Positions 1 through 64,000 of a stretch of DNA of 64,000 nt are shown one piece after another. The position numbers and the translations under genes were made by a program. Location of the stretch: NCBI RefSeq assembly GCF_009914755.1, contig NC_060925.1; one strand, given 5' to 3'. The notes below the pieces were generated by a model. That model had not been told where the DNA came from and did not search any database. It worked only from the letters and a program-made list of their open reading frames with translations. How positions within the stretch are numbered: the stretch's first letter is position 1; each line of letters starts with the position of its first letter. The DNA comes from the human T2T-CHM13v2.0 reference genome, Homo sapiens.

Positions 1-395
1 ATTAGGTGAAGGATCTTGAGATGGGCAGATTATCCTGGATTATTCGGTGGACCTTAAAAGCCATCAAATGTATCCTTATAAGAGGGAGGCAGAGGGAGAC
101 TTGAGACACAGAGGAGAAGGTGATGTGAAGACAGGGCAGAGAGAGATTGGAAGACACTGGCCTTGCAGACTGGAGTGACAAAGCCACAAGACAAGAAGTG
201 CCACAGCCACCTGAAGCCAGAAGATGCAAGAAGCAAATTCTCCCCTCGAGCTTCTGGAAGGAGCACAGCCCTGCACACACCTTGATTTCAGCCCATTGGT
301 AGCCGATTTGGACTTCCGGCCTCCAGAACTTTGGAAGAATAAATGTGCGTTGTTTTAAGTCACTAAGTTTGCAGTAATGTGTTACAGCAGCCAAA
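1..395 (+). mobile_element. MaLR LTR, MLT1D-like (truncated by window edge)
   Basis: 'aaggatcttgagatggg..gattatcctggattat', 'ccttgatttcagccc', 'agaataaatgtgcgttgttttaag..ttacagcagc' are MLT1 hallmarks. Confidence 0.85.
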
Positions 396-999
396 AAGAC
401 CTAAGGTGAGGCTCACAGATGATGAAACCCAAGCTCAGAGAAGCTAAGTTATTTGCCCAAAGTCACATGGCTAGTCCAGCCCTGCCCTCCCCTCAATCTT
501 CTCCAGGAAGCTATTTAGAGAAAGTTGACTTTTCCAAAATGAAAACCCAAGTGGGGCTGAGGTTACTGGGGAGCAATGAGAGCTCACAGTCCCCAGACCA
601 GGTGAGGGGAATTGGGCCCCTCTCAGCATGCACGGAGCCAGCTCGGGTCCTGGCCTCTTCTCCGTCTCTTGTTCTGAGGATCCAGATCCCAGCTAATCCC
701 CTCACCTCGAACTCCAGGAGAGGACCCTTCTCAGGACTTGATTATTCCCAGCAGAGTCCCTCAAGAAACTGGGCAATGACAGCCAGGAATTATCCAAAAG
801 CTCTGGCTTGATCACTCCTGAGCCACGAAGCCTTCTTGCTAATGTCTCCCTTCAGAAAGTTCCAGGCCCCTGCCTCTTTGTTTCCTCCTTCCCTTGCTCC
901 TTTCCTTCTTGCCACTCCTGGCATCATGCAGAGAGTGAAGCCAGTATGGATATCACCTTGACAGCCGTCTTGCTAGGGGAAGCTAAGACAAGAACAGTG

Positions 1000-1220
1000 C
1001 TACGATGAACTGAGCGCAACATGCCCCAGGCACATGCTAGGTACTCTCACATGGCACACCTCAACAGGCTGAACAGCCAGGCAAGATAAGTGGTACCCAT
1101 CTTGCTGTTGGGGAAACTGTGGCTTAAAGAGACCAAGAGCTCAGTTACCCAGCTAGGAAGTGGCCAAGTTGGGATTCAACCAGGTTTGCCTGACTGCAGA
1201 TCTAGTGCTTTTCCCACCCA
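1000..1220 (-). mobile_element. MIR SINE (degenerate)
   Basis: 'gggaaactgtggcttaaagag..cagctaggaagtggc..ggattcaacc' matches the MIR core in reverse. Confidence 0.65.
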
Positions 1221-1384
1221 CCCCATGATCTCCAGTCCCAGCCCAGGAGAAACTGCTTCTCCCTTAATAGAGAAGACACCCAGGGGTCCTGCTTTCTCAG
1301 CCTGTCTCCACCAAGTCTTCTGCCCTGAGTTTCCATTTATCCATCCAAAAAATGAAGCAACCACCCAACCTAGCCCAAGCCCAC

Positions 1385-1620
1385 TCAAGGCAAACTCATG
1401 CAAATCAAATGCAATAATAGACGAGGAGCTGTTTTGAAAGTAAAAGTTTCGTGCCTGGGATTATTATTGTAAATACTGTATACTCAACTCTTGATTTCCC
1501 ACACTAATGGGAGGGAGCAGTGGCGCAGATAATTAAAAATGTGTTTATATTTGGCTCTGGAATGTGTTTTTGTTGTCATATTTGGAGATGGGTGGGTCTG
1601 ATGTTCTGGGAATTCAGTGT
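1385..1620. promoter_or_regulatory. Repeat-free AT-rich candidate conserved non-coding element
   Basis: Octamer ATGCAAAT at 1398-1405, TAATTA, forkhead-like TGTTTAT; no repeat recognised; function inferred. Confidence 0.35.
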
Positions 1621-1689
1621 GACTTCATAATCCTTCTGAAAAAAAAAAAGAAAAAAAGAATAACAAATGCTTGTCTTGAGAGCAACCAG

Positions 1690-1868
1690 AAAGTCACTCC
1701 ATGCTGAGTCTCAGCTGGTATCCCTGTCTCTGCTAAGAATGGCAGTGTCACCTCCAAGGTAGATGCAAACGCACCCAGCCTGGCAGAGCTTTGAAATAAA
1801 TGACTATTGTTGCTTTAAACCACTGGATTTTCAGATGGTGTGTTATGCAGCAGTAGTTAACTAATACA
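1690..1868 (+). mobile_element. MLT1 LTR 3' fragment
   Basis: 'aaataaatgactattgttgctttaaaccact..gttatgcagcagtagttaactaataca' is an MLT1 terminus. Confidence 0.65.
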
Positions 1869-2174
1869 CCCCCAATTCCACATTCCTAGGAGGTCTGTGT
1901 CCTCTCCAAGATTTCTATGAATTCCTGGTCACGTTGGAGTCCAACTTCTTTTAATCCTTCCATCTGTCCCCCCGCCCCTCCTTTCCTCCCACATTGTTCC
2001 TTTCCCAGACCCTAAACCCATCTCTTACCCCTGATATTTCCCAAATAACTTACAAGGTTTTGGTGAGTGTAACAGACTACTGAGAATCTGGAGGCGATGG
2101 AGGAGTTTTCCTATCACAGAATCTCAGACAACTTACAGCTGGATGCTAAAAATCTCTGTTCTTAAAAAATATTT

Positions 2175-2532
<358 letters not shown>

Positions 2533-2814
2533 TTAGCTTTGGTCTCCTGCCAGTTTGCCTCCTCTCTCCCTCTATTTGTTTCTCTTCTCTTTTCTGTTCT
2601 TCCACACCTCCAATTTCCCATGCATATCATCGGCTAGCAGTTTAGCTATCTGCCATTTCCAGACACTTCATGCTCTCTGAGTCTTATCTTCCACTCCCAG
2701 AAGATTGTCAAAGTATTTTCCAAAACAAAGATAGTTTCCCCTAAGGGGATTCTGATGCCAGATATTCAACTAATAGTTGCAGTTTTTAATCCTGCTGCAT
2801 AAGTGAGGGAGGAT

Positions 2815-3262
2815 ACTTCCAGTTGTCCATTGAATATTCATTCTTTTCTTCCTTCTTATCTTTGGTTTGCTCCTTTTATTCAGGGGAGTTAATTTTCCCG
2901 CCTCCTTTGCAGACCAGAGTGAACATGAGACATGGTTATGGTCCTTGAGGTGTAAAGAGAAGTCTGCTGGGGATTGATGAGAATGTTCAACTTTCCCTGA
3001 GACAGGTGCCACCCCGTACTCTTGCTTCTTTCTGACTAGGACACAGACCCAATGTCTGGCAGTGCAGCAGCCATCTTGCCACCATGAAGACAAAAGCCAC
3101 ATGGCCAGGATGGCAGAGCAAAAAGACAGAACGGGTCTGTACTCTTGACTTCCTTCAGCTGCACCTGGACTGCTTAATTCTGGACTCCACGTTGAGGGCA
3201 AAAATAAACTCCAGTTTGTTGGGATTTCGTCTCTTGCATCTGAATGCAATCCTATGCGATCC
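2815..3262 (+). mobile_element. Old MaLR LTR (MLT1J/K-like)
   Basis: 'gcagcagccatcttgccaccatgaag..aggatggcagagc..aaaataaactcc'. Confidence 0.65.
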
Positions 3263-3689
3263 TCCCTGATTCAGTAAGTGATTATATTGTGATTTCAAAA
3301 ACCCTTTCACTGCTGCTGCTTCAGGTAAATGGATGATGCTGTCAACCACTGACTATACGTTAAACAAAGTTGCTAATGATGTCAATTAACAGTGTTCAAG
3401 TAATATCACCTGCAACAATTGAGTGTTGTCTCTAAGTGGAAAAGAACAGCTGGGAAGCCCACGCTCATCTCAGAATAGCGCTAGCCTGAGCCCTCCTGAG
3501 GGCAGAGATGGCGCCCTTGTTTGTTCAGTCTCCCTGTGACATGCCAGGCACCGAGGGGACTCAGAGCTTATGAGTGGAAGGGGAGTGAGCCACAGAGAGG
3601 ACTCGGAGCTTCCTGAGCATCTTTTTGGTTTGGGGTGGCCCTGAGGAGGTGGATTTCTTTGGATGCTTGGCAGACAGGCAAAACCCATG

Positions 3690-3930
3690 GGAAGCAGCTT
3701 GGCAGGACTTTAGACCTCACACCTGGCTATTATCCCAGCTTAGCCATCTGAGTAGGCAAATAACCTTGGGTGGGGACAATATTTACTCTACAAGCCTCAG
3801 CCTTCTCGACTGTAAACTGACGACATTAATCACACCGTCTTACACAGTCATGAACATTACCTGAGATGACCCGTGCAGAGCGTTTACTACCTGCTCACAG
3901 TAAGTGCTCAGTAAATGCCCGCGTTACTAC
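3690..3930 (+). mobile_element. MIR SINE
   Basis: 'agcctcagccttctcgactgtaaa..acagtaagtgctcagtaaatg'. Confidence 0.6.
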
Positions 3931-5822
3931 CATTACCTGCAAGGAGGTCATTTCAGTGCTGGATTCGGTAAGGAGACATAGACTAAATGGGTGACAGTCA
4001 CTCAGCAGAGGAGGCCCCATCTGGGCTCTGCAGGGAAGTCAGCAAGCAGCAGGCGTAGGGCTGGGTGGCTCCCTACTTGCAGCAAGAGCAACTTGCTGGC
4101 TCTCAGGTGCTCCTGTCCCCTGCTCAGACCCTCCTCATCACCCCGATGTGCCAGGATTCATCTATCTGTCCACCTTTCTCACCAGCCTGGGAGTCACTCT
4201 CTGTACCTGCAGGGTCCAGCACATAGTAGGTGACAATGAATGTTTATTGAAGGAGGAAGGTACAGCCAGCCAGAGGTGCTGGATCTGGAAGTGACTTGGG
4301 CCAATCTGAGCTGCCTTCAGGCTCCCTAAAAAGAGGACCTAATTCTAGGGGACTCTGCAAGCTGCTGAGGTCTTCTGCGAGAGGGGAAAGGGATCATAGC
4401 AGTGGGGGACAGAGGCAGAGAGACTCAGGATGGGACAGCAACCAGCCCCAGCCATGTAGCTGGGTTCTCAGCCAGAGAAGACTGAGATCAACAGCAGGAC
4501 AGGCTCCGAACAGGAAAGTGAGCATCTGATTCTCCCCAGGAGTAGGGAGAGAGCATGAGATTTGGTGCCTGGAAACTGGGCCTGCCTCTGGCATCCCCTT
4601 GCTGTGGAGTTGGGGCAGCACAGTCCCTCTCCAGGCCTCAGTTTCTCTGTCTATAGAATGAACAATTAAGTGGGGTGACCTATGAAGTGGTCATCCAGCT
4701 CTGACCCCCTGGGATCTAGGAATGGGCTGCTCTTCAGGGGCTGAACAGAGGCTCTTGCCAGAGTTCTTAGCCCCAGGCCCATCACATGCTGCACCGAGGG
4801 CCCCTAAGGGCCACTCTGACCTTATTAGGCACCTGCTCACCAACCCCCCCAGGACTCCATCCCAAGAAGATATCAGAAATGAAGGGAGAAAACACTAATA
4901 AATACAGTACCTGGAACTTCCTGCCCTAAGAAACTATGGATCTAGAGGGGCCTTCACTCCCTCCCTCATTCATTCAGTCAGTCAGACAGGCAATAACTCA
5001 TCAGACCTCAAGTGGGTCCTTTTGGTTCCAGGCCCTATGCTGGGCACTGGAGATGGTGCCACGAGGAAGATCCTGCAGAAGCACACAGTCTAAAGTGAAA
5101 ACAGACTGCGGGACCGACAATTGGGATCTGGAGCGGTAGGGGTTGCAATTGGCGGCAGGAGGCAGGGTCTAGTGACACGGAATGAGAGGAGATGCACCGG
5201 CCAAGCCAGAGCCTTCAGCTCAAAAGCATCCTGGGAAGCCCCTCAGTCCCACGTAAACAGGGACAGCTGATCACCCTCTTTGGAGGGGGTGCTCCACACC
5301 TCCAAGCTTGTAATGGAGGAGATGATGGGGCAGAGGAGGACCCTTTGAGAGAGGGAAACTCACAAGGGGCGGTGGAGAGAAGGCAGATGGGGTCATTTCT
5401 TCCCTCCACCTCCTGGGCTCTGCCTCTAGGTGAGGTCTCCCTGTGCCCTGACCAGGTCTGTGAGCTCCACCTTCTGCATCTTGAGGGCAAGCAGAAGGCC
5501 CTATAGCGGGCAGCGAGTGATAGCAGAGTTTTCCAGCATCTTTCCCCATCCACTGAAAGCCCAGTGGGCACAGAGTGCGTGCTGGCTCCCCCATCCACCG
5601 CTGCCTTTCCTGGTATCAGTCCCCAGGGCCAGCCGTGGTCTCTGGACCCAGAACCCCACTGGTCACTGCCCAGGCTGGGAACAGCAGCCCTGGTGGGGGC
5701 TGCTCCTCACTGGTGCCAAGCCCTGCTTCACAACCCCAGATCCTTTGCCTTGGGGGAAAGCAGTCTACATTGGCCCCCACTCCAGCCGGGCTCCTGCTGC
5801 ACTTTGATATATTGGCCTAATA

Positions 5823-5831
5823 TTCCCGGAA
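5823..5831. promoter_or_regulatory. Perfect STAT GAS motif TTCCCGGAA
   Basis: Exact TTCCNGGAA match retaining a CpG in non-repeat sequence; function untested. Confidence 0.25.
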
Positions 5832-6639
5832 TTATTTTTTGCTCGGTGTTCTTTTTTTAAAACAGCCCCTGGGAGGCCCCATGACTTTGCTCTGAGCATG
5901 TGGTGCTACTGTCATCAAGTCACCCCTGAAGAATCCCGCACAGCCACGATGACACCCGAGCCAGGGCCCAGGAGGATGCAGAGACAGGCACCCAGCAGCT
6001 GAGAAGGTGCTGGGCTGGCGACCTTGGAAGTTTCACCCATCCAGGGAGCTGGGAGCGCATTAGCACGTTCATCTGCACCCTGTTCCCAGAGTGGCCACAG
6101 CTTTCACACCTGGCTCAGCTGAGGAGGCAGCGGGAGACCTCCCTGCTGAGGGGCCCAGCTGTACTCACCCTCCTCTTGACTTGATTTCCCTCTTCCTGTT
6201 TCCAGGGTCTCTGGTTTTTGAAATTCTCCGTATGTCCTTTTTACCCCTCTCCCTTCTCTGCTCCAGAGAGCTCAGGGAAGCACTGGACCCAGAATTAGTG
6301 GGAATGGGGTCCATACTCAGTGCCCTGCAGCTGTGAGCAGGTCCCCAGGCTTTCAGCATTTCACTTTGTTCTTCTTTAAAATGAGGTTGCAATTTTCTGC
6401 CTTGCTCATTTCTTAGGCATTAAATATTTAATGAGCAGCTACTATGTGCTAGGCACTGTGCCATGCTCCCTTGCCATAATGCTATTGTAAAACTTAAATA
6501 ATAATAGCAGCAACAACAACAACCAACCTATGATGTGCCAGACCCCTTGCTAAACAAGCATTTCCCCTCCTTCTCTTTCTCCTTCACCTTCCTTGTCACC
6601 TTCCTCATCACCATTCTCATCACCAACCTAGCCCACATG

Positions 6640-6890
6640 TACCAGGTGTGTGCCATGTACACTGCTCTAAGTTAATTATGGATATTAACCCTTTTAATCC
6701 ATGTAACAATGCTGTGAAGGATATACTGCCAGGATCCTTATATTGCCGATGAGAAAGCTCATTCTCAAAGAGGTAATATGAGCCACCCAAGGTCACACGG
6801 TTTCTTAGTAGCGAGGCAGGAATTTGAATCCAGGTCTGTCTGACTCCCAAATCCATGCTCTTAACCACTACATTCAACTGCTTCCAACAT
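6640..6890 (-). mobile_element. MIR SINE
   Basis: 'cccaaggtcacacgg..ggaatttgaatccaggtctgtctgactcc..gctcttaaccactac'. Confidence 0.85.
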
Positions 6891-7009
6891 AAAATAATGT
6901 ATGTGAAGGTGCATGGAGCATTATGCTAAGGTGAATGTCACAATTCCCAGTCAAGGCAGCAGCAATGCCAGGAGACTGGGACATGCATCTGCCTCCCTCA
7001 CAGCACTCA

Positions 7010-7225
7010 GAGTGGTGTCTTGAGGTCATTCAGACCCAGATTCAACGCTGACTCTGCTGCTAATCTGCTGCATTGGCTGGGAAAGTTCCTTCACCTCCTG
7101 GAGCCTCAATTTTCCCACCTGAAAAATGGGGTTAATGATACCAACTTCTCCATGTTGCTGTAAAGGTGGCATGAAGTAGAAATCTGTTTATGAGCCTAGC
7201 ACACTGGCTGGTGCACAGACTCTCG
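7010..7225 (+). mobile_element. MIR SINE
   Basis: 'gagcctcaattttcccacctgaaaaatggggttaatgatacc'. Confidence 0.7.
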
Positions 7226-7501
7226 ATGAGAGGGGCTCCTTTCCCATCCTTTTCACAATCCAGGTCCCTTTGCCTCAAGGTAGGACCACTGTGTGGTGTC
7301 ATTTACACCCCAGCATTCCCTGTGGGATCAGGCTGAGGCTGGGTTTTACCTGAAACCACAAGCTTGCTGGCATCTTGCCCTGCCTGTGCTGCTTTCTTTG
7401 CTCCCTTACGGTAAGAGCCCTCCTTCAGTAAGTCACGTGCCCCAAAGCCCTGTATCCAGAACCCTGACCTAAGACAAGCTGCACAGGAAGAAGGCATTTC
7501 A

Positions 7502-7869
<368 letters not shown>

Positions 7870-7870
<1 letters not shown>

Positions 7871-7888
7871 GAAGGAAGGAAGGAAGGA

Positions 7889-7951
<63 letters not shown>

Positions 7952-8137
7952 GAAGGAAGGAAGGAAGGAAGGAAGGAAGGAAGGAAGGAAGGAAGGAAGG
8001 AAGGGGAAGGGAAGGGAAGGGAGGAAGGAAGGAAGGGAGGAAGGAAGGGGAAGGAAGGAAGGAAGAAGGGAGGGAGGGAGGGAAGGAAGGAAGGAAGGAA
8101 GGAAGGAAGGAAGGAAGGAAGGAAGGAAGGAAGGAAA
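7870..8137 (+). repeat. Compound (GAAA)n/(GGAA)n microsatellite
   Basis: (GAAA)16 at 7887-7950, (GGAA)13 at 7951-8002, (GGAA)14 at 8081-8136. Confidence 0.97.
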
Positions 8138-8799
8138 GGCTTGAGGAGCCCAGACCAGGACTCTGGGATGGGAGGCAGGAAAACTACAAGAGACTGTGGG
8201 TAGTCAGCCTGTCAGTTCCCCTGTGGGGCACCTGCCAATTCCCATCCCTGGGCTGCCAAGGGGTGGGCAGACATGCTGGCTCAGCTGACCCCACCCACTA
8301 GCGGAGAAAATGGTCACACTGTGGAGCATCCCTGCAGGAGATGCCTCGGCCCTGGGGGCCTGGCAGGAGGCCCCAAGCTGGTGAGAGAGGCCTCCTCCAA
8401 AAGAAAGGGTGGACAAGTAGTGAAGATGGCATCCCATGTGTGACAGCTGGGTTGAGGCCACCCAACACTTCCCTACCTGGTCACACTCCATGCTGCAATG
8501 TTGGTTAAGGTACCTGACCCTTCTCCACTCCCTGCCACAGAGCTTGGGGGAGCACTGGAACCAGAGCCAGTGGGAGTGGGGTCCACACCAGGCCCTGTAT
8601 TCTGTGCCATGCAGAGGCACAGCCTTTCAACATCTGGAGTTGCTCCTCTTCCCTCTCTTTATTTGTTCATTGAACAATATTTTTCCAGCACCGACCATGT
8701 GCCAGGCTCTATACTAAGTCTTCACACCCAGATGCAGGAAGCAAGTAACAGTAATGACAGTGATGATGAGAGCCAGCCTCCTCCACATGACAGCATGAA

Positions 8800-8990
8800 T
8801 GGTGGTCAAGATCCAGGCCTGCGTGTGAGTCCCCCTGCTACTTCCCCAACTGTGTGATCTTTGGCACATTGCTTCACCTCCCCGTGCCTCAATTTCCTCC
8901 TTGTAAAATGGAACAGATAGATTGTATCTGATGGAGAAGAAACGGGATCACCCAGCCCAGGCTTTCAGCACAGCGCCTGGTCCATGGGGG
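8800..8990 (+). mobile_element. MIR SINE
   Basis: 'ctgtgtgatctttggcac..gtgcctcaatttcctccttgtaaaatgg'. Confidence 0.75.
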
Positions 8991-9559
8991 GCTCTCAGTA
9001 CATGGAGGCCATTGCTCTTACAGTTCCACAAAGCAGGGTCTTCAGACAGAGCTCGAAGAAGGAAGAAGGGATCTGGAGTGACTCCCCCTCTTGCTCTTTT
9101 CCATCCTCCCTGTTGTGGCCCTAACTCAGGCCTCATCATCCCTTACAAGGAATGTCCCCCCAGCCTCCCTGCCTCTGGCCTCATCCCATCCAATTTGTCT
9201 GCAACACGGCCACCAGGTTGATCAACCCCAAATTGCAGGTTGCCTTGGGATCACATCACTCCCTGGGCCTCCTCCTACATGCATGATAAAGACCACACTG
9301 CTCAGTGGGACCTCAAGATCCTCAAGGGCTGAGGCCAGCATCAGTGCTACCTCCTGCTGCCTCTCACCTCCCACCAGCCTTTCCCACGCCTGCCACCTAA
9401 GGTCTACTTCATTGCCTAGGGCCTCTGGAAAGAAGACACCCAGTGGTTATCTGAGCGGGCTACAGGCCAGCTCACATGGGCATGGAGGCCCATTCCTTGG
9501 GTTTCTGAGACCTGGAGAAATTGGGGTTACAGCAGGATAAGGGGCTTCATATGGAAAGG

Positions 9560-9888
9560 GGCAGCTCTGGAGGCTCCAGGGGAGAATCCTTCCTGGCCTC
9601 TTCCAGCTTCTGGTGGTGGCCGGCAGCCTTGTCATTGCTTGGCTTGTAGCTGCATCACTCCAATCCCTACCTCTGTCGTCACCCAGCCTTCCCTGTGTCT
9701 CCGTGCCTGCGTCTTCAGTCGGCGTTCTCATAAAGACACCAGTCATTGGATTTATGACCCCCCCCCCCAATCCAGCATGATTCAGTATTAACTTGATAAC
9801 ATCTGCAAAGACACTATTTCCAAATAAGGTCACATTTGAAGTTCCAGGTTCACAAGGATTTGGGGGAGACACTATTCAGCCACATACA
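9560..9888 (-). mobile_element. MaLR LTR, MLT1C-like
   Basis: 'ggggagaatccttcctggcctcttccagcttctggtgg..catctgcaaagacactatttccaaataaggtcaca..cactattcagccacataca'. Confidence 0.85.
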
Positions 9889-10529
9889 ATGGTGTTATTC
9901 CCCCATTTTCTAGAAGAGGAAACTGAGACACAGAAAATGACTTGCTCGAGATCATGTGGCTTCGTAAGTGGCAGGTCCAGGATCTGTGCTCCTGTCTGCC
10001 TGACATCAAGACCTGCCCGACCCACCCCACCACCCTAGAACTCCAAGGACCTCAGTCATCACTGTCACTTACTGATGTGCCATTTGACATCCATTCTTCC
10101 ATTTAACCCTCAAAACAGTCTTCTGGGACTGGAGACATGATGCTTGTTTCATAGACAGCAGCTTAGAAAGGCTAAGTGGCTTGCCCAAGACCATACAGCA
10201 AATTAGGGAAAGAGCCAGGATTAGAACTGAAGTCAACCTGACTTCAGAATCAAGGGCTTACCCACTACGACCTTGAAACACTTCCATTTATCTCTTTGCT
10301 TTGTGACCATTTAAATCTGGAGGAATCACATATTGCCATCCCTGCAATTCAAAGGCTGTTTTCCAGAGTCAGAGATCCTCCCCACCTAATCCATGTTGAA
10401 GGGGCTCTCCCATCCCTAGGAGCCTGGGAGGGGGATGGGGAGCGGAGAAGCCACCTCCCCCATCCACATTTACACACACACTCACACATCCGCACTCACA
10501 CACTCACACTCCTCTGCCAACCAGCCATC

Positions 10530-10960
10530 TCCCAGAGCCAATTAACAAGGCTGGGTGGTCTCAAGGGAGCCCCACGGGGTGATAGACTTATTGATCCGCT
10601 AGAGTTGTGGAGTGTCAGGCCGGAGAGAGGAGTCATTTAGGCAGTGTTCTCTCTTTCTGAGTGCAGCAGGGACTCCGGGGGTGGAGAGTAAGTTGTATTT
10701 ACTGTGACGGTAATTGAAAGGCAGCAGCAGCCACCCCACATTGTCCCCGGCAATACCTAATTGGTGGACCAAAAACTGCAGGAGAGCTGAGGCTGGGGCT
10801 GGGGGTGGGGAGAGGGAGAAAGAAAGTTAACATAGCCCAGAATCAATAGCAAAAGCTTTCACAGTGTCAGGCACAATTGATGGAGCTGAACGACTGGAAG
10901 CTGCAGAAAATTAGCCTTGAGGCTGACTTGGTTTGAAAGTTAAAAGCTGGTAAATGCAGA
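10530..10960. promoter_or_regulatory. Candidate conserved non-coding element (homeobox-motif rich)
   Basis: Repeat-free; CCAATTAA, GTAATTG, CTAATTGG, CAATTG and TGTCA motifs. Confidence 0.4.
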
Positions 10961-11328
10961 GACAGACGGGAGTTCCCGGCCACCCCTTCTGTTGTCATTT
11001 TTCTGGTGGCAACTGGAGGCCTGGTGCCAGCTCAGGGTGCACAGGCCTGGGGGAGGATGCATCAGACGGACTCTAATTTGGCCACCTGGTAAAGGACGCA
11101 AGACATGGAAAGGCTGCGGTCACCCATGACCTTGGCCCAATCGTGTCAGCTCACAGAGCTTTAGTTTGCTCATCTGCAGAGTGTGCACCTAGTATGGGAG
11201 TGCAGTGTCGTATGGTGGAAAGAACATGAAAAGACCAGGGTTTGAACCCCAGGTGTGCCATGTCCTCATGGTGGGACACTGAATAGGTGACTTAACCCCA
11301 CTAGAAAAGGAGAATTGTGATACCTGGC

Positions 11329-11838
11329 TGTGGTAGGCTGAGAATGGACCCCTAAAAGATATTCACGTCTCAATGCCTGGAACTTGTGAGTGCTACCTTA
11401 TAGGGCAAAATAAAAATGATTCTTTGCAGATGTGACTCAGTTAAGGATATTGAGATGGGCAGATTATCCTGGAGCATCTGGGAGGACCTTAAATGCAATC
11501 ACCACTGTCCCTTATAAGAGAGTGGCAGAGAGATATTTTACAAAGACACACAGAGGAGGAGGTGACATGAAGATGGAGCAGAGGGTGATCTGAAGATGCT
11601 GTCCTTGAAGACTGGAGTGATGCAGCCACAAGCCAAGGAATACTGGCAGCCTCCAACACTGGAAGAGATTCTCCCCTAGAGCCCCTGGAGGAAGAACAGC
11701 CCAGCTGACACCTTGCTTTCTGCCCAGTGATCCTGATTTTGAACTTCCGGCCTCGGTAACTGTGAGAGAATAAATGCCTATTGTTAAAGATGCCACTTTG
11801 TGGTCACTTGTTATAGCAGCCTCAGGAAACTAATGCAC
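11329..11838 (+). mobile_element. MLT1D solo LTR (near full length, inserted in a MIR)
   Basis: Starts 'tgtggtaggctgagaatgg', ends 'ggaaactaatgca'; homologous to the element at 1-395. Confidence 0.9.
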
Positions 11839-12044
11839 CAGCTTTGCAGAGCTGGGAAGATGAGAAACGTGTATTAAAACAGCTGGCACATGGCAAAATT
11901 CAAAGCCGAGACGTCACAACTCTCAAGCAATCAGTAGCTGTCAAGCTAGAGCCCAGGGCCCCGTTTTAAGGCCAGGTCTTCAGTTTCTACATGAAGCATC
12001 TGAAATTTCTCCAACAAGATTAATTGAGAAAATTATTATAATCT

Positions 12045-12321
<277 letters not shown>

Positions 12322-12334
12322 GAGAAAATTACAT

Positions 12335-12468
12335 ATTGTCTGTTTTCTTTTGCTAGAATGCAAGCCCCAAGAGGACACGTTTCTTTATTTTGTTCACCCA
12401 TATACTCAAATGCCTAGGACAGTGCCTGGCACTTAGCAAATGTTCAATAAACACTTGCTGAATGATAA
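12335..12468 (+). mobile_element. L2 3' end
   Basis: 'cagtgcctggcacttagcaaatgttcaataaacacttgctgaatga'. Confidence 0.8.
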
Positions 12469-13199
12469 TAATAGAACAGCAACCAGAAAAATACTCACCT
12501 AATACAAACAGATGTTCACAGGATGGCAGCTGTAGTGATATTAACAAAAGGCTTTGTCTTTCCTCTCTGGGCCTCAGTTTCCTGATTTGGGGAATGATGT
12601 TGCTTAGAATAGCATAGCTCTGGAGGATTGGCCATGTGGGGAACACTCAGTGAGGGAAAGAAGAGTGCTTTGAAAATTATAAAATTCTGTCCAGAGTCCT
12701 TACTCAGCCTTCCTGCCCTCTCATGAGACTCCAAGCACTTACAGCCCACTAAACCCCCTGAGACCCTGACAGTGTCCTTTGATTGCCTTTGGGAGTCAAG
12801 AATTCCCTATAATTATGTACAAAATTTTCTGTAAATATACACTCCTACACTTCCCTTGTTAAATGTTCAATTTTTAGATTCTCAAAGAGGGCCTGTGACC
12901 TTTAAAAAATCTGTAACCCCTGGAACAATCTATCTCCTCCATCTCCAGCTATGGGGAGCCCCAGAGGCCAGCTAGGAGAGCAGCCTCCAGATTCACATTA
13001 TCACTGGCTGTGCCCCAAGGCAAGACCCTCTGGGGGACGTGGCAGAAATATCTTGCCTCTGTGAGCAGAGGGCGAGAGGCCAAGAAAACGAAGCAGTGAG
13101 GCTTGGGGAAGCAGTGAGGAATGAGGGGCACCAGAGGTCAAGGGAGAAGCCTCAGGCATGCTGCAGATGACCTACACCTCCTCCCAAATGAGCGCTGAC

Positions 13200-13350
13200 G
13201 ATGTACATCTCACCTCAATTCTGCAGTAGCTTGAAGGTAGCCATAGTGGGAATATTTACACCACGGAAATTGGCAAATGCTACAAATCAGTTTACCTTCT
13301 TTATTTTTCCTGGAAAACTGGCTGTTAAACATTTTACCATCACATCACTG
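13200..13350 (+). mobile_element. MER63-like hAT MITE
   Basis: 'gggaatatttacaccacggaaattggcaaatgctacaaatcag..tgttaaacattttaccatcacatcactg'. Confidence 0.75.
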
Positions 13351-14640
13351 GAAAAACACCCCTTGGAGACAAGCTACCAATTCCAGAGCTTTGTAAGGAA
13401 CTTCCCCACCACACCAGCATCCCCATGCAGGAAGCCTTTGTCCAACATGCATTCATGAATGTTTATTTACCAGAACTCAGCTGAGACAGCTCCAACACCT
13501 GCTGGACCTAGAACAGGGAGGATGGCCCATCTCATCCCATCTCATCTTTCCTGAGGGGCCTCAGTCCCAGCCCCACTGGCAGCAAAGGATTAGTGGGGCC
13601 ATTTGGGCACCAGGGAACTCAGCTGGGACTGATCTATCCAGCATGCAGAGACGGCTCCACCACAGACAGGCCAGCCTTGGGGTCCAGCCTCTCTCCATCC
13701 CTCTCCTGAGCCAGCACTCACTTTGCTTGGCTACCTCAAGAAAGAATCCTAAGCTGGCAAGTCAGGCAGCCTGGGGCCAGGAGGTCTTGCACTGTCCAGG
13801 TGGCGGGATCACACTTTCCATCCCCCAGCCTCCCTCTCCTCCTCTGTACCCTGGCAATGAAGGGCAAGGACTGTGATAATTAAACATGACAAAATCAGAG
13901 AAAGCCCCAAGCCAAAACTCCCATTCGAGGTGCATCTCCCACACACCAGGAACTTGACAGATGGCATCATAATTCACCCTCCTGAAAATACCTCTGTTGT
14001 CCCTCCTTTCCAGTTGAGGGAACTGAGGCTCATAACGAGTAAATTCCATGCTCAAACCACACTAGGAGCCTGAGGTGACTTGGAAATTAGACCGGTTCCA
14101 AGGTCTTTGCCTTCACTGGCTCCCAGCAGTGCACATGGCACATCACCGTGAGATTCCAGCATCTCACCCTCCTCCCACTTGCCATAGAGACCACACACCT
14201 GTCCCCCCAGTTCAGCAGCTCCAGCTGTGTCCTTCCTTCTCCAGCAAACGCCACAGGTCCCGGGTTAATTGCTGGCTTGAGAGCAGGGGAGGGAGGCCAA
14301 AGTGCGCAGCAGTGCAGACGGTCCAGGCAGGAGCAGTAAACTCTGCAGGTGCATTGCTGCAAGCTCCACGTCTGCCCTCTGCCTCACTAATTGGCACTTC
14401 CTTGTTAGAGCCATTTCATTGAGATGGAAAAATACATACATGTGTGGATGTGGTGGGAATCTGCTAGGAAGGCAGAAATATCAAAGTAAGGTGGCCAACT
14501 CCTTTGGAGAGCTGCAAAAATGGGAGACTGGGACAGACAGGGCAGGGGTGAGAAGGGATGCAGCCAGAGAATTTGGTGTGGTTCAGTACTTCCCCTCCAG
14601 TGGCAGACAGATCTGAATGAGAAACTCTCCAGGAATTCAC

Positions 14641-14756
14641 GGGAATCGCTTGAAGCCGGGAGGTGGAGGTTGCAAATGAGCTGAGATCGCACTACTGTAC
14701 TCCAGCCTGGGCAACAGAGTGAGACCTTGTCTCAAAAAAAAAAAAAAAAAAAAAAA
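14641..14756 (+). mobile_element. 5'-truncated Alu (part of right arm) with poly-A
   Basis: 'gaatcgcttgaagccgggaggtggaggttgca..gagaccttgtctc(A)n'. Confidence 0.9.
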
Positions 14757-15099
14757 GGAGATATTTGTTATGAAGCAGGAGCCTGCAGCATCCACAGGTC
14801 CTCAGCTGGAGGAGATGCAAGCCAGCCATACAAAAAATGTGTCTTTCTCACATCCTCTCTCATGCCCCACACACAGTGTCCTTCAGGGGCTTCTAGGGGC
14901 CAGCATCGGCCCCTGACTGCTCCTGACCATAAACACCCAGTGGCAGGTTCTGTCTGTCATCTTGGAGAGCAGAAACAATTTGGCTCTGGTCACCAAAGCA
15001 ACTCAGCATCCAGACCCCAAGAGGGAGAAGAAGAGGGAGTGGGCATCTTCCATTCATCCACTCACCCACCCACCCACCCATCCAACTCAATAAGCACTG

Positions 15100-15450
15100 A
15101 GCGATTCTCTCCTTGGGCTTTTGCACATGCTGTTCCCACTTGCTAGAATGCTTTTCTCTTTGGGTGCCCACATGGAAGATTCTTCTTATCATTCAGGTCC
15201 TAGCTCAAATGCTACCTCTTCAAAGAGACCTTTCCTGACCATCTATTTAGAGCACTTTTTCTCCAGCCCTGGGTTTAACAGCTTTCTTGGCACTTGCTTC
15301 TCTCAAAATGATCTTGTGCCTTCATTTTAGTCCTTGATTACTGCTGAATCCTCCCTCTCCCAATAGAAAGCAAGCATCACCCTTACTGCTGCGTTCCCAG
15401 TGCCTAGGGTGCTGCGGGGCACAGGCATGGGTGAGTGAGTGGGTGGACCA
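15100..15450 (+). mobile_element. L2 fragment
   Basis: 'ttgcacatgctgttcccacttgctagaatgc..ctcaaatgctacctcttc..ccttcctgacc'. Confidence 0.75.
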
Positions 15451-15454
15451 GTGA

Positions 15455-16145
15455 TTGTCACTTGCTGTGCACCTGCCATCTGCTGGGCCCTGTGCTAGGG
15501 ACCCCCAGAGGAATAAGAGTGGTTCAGTCCCTGTCCACCACCTCCCCAGCAGCTCACAGGCCTGCTGCCACAGGGCAGGTGGCCTCCTTGTTTTAAGTGT
15601 GGTCACAAAGGCACCAGGAAAGCCTGTGATTTCAGAGAAGGCTTTCCATAGCCAGAGGCATTTAAGCTGAGCATTGAAGGAAGAATAAGAATTCCTCAGG
15701 CAGCCATGGGTCAAAGGGGATTCCAGGAAGAGGAATTTGCATGGCCCAGGCCCTGATGGAGAATGGGGAAACTACAAGTTGCTTGGTGGATCTTGAACTC
15801 AGGAGAGAGTGACGCATCCAGGTTGTCTGTTAAGATCTCTCGGGCAGCAGTGGTGTAAATGGATGGGAAGGAGGGATTCGGTGTGACACAAGGTGAGAGG
15901 AGAAAGAGGACGCTGTTGCAGGAGGCAGATGGAAACAGGAAAGGAGGAGAGGACAGATATGGGAGATATCAGAGTGTGGAAAGGAAAGGATTTGGGTGGG
16001 GTAAATGGAGAAGCACAGGATGGCATCCAGGGTTCTCTGCTGGGCCATGGGAAGGATTCCTGGGGTCCCCACTGAGCGAGGAAGCCAGAAGCAGGAGCCA
16101 GCGGGAGGAGGAATTCTGTTCTGGGTCTACTGAATTTGAAACGCC
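15455..16145 (-). mobile_element. L2 fragment (degenerate)
   Basis: 'gaaggctttcc..gaggcatttaagctgagcattgaagga..gaattctgttctggg..gaatttgaaacgcc'. Confidence 0.6.
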
Positions 16146-16236
16146 AGAGGGACCTCCTCCTCTCTCCAGCCCACCCTGTCCTTCCAGTACAGCCCACCTA
16201 CAGCAACAACAGAATCTGCTGGCTTACGGGGAGTAT

Positions 16237-16333
16237 GGCAGGGTTGAGGCAGGGGTGAGGCAGGGGCGAGGCAGGGGGCAAGGCAGGGGCAAAGCAGGGG
16301 CAAGGTAGGGGTGTGGCAGGGGTGAGGCAGGGG
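16237..16333 (+). repeat. 11-bp G-rich minisatellite (GGCAGGGGYRA)~9
   Basis: Nine consecutive units read directly. Confidence 0.85.
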
Positions 16334-17369
16334 CTCCTGTGTGGGTGTGGACAGCAGCCCCTTGATTTCCTCCCCTGGAGGTTGAAATGGAGGGAACCCA
16401 GAGACAACCTGGCCATTGGTCCAGCCTCTCATCTTCCAGGTTAGGAAACAGGTCTAGAGAGAGGAAGTAATTTTCTCACCAGTCGGGAAAAGCTATGTTT
16501 GCTGCCCTCACAAACAGTCCCAAATTATCAGCAAATGGATTCAAGCCACAGTACTTACTTCTCATTTATTTAACAAGACCAGGATAGATCCTCTGGGGTC
16601 TGTTCTGTGTCCTCCTCCAGGACCCATACTGCCCCAGTCATTGGGGCAAAGGGGAACAAAGCCCCTGGAGAGTCTCCCACAGGCAAGCATGATGCCCGGG
16701 TCACTTCCCAACTCATCGGCTGGAAGCAGTCCGTGGCTCCACTCGACCCCAAGGGAGCCAGAGAAGCTGTCTTCCATATACCCAGAAGGAGGGGGACTGG
16801 GAATGTTTGGGGACTGCACTGACGAGCCTGCAGCCCAGGTCACTAACAGAGCTGACTCAGTGCTGGGCAGCGTGCTGTGTTTCACAGACACCATCCATGT
16901 GATCCTCACCACAACCCTGCAGACACAGCACCATGACTGCCCCCATCTGCCAGTCCAGGGCCTCATGGCTCACAGCAGGGATGTCTTGGCCAAGATCAAG
17001 AGGTGGAGCTGGGGTTCAAACCCAGGGCTTCCACTTTTGGAGGACCAGAAAGAGAGTCTGGATGACCCAGAGGAGGAATCCAAGACTCAGCCTTACTCCA
17101 CAACCCTAACATGCTGCCAGTCTCCTCTGAGATCCGCTGTATTTTTCCTGAACACTGCAGCCAGCTCCACCCTCAAATCTCCAGGGAGTGATGGTGAGAG
17201 TGAATTTGATCTTAAAATCTGTCAAGTCGCACGTGTAGTGAGGAGAAAAGTCCCGTACACTTTCCAGGTGTTTTTATGGGAAAAGAACCATGCAAAGTCC
17301 AAAGTCAAGCTGCCTTCATAAGTGGGACGAGGCCAGTTGGCTGGAAAAATGACAGCTCCACACCAGCCC

Positions 17370-17520
17370 TCCGTGTTAATTGCATCACAGCCACTACCCC
17401 CAGCTGGAGAAACACAGATGCAATTAGCATGCAGCGCACGACTCTCTGGGGCCTATTCCATCAACACATTTGTCCGATGGCATTAACACCACCTAGCTGC
17501 CATCATTCTCACACAGCTGG
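17370..17520. promoter_or_regulatory. Candidate enhancer with inverted TAATTGCATC/GATGCAATTA pair
   Basis: 10-bp perfect inverted repeat at 17377-17386 and 17417-17426 in non-repeat DNA. Confidence 0.35.
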
Positions 17521-18459
17521 GCCCTCATGCTCTTAAAAAGAAAAACTCGGGATACTTTCTGTGCATAACCCTGGTTACCTGCCCAGATGTCTGCACTTCT
17601 CTTTTGCTCACCTTGTATCCCCAGCAGCATGCCAGGCATGTAGTAAATGCTCAATTAATATCTGCAGATGAATGAATGATGTTCCAAGTCTTCTAGTTTT
17701 ATGATTCACCTGCTCTTTAATATTCAAATGAAGTGGCTCCAGGCACCGGCAGATGACTACTTTTGCTCTGGCCCCTCATCTGGGAAAGGCTCAGTTTCAT
17801 CCACCTCCTCTCACATGGACTTTCTCTCCTCCCTTCCTCTGTTATCCCAAATGTGGGACATAGTGGCCCCCTTGCCTTGGTTCCTCCCAGCTTCCACCAG
17901 GACAAGGCACATGTGTGTGTCCAAAATTTGCTGAAGGTTTGGGTAGTGCTAATGAAGAAAAATGACATTGCCTGGAAATGGAAAAGCAGACATCTCTGCT
18001 ATGAAATTCCTTCTTCCAAGTCCCATGGATGGAAGGAACCTTGTCCTTATGAGCTCCCCAACCCCAGCCCTCTAGCCTCCCACCAGCTCCTCAGCCTCCC
18101 CCTCCTCCCCTCTCTTGCTCCTGGCCTCCAACCCCCAGCAGCCATCTGCTCCTGTTTCTCACAAAGGCAGCTGGCTTTCACTCCCCTCCCAGAGCTCCGC
18201 CAGGCCTGCTGTGACACCCCAAACCTCACACAGGCTCTGCCAAACAATCCGGTCTTCACCCTTACCAACCCAGAGCCCTGGGAGAAGCTCGGAAATTGCC
18301 TGGACAGGGAATTCCTGGGCTTGGCTCTTGGCCTATATGCGGGCTCTGTAGGTGGAGGCCTCAGTGCAAAGATGTATTCTCCCCTAGACACCAGTTGTGC
18401 CACCTCTGCCTCCTTGGGAAGCAGAAGTGGCTATGGTCTGGTTCGGGGAGTGTAAATGG

Positions 18460-18990
18460 CAATGCATTTAATCCTCACAATCACCATTTGAGGTGATGTC
18501 ATGATTCTTGCCATTTTCCAGATGAGGAGTCTGAGGCCCAGAGAAGCAGGTGACTTCTCCAAGATCATCAAGTTAGCAGGTGGCGGCACTGGGATTCAAA
18601 GGCAGCTCTGTGTGAGTCTGAGGTCCATGTGGCGCCTGCCCATCACACGGCCCACACCGTGCCATGTCATCCCATCCAAAATCCACATCCACTTAATAAC
18701 AAGGAACACGCAGAGGGCAGAGAGGTCTTCTCACCCAGGACTGAAGAGGCAGGGAGGCCTTTGGGCTCTGAATGGGAGAGAGGGGCAAAGCCAGAGGAAG
18801 GACCACCTTTGTGGGACACCTGCGGTGTGCCAGGCACCAGCTGGGCACGCTGCGCACAGTGTCCCATTCATCCTTGTGACGACCTTTTACTACCATGTTA
18901 CAGATGGGGAACTGAGGTCCACAGAAGGTCATGCAGCTTGTAAATGGCCAAGCTGGGACTGAAACAAAAGTCTGTCGGCCTCCAAGGCCC
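18460..18990 (-). mobile_element. Two MIR SINE fragments
   Basis: 'ccattttccagatgaggagtctgaggcccagaga' and 'catgttacagatggggaactgaggtcc'. Confidence 0.75.
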
Positions 18991-19475
18991 ACACTGCACC
19001 CCTCCATCTCAGCATGGTCTTCCAGGGCAACCGTCTCAAGGTCAGGCTGGGTGGGGAGGGGAGTCCACTCCCTGTTGTGGCAAATTCAGCTGGTGGACTC
19101 TCATCACAGCCCTGTTCTCACACAGTGCTCTGTGCAGACAGGTGGGGCCCAGACACTGCCAAGCAACTGGTCCACCCCACCTGCGTTCACTGCTTCCTGC
19201 AGCCAACAATGTGGAATTATTGCCCACCTGGCAAATCCACCCTTTAGGCCATTTCCAATCCCTCTGTCCCAAGACAAAGCCCCAGCATCCAGCTCCATGG
19301 GCTGCCACATCTGGTTGAGAAGTAAAATGCTTTGTTTCATCTACATGGCATAGGCTTTGCAGTCAGACCAAGGTCAAGTCCTAATTCCACAATAACAACC
19401 CAAGATAGCTGATGAGTGACTGCTAAATAGAGAACCAAGAGGCAAGGTTATGGATGCTAATGAAATCATAGAAAT

Positions 19476-19997
<522 letters not shown>

Positions 19998-20559
19998 CTA
20001 GAACTTGGCTCCTCCATCAGTGGAATTCACACTGGGTCCCAGGGAGCCTCAGACTTCACAGAGATGCCACAGGGAGGGGAGGCGAAGCCAGTCGGGCAGA
20101 GGCTTCATCGCCAGAACAGCTTTGCTTTGGTCTGCACCTGTTGGGGCTCCGTGTCAAGTTTTATTTGAAGAAATGGTTTGCTGCTTAAGGAAAAATCTGA
20201 AAGCCAAGGCACCGCTGCTCCAGGGAGAGGCCGTGGTGGCCTTTGAGGAATGAGAAGGTCAGGATGACAGTGGTTAAGCCTCAGGAAATCAACTACCCAA
20301 AAAGCGTGCACCTTATTTCATCTACAGAGTGCCCTCGCCTCCCCAAGGACCTTGTGCCTATTTTCTCTCCTCTGTCTTCTACGCAACCCTCCCTCACCGC
20401 CGGCTCTCTGCTGCAGGCCTTAACCCTTAAGACTTAGAGAATAGAGAAGCCATCAGATGCAAACCCACCATCATGTCTTCCTCCTGCCCCACTGCAGTTG
20501 CCCCCTCCTCTTATAGGGAGAAAGTCCCCCCCAACTCACTGAAAGCCAGTCTCTCCACC

Positions 20560-21955
20560 TGGACCCTGGGTCCCACTAGGAACCCCCTCCATGCCATATT
20601 TCACTTACCTCCCACGTCTTCAGTCTGTCCCCTTCCCGGACCCTTCCCATTAGCTTTCAGAAATGTTCTGCCCTCTCTCTTTTGTCAGGACACCTTCCCT
20701 TGAGCCCTCATGGCTCCCACACCTGCCTCTCTGTCTCCTCCCATCAGCTGCTTAGCCCCAACCCCAAAGGCCCCCACCCACCAACCTCACGTTGCCAAAT
20801 CCAACAGGCACCTGTCAGCCTACCCATCGGGAGCTCCCAGCAGCATTTGGCCGGTGGAGGTTCCCCTCTTCTTGCAACGTGCTTTCCCGGCATCTGCACC
20901 TCCCCTCCCTGGTCTCTCCTTCTCGGTCTCCCCAGCTGTCCCTGCCCCTCCACACAACTCCTAAGGAGTGGCCTTCAGGACTGGGCCTAAACCATTTTCT
21001 CCCGGAGTGATTTCCTCCATGTGCATGGCCTGAAATGCCACCTGCTCACTGATGACTCCGAAATTTCACCTGTGCATGAGGCACTGACAAAATCACAAGC
21101 TTGGTGTCTTTAATCTGTTTCCTGACCCCACCTGGATGTCCCAGGGGCACCTCAAACTGGCTGTAACCGGAACTTCTGATCTTGTCCTGGGATCTTCTTG
21201 GCCACCCCTCAGACTCCCCACCTCTAGCTTCTCCCACCCCAGCACTCTGTCCAGAAACCCACACCCTCTGCAGGCTGCCTGACCCCTCCGCTGGCCCTGC
21301 CAACCCTGTCTCCAAAAGCATCCTGGAACCATCCACTGAATCGCTGCCACCCCCACATAGCCCGAGCCACCATCATCTATGGCTCAGAACTGCACAGGCC
21401 CCAGCTGTGCCCTCTGCTTCCCCTCCAGCTCTCCCTCCAGTCCCTCTCCACAGGGCAGTCAGAGGGGCACTATGAAAACAAAATCTAGTTCGTGGGGCTG
21501 CTTCTCCCCACTTCAGCAGCTCCCTGACCCCGTAGTGTGGCTCTGAGGCTCTGCCGATCGGCTCTGCATCCACGTCCCTGGGCTCACCTCTCGCTCTTGC
21601 CGTCGACACATGGTACCCCCTTCAGCCAGGCATCCTCTTGCCACAGGGCCTTTGCACGTGCGAATCCCCCTTCCTGCCCCAGCTCCAGTGCCACTGGCTC
21701 ACTGTCCCTTATTCTCAGAGGTAGGAAAGTCTCAGCTCTAGATGAAGTCAAATGACCCCATCTTTCAACTTCTCCAAGGCCTTCCTCCCTTTAAACCAAT
21801 CCAAGCAATGTCTCCTTCCTCCCTGGACCGAGTGCATCATGATGAGGTCGAGAGCTCCATCCATCTCCTCGACATGATACCTGGCACTTAGCACTGTGCC
21901 CAGCACCGAGCTCATAATGGGTACCCAATAAATCCTCACTGGGTGAATAAGTGAC
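20560..21955 (+). mobile_element. L2 LINE 3' region (degenerate)
   Basis: 'cacctggatgtcccagggg-cacctcaaact', 'cagggcctttgcacgtgc', 3' end 'cacttagcactgtgccc..aataaat'. Confidence 0.7.
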
Positions 21956-22179
21956 TTAGAACAACCCTCAGAGCTCTCTAGGGGCTGCCTTGGGGCACAG
22001 TCAAGTGAGGAAGCTGGGCAGGAATTCTCTCCATTCTGCAGATGGGAATACTGGGGCTCAGAGAGGAGTGGCAACTTGCCCTCAGAAACACAGTTAGGAT
22101 ATGGTGGGCCATGACACCGAGCCAGGTCCAATCAGCAAGCCCTGGGGCTCAACCTATATAGATCCTGGTGACCTCCCTC

Positions 22180-22450
22180 CCACCTGACTTTGACAACCAG
22201 CTCCAATTAGAGTAGCATCATAAGCTGTGATAGATCCACAATTGGTTATAGATTTAACTAAGCAAACCATGTCCCAAACCGTCTATTGTGTAATTGGGTG
22301 CATAAGACACATTTTTCTTTGCCGTTCAGTTACAACTTAATTTGCCAGGTCAGCAGTTCTGCCTAAAGTCACGGGCAGCAGCCTGGTTATGAATATCAAC
22401 TGATTCTCCCAGCACTGCTCAATGAAATGGAATTCATCAGCACTTACCCA
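22180..22450. promoter_or_regulatory. Candidate conserved non-coding element
   Basis: Repeat-free AT-rich island with CCAATTAG, CAATTGG, GTAATTGG, CTTAATTTG and Sox-like TATTGT. Confidence 0.4.
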
Positions 22451-22954
22451 GGGATGAGTGTGACAGAGGAGGAAACTGAGGCACGGAGAGGGGAAGTGAC
22501 TCACTCCAGGCCACACAATCAGTAAGTGCTGGAGCTGGAACTGGAATTCAGCTCATGTCTCTCTGGCCTCACACCCGACACCTCCCCTACTGCCCCGCAC
22601 TACACATGACTGCTTCATTTGGTTTTGATTTTTTTTTTTGTAAATATAAGGCTTCTCTGAAACGAACTGCTTCCCTACATCTCAGGTCCAGAAAATAAGC
22701 ATCACTTTATATCCAACTAGATTGTAGCACTTAGTTACCATGTTTTTGGAGTTGTTTATACCCATCCCCTTTCTCTATCCTGCACTCCTAGCCTGTGACC
22801 GGGAGCTCCTGGTGGGGGCAGGGACTGTATTTATCTTGGCATCGAAGGTGCCCTGCACAAGTTTAACCTGAGGAAGCCAATCCCCACGGATGCTTCCTGG
22901 ATGGAGTCGTTACTTTCAGAGCAGTCACTTTGTATATTATTAATAGTGATGGCG

Positions 22955-23162
22955 ATGAAATATTTATGAATGAATGATGGGATGTTTGAAATTTGCTTTA
23001 ACTTAATAACGGACAAGAGGAGAGGATGGGGGTGTGAAGGGGACAGAACTGAAGAGGGGTTGGTGGCGAGTGGGGCTGGGGACTGGGTACATGGGGGTCC
23101 TTAGACACCCTGTCCGTTTTCATGGAAGTTCAAAATTCTCCATAGTCAAAATATTTTTAATT
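22955..23162 (+). mobile_element. Old L1M (L1MC/ME) 3' end
   Basis: 'gaaatatttatg..gatgtttgaaatttgcttt..gggtacatgggggt..aaattctccata'. Confidence 0.6.
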
Positions 23163-23739
23163 AAATATCCTTCCCAAAATAATACTAATCATGGCAATGG
23201 GAGTAGCTAAAAGTGAAGTAAATGTGATCATTTGTTAATCACTGCTCACGTGCCAGGCTCTGTGCTGAGATTCACACGTGTCAGCTGATTCCATCCTCAT
23301 GTCACTGCTATAAATATTTTGTCTGTGTTGCACCCAGGAAGCAGCAGGTCACAGACAGAGATCTAGAGATTCAAACCCAGACCTGTCAGGGACCAACGTC
23401 CACAGTCTCTACCCACAAGCCACATTGCACATGGCCTTGACGCTGTCAGTGATGGAGACATTCTGGCCTGTATTTTGGGAAGGGGCCTCCGAGCCAGCAC
23501 CTTTCCACTGGGGGCCTGTACCTTTATCCTTTAAAGGGAGTGATGCTGATTTTCTGAGTCATCCAGGAATCACTTGGAGCTAAAATCTCATGGGCCAGGA
23601 GGGCTGTCAAGCTGGACAAAACTGCCTTAGGCCAAGACAAGCAGCAGTCATGAGCGCCCGGGCCTCCTGGCGCCAGGCTGCCACAGCTCTTCCTCTTTAA
23701 TAATTCTGAAGTTCCTCCCGCCACAGGTGCCCCTGCTTC

Positions 23740-24430
23740 CACCCAGGTTCAGGCCTCAGCATTGCTCACCCAGGTCACCCTCTTCACTGGTCCACCTACC
23801 TCCCACCTGGCCACAGTCTGTTCTGACCTCCCCACAGTCAACGGAGACTCAGTCTAGAACCCAAAAGTGACGTACCCTATCCCTTCCCAAGCCCTGGGAG
23901 ATGAAGCCCAAATTCCTTAGCATGGCCCTGGGCAATCTACCTGCTCCCTATCCTCTTGCCCCTGACCTTCCAGCCTCATTTATCTTACTTGCCCACCTCT
24001 TACCACTCCCTGCCATGCATTCTCTTCCCCACCCCAGCCAGACCGGACAATCTGCAGGCATACAAAAGCCCCACATTCTCGTATCTGGATGGCTTTGCTT
24101 ATCCTATTACTCCATGTAGCTGGGACAACACTTCCCTCCTTAGCTGCTACCTCTCCCAACCTGACAAATGTCTAATCATCCTCTAAGACTCAGCTCAGGT
24201 GTCACCTTCTCCAGGAAGCCTTCCCTGATGCCCCAGGCTGGGGACAGGGGTATGTTCCTACAGCCCACTATGCTTGCCTCCAGCCCTGCACAGCAGCCTG
24301 GGTTATACACACCTGCTGCTCTGTCTCCCACTCCAGCCAGGGCACTTCTCCAAGGCAGGGACCCATCTCTGTGCCCCCAGAGCCTAGCACTAGGCCTATG
24401 ACACTGTAGCTGCTAAACAGAGCCAGGATG
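23740..24430 (+). mobile_element. L2 fragment
   Basis: 'aagactcagctcaggtgtcaccttctccaggaagccttccctga..gcctagcactaggcct'. Confidence 0.7.
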
Positions 24431-24674
24431 TGCAAAGGTAGCCCGGCCATTTAGTCTTTCTGAGCCTCGGTTTTCTCATCTGCAAAACAGGATTAATGGC
24501 ACCTACTGCATAAGGATGTTTGTTCACTCCGCAAATATTTATTGAGCTCCTATAATGTGCCAGTCTCTAGGCCCCAGGTTGATAGCTGAGAGCAAAGCTG
24601 GACGAATTCTCATGAGCTGACATTCCAGCAGGGGGAGACAGACAAGAAATAAGACAAACAAATACAATGTAGAG

Positions 24675-25157
24675 CAGCAGTCCCAAATTTTTGGCACCAG
24701 GGACCAATTTCATGGAAGACAATTTTTTTCAGGGACTAGGAGATGGGTGGGTGGGAAGGGATGGTTTTGGAATGATTTGAGCACCTTACATTTATCGTGC
24801 ACTTTATTTCTATTATTATTACATTGTAATATATAATAAAATCATTATACAACTCACCATAATGTAGAATCAGTGGCAGCCCTGAGCTTGTTTTCCTGCA
24901 ACTGGATGGTCCCATCTGGGGGTGATGGGAGACAGTGACAGGTCATCAGGCATTAGATTCTCATAAGGAGCTCACAACCTATATCCCTCACTGACGCAGT
25001 TCACAGTAGGGTCCGTGCTTCTATGGGAATCTAACACCACTGCTGATCTGACAGGAGGAGGGGCTCAGGCAGTAATGCTCGCCCCGCTGCTCACCTCCCG
25101 CTGTGCAGCCCCATTCCTAACAGGCCACGGACCAGTATCAGGAACTGGGGACCTCTG
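24675..25157 (+). mobile_element. MER1A (hAT-Charlie) DNA transposon
   Basis: TIRs 'cagcagtccc'/'gggacctctg', internal 'cattagattctcataaggag', degenerate 8-bp TSD atgtagag/atgtatat. Confidence 0.9.
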
Positions 25158-25213
25158 ATGTATATAGGATGTCACGTGGTAGTGATGAAAATCAATCAGG
25201 AAAAGAGCACTAG

Positions 25214-25753
<540 letters not shown>

Positions 25754-26009
25754 TAACCATGGTGATGAGTCCTGTACTCCGAGTTCAATGGGAACTCATT
25801 CTGAGCAGCGAGTGACACAATCCGATGGCTGGGCTGGCAGGGAGTAGGCGTGTGAGCACTCAGCCCGGTGTCGGCACACAGAGGTCCCTGCAGAAGCCTA
25901 GCTGTGGCTGTTCTTAGAGCAGCAAGCAGCGTTCTCGCCCTCATCCTGATTACTAAGGCATGAATAGTGCTGCTTCTGATGGCCGTTTCCGGAAACGTTC
26001 TGCACACGG

Positions 26010-26260
26010 GAGCTTCTCTTGAAAGAGCCTCGGCCCTCAGAGGCGGCTTCTTTGAAGGACAGCCGTGGTTGTAATGCGTGAACCCTGCTGCGCCTCTTTA
26101 GAGCAACACCAAAGTCTCTTTACCTGATGCAAAGGCTCCATGAGATGACTGGGGAGCCCTGCCTGGGAGCTATTTACAAGCTGGCTAGGGACAAGAGAGT
26201 TGAAAGAATGGCCGTATTGAGCAGAAGACTATACCACCAGGATGAATTCGGGGTAATCGT
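26010..26260 (+). repeat. Copy 1 of local ~230-bp duplicated non-TE element
   Basis: 26068-26208 aligns without gaps to 28063-28203 with about 13 mismatches (manual count). Confidence 0.9.
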
Positions 26261-26724
26261 GAGCCCCAGCGTGTGTAATGCGGGACGGGGGCAGTGGAGC
26301 CCAGTGGGGAGGTGCCTACTGGGGCTGAGATCATCGAGGGCGAATGAGGCTTCACCTCTGCCTAGAAGGTCTAGGGTGGGGGAGGGACAGCCTGGGCTCG
26401 CCAACCCACCTGTGCAGGCAGGCAGTGGAAACTTCTGCCAAGGAGATCACCCCTTGTGCCTGACCCTCTGACCCAGGACAGAGAGCAAGGACCGTGAAGA
26501 CCTTCTCCTGGAGGAGGATCGGGATGAGGAGAAAAAGGAAGACAGGAAGGAAGAGGGGGAGAATGGAGGGACTGCTTTTAGAGCAAAAGGTATCTGGAGG
26601 TGTCCGGCAGTCCGATGGAGGAGACAGCCCTTGTGCTGGGGAGCTCCCAATCTGATGGGGGAAGCACGCCACCACCTAACTCTTTGCCCTCTGCCTTCCT
26701 TCCTGGATGTATCCCAGAAGACTT

Positions 26725-26752
26725 ACGGGCGCCGGGGGCGGGGGCGGGGCGT
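26725..26752. promoter_or_regulatory. Tandem GC boxes (SP/KLF) in locally CpG-enriched segment
   Basis: 'cgggcgccgggggcgggggcggggcgtg'. Confidence 0.4.
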
Positions 26753-27144
26753 GAACCATCCAAAATGAAATATCTTCTTTCAGAAATTGAGGCCAAGAAG
26801 TGAAGCAAAAGCAGAAGGTAGCGACAGGTTGCTGACTTCTACAGAAGTTTTTCCTAAGGGGATGAGCGGGGTTTGTTTTTAAATTCAAGGAGAACCACAG
26901 GAGCAGAAATAACACGAACCTCAGCTAAACCCAGAGAAAGATTGGCCAGACTGCCGCAGCAGAGCTTTGTCTTCACATGGTTTGGGTATTTTTTCTAATT
27001 ATAAAGTTAAGATGTGCACTTTCCAGAGTCCAAAAAATGTATAACCAAGAAGACGGGGGAAGAGTCCCGTAACATTTGTTTGTTACCTTTCTTTCTCCTT
27101 TTTATTCTATGCATTTTAACATGGTTGAATCACGCTGCATACCT

Positions 27145-27795
27145 CCTTTCATTTATTCATTGAAGAGCAATTTAAGTCTCTCTTACATACCTGGTACTGT
27201 TCTGGGGATGGGGGATACTGCAGTGAACAAAACAAGCCCCCTGCCCTCGTGGAGCTGAAAGTCTACTGAGGGAGACAGGCAAGACACAAATAATTCCACA
27301 CATAGAATATGTTCAGCAAATGAGAACTGCTATAAAGAAAATAAAACAGGAAAACGACGGAAAGTCACCGAACGGCTTGGGGCAACTTAGTCAAGGTGGT
27401 AAGGGAAAGTCTCTTCTAAGAAAAAACTTCTTTTTTGTGAGATGGAGTTTTGCTCTTGTCGCCCAGGCTGGAGTGCAATGGTGCAATTTTGGCTCACCAC
27501 AACCTCCGCCTCCTGGGTTCAAGCAATTCTGCTTCAGCCTCCTGAGTAGCTGAGATTACAGGCACCTGCCACCACACCCGGCTAATTTTGTGTTTTTAGT
27601 AGAGACGGGGTTTCCCCATGTTGGTCAGGCTGGTCTTGAACTCCCAACCTGAGCCCAACCATGGAAGAACCAACCGTGAAAAGATCCAGGGGGGAGGCAC
27701 TCGGGGTAGAGGGCACTGCGGGGGCAAAATCCCAGGGACTGAGATGTGCTTGGCATCTTCAAGGAACAGAAAGAATGCCAGTGTAGCTGGAGGCA
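27145..27795 (-). mobile_element. L2 fragment interrupted by Alu
   Basis: 'ggggatactgcagtgaacaaaacaag..ccctgccctcgtggagctg..aggaacagaaagaatgccagtgtagctgga'. Confidence 0.75.
27431..27648 (-). mobile_element. AluS, 5'-truncated
   Basis: 'gagatggagttttgctcttgtcgcccaggctgg..gtcttgaactccc'. Confidence 0.92.
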
Positions 27796-27999
27796 TGTCC
27801 CTGTGCTATTATTAAACACTCAGGAAGAACTTTTTAGACATCCAGGGGCTCTGAGCCTGGATTGGATGATCAGGAGTATCGTTCTTGAGAAGACACGAGC
27901 ATCCCCACAGCCTGCATTTATCCCAGAATTGGAGCATGAGGAGAGGATTTAGAACCCGTCTGCTCTCCAGCTTCTCTTACTGGAGGAAGGAAGAGAAGG

Positions 28000-28240
28000 T
28001 GGGCATTTCCCACTGAAAAAGCCTTCGGCCCTCACAGGGGGCCCATTTCAAGGGCAACCGTTGTTGCAATGCGTGAACCCTGCAGCGCCTCTTTAGAACG
28101 ACACCAAAGTCTCTTTACCTAGTGCAAAGGCTCTGCGAGATGACTGGGGAGCCCTGCCTAGGAGCTATTTACAGGCTGGGTGGGGACAAGAGAGTTGAAA
28201 GAACGACCATACTGAGCAAGATGAATTCAGGAGAATGATG
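28000..28240 (+). repeat. Copy 2 of local duplicated non-TE element
   Basis: Same orientation as 26010-26260, offset 1995 bp. Confidence 0.9.
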
Positions 28241-28404
28241 TTGCTTGAGAGCTGCCAAATGCCAATTCTGCCAGATGCCATTTAGTGCTGTGAAAATCTT
28301 AATTCATTTCAACCTCATGGCAGTCCCATGAAGGAGATAATGTTATTCTCCCATTTTTCTCATCAGGAAACAGAGGCTTAGAGCTGTGAAATACCTTGTC
28401 CCAG

Positions 28405-28722
28405 GGCCAGGCACAGTGGCTCACGCCTGTAATCCCAGCACTTTGGGAGGCCGAGGCGGGCAAGTCACTTGAGGTCAGGAGTTCAAGACCAGCCTGGCCA
28501 ACATGGCAAAACCCCATCTCTACTAAAAATACAAAAATTAGCCAGGCGTGGTGGCAGGCACCTGCAATCCCAGCTACTCGGAAGGCTAAAGCAGGAGCAT
28601 TGCTTGAACCCGGGAAGCGGAGGTTGCAGTGAGCCAAGATCATGCCACGTGGATTGTTGTACTCCAGCCTGGGCAACAAGGTAAGACTCCATCCGCCCCC
28701 CACCACCCCCATAAAAAAAAAA
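28405..28722 (+). mobile_element. AluS with small internal insertions
   Basis: Full dimer; extra 'gtggattgt' at about 28649 and a C-rich run before the tail. Confidence 0.95.
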
Positions 28723-29288
28723 AGGAGAAGAAGCGAGAACAAAGACAGCAGACATACCCCAGTGAAGCCTGTACTGCCTGTTTGAAGGCTCTGATCCTAC
28801 ATCAGGACAAGCCATGGGAGGATAAAATTAACTTCTATTGGCCAAGACCAAGTGGTGTCAGCTCAGCACAACCTCACCAAACCTCACCTCTGAACCTGTG
28901 GTTGTAAGGCCGGCAGGGGGCCCTGCTCGGAGAGGAACCATGCAGATGCCCTGGATGAGAAAAGTCAGGCACTGCACCCAACCACACACCAGCCCAGCAG
29001 CCCTACCTCGCCTCCATACAGAGCAGGAAACAGTGAAACACCACAGGGAAAAGAATGAGACAGACCTGGAGTTTAGTAAACAAACACACGGAACAGATGG
29101 ATAGGTGGATGGACGAATGAGTGGATTCCAAGTAGAGAGCTCCACATGATGACAGATGTGATAACTATCAGAGATCTATCAGAAAGAGGGGAGTAAATTA
29201 TATATATGTATGACTATGCTTATATGTCAGATAGATTGACAGATTTTTGAGATACACAGATTATATGTTTGAGGTAGATGAAAAAATT

Positions 29289-29480
29289 CAAGGGTGGACT
29301 GGAGCCCCCATTCACATCAGCCGGTGAGTCAATCCCGGGCATCTCTTCCCGACTCTGTTCTGTAACATCATATGGGTTGCCTGAAATCAGCCTTGATGGG
29401 AACATTTACACCAGAGAAATGGGCAGATGCTACAATCAGGGCTATATTTTTTCCAAGGGCTGATGTAGCAGCACATGCTG
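29289..29480 (+). mobile_element. MER63-like hAT MITE
   Basis: 'catctcttcccgactctgttc..gggaacatttacaccagagaaatgggcagatgctacaatcagggc'. Confidence 0.75.
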
Positions 29481-29645
29481 GTTAGATATGCTGTAACAGA
29501 TTGGTAATTGGATATACCTCAGATAGATTGTATATACAATGCACATATATGAGACAGATTACATATGCAAGGTACATAAGTTACATTTCTTTAATAAATT
29601 GACAAACATAAATATATATATATATATATACCTAAATATAATTTA

Positions 29646-29731
29646 CATTTGACTGAACCTCATGAAATTGCAGTTCTTCTACTGTTTTTAGTCTACCAAA
29701 AAAAGGCACTTTCATAGGATTATACCTAGTA
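29646..29731. mobile_element. MADE2-like (Hsmar2) mariner MITE, diverged
   Basis: 'tgaacctcatgaaattgc..ctgtttttagtctaccaaaa..ggcactttcatagg..acctagta' follows the MADE2 layout. Confidence 0.6.
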
Positions 29732-30496
29732 GACGAGTTATAAATGTGTGTGTCCCTGTGTGTGTAATCGTTAGAAAGCACCCGGGACTGAGAGTCAAAG
29801 AGGAGACAGGGACACCCCGGCTCCAGGAACTACTCCACCACTTAACTAGCTGTGTGGTCCCAAGCAGATGGCTAGCCTTCTCTGAACCTCGGTTCCCTTG
29901 CTGGGAATGTGAGGGCATTGACAGCCTCAACTCCAGGGTTGCTGAGGGGACCACAGGAGGGCACAGCCCAGCGCAGAGCCCCCAGCAGGGCTTCCTGGGA
30001 GCCTCTCAGGCCTGCACTAGCCCCCACAGCACATTCCCACTGCAGGTCGGCCCTGGGCATCTGTGTGACCTCATTGGATCTCCAGAGGTCTCCGCCTGCA
30101 GAAATGGACTCTCCCTAGGGGAAGCTGCTCCTTTCCTGGTACGCACCCCTCCCCATGTCCCCCAGTCAGAGTGAGGATGCGCCAGCTGACAGATTCCCAG
30201 CCCCGGGGCCATGCTGAGTCTGGCTGGGGGAGTGACACCCCTCGGCCATCAATCAACGGAGCCATGACCAGCACCGGTCTCTAGGAGAATCCATCATCAT
30301 TTTCCTGTTCACCCAGCCCCTCCAGTCCATCCAGCAAACTCCCTAAGGGGAGGGGCCAAAGGGAGCCTTTCCAGCAGGACGGAGGCAGAGCCAGGCACTG
30401 GCTGGGGCTCTGGTTCTAAGTGTGCTGGGTGTCTGTGGGCAGGGCCACTTCCTTTCTGGGCCTCAGTTTCTCTTCTGTATATTTAGCCTAAAAACA

Positions 30497-30790
30497 TTTT
30501 TTTAAGACAGGTTCTCACTCTATTGCCCCAGCTGGAGTGCAGTGGCACGATCAGGGCCCACTGCAGCCTCAAGCTCCCTGGGTTCAAACAATCATCTCGC
30601 CTCAGCCTCCCGAGTAGCTAGGATTACAGGCATGTACCACCCCACCTGGCTAAGATTTTTTGAGTCTTAATGGAGACAACGTCTCACTATGTTGCCCAGG
30701 CTGCTCTCAAACTCCTCAGCTCAAGCAATCCTCCTGTCTTGGTCTCCCAAAGTGCTGGGATTACAGGGATATGAGCCACCATGCCTGGTC
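30497..30790 (-). mobile_element. AluJ
   Basis: Reverse dimer with J-type 'ctcactatgttgcccaggctg..ctcaagcaatcctcc'. Confidence 0.92.
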
Positions 30791-30944
30791 CTAAAAATAT
30801 TTTTAAATCAACTGAATAAAAACAAAAAAAAAAAAAACCCTTCCAGCTGAAGAAAGCTGCTTGTAGGTGGATCCAGCTCTGGAGAGAAGAGATTACAACC
30901 CTGCCCTTCACAGAAATCAGCTCTTGGGGATCTTACCTTAGTAA

Positions 30945-31460
<516 letters not shown>

Positions 31461-31469
31461 TTCTGCCCA

Positions 31470-31712
31470 TTTTAGAGCACTAGGCTACTTGCCAGCTTCT
31501 GTGCCATGAACTTTGTGTACCAGCTCATTTCTTACTACAAGGATACTGTGAAGCAGGTCCTATTATTCTGCCCATTTTACAGAGGAGAAAACTGAGGCTC
31601 AGGAAGATGAAGTGACTTGCCCAAGGCACACAGCTGGCAAATGGCAAATCGGGATTTGAACCCAGGTAATCTGGCTCACCCAGAGTGGGTGCATGTTCTC
31701 ACCCACTACACC
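31470..31712 (-). mobile_element. MIR SINE
   Basis: 'cccattttacagaggagaaaactgaggctcagg..tgacttgcccaagg..gggatttgaacccagg'. Confidence 0.9.
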
Positions 31713-32205
31713 ACAGCAATAACACTTGTAAGATCTCTGATGCATAGGAGGGGTCCTATCCAAGTCAGTTACTGGGGTAACCATTGTTAAATTTTCATCC
31801 TTTATTCACTAGGCTAACAGGACCTTCCGGACTGAGACATTTCCTCCAGGACTCAGCCTCGGGGCTTTTGGACCAAGGCTGTGAAACAGAAGGAGTCTAT
31901 CCTAGTCTTTTGAAAGCCTTGATTGGAAATGGTTTTGCTGCTGCTGCCCTCTATCAACAGGCTTGCCCTGAGCCTAGGGCAGCTTAGCATCCCTTCACCG
32001 TGTTGGGGACATTTGGGGCTGTGCAGAGATCTGGGGCAGGATGCCAAGGGGAGGCAGAAACAGGTAAGCTTGGTGCGCAGAGCCTCAGCTTGGCCTCCTG
32101 AGCATCCACCAGAGAGGAGAGCAAGGGCGGGGGGCTCTCGAGCCCATTTCACCTCAGACCCTACAGGAAACTAGTTTGCAGATGCAGGGAGAAATCAAAA
32201 GCATG

Positions 32206-32544
<339 letters not shown>

Positions 32545-35500
32545 TCAAATTCAGGCTGTCCACTGGCCAGGAAGCCAGCTGTGTGACCTCAGACAGGAGA
32601 ACTCACCTCTCGAAGCCTAACTTCATCCTCAGTAAAGTGGGGATGTTAATGGCAACCTTGCAAAACTGCAACGCACAAAAATGCCTGGCCCATAGCAGAT
32701 GCTCAATAAATGGTAGCTGTCACCATTGATTATTTTAGTTTGGCAAACCACTGATTCTGAGCCAATTACAGTCAGCCCACTTGAAACCCAGCAGCTGTTG
32801 GCCAAAGTCTGTCTGTCTGGTTTCAATATACCCAGGGGCTTGGGTTCAACCAATGGCTTTTGGGGGAGTTGGTTGAGTTTCGCTGCTGGTTATTTGCAAA
32901 GTATCTGGCTGCTGAAACCCAGCCCAGCTGGCCAGTTCCTCAAAGAACCATCTCTGGACTGAACCATGCAGGCTGTGTCGGGAGAGCTGGCTGTTTCTCG
33001 CACATCTGCAGAGCAGCCAGCTGTAGAATGGAATTTAAGCCCTTCCTTTTCAAACACAAGAGTCTGGCTTGAAAATAAAGCCCAGCTTAGCCCCAGAGGC
33101 AACCAGTGTGGCACTCAACCTGTATTTACAGGGGAAGGGGAGGTGCTAACAGTTCGGGACTCTGCTCCAAGCCTGTCTCTTTTAAAAAGCCACTGAGCAG
33201 CTACCTGGCTGTAGAACATCCCACTTGGGGTGATCTGCCTGGAACGCTGCTAAATTCCAAACCAATATTGAAATCAGCCTTCATAGTTAGGCAGGGCATC
33301 CTGGGCTCATGGAAAACAGCCAGAGAAGGGCCAGTTTTTTTTGTTCTGAGCAGACCCCAACCCCACTGGATGAGCCCCATTTTCTAGTGACCAGCTGAAT
33401 GCAAGGATGCTGCAACACAATTTGGAGAGGAGTTGAAGAAGGGAGCCAGTGTGCTGGGACTCTGGCAGAGGGGGCTAGGAGGGACACTGATGTGGCTGAG
33501 AGAGGGAAGAAGCAGGAGGCTTGGGAAGCAGTGCGAGTTTTCTTTCCACCTCTGCTGTGTGATCTTGGTTACTCTGCTTGCCCTCTCTGGGCCTCTTCTG
33601 CCTAAATGAAATATGACCATGAGCTGTATGAGCACCGTGGCTGGGCATTGTTCAATGCTGTCTCTAAAGCATCTGGCTCAATGCTTAGCACATAGTAGGC
33701 CCCCTATAAATAATAACTGAGTGAAAATGCCTCTCCCTCCAGCACTTCTTCATGTAATTTTCCCAAAGGCAAGCCTTTGATTAGAGAATCATTCTGTGTC
33801 AGTACAGACTGTTCTCAGTGCGAGAAACAGTGTCAGTATGTATCTGATTTTTAAAAGCATTGATCTCCAGCCCATTCCGATCCTAATGAGGCAGAGAAGA
33901 GAAGAGAAGCCTTCATTCTCGCATTCCTCTCTGGAATTGCTCTCCTGCCCCTGCCACTGCAGGCTGACAGCTACTGAAGGCAGACAGTACCTCGGGCCCC
34001 AAGGCCAGGACTGCAAACCCAAATGCCTACAGGACTGATGAGGTATTGGGAGAGTGTGGGGCCCAGTGAGGTCTGGGGCAAACTGGATTCTATCCACCCC
34101 ATCCACAGGAGCACCTCCTATCAGCTCCTGCCCATCATTACTGCAGGAAATACAAGCCTGATACAGCCAGCCCTTATAATATTTCTAAGATACAAATATA
34201 GAGTTGTATGTTAAATCACTTAATTTTAAGAGTCGACAACTAATTCAACATTGAAAAAGAAAAATTACTGAGTGAGGCAAACACATTTTGCAGGCAGGAT
34301 TCAGCCCAGCCTCTGAAGTCTTCTGGGTAGTGGATAGGAACCTATTCGAAGAGGGAAGACTCAGCTCTTGCCCTAAGGGACATGTCAGTCTGATGATGGG
34401 GACCCAGCTCTGCCCTTGGGAATCCTTCAGTTGAGACGAGAGAGGCAAAAAGAGACAAGAATTCCAGATACTTCCAGATTGGCCCAAAAAATGTGCGGAT
34501 GAATCTCACACAGACTAAGGCCACAGCCACTGGGAACTACAGGGTAGAGAACCAACCTGGACCAGTTTGGGGTGAATCGGGGAAATGCCTCTGACACTTT
34601 CCTACAGGGTCTTGAAGAAAAGAAAGGATGTAGATGGTGAAGGTGGGTGGCCCAGGTGAGGTGAACAGGGGAAAGCCAGGCAGAGCAAGGTGCTAGGTGG
34701 GTAGCAGGTGCACCTGGCCGCTGAATGGAGAGGCGCAGTCTTAGAATGTCTGGGACAGAAGGGTTGCTGGCATGGCCTGGTCTCATGGTCCCAATACAAG
34801 ATGGGAAAATAGAGGTTCAAGGAGGGGAGAAACTTGCCCAAGACCAGGCAGGGCACTGATAACATGGACAGGATGGAAACGAAGTCACAGGAGATGAGGC
34901 TGGGTGGGAAGGGGCCAGGGAGCCCACCTGAGGGATTGCAGTTTACCGCATGGCAGTTTACACGGGGGAAAAGCTTCTGGCTGATGACCCCACCTGCCCC
35001 GCTTCCTGGTCTGTGAACTGGAGCCAGGTGGAAGGCACCATCTCCAGCCCATGGCTGCCCTTTGAATTAACCTTTAGACTGCACAGATGAATGGCTCCAT
35101 CTATCTTTCACCCAACAGGCTCCAGAAGTCTGACAGAGGGAGCAAGCGTGGCCCAGAAAGGGCAGAGGTCCCGGTAAGAACAGGAAGGATGTCCCAGAGA
35201 CAGGAGGCCTTGCCTGCCAGGACTTAGGGATCCATGAGGGGTGAAGGGAAAGCTGCATTGAGCAATTTCAGGGGTGGGCCAGGACCTTCATGGTCATGGC
35301 ATCCCTGACTCCTCTCATTGACCATGCAAGGCCAGGACTGTCATGACCTATCCCACAGATGAGGAAGCAGAGACTTGCCCACAGTCACCCAGCCAGAAAC
35401 GGCAGCTCTGGGCTTAGGATGTTTCGAACAGACCAGCCAGGTGACGCCACACCCTGGTGTGGAGCCACTCCATGACCCTTGCCTCTTTCTCCTGCTCCTG

Positions 35501-35759
35501 ACCCTCCACCCTTTCCTCACACAAGGTCTTTGCACTTGGCGTTCATGCCTTCTGGAGCACTCTCCCAGCATCCTTCATACAGCTGGAGACATTCAAGAAT
35601 CTGCAACAGTTGGGGGAAGGGGAGACAGAACTCAATCCCAAGGGGACACTGGGGGCTGGGTCTCCAGGGCCTCCCTGTGCCAGGCCAAGCATCTTGGACA
35701 ATTGGGAGCTGGCAGAGGACTTTTACCCTCTGTGCTAATTCAGATACTCTTCATTACAG

Positions 35760-36022
35760 CCTTTAAAATTTCCTAAATTGAGGTATAAAATGCATCAAGG
35801 GTACTGAACTTAAGTGACCAGTTCAACTTCTGACATATCCACATCTGTGTCCTTTCCACCCATATCAAGGCAGAGATCATGTCCTGCACCCCAGAAGATC
35901 TCTTTGTGTTTCTTTCTAGTCAAAGCTACCTTCCTCTAAAGGTAACGCGATTCTGACTTCTCTCGCCATCCATTAGGAATGCCTCTTATTGACTTTCATC
36001 TGCATGAAACCACACAGCATGT
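35760..36022 (-). mobile_element. Old L1M 3' fragment
   Basis: 'aattgaggtata..cacccatatcaag..attctgacttct..gaaaccacacagcatg'. Confidence 0.6.
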
Positions 36023-36024
36023 GG

Positions 36025-36550
36025 CCTATGGCAGATGGCATTTTCCACAGCTGGCTTCAACAGTATCTCCCATTCCCCATACTCTTTTTGCAATGTGGTG
36101 TTGATACTCCTCCCATAGAGAACTGAGTTCTGTGTCCCCTCCCCTTTAATCTGTGTGGACATTTATCCCCTCATCTAATAGAGCATAGTGAGTGGAATGC
36201 TATGTGAGTTGAACAGGTGATAAAAAATGTCACATACTTCACCGTGCTCTCAGGGGACAGTTGCTCTTGGATCTGGCCACCATACTATAAGGAAGCTCAA
36301 GCAGCCTGTGGAGGGGCTGATATAAGAGAAATCCATTGCCCTGGCTGAGCCCCCAGCCCACAGCCAGAAACAGCCTGATAGCCATGGGAGTGATCCATCT
36401 TGGACGTGGGTTCTGCAGCCCCAGTTGAGCTCCCCACCAACGCCAATTGAGCAGAAACAGGCCATCCCACAACATCCTGCCTAAATTGCCTCTTTTGAGT
36501 GAAATAAATTATCATTTTGTTTTATGCCACTAACTCTGAGATGGTTCATA
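36025..36550 (+). mobile_element. MaLR LTR (MLT1G/H-like)
   Basis: 'gccaccatactataaggaagctcaagcagcc..cagccccagttgagc..aaataaattatc..tatgccactaa'. Confidence 0.75.
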
Positions 36551-36632
36551 AAAAAGATTTTAAGCAGGAGAGTGATTTTGAGTAAGAGTTTTGCCCTTGT
36601 ATATAATAAAAGACACAACATAAATTGGCTTG

Positions 36633-36833
36633 AGGGAAAAGAAAGGAAAGAAGAAGAAGGGAGGGAAGGAGGGAAAGAAAGAAGTAAAGAAAGAAGGATG
36701 GAAGGAGGAAGGAAGGAAGAAAGAAAGAAAGGAAAGAAGGAAGGAGGGAGGGAAGGAAGGGAGGAAAAGAAGGAGAGAAGGAGGGAAGGGAGGAAGGGAG
36801 CGAACGAGAGAGGGAGGGATGGAGAGAGGAGGG
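36633..36833 (+). repeat. GA-rich low-complexity / (GGAA)n-like tract
   Basis: Near-pure purine run. Confidence 0.9.
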
Positions 36834-36873
36834 GATATATTGGTTCTCATAACTAAAAAGTTCAAAGAGGGTT

Positions 36874-37296
36874 TGTATTGGTTTCCTAGAACTGCTATAA
36901 CAAACAACTATGGACTAGGGGCATAAAGAACAGATAGTTATTGTCTCACAGTTCTGGAGGGTAGCAGGCCAAGGTCAAGGTGTCAACAGGGTTGGTTCCC
37001 TCTGCGGGCTGTGAGAGAGGGATCTGTTCCAGGCCTCTCTCCTTGGCTTGTAGTCATCCATCATCTTTCTTCACGTCATCTTCCCCCTATGTATGTCTGT
37101 GCGTCCGAATGTCCCCCTTTTATAAGGACACATGTCATATTGAATTAGGGGCCCGCCCATTCCAATATGACCTCATCTTAACGAATTACATCTGCAAATG
37201 AGCCTATATCTAAATAAAGTCACATTCTGAGATTCTGGGGGTTAGGGCTTCAACATAAGAAGTTGGAGGGGGTAGGACACAATTTATCTCCTAACA
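36874..37296 (-). mobile_element. MLT1B-like solo LTR
   Basis: 'tgtattggtttcctag..ctcacagttctggagg..tataaggacac..gacctcatcttaac..ggacacaatt..aaca'. Confidence 0.85.
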
Positions 37297-37669
37297 AGGC
37301 TAATCCAGTCATGGCTAGGTCCAGCCATCGTCAATGTCACCAGCATCTCTACACCTCCCGAACTTTGCTTTCCTATTTGGGCTCATTCTCAGGCTCCATA
37401 TGCTGACAAGATGTTCCAGGCCTGCATCCTCCCGGGCTCATGTGCCTGGGAGAAGAGCACTGCCTCTCTCAACAGCCATTTTGAACACACGGCTCTGGCC
37501 AGCTTGGGGCCGGTGCCTGCCAATGACGGGGACAGGGCAGGAGAGTGGGGATGGCTCCGTGCCAAGCTCTCCAAGCCTGCCACACTCTTGCAGGAATGGA
37601 TCCACCATCCCCAGGTCACTTGTGTCACGTTCCCATTCCAAGAACAGCATGCTCAACACCCAGCCCTGA

Positions 37670-37865
37670 GATTAAAAGGAAAAATAATATTTAAAGGCAC
37701 TTATTAAAGATACTCAGAAGGCCCTTCGAATGTCAAACAGCTGTGAGCAAACCCTAATTTGATGATCTAAGTGTTAATGAATCCCAGACATGCAGATTAA
37801 ATTCTCTTTAAATTGCACATGGTTCTAAAATGCATTTCTCTCTGGCATGTCTGGTTCAGAACAAG
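37670..37865. promoter_or_regulatory. Candidate conserved non-coding element
   Basis: Repeat-free AT-rich island with GATTAA x2, CTAATTTG, TTAATGA and TGTCAAACAGCTG. Confidence 0.35.
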
Positions 37866-38570
37866 GTTAGTGAAACACCTGTGAGGCAGGTCCGCCGATC
37901 TGGGGATGGAGCAGGAGCTGGCGATGTCCCTGGCTCAGGCCTTGGGGAGCCTGTGAGCTATATAAAGAAAAAGACCCACTGAGAACCGCATCGGCAGCAA
38001 TGTGGACTGGAGCATGCAGCTGAGGGCAGCTTGCTGCGCGTGGGTCTTTCACTTAGCAAATATTTACAGAGCTTCTACCAGGCGCAGGCCCTCTCCTGGG
38101 CATTGGGGATGCAGCAGTGAAGACGGAAGCCGCAGCCTTGCCCTTACCTCCAGGTGAAGGGGACAGACAATAATGAGAGAGGTAGATTGCTAATCAAGGG
38201 AATTCAGAGTAGAATAAGTGCTATTAAGAAAAGAAACAACGAGATGATGAGGAGCAGGTTGGCACCAGGAAGACTGGGGAAAGGAGGTGGTTCGAGAAAA
38301 GGGGTGAACCATCATGAGGCTGGGGGACGGCACAGGCAAGAGCACCGGCACCGACCAGGCCTGGCCTGGTCAAGGTGCCAAAGCCGGCCTAGAGGGAGTG
38401 GGGAGGTGGCATATGGCAGACACAGGGCAAGCCAAGGACTCCACGGCAGGTGATATGTGTCTGCTGAACAGCAACCCAGATGTACCTGAAAACGTAGTAC
38501 ATGGAGACCAAGGTGAGGAACAGAACAGGAGCCTTAACTCAGCCACGGCTGGGACATTAAACATACATGT

Positions 38571-38956
<386 letters not shown>

Positions 38957-39029
38957 TCAAGTTGTATTTGGGGGACCTGTACACCTTTCTGTCTGTATGT
39001 TATTCTTCAATAAAATGTGTACCAAAACG

Positions 39030-39200
39030 ATTACACAGTGTAATGTTTGAGATACTGGATATGCTAATTACCCTGATCTGTTCACTGTGCATTATAGGTA
39101 TTGAAACATCACTTTGGACCCCATGAATATGGACCATTATTTTATTTCAACCATTAAAACATAAAATTAAAAAGACAAAAACTAAAAGAAAAAAACAAAA
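39030..39200 (+). mobile_element. L1MA-type 3' terminal fragment with A tail
   Basis: 'ggatatgctaattaccctgatctg..gaaacatcact..accccatgaatat'. Confidence 0.75.
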
Positions 39201-39468
39201 AAAGTATGTACATGAGAAATAGCAGCCTGCCTTTGGCAAGAACGTGGACCCACAAAAGGATAAATCTTAGACATTCAAATGGTTGTCTAGGAGGGATGGG
39301 AATCAGGGATGAGGAGGAGCAAATTTTCTAAAACTTCCTGGAGCCCCCAGACCCCGTAGCAAGTGACTTTGTGTGTAACTCACTCACTGGTTTTGCATTC
39401 TCAACAACCCCGTGATCCATTCAAATGGAGAGATAGGCACTGATTGGACCCCTGTTTAACAAATGCAG

Positions 39469-39612
39469 GGGCCGTGGTGGCACATGACTGCAGTCCCAGC
39501 TATTCAGGAGACCAAGAGGGAGGATCCCTTGAGTCCAGGAGTTCGAAACCAATCTGGGCAACATAGCGAGACACACCCTACAACACTGTCCCCATGTCAT
39601 AAATAAATAAAT
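39469..39612 (+). mobile_element. FLAM (free left Alu monomer)
   Basis: Single monomer ending in (TAAA)n. Confidence 0.8.
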
Positions 39613-40679
39613 AGCTGATGAGTTCTTTGTGCCACTGATAATGAATGAACGGGTGAGTGAATGCCGGCGAGAGGCCGCGGGTGCCTGGGAGTGGCTGTGA
39701 GGCACAGGTGGGGAGAAGCTGACAGACGCTTAAAGGTCAGTGCTGTGTGCTCTCTCATCCCTCCCCTTAAGCCCCGCAGACACCCCCAGCCCACCTCTGG
39801 TCACAGTGGGACCTGGCCCTCCTATCACTTCCACAACCTGCACCTGCTAGGGTGGCAAGATGACGGATGAGGGCTTCTGCGACCCCAGCCACTGGCATGA
39901 GGAAGGGAGCAAGAGGAAAACTCCCCCACCATCCCGTCCTCCATTTTTATTTCTCTCTGAACCTTGAAAGACAAGGGTTCCGGCAAATCGCTCCCGCTGG
40001 CTGATAGAGCCTGCAAGTGTCTTGCGTCGCCCATCCACATCCTTGAGTCAAGTCCTGCCCTGCTGCTCAGACTGACCACCCTTACTTCTGGCCCAGGTCT
40101 GGAGGGCAGATATCTCAAGACTGCAGAGACAGGGACTGAGCTGTTCATCCCACCTCGATGCCTCTGGCAGGACACAGTGGACAGGGATCAGCTCCTTGTT
40201 GGTTGCCAGGTCAGTGAGCCCAGCCACCTGCTGCCCACCTGCTCTGGGGACAGAGGAATCAGGAGCATGTGTGGCTGAGGTCAGACTTGCTCACTCATTC
40301 ATCACGCTCTGCTTCTTTCCTTCCTGCACACCTTGTAAGCCGTGGTTCTCTTACGTAGAAATTAGTCGACTTATTTTTTGTCTTCCCACTGCAGGTAAGC
40401 TCCATGAGGGCAGGGCCCAGGGCCTGCCCTGTCACAGTGGGTCCCCAGGTCACTCATCCCCACCTACCTCATGGCAGAAACTCAATCAATATTTGCTGAA
40501 CAAGAGAGGGCCTCTGTGAAGGAGGCCAGGTTATTCCCATTTATAGGTGAGGGGACCAAAGCTCAAGGGAAGAGCATACGAACCCAGGACCTGGGAACTG
40601 CAAGCCTTGTATTATTCTCCATGCAGGCTGCCTCTTGGGAACCCTGCTTTAGAAGGGACAGTGCAGTCTAAACTGGTGC

Positions 40680-40710
40680 ATGCAAATGAAATGCAAATGA
40701 CAATGCAAAT
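40680..40710 (+). promoter_or_regulatory. Triple octamer (ATGCAAAT x3), candidate POU-factor site cluster
   Basis: Exact matches at 40680-40687, 40691-40698 and 40703-40710. Confidence 0.55.
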
Positions 40711-40793
40711 ATCACTGGCTGGCTTACACAATGTCCTGGCCTCTGGGAGGATTCTCTGAGTGACACTGTCGGAAGCTCTGCTGCAAACTGGTC

Positions 40794-40807
40794 CCTCCAG
40801 GTGGCAG
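40794..40807 (+). promoter_or_regulatory. Candidate CTCF motif
   Basis: CCTCCAGGTGGCAG fits the CCNCCAGRKGGCR core. Confidence 0.35.
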
Positions 40808-41039
40808 CTGGAGTGGGAATAGGAGAACACCCAGAAGAGACAGGGGGAGCAGTTACAACACTGGTCCTGACCCCAGCCACTCCATCATCTAAGGTCTTTG
40901 GAGGGGTGCTCACTGTCCAGTGGGCTCAGGCCCTACCCTCCCCATTCTGCAGAGAAACCAAGGCACACTGTTGAGGACTGGAATGGAATGGAGCTGAAAC
41001 AAGGACCCCACCATGATGAGGAGGATCGGAGTTCTCAAC

Positions 41040-41200
41040 CCCTGTACCCGGCTTTATGCATATAATCTCATTCAGTCCTGACACACCCTTTGCAAGAGGG
41101 ATCTGCATGCTTCATTTTGCAGATGAGAAAACTGAGGCTCAGCAAGGTCAGCTAACTCGCCTAAGGCTACAGAGCTGGCAAGTGTGGCTGGCATCAATGC
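41040..41200 (-). mobile_element. MIR SINE
   Basis: 'cattttgcagatgagaaaactgaggctcag'. Confidence 0.8.
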
Positions 41201-41499
41201 CCATTTAAACCTCTGCACAGTTCCGCCTCGCTCATCCCTGTATTTCCTCGTCCTCCTCACCCACACACACCCATGTTGTTCCAAGGATTGCCTCTCTGCT
41301 CCCGCTGTGCTCCAAGACCCCCCAGTCCTTCCAGCCTAGAGGAAGCCCTCCTCTTCCAGGGAGCCCTCCCTCATGTCTTCCTCTTTGGGAAGCCCTGCAG
41401 CAGGGAGAGACTGTGCCCGCAAATGTGTGGTTTCACTTCCTCTGTATTTCTTGCATGAGCCACCGGGCATGGTGGCTCATGTCTGTCACATCTCTCTAT

Positions 41500-41940
41500 T
41501 TCTTCAGCCCCCACCCTAGTCAAGCCACCCTTATCTGTCCCCTGGGAGACCCCCACCACGTCTCCTCATTCCATCTCAGCCACACGGGCCTCCTTCCTCT
41601 GTTTCCAACACACCAAGCTATTGCTGCCTCAGGATGTTTGCACCAACCGTTCCCTCTACCTGAAGCCCAAAGCCTCTGGCCTTTGTTCAGCAGTGTCATA
41701 ATTTGAGGTCTCAGCTCATAGTGCACCCCTAAGAGTAGCCGCCGCCCCAGTGGCTCCTTATCTCATCCCTCTGTTCACGTCTCCTGCAATCCACGATGAT
41801 CTGTTTGTTTCTTTCTTTGTCTCCCTCCCTTAAGGTGTGAGCCTCAAGGGCAGGGACCTTGTCTCTTTAGTTTGCTGCATATTCCCCGCACAGAGGAGGC
41901 ACTCAATAAATATTTGTTGAATAAATGAATAAATCAACTA
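41500..41940 (+). mobile_element. L2a 3' end
   Basis: 'gggcagggaccttgtct..ggcactcaataaatatttgttgaataaatgaat'. Confidence 0.85.
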
Positions 41941-42339
41941 GTCAATTGAACAATCAATCATGAAAGAGGGTTTTAATGTTTCGAAGAGGCTCTGGGTCCA
42001 GAGCCACCATGAACAGCCAGCACCAAAATCCCAGAGAGGTGACAGGGCCACTCTGGTCTCACTCAGTCAATCATATGGTCAGTCAACAAACTCTCACTGG
42101 GCTTGCTCATCCAGCAGGCACAAAGATGCAGCAAGAAATACGATGGGTGTCCACCCTGCCCCCTGAGCTCGGTGTCCAACAGAGATGTTGAATGGCAGCT
42201 GACAAAACCACTACTTCGACCCAGGTCCCACTTGGGCCAGGACTCTCCACCACCACTGCCCTGAGTCCAGCCTTGGCAAGACTCTGAGACCCGGGTCTAG
42301 GGAAGCCATTCATTGACTCAATTTCTGCTCACTGGGAAG

Positions 42340-42560
42340 CAGTAAAGTGATTAGCAGTGTGGACCTGGGTTCCAATCCTGTCTCTGCCACCTACTAAGAG
42401 CATGACTCTCTGCAATGTGTCTAGGCCTCTGGGCCTCAGTTTACCCATCTGCAAATGGGGACAGTAAAGGCATCTCCCCCATGGAGTTTCTCCAAGGAGA
42501 AGGGGTCAAGAAGGACCTACCGTGGTGCTGGGCACATATGTGAATGCTAGTCACCACTAC
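42340..42560 (+). mobile_element. MIR SINE
   Basis: 'ctgggttccaatcctgtctctgccacctact..gcctcagtttacccatctgcaaatgggg'. Confidence 0.8.
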
Positions 42561-42817
42561 TGAGCTGCCCGAAAGGAGCCAAACTGGGGCCCGGGGACAC
42601 AGAGTGGATTCAGACACTACTGCAGAACACTCCCGGACCACAAGGCCATGTGACAAGTGTAACAGGACAGAGTTGTGGGGAGCCTCAGGGAGCCGCAGGG
42701 CCTGGAACCCACCCTGGCAGCCAGAACAAGTTCCCAAGCCTATTAAGCTGGGTCAAATCACCCTGCCCACAATCCCATCTTGTTTTTGTTACTTAAAAAA
42801 AAAAAAAAAAAAAATTC

Positions 42818-43115
42818 TGGCCGTGTGCAGTGGTGCACACCTGTAACCTCAGTGCTTTGGAGGGCAGAGGCAGGAGGATTGCTTGAGGCCAAGAGTTGGA
42901 GACCAGACTGGGCAACACAGTGAGACCCTGTCTCTACAAAAAATTTTAAAAATTAGCTGAGCGTGGTGGCATATGCCTATAGTCCCAGCTACTCAGGAGG
43001 CTAAGGTGTGAGGATCACTTGAGTCCAGGAGTTGGAGGCTGCAGTGAGCCATGATTGTGCCACTGCACTCCAGCCTGGGCAACAGAGCAAGATCCGTCTC
43101 TTAAAAAAGAAAAAA
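42818..43115 (+). mobile_element. AluJ
   Basis: Dimer with J-type diagnostics. Confidence 0.93.
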
Positions 43116-44280
43116 TTGAAAACCGAAGCCAGGATGAGGGTGTTGTTGGCTCAGTCCCTCCCTGCCCATGTCCCCTCATCGGTTCTGAGGCCTCACCAGG
43201 TGGGCAGCAGCTGAGACCTGGGATCTCCTCTAGGAGCTGGAGGGGTCTCCTGGGTAGAGGGAAGGAGAGAAGAGAGAAGCCTCTGCTTAAATCCAGGACC
43301 TCTCGTCCTACCAGGGGAGCACACAGGTTTTCGCAGCCCAGCTGGCTCAGGAGGGGCTCTGTCCTCCAGAGCAGGGCTACCCGGGCCCAGCAGGGGCTGT
43401 CAAGGGGGAACCTCATTTTAAGCCACGGAGCCCTTTCTGCTCATGAAAAGGAGCCTGCAGGTCCCACAGACAGAACAGAGGACTAGAAGTCGGGAGGCAC
43501 CAGGCAGCCTTGCCTCCCCAGAAACTAACCAATCCACCAGCTCCCTGTGCAAATGGGGAAACTGAGCCCCAGGAGGCACGGGAGGGTGACTTACCCAAGG
43601 TCACACAGAGACAAGACTGGCACTCAAGTCCCCTCGCCCCCACGGACTCACTGCATAAGAGGGTAAAAACAGCACCAAGCTCTGGATGAAGGGGTTGGGA
43701 GTGAGTGACATCTGGCCAACCCGACCCCCAGCTCCGTCTTGCCTAGGGCAGCCCCCAGCCCAACCAGGGACCCAGCTCCTTGGGACGGATTCGCCCAGGC
43801 CTTGACTCTGCTGGCCCCCAGTGGCCATCTGTGTTGTTCTTCCAGCACCAGGTCCCTGACTGAGCTGACAGCTGGTCCAGGGGCTGAGCCCTGGAGTACG
43901 ACAAAAATATGCAGGAATGAGGGAGCGGGAAGCCGAGGTGAGAGGCCACAGAAACAAGCTTGGCCTCCTCCCCTAACTCCTCCCCACAAACACAAACCTG
44001 AAAGAGACGCTGGGGAGAAAGTGGAAGCCAGTCAGTGTGGGGTCAGGAGCACACCTCTGGGGGTCTTTGGACTCAGACTGAGGCTCCAGTCCCGGCTATG
44101 GTGGACGGTAAAAGGCAAGAAATTATCCTCAGCTGTCCTCCCACACCAAGGTGCCGTCTATTTCCGCGCCTCCCCCCCCACCCCCGAATCTGGCCTACCC
44201 TTGGTTTTGTTTGACAAGTAGAATGCAGCAGGAGTGGTGCTGTGTGAGTTTTAAGGCTGGGCCTTAGGAGACCTGCCTCA

Positions 44281-44583
<303 letters not shown>

Positions 44584-44629
44584 ATCCACATAATAAGCAC
44601 ACAGTAAACAAACAGGTCATTTTCACCAG

Positions 44630-44718
44630 GTCATCACTGTCACCACCACTGCCATCATCATCAACACTCTCATCGCCACCATCACCACCATAATCATCAT
44701 CACCATCATCACCAACAT
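44630..44718 (+). repeat. Degenerate (CAC/CAT)n trinucleotide repeat
   Basis: Read directly. Confidence 0.8.
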
Positions 44719-45712
44719 TATGCTTTGTGACCACAGAAAACTAGCTGAGCCTCTCTGGGCCCAGGAAAGTGGTGCCTTCCAAAGCGGGCAGGACCCTCAG
44801 CAGTGGAGATGAAATGTAGAAAGCTCTCTTCGCTCTCTCTTCAGCCCTCCCTTCAGCCCTCCCCCACAAGGACCAGCACAGACGAGTGAGTTTCCACCCC
44901 GTCTTCACTTCTGGGCAAAACTCCCTGAACATGTGGAAGACAGAGTCAGCTTTTTAGCATCTGGGGCTTCCTTCCCCCACATTTGAGCTCACCAGAGCCC
45001 ACCGGCCTCAGAAAGTTGTCCCTGATCCATTGCCCCCACTTGTCTTTCTGAGAAGGCCTGGACAAGGACAAAGACACATTTGAACAGCCCACATTCTCCA
45101 ATTATTGGTCTTTCACAAAAATCTCCTGAACCCCCACCCCCTGGGGCCATACACTGTGCTGGTTCCCGCACCTACACAAACAAGATGAGAACAACCTTTG
45201 GAATCAGACAGGCCTAGACCCAGGCAGACCCCTTTAATTCCTAGGCACATAAAGGTGGACAAGTCATTTAGCCTTTCTGTGCTCCGAATAACAGATAGAT
45301 GACTGAACACAGGAAGCCCTTCCAAAGCTCCTCCAAGACCTTCTCTGCACGCTCATCCCAGGGTACCAGTATCCAGGGCAGAGTCTGGTATGGACTGAAC
45401 AGTGGGGCTGCTCTTAGGCCTTCATGGACGCAGGTGTCCTGCCCTCCAGCTCCATGGCGAGTGGGCTGAGCATGATGTTCTCACCCACAGAGGGGACTCC
45501 CCCATTCTCTGGACCTTGCTTTTCTCTCTGTTCCCAGCTCTGAACCACTTCCAGCCTCTGGAGAAGGGTTGAGCTGTCAGTCAACAGCCCTTGGGATATG
45601 GGCCTGGCTAGGGCCTCTGCCGTGGCCTGGCTTTTCTTTATCACTGATGGCTTTGCCAGATGGTCACCTGCACAGGCCATTTGAAATACACAGGAACCTT
45701 TCATCATGGACA

Positions 45713-45941
45713 ACTTGAGGCCAGGAGTTTGAGACCAGCCTGGCCAACATGGTGAAACCCCGTCTCTACTAAAAATACAAAAATCAGTAGGGCATGCTGC
45801 CACAGGCCTGTCATCCCAGCTACTCAGGAGGTGGGAGAATCACTTGAGCCTGGGAGGCAGAGGCTGCAGTGAGCTCAGATCATGCCACTGCAGTCCGGGC
45901 TGGGAGACAGAGTGAGACTCCATCAAAACAAAAACAAAAAC
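45713..45941 (+). mobile_element. 5'-truncated AluS
   Basis: Begins 'acttgaggccaggagtttgagacc'; (CAAAAA)n tail. Confidence 0.9.
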
Positions 45942-46560
45942 AGAACCTCTCAGGATTTGTAATGACAGCTGCTACCACATCTCAAATGCCTAGATGTCCC
46001 AGGCAGAACTCTGGGACCTTTCCATATGTGCCGTCAGCAAACATTTATTGAGCACCTACTATATGCCAGGTGTTTTTCTGGGCACTTGGGAGATAGTAGT
46101 GACAAACACAAAGCTCCATGACTGTGCAGAGCTGATTTTTCTCTCAGGGAAAGAAAGAAAATTAAATCATAATAAATAAGTAAATTATGTAATAGGTGGT
46201 AAGGGCAATAGAAAAAGACAAACTGCATGGGGAAAAGGGATTGATCCTGCTGAGAGAATCTCAGTTTTCATCAGGTGCTCAGAGTGGACCCCACTGAGAG
46301 ATGATTTTGAGCAAAGACCTAAAGGAGGTAAGGGGATGAGCCAAGCAGGCATGTGAGGAAGGTTTAGCCTGTGGAAAGACCCTGGGGCAGGAAGAGGCTG
46401 TCCCGTTCCAGAACAGCGAGAAGGCCAGAGGGGCTGGAACAAAGTGGAAGTAGCAGGAGACGAGGCCCAGAAAAACTCTGGCTTTACTCTGGGGCTTGCT
46501 GCAGAGTGCTGAGCAGAGGGACAACAGGATCTGACTCATATTTTTCAATGCTCTCTCTGA

Positions 46561-47146
<586 letters not shown>

Positions 47147-47317
47147 TTTAAATAACTTCCTCTGGCTGCTGCGTGGAGACTTGTAGGGGGCAGGGATGGG
47201 AGCAGTGAGGAGGCTGCCTAGAGTCCAGGTGTGAGAGGATGATAACTCAGAGCAGGGTGGCCCAGTGGAGGCGGGTAGAAGAGATCAGAGCCAGGATGTA
47301 TTCTGAAGGTAGGGCCC

Positions 47318-47690
47318 TGTATTAGTCCGTTCTCAGGCTGCTATGAAGGACTGCCCGAGACTGGGTAATTTATAAAGGAAAGAAGTTTAATTAACTCACA
47401 GTTCCGCAGGGCTGGGGAGGCCTCAGAAAACTTACAATCATGGCAGAAGAAGAAGCAAACACATCCTTCCTTACATGGCAACAGGAAGGAGAAGTGCTGA
47501 GTAAAGGGGGAAAGGCCCTTTATAAAACCATCAGATCTCGTGAGAACTCACTCACTACCACGAGAACGGCATGGGGTAACCGCCCCCATGATTCATTTAC
47601 CTCCTACCAGGCCCCTCCCATGACAAGTGAGGATTATGGGAACTACAATTCAAGATGAGATTTGGGTGGGGACACAGCCAAACCATATCA
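47318..47690 (-). mobile_element. THE1 (THE1C-like) solo LTR
   Basis: 'tgtattagtccgttctc..gatgagatttgggtggggacacagccaaaccatatca'; 5-bp TSD ggccc/ggcac. Confidence 0.93.
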
Positions 47691-47779
47691 GGCACCAACC
47701 AGGACTCCCTGATGGACTGGATGTGACTTTATTTCAGCTTCCTGGCCCCTCTGAGAGGTGGGCATGATTATTCCCATTG

Positions 47780-48110
47780 TATTTTATTTTATTTTATTTT
47801 TATTTTTATTTTTATTTTTATTTTTTCTGAGACAGGGTCTCACTCTGTTGCCCAGGCTGGAGTGCAGTGGTGCAGTATCAGCTCACTGAAACCTCCACCT
47901 CCTGGGCTCAAGTGATCCTCCCACCTCAGCCTCCCGAGTAGCTGGGGCTACAGGCACATGCCACCACACCTGGCTAAGTTTTGTAATTTTTGTAGAGTTG
48001 GGGTTTTTCCATGTTGCCCAGGCTGGTCTCAAACTCCTGGGTTCAAGCAATCTGCTCACCTCAGCCTCCCAAAGTGTTGGGATTACAGGTGTGAGCCACC
48101 ACACCCAGCC
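47780..48110 (-). mobile_element. AluJ inserted in a MIR
   Basis: Reverse dimer; TSD 'tattcccatt' on both sides. Confidence 0.93.
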
Positions 48111-49089
48111 TATTCCCATTTTAGAGTTGAGTCAACTGAGGCTGAGAACTTGTCTTTCTCCTCCCACTGGCTCAGGGGCATGGCAGCCAGGCAGAGCTCT
48201 GCCATGAGTAGCACCGCTGGCTTCCAAAAGCCGCCAGAGACAAGCCTGGGGCCTCAGGCAGGGGCAGTCAGGGGCCAACACCTGCCTGCCCAGCACCCCA
48301 TAAAACCAGCTGGAGCATGAATTGATGGTCCATTAACAGCCTGGAGCTCAGAGCAGCCGTGTCCTCAGCAGTTTATAAACTCATAAAACGCCATGGTCAT
48401 GGCCACACATCCCTGCCTCCTTTAGCCGACGATGAATGGGCTTTCCTGGGGGAAGAGGTACTGGGCTGCTGGGGTGTCCCTGAGCTCGGGCATAACAGGA
48501 CTCCTGTGCCCCTCCCCATCTCCTCACTAGGAGTCTGCCCAGGACCAGGCACCCACTTCCCATGGCTGCCTCATGGCTCTGTCCCCACTGTCCTCACTCT
48601 TTAAGGAAGCCCCCTGGGGCAGGGGGTATAGTAAAGGATGAAGGAAGTTTATATCTGATGGGAATGTACTGTGTGCCTGACACAACCTTTAGTCATCACA
48701 GCATCCCCACAAGGTCAGTGGCACGGCCCCCATCTTAAAAGTGGACAAACTAAAGCCCACGGGACTGGAAGGACTCACTCAAGGTCACCTGGCTGGTAAG
48801 ATCAGAGCCCCGGGAGTCTGGCTCCTGAGTTGATCCCCTAAACCCCCACCCTCTGAGGCCACGTGAGTGCCCCAGCCCTCAGTGTGTGGTTCCTGGTTTG
48901 CACAGATGGATAAATGGCATCACGTGGGCACCAATAGGTGTGTGCCAATGTGTGCCATCCAGATGGGATCCTGCCCTGATCCCTGGCATGACTCTGGCAC
49001 GTGTATCCTGGGGACACACTGCCATCTGGACAGAACCCAGGGGCACCACCTGTGCTCCCTCCACCATCTCTCCTTCACCATTCATTCGA

Positions 49090-49330
49090 CAAAATTCACT
49101 GCGTATCCTGACGTTAGGGAATGCTCTCTGCATCAGGCTCGGTTCCAAGCTCGTATCAATTCACCTGACCCACCCACCGTTTGATGAGATGTGTATTCTT
49201 TTTCCTGATGTGCAAGTGAGGGATGTGAGGCACAGAAAAGTTAAGCAACTTGCCCAAGGTCACACAGCTGTTTAATGGCAGAACCAGGCTTTGAACTCAC
49301 GTGTATCCAACCAGAACCCACTACACCTTC
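49090..49330 (-). mobile_element. MIR SINE
   Basis: 'gaggcacagaaaagttaagcaacttgcccaaggtcacacagct'. Confidence 0.8.
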
Positions 49331-49657
49331 TGGCTTGGTCTAGCTGGCTTTCCCCTGAGGGTCCCCACTCACTGCAGGGCAGGGGGTCTCTGTGTCCAGG
49401 CTCCATCTTTCAGCCCCTGTGGAAGAGCGACCAGGCATATCTGCTGTGGCTGGAGAAGAGGCTGGGCAGGTGCCCACCTCCACTCCCAAGCTCTGGTAAG
49501 GCTTCTGTTCCTGCTCCTGGGCCACCTCCAGCGAAGCAGTGTAGCTCCCTCTCCTCAAGAGCTCACCCCAAGGTCCCTGGAGGGATGTCCTGAGGGGCGC
49601 AGGCATCCAGGGTACCGGAAGGCGCGATCCGGCCCACACCTGCGTCTGGTGGGACGC

Positions 49658-49675
49658 TGGCGCCACCTCGCGTCC
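49658..49675 (-). promoter_or_regulatory. Candidate CTCF motif in a small CpG cluster
   Basis: Minus strand reads GGACGCGAGGTGGCGCCA; dense CpGs at 49597-49697. Confidence 0.45.
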
Positions 49676-49727
49676 TTCCGCAGCCCTGCAGCCCTCCGCC
49701 CAAGAGCTCTTTGGACAGGGCTGGGCC

Positions 49728-49803
49728 TTGCACCCCAAAAACCTCAGGCCCTCCCGTGCCATCTTCATTTTGTTGTCACGACAGCACACAAAACCACCTG
49801 AAC

Positions 49804-49855
<52 letters not shown>

Positions 49856-50345
49856 TTGAGACAAAGTCTCACCCTGTCACCCAGGCTGGAGTGCAGTGGC
49901 GCGATCTTGTCTCACTGTAACCTCCACCCCCTGGATTCAAGCGATTCTCTGCCTCACCCTCCCGAGTAGCTGGGATTACAGGCTCATGTCACCACGCCTG
50001 GCTAATTTTAGTGTTTTTAGTAGAGATGGGGGTTTCACCATGTTGGTCAGGCTGGTCTCAAACTTCTGACCTCAAGTTATCTGCCTGCCTCGGACTCCCA
50101 AACTGATGGGATTACAGGCACGAGCCACCACACCTGGCCTGAACTATTATTTACTCGGTATATTTTTCTTTAAATCAACTCACTTGTTTTAGCTAGCCTC
50201 ATCCTGGGCAATAATGTCTGCAAAATCCCAAGTATGATGTGCTGGTCGCATTTTGTCCTGCTACCAATAAACACTAAGTATATACCTTCAAAAATTGTAT
50301 TCATGTGCCACGTAAAATCGCTTCTCCACTACACTTTAGGCAACA
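49728..50345 (+). mobile_element. hAT-Charlie (Charlie4-like) relic interrupted by Alu
   Basis: 'accacctgaactattatttact..tttttctttaaatcaactcact..gtgccacgtaaaatc..cactttaggcaac'. Confidence 0.5.
49804..50139 (-). mobile_element. AluS with (TAA)~17 tail
   Basis: Reverse dimer; TSD 'cctgaactattatt'. Confidence 0.95.
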
Positions 50346-52499
50346 AGCTCATTCATGAGTGTGTTCCCTCTTCCTTGGGTGAGTTTACAGAGGCTGAGAG
50401 CCTTCTTTATGGAAAGAGAGAGGCAGACGCCACCCCTGTCCTCACCCAACTTGCAGCCCAGTAGTGGTGCCAGATATTAATCAAAGAATCACAAAAATAA
50501 ATATACAATGATGACTCATCAATGCTATTGAATTATAAAGCTGATTTCCTATTAGGAAGTAAAGACCACTGGATGAGCCCACGATAAGGGGACTTGACCT
50601 GGATGGGGAAGTCAGGGAGGGCTTCCTGAAGGAGGTGGTGCTTGAGCTGAGAGCTGAAGGAAGAGCAAAACATTAACTAGGTGAAGAGGGAAGGAAAGTG
50701 TTCTGGGCTGAAGAACCAGCATTTCCGAGAACCCCAGGGCAGAAGGGAGCCCTTCCCATGAGTTCCTGGCCTTCGAACTTGGCTTCCTGCCTGTGGCCAG
50801 TGTGGGCATTCTGCCTGTGTGGCCTCCTTCCTTTGCCTTCCTTGCCTCAGCTCCAGCCTAACCCACCCACCCATATCCCCAGCACGACCAGGTTCTTTGG
50901 GTCTATTTCCTTTTTACTCTTGTAACTTTGCGGTTTTGCCATCAAGAACCCCATTTTTATATCAAGAAAATCGAATTTGGGGGATTTCCAGTTATTTTTC
51001 CAAAGTCACACAGCTTGGCAGAGCCAGGATTTGCACCCAGGCCCGGTGGCTGTGCTCTCCTGCTACATTCAGCCATCTCTCAGCAGAGTCCCAACTCTCA
51101 TCTCCATGGACTTAGAACCGGGAGATCTGGGAGCACAGCCTGTCTTAGCACTAGCTTGCTGGGCAACTTTGGGCAGGTCACTGCACCTCTCTGAATCTTG
51201 GTCTCCTCGTCTGTAAAATAAGAATGCTGCACAATAATGGTATTAATAGCTAACATGTATTGCTCCTCATATCCACGCTTTAAAGTAGACACTGGAGTTA
51301 TCCCCACTTTACAGATGTGGAAACAAGCTCTGAGAGGTTTAGCAATTTGTCCAAAGCCACAATGCTGGTAAGTAGCAAAGCAGCCTGGAACTATCTCCAA
51401 TGTGCTTTCCAGTAACAATGCTCCCAATCTGACTGTCCCAAGGTTGTCCCTGGAATGTGAATCCACATCTGGCCTCAGTCACGGGATTCCAAGGCTGTCC
51501 ATTTTAGTCTACTCCCGCTGTCTGTGGGTGTGAGACTTTTCTGTCCAAAGAAGTAGGGGCCCAGGCGCTGCCTGCCTGGCACTGCCCAGCCCATGGTGAG
51601 CTGAGCTGGGTCCCTGGGGTTCTGGCTCAACCCATCCCTGCAACCCAGGCCACCCACTTAGCCGCCTTTACAGAGATGCATTGACCCATTTAGACACTCT
51701 CCGGGGAGCCATTGCTCTTTCAGAGTGACATCATTCTTCTGGCCTCAGGTCAATACACAGATTTGTTCCTGGCATCAGAAAACATTTAATAGCTGGCTCC
51801 ATGGCCCTCTGTCAAAGCCGCCTCCACTCCCAGCCATGGCCCAGGCTCCTCTGGGAGCCTTGGGAGCCCTGGGCTGACCCACTCTGGCCAAAAGCTGGCC
51901 TGCAGAGAGGGGCGGAGCCAGGGTGTGGGTGTGGTTCTGGCCAGGTCTCCCCTGGGGTCCAGGGTGATGGTACAGCACAAGCTCTGCACATGCTGTCAGG
52001 AGCAGGGTTTGCAAGCCTCTGGGCCAATCTTTGATGCGATACGCTGGCCTGGCCCCTTCCCTTCAAGAGCCTCCAGTCTGATGGAAGAGACCCAGCCTCT
52101 GCCTTCAGGGATCCCCAGGTCAAATGGGGGAAGCCAAGCTTCTGCTTTTGGAGGCTTCAGTCTCAGAAGGAAGAGTGACACCAAGATGAAAACAGCATTA
52201 AAACAAAGCCACAAAGAGACAAAGGCAAATCAATGCCCAGAAAATGAAGTCTGGCCCATGTGCAGGAAGGGTTTGACAAGGGTTTGGAGTTTATCATGAC
52301 TGGCTGCATGGAGGAGGCAAACATTACAGTACATTTAAAGCAAAGAAAATTATGGACAGACTGAAAGTATGAGAGTGAGCAATTTGAGGAAGGAAAGCCC
52401 GTGCAAAAGTTCAAAACGGAACAAACTGCAGCTTGTACAAAGGTGGGTAGTTGAGCAGTTGAGAGATAGATCTTAGACTGTCCAAGAAGAGCCGAGGTT

Positions 52500-52700
52500 T
52501 TACTGAGTATATACTATGTGCCGGCTCTGTTCTAAGGGCTCCACCTGTATCATTTCATCAGGTCTTCACAGCAACCCTATGTGCCAGCTGCTACCATGTT
52601 ATCATCCCCATGTCCAAATGAGGGCACTGAAGCACAGAGAGGTTAAGTAACTTGCCCAAGGTCACACAGCTGGTAAGTGGCGAAGCTGGGAAGGTCCTAA
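52500..52700 (-). mobile_element. MIR SINE
   Basis: 'gcacagagaggttaagtaacttgcccaaggtcacacagctggtaagtggc'. Confidence 0.9.
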
Positions 52701-53235
52701 GTCATGGCCCAATCCAATATCTCTGTATTACAAATAGCAGCTAAGGCTCAGAGAGGGGTGACACAACTTGCTCAGCATCACACAGTGAGAGGCAGGGCCA
52801 GAATGGGAGCTGAGGTTATAGCGCCCTGGAATGGAAGGCTAGGAGGGATCTTCAGAAGGCACTGAGATCAACCTTCTGTAGATCTGACTGATCCACTGGG
52901 GGTAGGGGGTGTAGCAAGAGCAATGTGGAAAGGTTGTTGCCATAGGGAGAGAAATGGCAGCATCAACGCGGAAGGAAGTCTTAGATCCTGCAGCACCATC
53001 TGCTGGAACCTAAAAATAGCCTGACATTCCATCTGTAACAGGCAAAAGGTTTAACAGATGCTGCGCCAAGGAGAATATGTGGATGGCAAGTAAGCACATG
53101 AAAAGATGCTCAACCTCATTAGTCATTAGAGAAATGCCAGTCACAAACACAGTGAGATGCCAAGTGTTGGCACGGAAACAGGACTCTTCTTCTGGGAATG
53201 AAAAATGGTACAACCACTTCAGAAGAGTGTGGTGA

Positions 53236-53571
<336 letters not shown>

Positions 53572-54091
53572 TTAAACTTACACCTACCACATAATTCACC
53601 CATTCGGTTCCTAGATGTTTACCCAAGAGAAAAGAAAGCATGTGTCCACACAAACACTTGTGCACGTGTGTTCCTCAAAGCTTGATTGGAAGTAACCAAA
53701 AACTGGAAATAACCCAAACGTCCATCAGCAGGTGAATGGCCAAACTGTGGTACGTCCACACAGCAGAACACTATTTAGCAACAAAAAGGAAGGAACTAGG
53801 AATACACATGGCAACGTGGATGAATTTCAAGATAATTGTGCTGAAGAAAGAAGCCAGACCAAAATGAATCCATACGGTATGATTCCATTTATATAAAACT
53901 CTAGAAAATGCAAACTAATCTGTAGTGACAGAAAGCAGGTCAGTGGTTGCAGGGAGTGGGGGTGGGGGGAAGCTGGGAGAAGGCAGGGTTACACAGGTAC
54001 ACAGGGAAGCTTTTGAGGATGATGAATACATTCCTTACCTTGATTTTGGGTATGGTTTCGATAATGTACGCATATATCAAAACTATCACAT

Positions 54092-54452
<361 letters not shown>

Positions 54453-55064
54453 TTACATCTTGATAAAGCTGTTTCAAGAAATGGCCGAGTATTAAGCAGC
54501 CCAGAGGCCCCGGGAGAATTCCCTGAATTAGAGTGGTTCACCTCTAGCTCAGGTGAGGTCAGCCTGAGGTTCTAGTTCAGGTGTCCGAGGGAGGCACCTG
54601 GACACCCTCAAAGGCCCTCCAGGCCCTACGTAACCCCACCCTCCCCTTCAAAGCCCAAGATTTCAGAAGGTTTAGATGTTGATTAGTCCAACTCCTATGG
54701 TATAAAAGGGGAAACTGAGGCCCTACCCACTACACCACTGCTGTACCTGTACTCAGCCTGGTGGAAAGTGCATCCCACAGAGCATCCTGCCTGGCCAGGT
54801 CATAGCCATGGTCATGGATGGCCTAGAGCCAGGCACGGGCCTGGTTCAGCCCCACTCAACACCCTTTATAGCTTTATGTGCAGAGCTCAACACATTGAGC
54901 AGGGAGGGCTCGTGCAGCAGAAAGAAGACTTCAGAGTCAGATAGATCTGGGTTCAAACTCTGGCTCAGCCTCTTCCTGGGTCTGTGACCTTGCACAAATC
55001 ACACAATCGCTCTCTCCTTGGGTCCCTCATGCATGAATGGGGATGAGAACACCCACCAGATGCT

Positions 55065-55480
55065 TTCTCAGGATGCTTTCCATTACTAGTAACAGACAAC
55101 CCGACTCAATCAGACTGAAACCATGAAGAGACTCCACTGGCTCACAGAACCGTGAAGCCCAGCTTTAGGTCCAGTCTGGCAAGGATTGGTCCAGCAGCAG
55201 CTCAGCAATGCCAGCAAGAAACGGCTTTCTTTCTGTTTTTGTTCTCTGCCTTTTGAAGTGTGGGCATTTCCCTAAAGCTGGCCACCCACCTGATCCCAAG
55301 AATGCAGCCAGCAGTTCCTGGGCTATAGGTGTCCTCATTTATACCCTGCAGAAATGAGAAGACATCTTTGTCTTTGCATCCCCAGAACAAGTGGTTGAAC
55401 TGTTAGCAACCTCTAATGGGCACCGCCATTACCCAGACAGGTATGGACATGAAGTGCCTGTATCCCATGGGGACTAAAAG
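55065..55480 (-). mobile_element. Old MaLR LTR (MLT1J/K-like)
   Basis: 'agtaacagacaacccgactcaa..ctggctcacagaac..cccaagaatgcagccagcag'. Confidence 0.55.
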
Positions 55481-56671
55481 GCGGATTCTGAGAATGGGGA
55501 TGAGGGCAGGGAAAGGAGGTGGAGATGCCCAAGAAATGAAGGAATGAGAGAGGACATCAGAAGCTGGATCTCTGGTTAATTCATGAAGCCTCTTTGGAAT
55601 GGATGAGGATTTCCAGCTGGTGGGAAGGAGGCTAACTGAGACAGAAAAAAACCACTCTCAAGGCTTAGCATTTTAAATGTGTCACAGAGGGTGTGTTCAG
55701 GAACAGAGACAAGTATATAAGGCATAACGTACATCCTTGGGCAGTTTTATTTTAAATTTCATTTTGTTGCATTTTAATTTTTGAATAGCTAATGTATTCA
55801 CGTGCTTCAAAAACCAAAAGACATCAAAATATATGAAGTAAAAATCCTCCTTCCACCTCTGTCCCTCATCTGCCCAGTTCTCAGCATTGACCCCACAGGT
55901 GACCGCTGTTCATGCTTTCTTCTGTATCTTCCCAGCATTTTTTTCTGCATCTCCATGCAAATAAGAATATAGAGTCTCGGTTGTCCCTTTATTGATACAA
56001 AATGTAAAACACTGAACACACTGTCTCTCTCCTTCTAATTTTTTCTCTTAACCATGGTATTCTGTGGTCTAGACAGACCATAATTGAATTAACTAGCCCC
56101 TTATTGCAGGGCATGGGCTGTTTTTAGCCATTTGCTAAACATTGTTGTGATGAACAGCCTTATATACAGTTGTCATTTCACACGTGCAAGTATCTCTATA
56201 GGATAAATTCCCACAGGGGAGTCGCTCGGTCAGAGACAACATGCGTTTGAAACTTTGATTGATAGTGCCAAGGTGCCCTTAGACATTGTCCCCGCGGTGA
56301 CATAGGAGAATGTCTACTTCTCCCTCACACTCACCAACAGAAGGCGTCATTTTACATTTGGATGATTGGCAGTTTGATCAGGGAACGTGACATGTGTCTG
56401 TAGCTTTAATGGGCATTGATCTTACTATGGGTGAGCTGAACTTCTTTTCCTATCTTCAAGCACTTTTGGATTTTCTTTTCTCTAAATTATCTCTTCACAG
56501 CTTTTGCCCATTTTTATTTTGGGTCGTTTGACTTTCTCATCAATTTCCCTAGGTTCTTCAGGAGGGAGATTAACCCTTTACCTCTGATATGAGTTACAAA
56601 CATTTTGTCCCAGATTGTCATTTTTTTTTTGACTTTGCTCATGATGGGATTTTTTTTTTTAACAAGCAGAT

Positions 56672-56995
56672 TTTTTTTTATTTTTTTATCTATTTATTTT
56701 TTATTTTTTTATTTTTGAGACGAAGTCTAGCTCTGTCGCCCAGGCTGGAGTGCAGTGGCGCGCCTCAGCTCACTGCAACCTCCGCTTCCTGGGTTCAAGC
56801 AATTCTCCTGCTTCAGCCTCCCGAGTAGCTGGGACTACAGGCCTGCACCACCATGCCCAGCCACTTTTGTATTTTTAGTAGAGACAGGGTTTCGCCATGT
56901 TGGCCAGGCTGGTCTCGAACTCCTGACCTCAGGTGATCTGCCTGCCTCAGGCTCCCAAAGTGCTGGGATTACAGGTGTGAGCCACTGCGCCCAGC
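56672..56995 (-). mobile_element. AluSx-like
   Basis: Reverse dimer, 'ctcctgacctcaggtgatctgcc'. Confidence 0.95.
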
Positions 56996-57019
56996 CAATT
57001 TTTATAGAAGTAAATTGAT

Positions 57020-57305
57020 CAGCCAACCATGGTGGTGCGTACCTGTAGTCCCAGCTACTTGGAAGGCTGAGGTGGGAGGATCGCTTGAGGCCAGGAGTTC
57101 AAGACCAGCCTGGGCAACCTAGGACTGCCCCATCTCTACAATAAATGAATAAATGAATAAATAAAAATTAGCCAGGCATGGTGGCACATGCCTGTAGTCC
57201 CAGCTACAAGGGAGGCTGAGGCGGGAGGATCGCTTGAGGCCAGGAGTTCAAGACCAATCTTGGCAGCATAATGAAGCCGTGTCTTTAAAGAAAAATAAAA
57301 AATAA
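57020..57305 (+). mobile_element. Two tandem FLAM-type monomers
   Basis: Both units read '..cctgtagtcccagctac..ggaggatcgcttgaggccaggagttcaagacc..' and lack the right-arm-specific segment. Confidence 0.8.
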
Positions 57306-58153
57306 GTAAATTATCCATTTTTAATAGCTTCTAGATTTCTGAGTCATAATTAGAAAGTCCCTCATTTAAAAGTCATAAAGAAACTCTCTGATGTTTCCTT
57401 CTAAAATGTTTAAGCTTCATTTTCACACTTAAATTTTTGATTCCTTCAACATTTATTTTAAATATAAAGTAGAAATCCAGATTTTTTTTCCAGGTGTCTA
57501 TCCAGTTGTCCAACACCGTTTATTAAATAATTCAGCTTTTCTTTGCTGGTTTGGTATGGTAACCTTACTAACTGTCCATTTAATGTAGGCCTATTTCTGA
57601 GTTTTCTTTTATTTTATTGTCTGCTTGACTATTCACGGGTCAAAACCACATTGTTTTAATGATTGAGGCTTCATAATATGGGTTGGTCCTTCCCCCGAGC
57701 ACCCTCTTTTTCCAGAATTTTCCTGTCTATGCCTACTGGTTAATTTTTCATACGAACTTTAGGATAAGCATGCCTCATTCAACAAAAACTGTGGATATTT
57801 TTTATCAGAATCAAAGTATATTTATCAATTAGCTGAGAGAGAATTAAAATGTCACGGTGTTGAGCCCCGCCGCTCCCCCCCTCCGCCACAATACGATGTA
57901 TCTTTCCACTTGTTCACATTCTTCTGCCTTTTAGTAATTTTGTTAATTAAAATGCTTATTGAAATAGAACATGTATACAGGAAAGTCACAAATCATAAAG
58001 GAACAGCACTGTGAATTTTCACAAAGCAAGCACCCCCGTGAAATAGCTACTCAGATTGAGAACCGGAACGTGACCAGCTCCCCAGAGCCCTCCTCCTTCT
58101 CCTCCTGGTGATCATACCTCTCCTCCCAAAAGGAAACACCTTTCCCATTTCTA

Positions 58154-58265
58154 TTAGGTTGGCGCAAAAGTAATCGCGGTTTTTGCCATTAAAAGTAATT
58201 TGCCATTAAAAGTAATGTCATTACTTTTAATGGCAAAAACCGCGATTACTTTTGCATCAAACTAA
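58154..58265. mobile_element. MADE1 (Hsmar1 MITE), expanded palindromic variant
   Basis: TIR 'ttaggttggcgcaaaagtaatcgcggtttttgcc'; TA target duplication at 58152-58153 and 58266-58267. Confidence 0.95.
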
Positions 58266-58282
58266 TATCCTGTATTGTCTGT

Positions 58283-59070
58283 TTTTATTTATTTGTTTGT
58301 TTTTATATAACTTTAAGTTTTAGGGTACATGTGCACAACCTGCAGGTTTGTTACATATGTATACATGTGCCATGTTGGTGTGCTGCACCCATTAACTCGT
58401 CATTTACATTAGGTATATCTCCTAATGCTATCCCTCCCCCCTCCCCCCTCCCCCCACCCCACGACAGGCCCGGGTGTGTGATGTTCCCCTTCCTGTGTCC
58501 AAGTGTTCTCATTGTTCAATTCCCACCTATGAGTGAGAACATGCAGTGCTTGGTTTTTTGTCCTTGCGATAGTTTGCTGAGAATGATGGTTTCCAGCTTC
58601 ATCCATGTCCCTACAAAGGACATGAACTCATCCTTTCTTATGGCTGCATAGTATTCCATGGTGTATATATCCCACATTTTCTTAATCCAGTCTATCGTTG
58701 ATGGACATTTGGGTTGGTTTCAAGTCTTTGCTATGGTGAATAGTGCTGCAATAAACATACGTGTGCATGTGTCTTTATAGCAGCATGATTTATAATCCTC
58801 TGGGTATATACCCAGTAATGGGATGGCTGGGTCAAATGGTATTTCTAGTTCTAGATCCTTGAGGAATCTCCACACTGTCTTCCACAATGGTTGAACTAGT
58901 TTACAGTCCCACCAACAGTGAAAAAGTGTTCCTATTTCTCCACATCCTCTCCAGCATCTGTTGTTTCCTGACTTTTTAATGATCGCCATTCTAACTAGTG
59001 TGAGATGGCATCTCATTGTGGTTTTGATTTGCATTTCTCTGATGGCCAGTGATGATGAGCATTTTTTCAC
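58283..59070 (-). mobile_element. 5'-truncated primate L1PA (ORF2 C-terminus + 3' UTR)
   Basis: ORF 58720-59070 '[32 protein letters not shown]' is the L1 ORF2p C-terminal region; L1PA 3' UTR and A-rich tail. Confidence 0.97.
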
Positions 59071-59135
59071 GTTGTAATGTAAATCAAAACATATGTAAAG
59101 ACAAATAATGAAAAAAAATGGGAAAAAAAGTTTAA

Positions 59136-59868
<733 letters not shown>

Positions 59869-60076
59869 CATGTGCTCTTTGGTGTCTGACTTCTTTCACT
59901 CAACACTGTGTAAGATCCATCCTTGCTGTGATGCACAGCAGTACTTTGTCCATCTTAATCACTGTAGAGTTTTTCATTGTCTGACTATATTACAATGTGT
60001 TCAAGCATTCTACTGCTGATGGATATTTGGGCTATTAGGAATACTGTTATGGAATTAATAATATTACTAATAATTA

Positions 60077-60395
<319 letters not shown>

Positions 60396-60574
60396 CAGTA
60401 GCATTAGGAATAGAACACTCTTGCCTATGTCTTTTGGTACAAATATGTGCTCACTTCTGCTGAGCCCTCCTAGGAGTACCATGGCTGGGCCATACAGTGT
60501 GTGTATGTGAACTCTGGCAGACACTGACACATCATTTTCTAAAGCACTGGTACTCATTTCCACTCCACCAGTTG

Positions 60575-61000
60575 TCTGCTCAAATTCATTCTTCCTTTCT
60601 CATCAGGAACATCGTAAGACTACATTTCCCAGGTTCCCTTGCAGTTAGATAAGGTCACATGATGCTGAGTTCTCACCAACAGATTATGAATGGAAGTCTA
60701 TGTGTCCCTTTTATACTCCACAGTGGGTGCACCTCCTTCACACTCCCTTCCCCCTTCCCTCCCTCTAGAGCCCACAGTGACCCAGTATCAACCATGCAAA
60801 CAATGGCAATGCCCTAGGAGAAGACAGAGAAACATGTTGGAAAGGATATGACTTTCTGAAGACCCTTTGGAACAGAGCTGCCCCACCAACTAAGCAGCTC
60901 ACCTCACACTGTGAGGAGTTAGACCTCTTTGTCCTCCAAGCCAATGTATGTTGGAGTCTTTTTGTTCCAAGAGTTAGATCTTTCATCCTCAATAATACAG
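60575..61000 (+). mobile_element. Old MaLR LTR (MLT1I/J-like)
   Basis: 'gactacatttcccaggttcccttgcagttag..ggtcacatga..gagttct', 'gaacagagctgcccc'. Confidence 0.7.
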
Positions 61001-61019
61001 GAATTGGTATCAGAAATGG

Positions 61020-62480
61020 GGTGTCAATCTGTGACATTGTCTTAACAGCCAGGCAATGGATAAGAGTTATTTATCACCTTATGAAGATTTTCTTTATCCT
61101 TTATTTGTCATGCAACGAGGAAAGTTAATTGAAGTGTGTTTCTCCTTGTGTCTCATGTGATTTCTCCTTCAGAAATGCACCTACTATATTTTTTAGAGCA
61201 TAGATGTTTATAACTCTTATCTTCATTGTGGATACACATTTGTATATTCTAAGATGACTTTCTTTGTCTTATTAAATACCTTTTAATCTAAACTCCACAT
61301 TGTGTGATATTAAGATTTTTTATCTGCATTTGCCTAGTATACCTTTGCCCAGCTTTTAGGTTCAACCTTTCTGAATTACTTTGGTTTATGATTGCCTCAT
61401 TTATAGAACACTGAGTTAGATTTGGTTTTGTGACCAAATCTAATTTCTTTTCTTTCACTGGGCAAATTAAGCTCATTTGCATTTATAACACCTGTGTTCT
61501 GTCATATTATTTTATGTAATTTTTTCCTGTTTATGGGTGTTTTAAATGTCTTTTGTTATGTGGTTTGTTCTTTTATATGTGGTTCTTTTGATACAGAAGG
61601 AGTTTTATACTTTTGTTCATTATTATAACTTTACACAATATTCTTAGTTCTCAATTTCTCAGAAAGTAAGAACACTATAGTTTATTCTTTTTCTTGCCCA
61701 TCTCCCTGGCTTTCCCCCAACACAGCTAATGAGGCACTGATGGGTTCCTTTCTCAGTGATCTCCTCTGTTCTGCTGCATGTCTTCATACTACTTGTCTTG
61801 ATTTGCCAGCTTTGAAACATGTTCTTTGTGCTTCCATTGTGTAATGGTTAGCACTCTTGACTCTGAAAGATGTTCTTTGATTCCCACCTACTACAGAAGA
61901 GGCACTTTGCAAACACACCCTGTTTCCTGGCTTCTTTCACGTGTCCCCTCCCATTTCTTCTCAGATGCATCATTTCTAACCTCATCACGGATGCCTGCAT
62001 TCACATTTTTATCTATTCCTCTACTTCCTACATTTGCGTTAGTCTCAGTTCCACACTTCACCACAGTCAATGCACTACCAGCCCTCTGCCAGTCATGGGG
62101 CTGAAGTTCATCCTCTAGATGTTTCCTCCAGAGAGACTCCACAGGGACAATATCCACTGAGTTCTGCCATGTTCAGAATTGCTGGTGGGTGGCGCGTATA
62201 TCTGAAGGACAGCTTGGCTCAATAGAAAATCCTGCCTCACAGCTTCTTTCCTCAATTAGCTCTCATTGGCGTTGCTCTACGGTCTTCCAATATCTTACTA
62301 TTGCCTTATTATTACAAACAAGGGAAGGAGCTAGGTTTTCCTGGCCTATTGTAGGCAATGCCTTCTGCTGTTTGGTGTTTAAGAGATAGAGATGCTGTCT
62401 CTTCTGGATGAGCTTCTCACTGACACAAGTGCGATTTTGCTCATCTTTCTGGACTCTCCGGTGGTGGAGCAATCTTGCCC
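61020..62480 (-). mobile_element. Very old L1M-like segment
   Basis: T-rich antisense L1-like composition, e.g. 'gtttgcctagtatacctttgccc', 'tctgaaggacagcttggct..atagaaaatc'. Confidence 0.45.
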
Positions 62481-62974
62481 TTTATACCCTCCCACATTGC
62501 TTCTGCCACCCTTCACCCCATGTGGCTTGTGTGCCAAGGGTGGCTGCATTTGACAGCCATTATGCCTTATGTTCCAGTCTGCTCTTTCTGCATTCGAGTT
62601 TGGCTGAAGATGGAGTTTGTGGGGTCTTTAGTCACAATATCCAGGCGGAGAAGATGAAAACTGCTTTTTCATGCTGACACGTTCACATCAGCGTTCTGTG
62701 GAGCGACCCTACAGCTGCCCTAGCCTGCATGCGGCACTTCAGGTGCCACAAACAGAGGCCACAGCTCCTGCCTTTGACAAGCAGCCATCAGTCTCCTCAC
62801 AGAATGGAGAACCAGGAAACCTCTGGAATCAGAGGCTGTCTCTCTTGCCATTGTCCCACATAACCATATGAGTTCACTGTACAGTCAGCCTTCTGTATCC
62901 ACATGTCCTCATCCACAGATTCAACCCATCAGGGATCTCAAAAGTGTGAAAAATAATTAAAAATAATACAACAT

Positions 62975-63321
<347 letters not shown>

Positions 63322-63377
63322 TTACACTGTATCAGGTATAAGTAACCTAGAGATGATTTAAAGTACATGAGAGGATA

Positions 63378-63903
63378 GGCCAGGCACAGAGGCTCATGCC
63401 TGTAATTTCAGCGCTTTGGAAGGCCGAGGTGTGCAGATTACTTGAGGTCAGGAGTTCAAGACCATCCTGACCAACATGGTGAAATCTGTTGACCTGACAG
63501 AAGGAGAATGAGAATTAGTCTCAGAGTTTAATATTGAATATGCTGCAGGCCCATACGCTCTCTTTTTTGTAGCAGAGTACATGAACATTATTATAATAAA
63601 TGCCCTAACTACTACAAATCTTTCTAGGAGCACTATACACTATGCATTTTCCAGAACTCTATACCACACATTTTATTATCTAAACCCTCCTCTTAACCTC
63701 CCTGTCTCTACTTTTAAAAATATATATAGAAATTAGCCAGCCATGGTGGCTCATGCCTGTGATCCCAGCTATTCAGGAGGCTGAGGCATCAGAACTGCTT
63801 GAACCCGGGAGGCAGAGGTTGCGGTGAACCGAGATCACGCCACTGCACTCCAGCCTGGGTGATGGAGTGAGACCCTGTCCCAAAAAAAATTAAAAATAAA
63901 AAT
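63378..63903 (+). mobile_element. AluS split by a NUMT between its arms
   Basis: Left arm 63378-63488; resumes 'tctctac' at 63705; 18-bp TSD aaagta(c/t)atgagaggata at 63360-63377 and 63904-63921. Confidence 0.93.
63489..63705 (+). pseudogene. MT-ND1: NUMT: nuclear copy of a mitochondrial ND1 fragment
   Basis: Mitochondrial-code translation [42 protein letters not shown], then (+1 frameshift) [28 protein letters not shown]. This matches the ND1 signature FDLxEGESELVSGFNxEYAAGPFALFF. Confidence 0.96.
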
Positions 63904-64000
63904 AAAGTATATGAGAGGATATGTGAAGTTTATACACAAATACTACAGCATTTTATAGAAGGGACTTGAGCATCCGCAGATTTTAGTATCACCGCAGATA

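What the first reader, a model, noticed from the sequence alone, without database searches (positions are those of the whole stretch)
63378..63921. Mitochondrial ND1 fragment captured exactly between the two arms of an Alu (NUMT in Alu in MER2)
Seen: the Alu left arm stops at 'ggtgaaatctgt', about 217 bp of ND1-like sequence follows, and the Alu resumes at 'tctctac' with essentially no Alu loss. 'ctgt' flanks both junctions (63486-63489, 63702-63705), and ND1 'tccctgt' mimics Alu 'ccccgt'. One 18-bp TSD brackets Alu plus NUMT. The insert is in ND1 mRNA sense, co-oriented with the Alu. Known: NUMTs usually arise by end-joining capture of mtDNA, and L1 ORF2p can switch templates (as in U6-L1 chimeras). 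Inference: either microhomology-mediated capture into a pre-existing Alu, or an RNA-mediated NUMT made by an Alu>ND1 mRNA>Alu double template switch during retrotransposition, which would be an unusual route.
Basis: partly seen in the sequence, partly recalled or inferred. Interest (0 to 1): 0.85.

Follow-up and report, generated by a model that had tools for sequence, protein, structure and literature searches.

The report
Old mitochondrial fragment inside an Alu
A 216-base dead copy of part of the mitochondrial ND1 gene sits inside an old Alu repeat on human chromosome 1; it is real, already catalogued, and looks like ordinary patching of a DNA break with stray mitochondrial DNA.

Summary
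Window 63490-63705 is a decayed ND1 fragment (Pfam NADHdh E 2.3e-10; solved ND1 chains, residues 199-240, E 2e-17). It splits one + strand Alu with no Alu base lost. One 18-19 nt target-site duplication brackets the whole block. In 5 of 5 uninterrupted copies of the surrounding old repeat the two flanks are contiguous.

The NUMT is already in a published catalogue: Tsuji 2012, hg18 chr1:18794493-18794707, mt 3902-4115, + strand, inserted before the rhesus split.

The junctions are one blunt or 1-nt joint and one 4-6 nt overlap or duplication (CTGT/CCCTGT). This lies within the published range for end-joining NUMT insertion: 54% no deletion, 24% duplications of 1-11 nt, 35% microhomology. "The Alu resumes exactly" and "one duplication brackets both" follow automatically from insertion into an Alu already in place.

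A double switch of reverse transcriptase would need an unguided return to within 6 nt of where it left. I put it at about 4%. It is not refuted: internal dating cannot separate the ages of Alu and NUMT, and no primate genomes were at hand. No second Alu-ND1-Alu copy turned up in the genome.

Ordinary; low interest.

The parts
63241..63358 (.). Left flank: old dispersed repeat (recalled as MER2/Tigger-type; name not tested) that received the Alu
   Evidence: Genome search found 1347 first-look candidates, 40 scored at 78-88% identity. It is contiguous with the right flank in 5 of 5 uninterrupted paralogues.
63359..63377 (+). Left copy of the Alu target-site duplication
   Evidence: It matches 63903-63921 in 18 of 19 positions. 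The two flanks overlap by 18-19 nt in 5 of 5 paralogues.
63378..63489 (+). Alu, 5' piece: left monomer up to the decayed CCCCGT motif (tctgt)
   Evidence: BLAST to the left arms of other Alus in the window; MAFFT with 15 Alus; sub-threshold Metazoa_SRP match at 63379-63490.
63490..63705 (+). NUMT: ND1 pseudogene fragment, mt about 3902-4115, mRNA sense. Bases 63700-63705 (CCCTGT) can be read as ND1 or as a duplicated Alu motif; base 63489 (T) is likewise ambiguous.
   Evidence: translation, Pfam, solved ND1 chains; 23 other ND1-like NUMTs at 72-85% identity; alignment with 20 of those copies; catalogue entry of Tsuji 2012.
63616..63616 (+). One-base insertion that shifts the ND1 frame
   Evidence: This column is gapped in all 17 other near-full copies. 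The reading frame changes.
63706..63881 (+). Alu, 3' piece: end of the left monomer (ctctac), A-rich linker with small indels, right monomer
   Evidence: sub-threshold Metazoa_SRP match at 63736-63883.
63882..63902 (+). A-rich tail of the Alu
   Evidence: Read directly from the sequence.
63903..63921 (+). Right copy of the Alu target-site duplication
63922..64000 (.). Right flank: continuation of the same old dispersed repeat
   Evidence: It aligns to the 5 paralogues directly after the duplicated 18-19 nt.

Best explanation
An AluS-type element inserted by ordinary L1-driven target-primed reverse transcription into an older DNA-transposon relic. That event made the 18-19 nt duplication. Later, a chromosomal double-strand break arose inside this Alu, at the CCCCGT|CTCTAC step just before the A-rich linker. 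Tsuji's dating places the NUMT before the human-rhesus split. A free fragment of mitochondrial DNA, 216 bp of ND1, was ligated into the break by non-homologous end joining.

The right joint used a 4-6 nt overlap: ND1 ...CCCTGT against Alu ...CCCCGT. This can be read equally as a staggered break whose overhang was filled in, giving a short duplication. The left joint was blunt or used one T. No Alu base was lost. The fragment has since decayed as neutral nuclear DNA.

Shown: identity of all the parts, the nesting, the junction anatomy, uniqueness in the genome searched, and the catalogue entry. Inferred: the order of the two events and the DNA nature of the insert.
For: (a) Nesting. One duplication brackets the block, and the two flanks are contiguous in 5 of 5 paralogues.

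(b) No Alu column is lost in the alignment with 15 Alus. This is what any insertion into an existing element looks like.

(c) The junction anatomy matches the published spectrum for 71 primate NUMT insertions and 152 joints. There, 54% had no deletion, 24% had duplications of 1-11 nt, and 35% of joints had significant microhomology, 1-7 bp in all. I read the abstract and sections 7 and 8 of PMC2567098.

(d) For 103 datable human NUMTs with a retrotransposon within 500 bp, the retrotransposon came first in 93, arrived at the 'same time' in 10, and came later in 0. I read passages of PMC3467031.

[quoted passage not shown] I read one passage of PMC2820518. The closest other ND1 NUMT (C5, 85% identity) runs on from ND1 into what I read, from recall, as tRNA-Ile, past the end of the ND1 reading frame.

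(f) There is no second copy of the composite. Of the 22 other loci that hold ND1-like matches, 21 carry mt homology past both ends of this insert and 1 past the right end only.
Against: Nothing observed speaks against it, but several things fail to prove it.

Internal dating does not show the NUMT to be younger than the Alu. Alu non-CpG divergence from a consensus of 15 window Alus is 26/241 (10.8%). NUMT changes at sites conserved in 17 other copies are 5/79 to 11/150 (6.3-7.3%). Fisher p is 0.19-0.29. The NUMT's terminal branch in a maximum-likelihood tree is 0.119. So co-insertion is not excluded by the clock.

Tsuji 2012 found NUMTs inside retrotransposons to be rarer than chance, only 10 of 557, so this class is uncommon.

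The 5-of-6 likeness of the insert's last six bases to the Alu motif left of the break has a chance of about 0.005. That also fits a homology-guided template switch.
Confidence: 0.85

Rival explanations
1. RNA-mediated co-insertion. During target-primed reverse transcription of an Alu RNA, L1 ORF2p copied the right arm and linker and then jumped to an ND1 mRNA at ...CCCUGU, guided by its likeness to Alu CCCCGU. It copied about 216 nt, jumped back to the Alu RNA at the same motif, and finished the left arm. Alu and NUMT would then have arrived together.
For: One duplication and one A-tail bracket both parts. ND1 is in mRNA sense and co-oriented with the Alu. There is a 4-6 nt likeness at the right joint, where the first jump would occur. 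The ages of Alu and NUMT cannot be told apart. Double template jumps by a LINE reverse transcriptase have been proposed for a fungal tripartite pseudogene (PMC2104539; search listing and start of abstract only).
Against: The first two points are equally expected from insertion into an Alu already in place, and shared orientation is a 1-in-2 coincidence.

The second jump has at most 1 nt of guiding homology. The insert's left end reads TTGACC where the Alu reads CTCTAC to the right of the landing point. Yet it would have landed within 6 nt of the point of departure, in an element of about 300 nt. That is a coincidence of the order of 1 in 50 to 1 in 300, and later insertion does not need it.

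Known L1 chimeras, as I recall them and as described in passages of PMC11838501, join a 5' partner to a 5'-truncated 3' partner. They do not place an internal piece of a foreign RNA inside an otherwise complete element.

ND1 mRNA lies in the mitochondrial matrix (established knowledge). The main text of a 2025 survey of L1 chimeras holds no word starting with 'mitochondri' and no 'NUMT' (0 occurrences each). A review states that NUMTs come from DNA, not cDNA.
Confidence: 0.04
2. Composite made elsewhere and then retrotransposed. The NUMT entered an Alu source copy at another locus. The 520-nt composite was transcribed and inserted here by L1, so the duplication dates the arrival of the composite.
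For: One duplication and one A-tail bracket the composite. The ages of the two parts cannot be told apart.
Against: No source or sibling copy was found. Of 24 ND1-like matches in the genome, only the window's own carries these junctions. The search scores only the best candidates, so the count is a lower bound. The insert now holds a run of six T (63561-63566) in sense, which would stop RNA polymerase III. Other copies read TTCTTT there, so the run may have arisen later.
Confidence: 0.03
3. DNA-templated copying rather than ligation. A broken or stalled 3' end in the Alu (...CCCCGT) annealed to a mitochondrial DNA fragment, copied about 216 nt, and returned to the Alu through the newly made ...CCCTGT. 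This would be a microhomology-mediated template switch or synthesis-dependent repair. It is still a later, DNA-level event.
For: The insert is bounded on the right by CCCTGT, which matches the Alu motif in 5 of 6 positions; chance is about 0.005. Upstream of the insert's left end, ancestral ND1 reads CCCCTTTT, loosely like the Alu motif.
Against: In the register that gives the observed sequence, the left-hand likeness is only 4 of 6, with two mismatches next to the 3' end. Chance for that is about 0.04 (the register is my reading). A staggered break joined by classical end joining explains the same pattern, and such duplications are documented in 24% of NUMT insertions.
Confidence: 0.08

Closest known systems
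NUMT insertion by non-homologous end joining, as described for primates by Hazkani-Covo & Covo 2008 (PMC2567098)
   Same: The insert is an mtDNA fragment in a chromosomal break with no loss of target bases. One joint has 4-6 nt of overlap or a short target duplication, and the other is blunt or uses 1 nt. All of this lies within their reported ranges.
   Different: Their cases are human- or chimpanzee-specific and have an empty-site outgroup. This one predates the rhesus split (Tsuji age class a), and I could not look at an empty or Alu-only site.
The human NUMT catalogue of Tsuji et al. 2012 (PMC3467031): entry hg18 chr1:18794493-18794707, mt 3902-4115, +, age a, unique
   Same: Chromosome, strand, length (214 against 216 bp), ND1 segment and 'unique' status all agree. 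It is the only chr1 entry listed between 18.16 and 35.49 Mb in the passage shown. Their text notes 10 NUMTs that lie inside retrotransposons.
   Different: I matched hg18 to this assembly by these properties and by a recalled distance to PAX7, not by a coordinate lift-over. I did not see whether this entry is one of their ten.
L1 ORF2p chimeric retrocopies (U6/L1, Alu/L1 and similar; PMC11838501, PMC6789731, PMC4476161) and the tripartite double-jump pseudogene of Magnaporthe (PMC2104539)
   Same: One target-site duplication and one A-tail surround sequences of two origins in the same orientation.
   Different: Those chimeras are end-to-end joins of a 5' partner to a truncated 3' partner. Here an internal piece of a mitochondrial gene interrupts an otherwise complete Alu at a single point. 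No mitochondrial partner is mentioned in the main text of PMC11838501. For the other three papers I saw only the search listing.
The reverse nesting, a retrotransposon inserted into a NUMT
   Same: The same two kinds of sequence are nested. An example turned up here: in L021 (C22:36638749-36639910) an antisense Alu lies at 197-496 between two ND1 pieces at 81-191 and 498-856. The two pieces overlap by about 11 nt in mitochondrial coordinates.
   Different: The order of events is the opposite.

Membership tests
NUMT (nuclear copy of mitochondrial DNA) | Significant similarity to a mitochondrial gene | tested here: met
   Pfam NADHdh E 2.3e-10, above its cut-off. Mammalian ND1 chains, residues 199-240, E about 2e-17.
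NUMT (nuclear copy of mitochondrial DNA) | Lies in a nuclear chromosome, flanked by nuclear sequence | tested here: met
   The window is C1:18352001-18416000 of the 24-contig assembly. Alu and old-repeat flanks lie on both sides.
NUMT (nuclear copy of mitochondrial DNA) | Decayed and not a working gene | tested here: met
   Only about 72 codons of a 318-codon gene are present. There is a frameshift at 63616 and there are in-frame stops.
NUMT (nuclear copy of mitochondrial DNA) | Independent insertion, not a copy of another NUMT | tested here: inconclusive
   The best other nuclear match is 85% identical, and it is longer at both ends. Tsuji lists the entry as 'unique'. Two nuclear copies that split at the time of insertion could by now differ by about this much, so an old nuclear origin is not strictly excluded.
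Alu SINE inserted by target-primed reverse transcription | Two 7SL-derived monomers joined by an A-rich linker | tested here: met
   Both arms align to 15 other dimeric elements of the window. Sub-threshold Metazoa_SRP matches cover both arms. The subfamily (AluS-like) is recalled, not tested.
Alu SINE inserted by target-primed reverse transcription | A-rich 3' tail and a target-site duplication of 7-20 nt at an A/T-rich site | tested here: met
   The tail is at 63882-63902. The duplication matches in 18 of 19 positions. It is confirmed as a duplication by 5 of 5 uninterrupted paralogues. The duplication starts at TTT|AAAG, which resembles the L1 endonuclease site (motif recalled).
End-joining NUMT integration | Little or no target loss; joints blunt, or with 1-7 nt microhomology, or a 1-11 nt duplication | tested here: met
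   No Alu column is lost. The joints were read. The ranges come from PMC2567098.
End-joining NUMT integration | A pre-insertion allele (here an Alu without the NUMT) in an outgroup | not testable with these tools
   No primate genomes are held.
L1 ORF2p template-switch chimera | One duplication and one A-tail around both parts | tested here: met
   This feature does not discriminate, because later insertion into the Alu gives the same picture.
L1 ORF2p template-switch chimera | End-to-end join of a 5' partner to a 5'-truncated 3' partner | tested here: not met
   The Alu is complete on both sides of a single point. The ND1 piece is internal to its gene at both ends, residues about 199-270 of 318.
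L1 ORF2p template-switch chimera | Both parts arrive at the same node of the species tree | not testable with these tools
   The internal clock is uninformative.

The most novel reading that the evidence does not exclude
The ND1 piece entered as RNA. L1 ORF2p, while copying an Alu RNA, made an excursion onto a mitochondrial ND1 transcript and came back, guided by the shared CCCYGU motif. That would make this a reverse-transcribed NUMT that arrived together with its Alu. It would be evidence that mitochondrial transcripts can reach L1 ribonucleoprotein particles in the germ line, and that some short intragenic NUMTs are cDNAs.
Probability: 0.04. Interest if true: 0.75.

Novelty: already known. 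Interest (0 to 1): 0.12.

Why it matters
As it stands it matters little. It is one more old, short, neutral NUMT, already listed in a 2012 catalogue. It was inserted by the accepted route into one of the million Alus.

Its modest value is as a clean textbook example of three-level nesting: a DNA-transposon relic, then an Alu, then a NUMT. Both junctions are readable after tens of millions of years. It also belongs to a class, NUMTs inside retrotransposons, that one study found to be rarer than chance (10 of 557).

Only if a primate comparison and a genome-wide survey pointed to co-insertion would it bear on an open question, namely whether any NUMT arises from RNA.

Tried and rejected
(1) Dating the two events from the sequence itself was inconclusive. 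I compared the Alu's divergence from a consensus of 15 window Alus with the NUMT's private changes (7/208), its changes at conserved sites and its maximum-likelihood terminal branch. Fisher p was 0.19-0.29. The consensus is generic and not subfamily-specific. Four of the 26 Alu differences lie in the linker and 3 in the tail, by my count from the printed alignment.

(2) Looking for a modern-mtDNA reference failed. The assembly searched has 24 contigs and gave no match above 85% identity. I therefore measured no distance to present-day human mtDNA and did not place the insert on a primate mtDNA tree.

(3) L1 endonuclease as the maker of the break: a nick at the T-run opposite the A-rich linker would predict a duplication of CTCTACT to the right of the joint. 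The duplicated or overlapping bases lie to the left instead. No support.

(4) A search for inverted terminal repeats of the host repeat in L001:800-2600 found none. The element seems truncated, and the MER2 name stays untested.

(5) The first three-sequence MAFFT run aligned the left arm to the right arm because the two Alu monomers are alike. I replaced it with the 16-sequence alignment.

(6) The MAFFT run of the paralogues against the whole block misplaced their downstream halves. I replaced it with the BLAST of the two flanks.

(7) Earlier findings of this scan were not open. One supplementary file of PMC3467031 (file 1) was not searched by the tool.

(8) A literature search for RNA-mediated NUMTs linked to LINE-1 returned nothing relevant among its 15 listed papers; 440 papers held at least 3 of the 5 terms. 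Together, these are the only searches behind my statement that I found no report of an Alu-mtRNA-Alu chimera.

Full report
WHAT IS THERE.

The + strand of window 63359-63921 reads, in order:
- a 19-nt direct repeat, 63359-63377;
- the 5' part of an Alu, 63378-63489;
- 216 bases unrelated to Alu, 63490-63705;
- the rest of the same Alu, 63706-63881;
- an A-rich tail, 63882-63902;
- the second copy of the direct repeat, 63903-63921, matching the first in 18 of 19 positions.
The chance of such a pair at two fixed places is about 2e-10.

THE INSERT IS ND1.

Under the vertebrate mitochondrial code the frame starting at 63488 gives 46 residues. They match Pfam NADHdh (E 2.3e-10, 40.8 bits against a cut-off of 27). 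They also match 33 solved complex I subunit sequences. The ten best are mammalian ND1, residues 199-240 of 318, with E from 2.3e-17 to 1.8e-15.

After a one-base insertion at 63616 the ND1 reading continues in the next frame. In-frame stops are present. The piece is a pseudogene fragment in mRNA sense on the + strand.

The insert keeps T in DLTEGE and A in NALTT, as mouse ND1 does. The chains reading DLAEGE and NTLTTT, which I take from recall to be the human ones, differ there. This fits an old insertion.

THE HOST IS ONE ALU AND NOTHING IS MISSING FROM IT.

BLAST of the two pieces against the window finds the left and right arms of many dimeric repeats. I aligned the whole block with 15 of them. 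All 15 run straight from ...GGTGAAA through CCCYRT to CTCTAC... where the split element carries its insert, and no Alu column is lost.

Both pieces give sub-threshold matches to Rfam Metazoa_SRP on the + strand, as expected for 7SL-derived monomers.

The flanks belong to a dispersed old repeat: 1347 first-look candidates, 40 scored at 78-88% identity. In 5 of 5 uninterrupted paralogues the left and right flanks are contiguous and overlap by 18-19 nt. So the repeat pair is a true target-site duplication around the whole block. The name MER2 for that repeat, and AluS for the Alu, come from recall and were not tested.

THE JUNCTIONS.

The left Alu piece ends in tCTGT. This is Alu CCCCGT with one C lost, one C>T, and the CpG decayed. 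The insert ends in CCCTGT, and the Alu goes on with CTCTAC.

Twenty other ND1 NUMT copies from the same genome were aligned with the window's insert. Where they cover the spot, they show that native ND1 reads CCCT[A/G]T at exactly this place and then TTTTATGAA. The last 4-6 bases of the insert can therefore be read in two ways. They may be ND1 that happens to match the Alu motif left of the break in 5 of 6 positions (chance about 0.005). Or they may be a short duplication of the Alu motif with which the ND1 end overlapped.

At the left joint only the T at 63489 is shared. In the register that yields the observed sequence, the likeness between ND1 upstream of the insert and the Alu is 4 of 6 (chance about 0.04; the register is my reading).

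In short, one joint shows 4-6 nt of microhomology or duplication and the other is blunt or uses 1 nt.

COMPARISON WITH WHAT IS KNOWN ABOUT NUMT INSERTION.

Hazkani-Covo and Covo 2008 (PMC2567098; I read the abstract and sections 7 and 8) analysed 152 joints of lineage-specific human and chimpanzee NUMTs. They found no deletion in 54% of insertions, target duplications of 1-11 nt in 17 of 71 (24%), and significant microhomology at 53 joints (35%), with lengths of 1-7 bp. All of this lies within classical end joining. The present junctions fall inside every one of these ranges.

Tsuji et al. 2012 (PMC3467031; I read passages and one supplementary table) list this very NUMT. The entry is hg18 chr1:18794493-18794707, mt 3902-4115, + strand, age class a (after the mouse split and before the rhesus split), intergenic, unique. 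I matched the entry by chromosome, strand, length and ND1 segment. I also used a position predicted from the recalled distance to PAX7. I did not use a lift-over.

The same paper reports that only 10 of 557 NUMTs near retrotransposons lie inside one. For 103 datable NUMTs the neighbouring retrotransposon came first in 93, at the 'same time' in 10, and never later.

IS THERE A SECOND COPY?

A search of the whole assembly with the insert plus 4 and 3 flanking bases gave 24 matches, one of them the window itself. The tool scores only the best candidates, so this count is a lower bound.

The other 23 matches lie in 22 loci. With a 491-nt probe taken from the longest close relative, mitochondrial homology runs past both ends of our insert in 21 of the 22 loci and past the right end only in L023. 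None shares these junctions.

The closest relative (C5, 85% identity) continues from ND1 into what I read, from recall, as tRNA-Ile. It thus runs past the end of the ND1 reading frame. There is therefore no sign that the composite ever multiplied.

CAN THE ORDER OF EVENTS BE READ FROM THE SEQUENCE? No.

The Alu differs from a majority consensus of the 15 window Alus at 26 of 241 non-CpG columns (10.8%). By my count from the printed alignment, 19 of these lie in the two arms. The other Alus range from 5.0 to 17.7%.

The NUMT differs from the other copies at 5 of 79 sites that are invariant in all 17 of them. It differs at 8 of 127 sites shared by at least 16, and at 11 of 150 shared by at least 15. 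These proportions do not differ from the Alu's (Fisher p 0.19-0.29).

In a maximum-likelihood tree the window's copy groups with L002 and L015 (bootstrap 80). Its terminal branch is 0.119, against 0.029 for L002. That long branch is unexplained. It may include mitochondrial change on a side lineage.

The clock therefore allows both co-insertion and a later insertion within some millions of years.

WEIGHING THE MECHANISMS.

The first two are what any insertion into an Alu already in place must look like. The third is a coin toss.

The RNA route needs two jumps of the reverse transcriptase. The first, from Alu to ND1 mRNA, could be guided by the CCCYGU likeness. The second, back to Alu RNA, has at most one base of guiding homology. 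Even so, it must land within 6 nt of the point of departure, which later insertion does not require.

Known L1 chimeras join a 5' partner end to end with a truncated 3' partner (passages of PMC11838501; the other papers only as listing). They do not place an internal piece of foreign RNA inside a complete element. That survey's main text has no occurrence of words starting with 'mitochondri' and none of 'NUMT'. ND1 mRNA is made and kept in the mitochondrial matrix (established knowledge).

My odds are:
- later DNA-level capture by end joining, 0.85;
- a DNA-templated copy variant of the same later event, 0.08;
- the RNA double switch, 0.04;
- retrotransposition of a composite made elsewhere, 0.03.

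WHAT WOULD DECIDE IT.

The test also has a limit. By Tsuji's class the NUMT predates the rhesus split. If the Alu is absent from New World monkeys, no living lineage branches between the two possible events, and this locus can never show an Alu-only state.

VERDICT.

The structure is an ordinary, already catalogued, old NUMT nested in an Alu, which is itself nested in a DNA-transposon relic. The unusual route is not excluded, but nothing specific supports it.

Noticed in passing
L021 (G000:C22:36638749-36639910), locus positions 81-856: This is the reverse nesting. An antisense full-length Alu (197-496) lies between two pieces of an old ND1 NUMT (81-191 and 498-856). The two pieces overlap by about 11 nt in mitochondrial coordinates, which looks like a target-site duplication made of ND1 sequence.
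   Followed up: partly
L019 (G000:C22:24412960-24415016), locus positions 501-616 and 1454-1743: An ND1 NUMT is split into two pieces about 840 bases apart. The window Alu used as a probe does not match the gap. What interrupts it was not examined.
   Followed up: no
window 63490-63699 compared with L002: In the maximum-likelihood tree of ND1 NUMT copies the window's copy has a terminal branch of 0.119. Its close relative L002 has 0.029, although the two branch off near each other. Possible causes are a faster local mutation rate, a mitochondrial side lineage, or tree error.
   Followed up: no
window 62975-63240: A second Alu lies on the + strand in the same old repeat, 140 bases upstream. Its alignment to the split Alu's left arm starts only at position 39, so it appears 5'-truncated. 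It has a long A-rich tail that degenerates into AAC/AAT repeats.
   Followed up: partly
window 63070-63121, 63734-63785 (+); 63138-63197, 63802-63861 (-): There are sub-threshold Rfam matches to mir-1268 and mir-3135 inside the right arms of both Alus. These are most likely Alu-derived miRNA families matching their parent repeat, not genes.
   Followed up: no
window 63706-63735: The A-rich linker of the split Alu differs from the 15 other Alus by small indels: extra TTT after CTCTACT and a TATATAG stretch. This lies 7-25 bases to the right of the NUMT joint. Whether it is repair debris from the same break or later slippage cannot be told.
   Followed up: no
L002 (G000:C5:61576726-61579937), locus positions 1979-2090: A fragment of an antisense Alu with a long T-run lies about 170 bases upstream of the C5 NUMT. 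This fits the published enrichment of retrotransposons near NUMTs.
   Followed up: no
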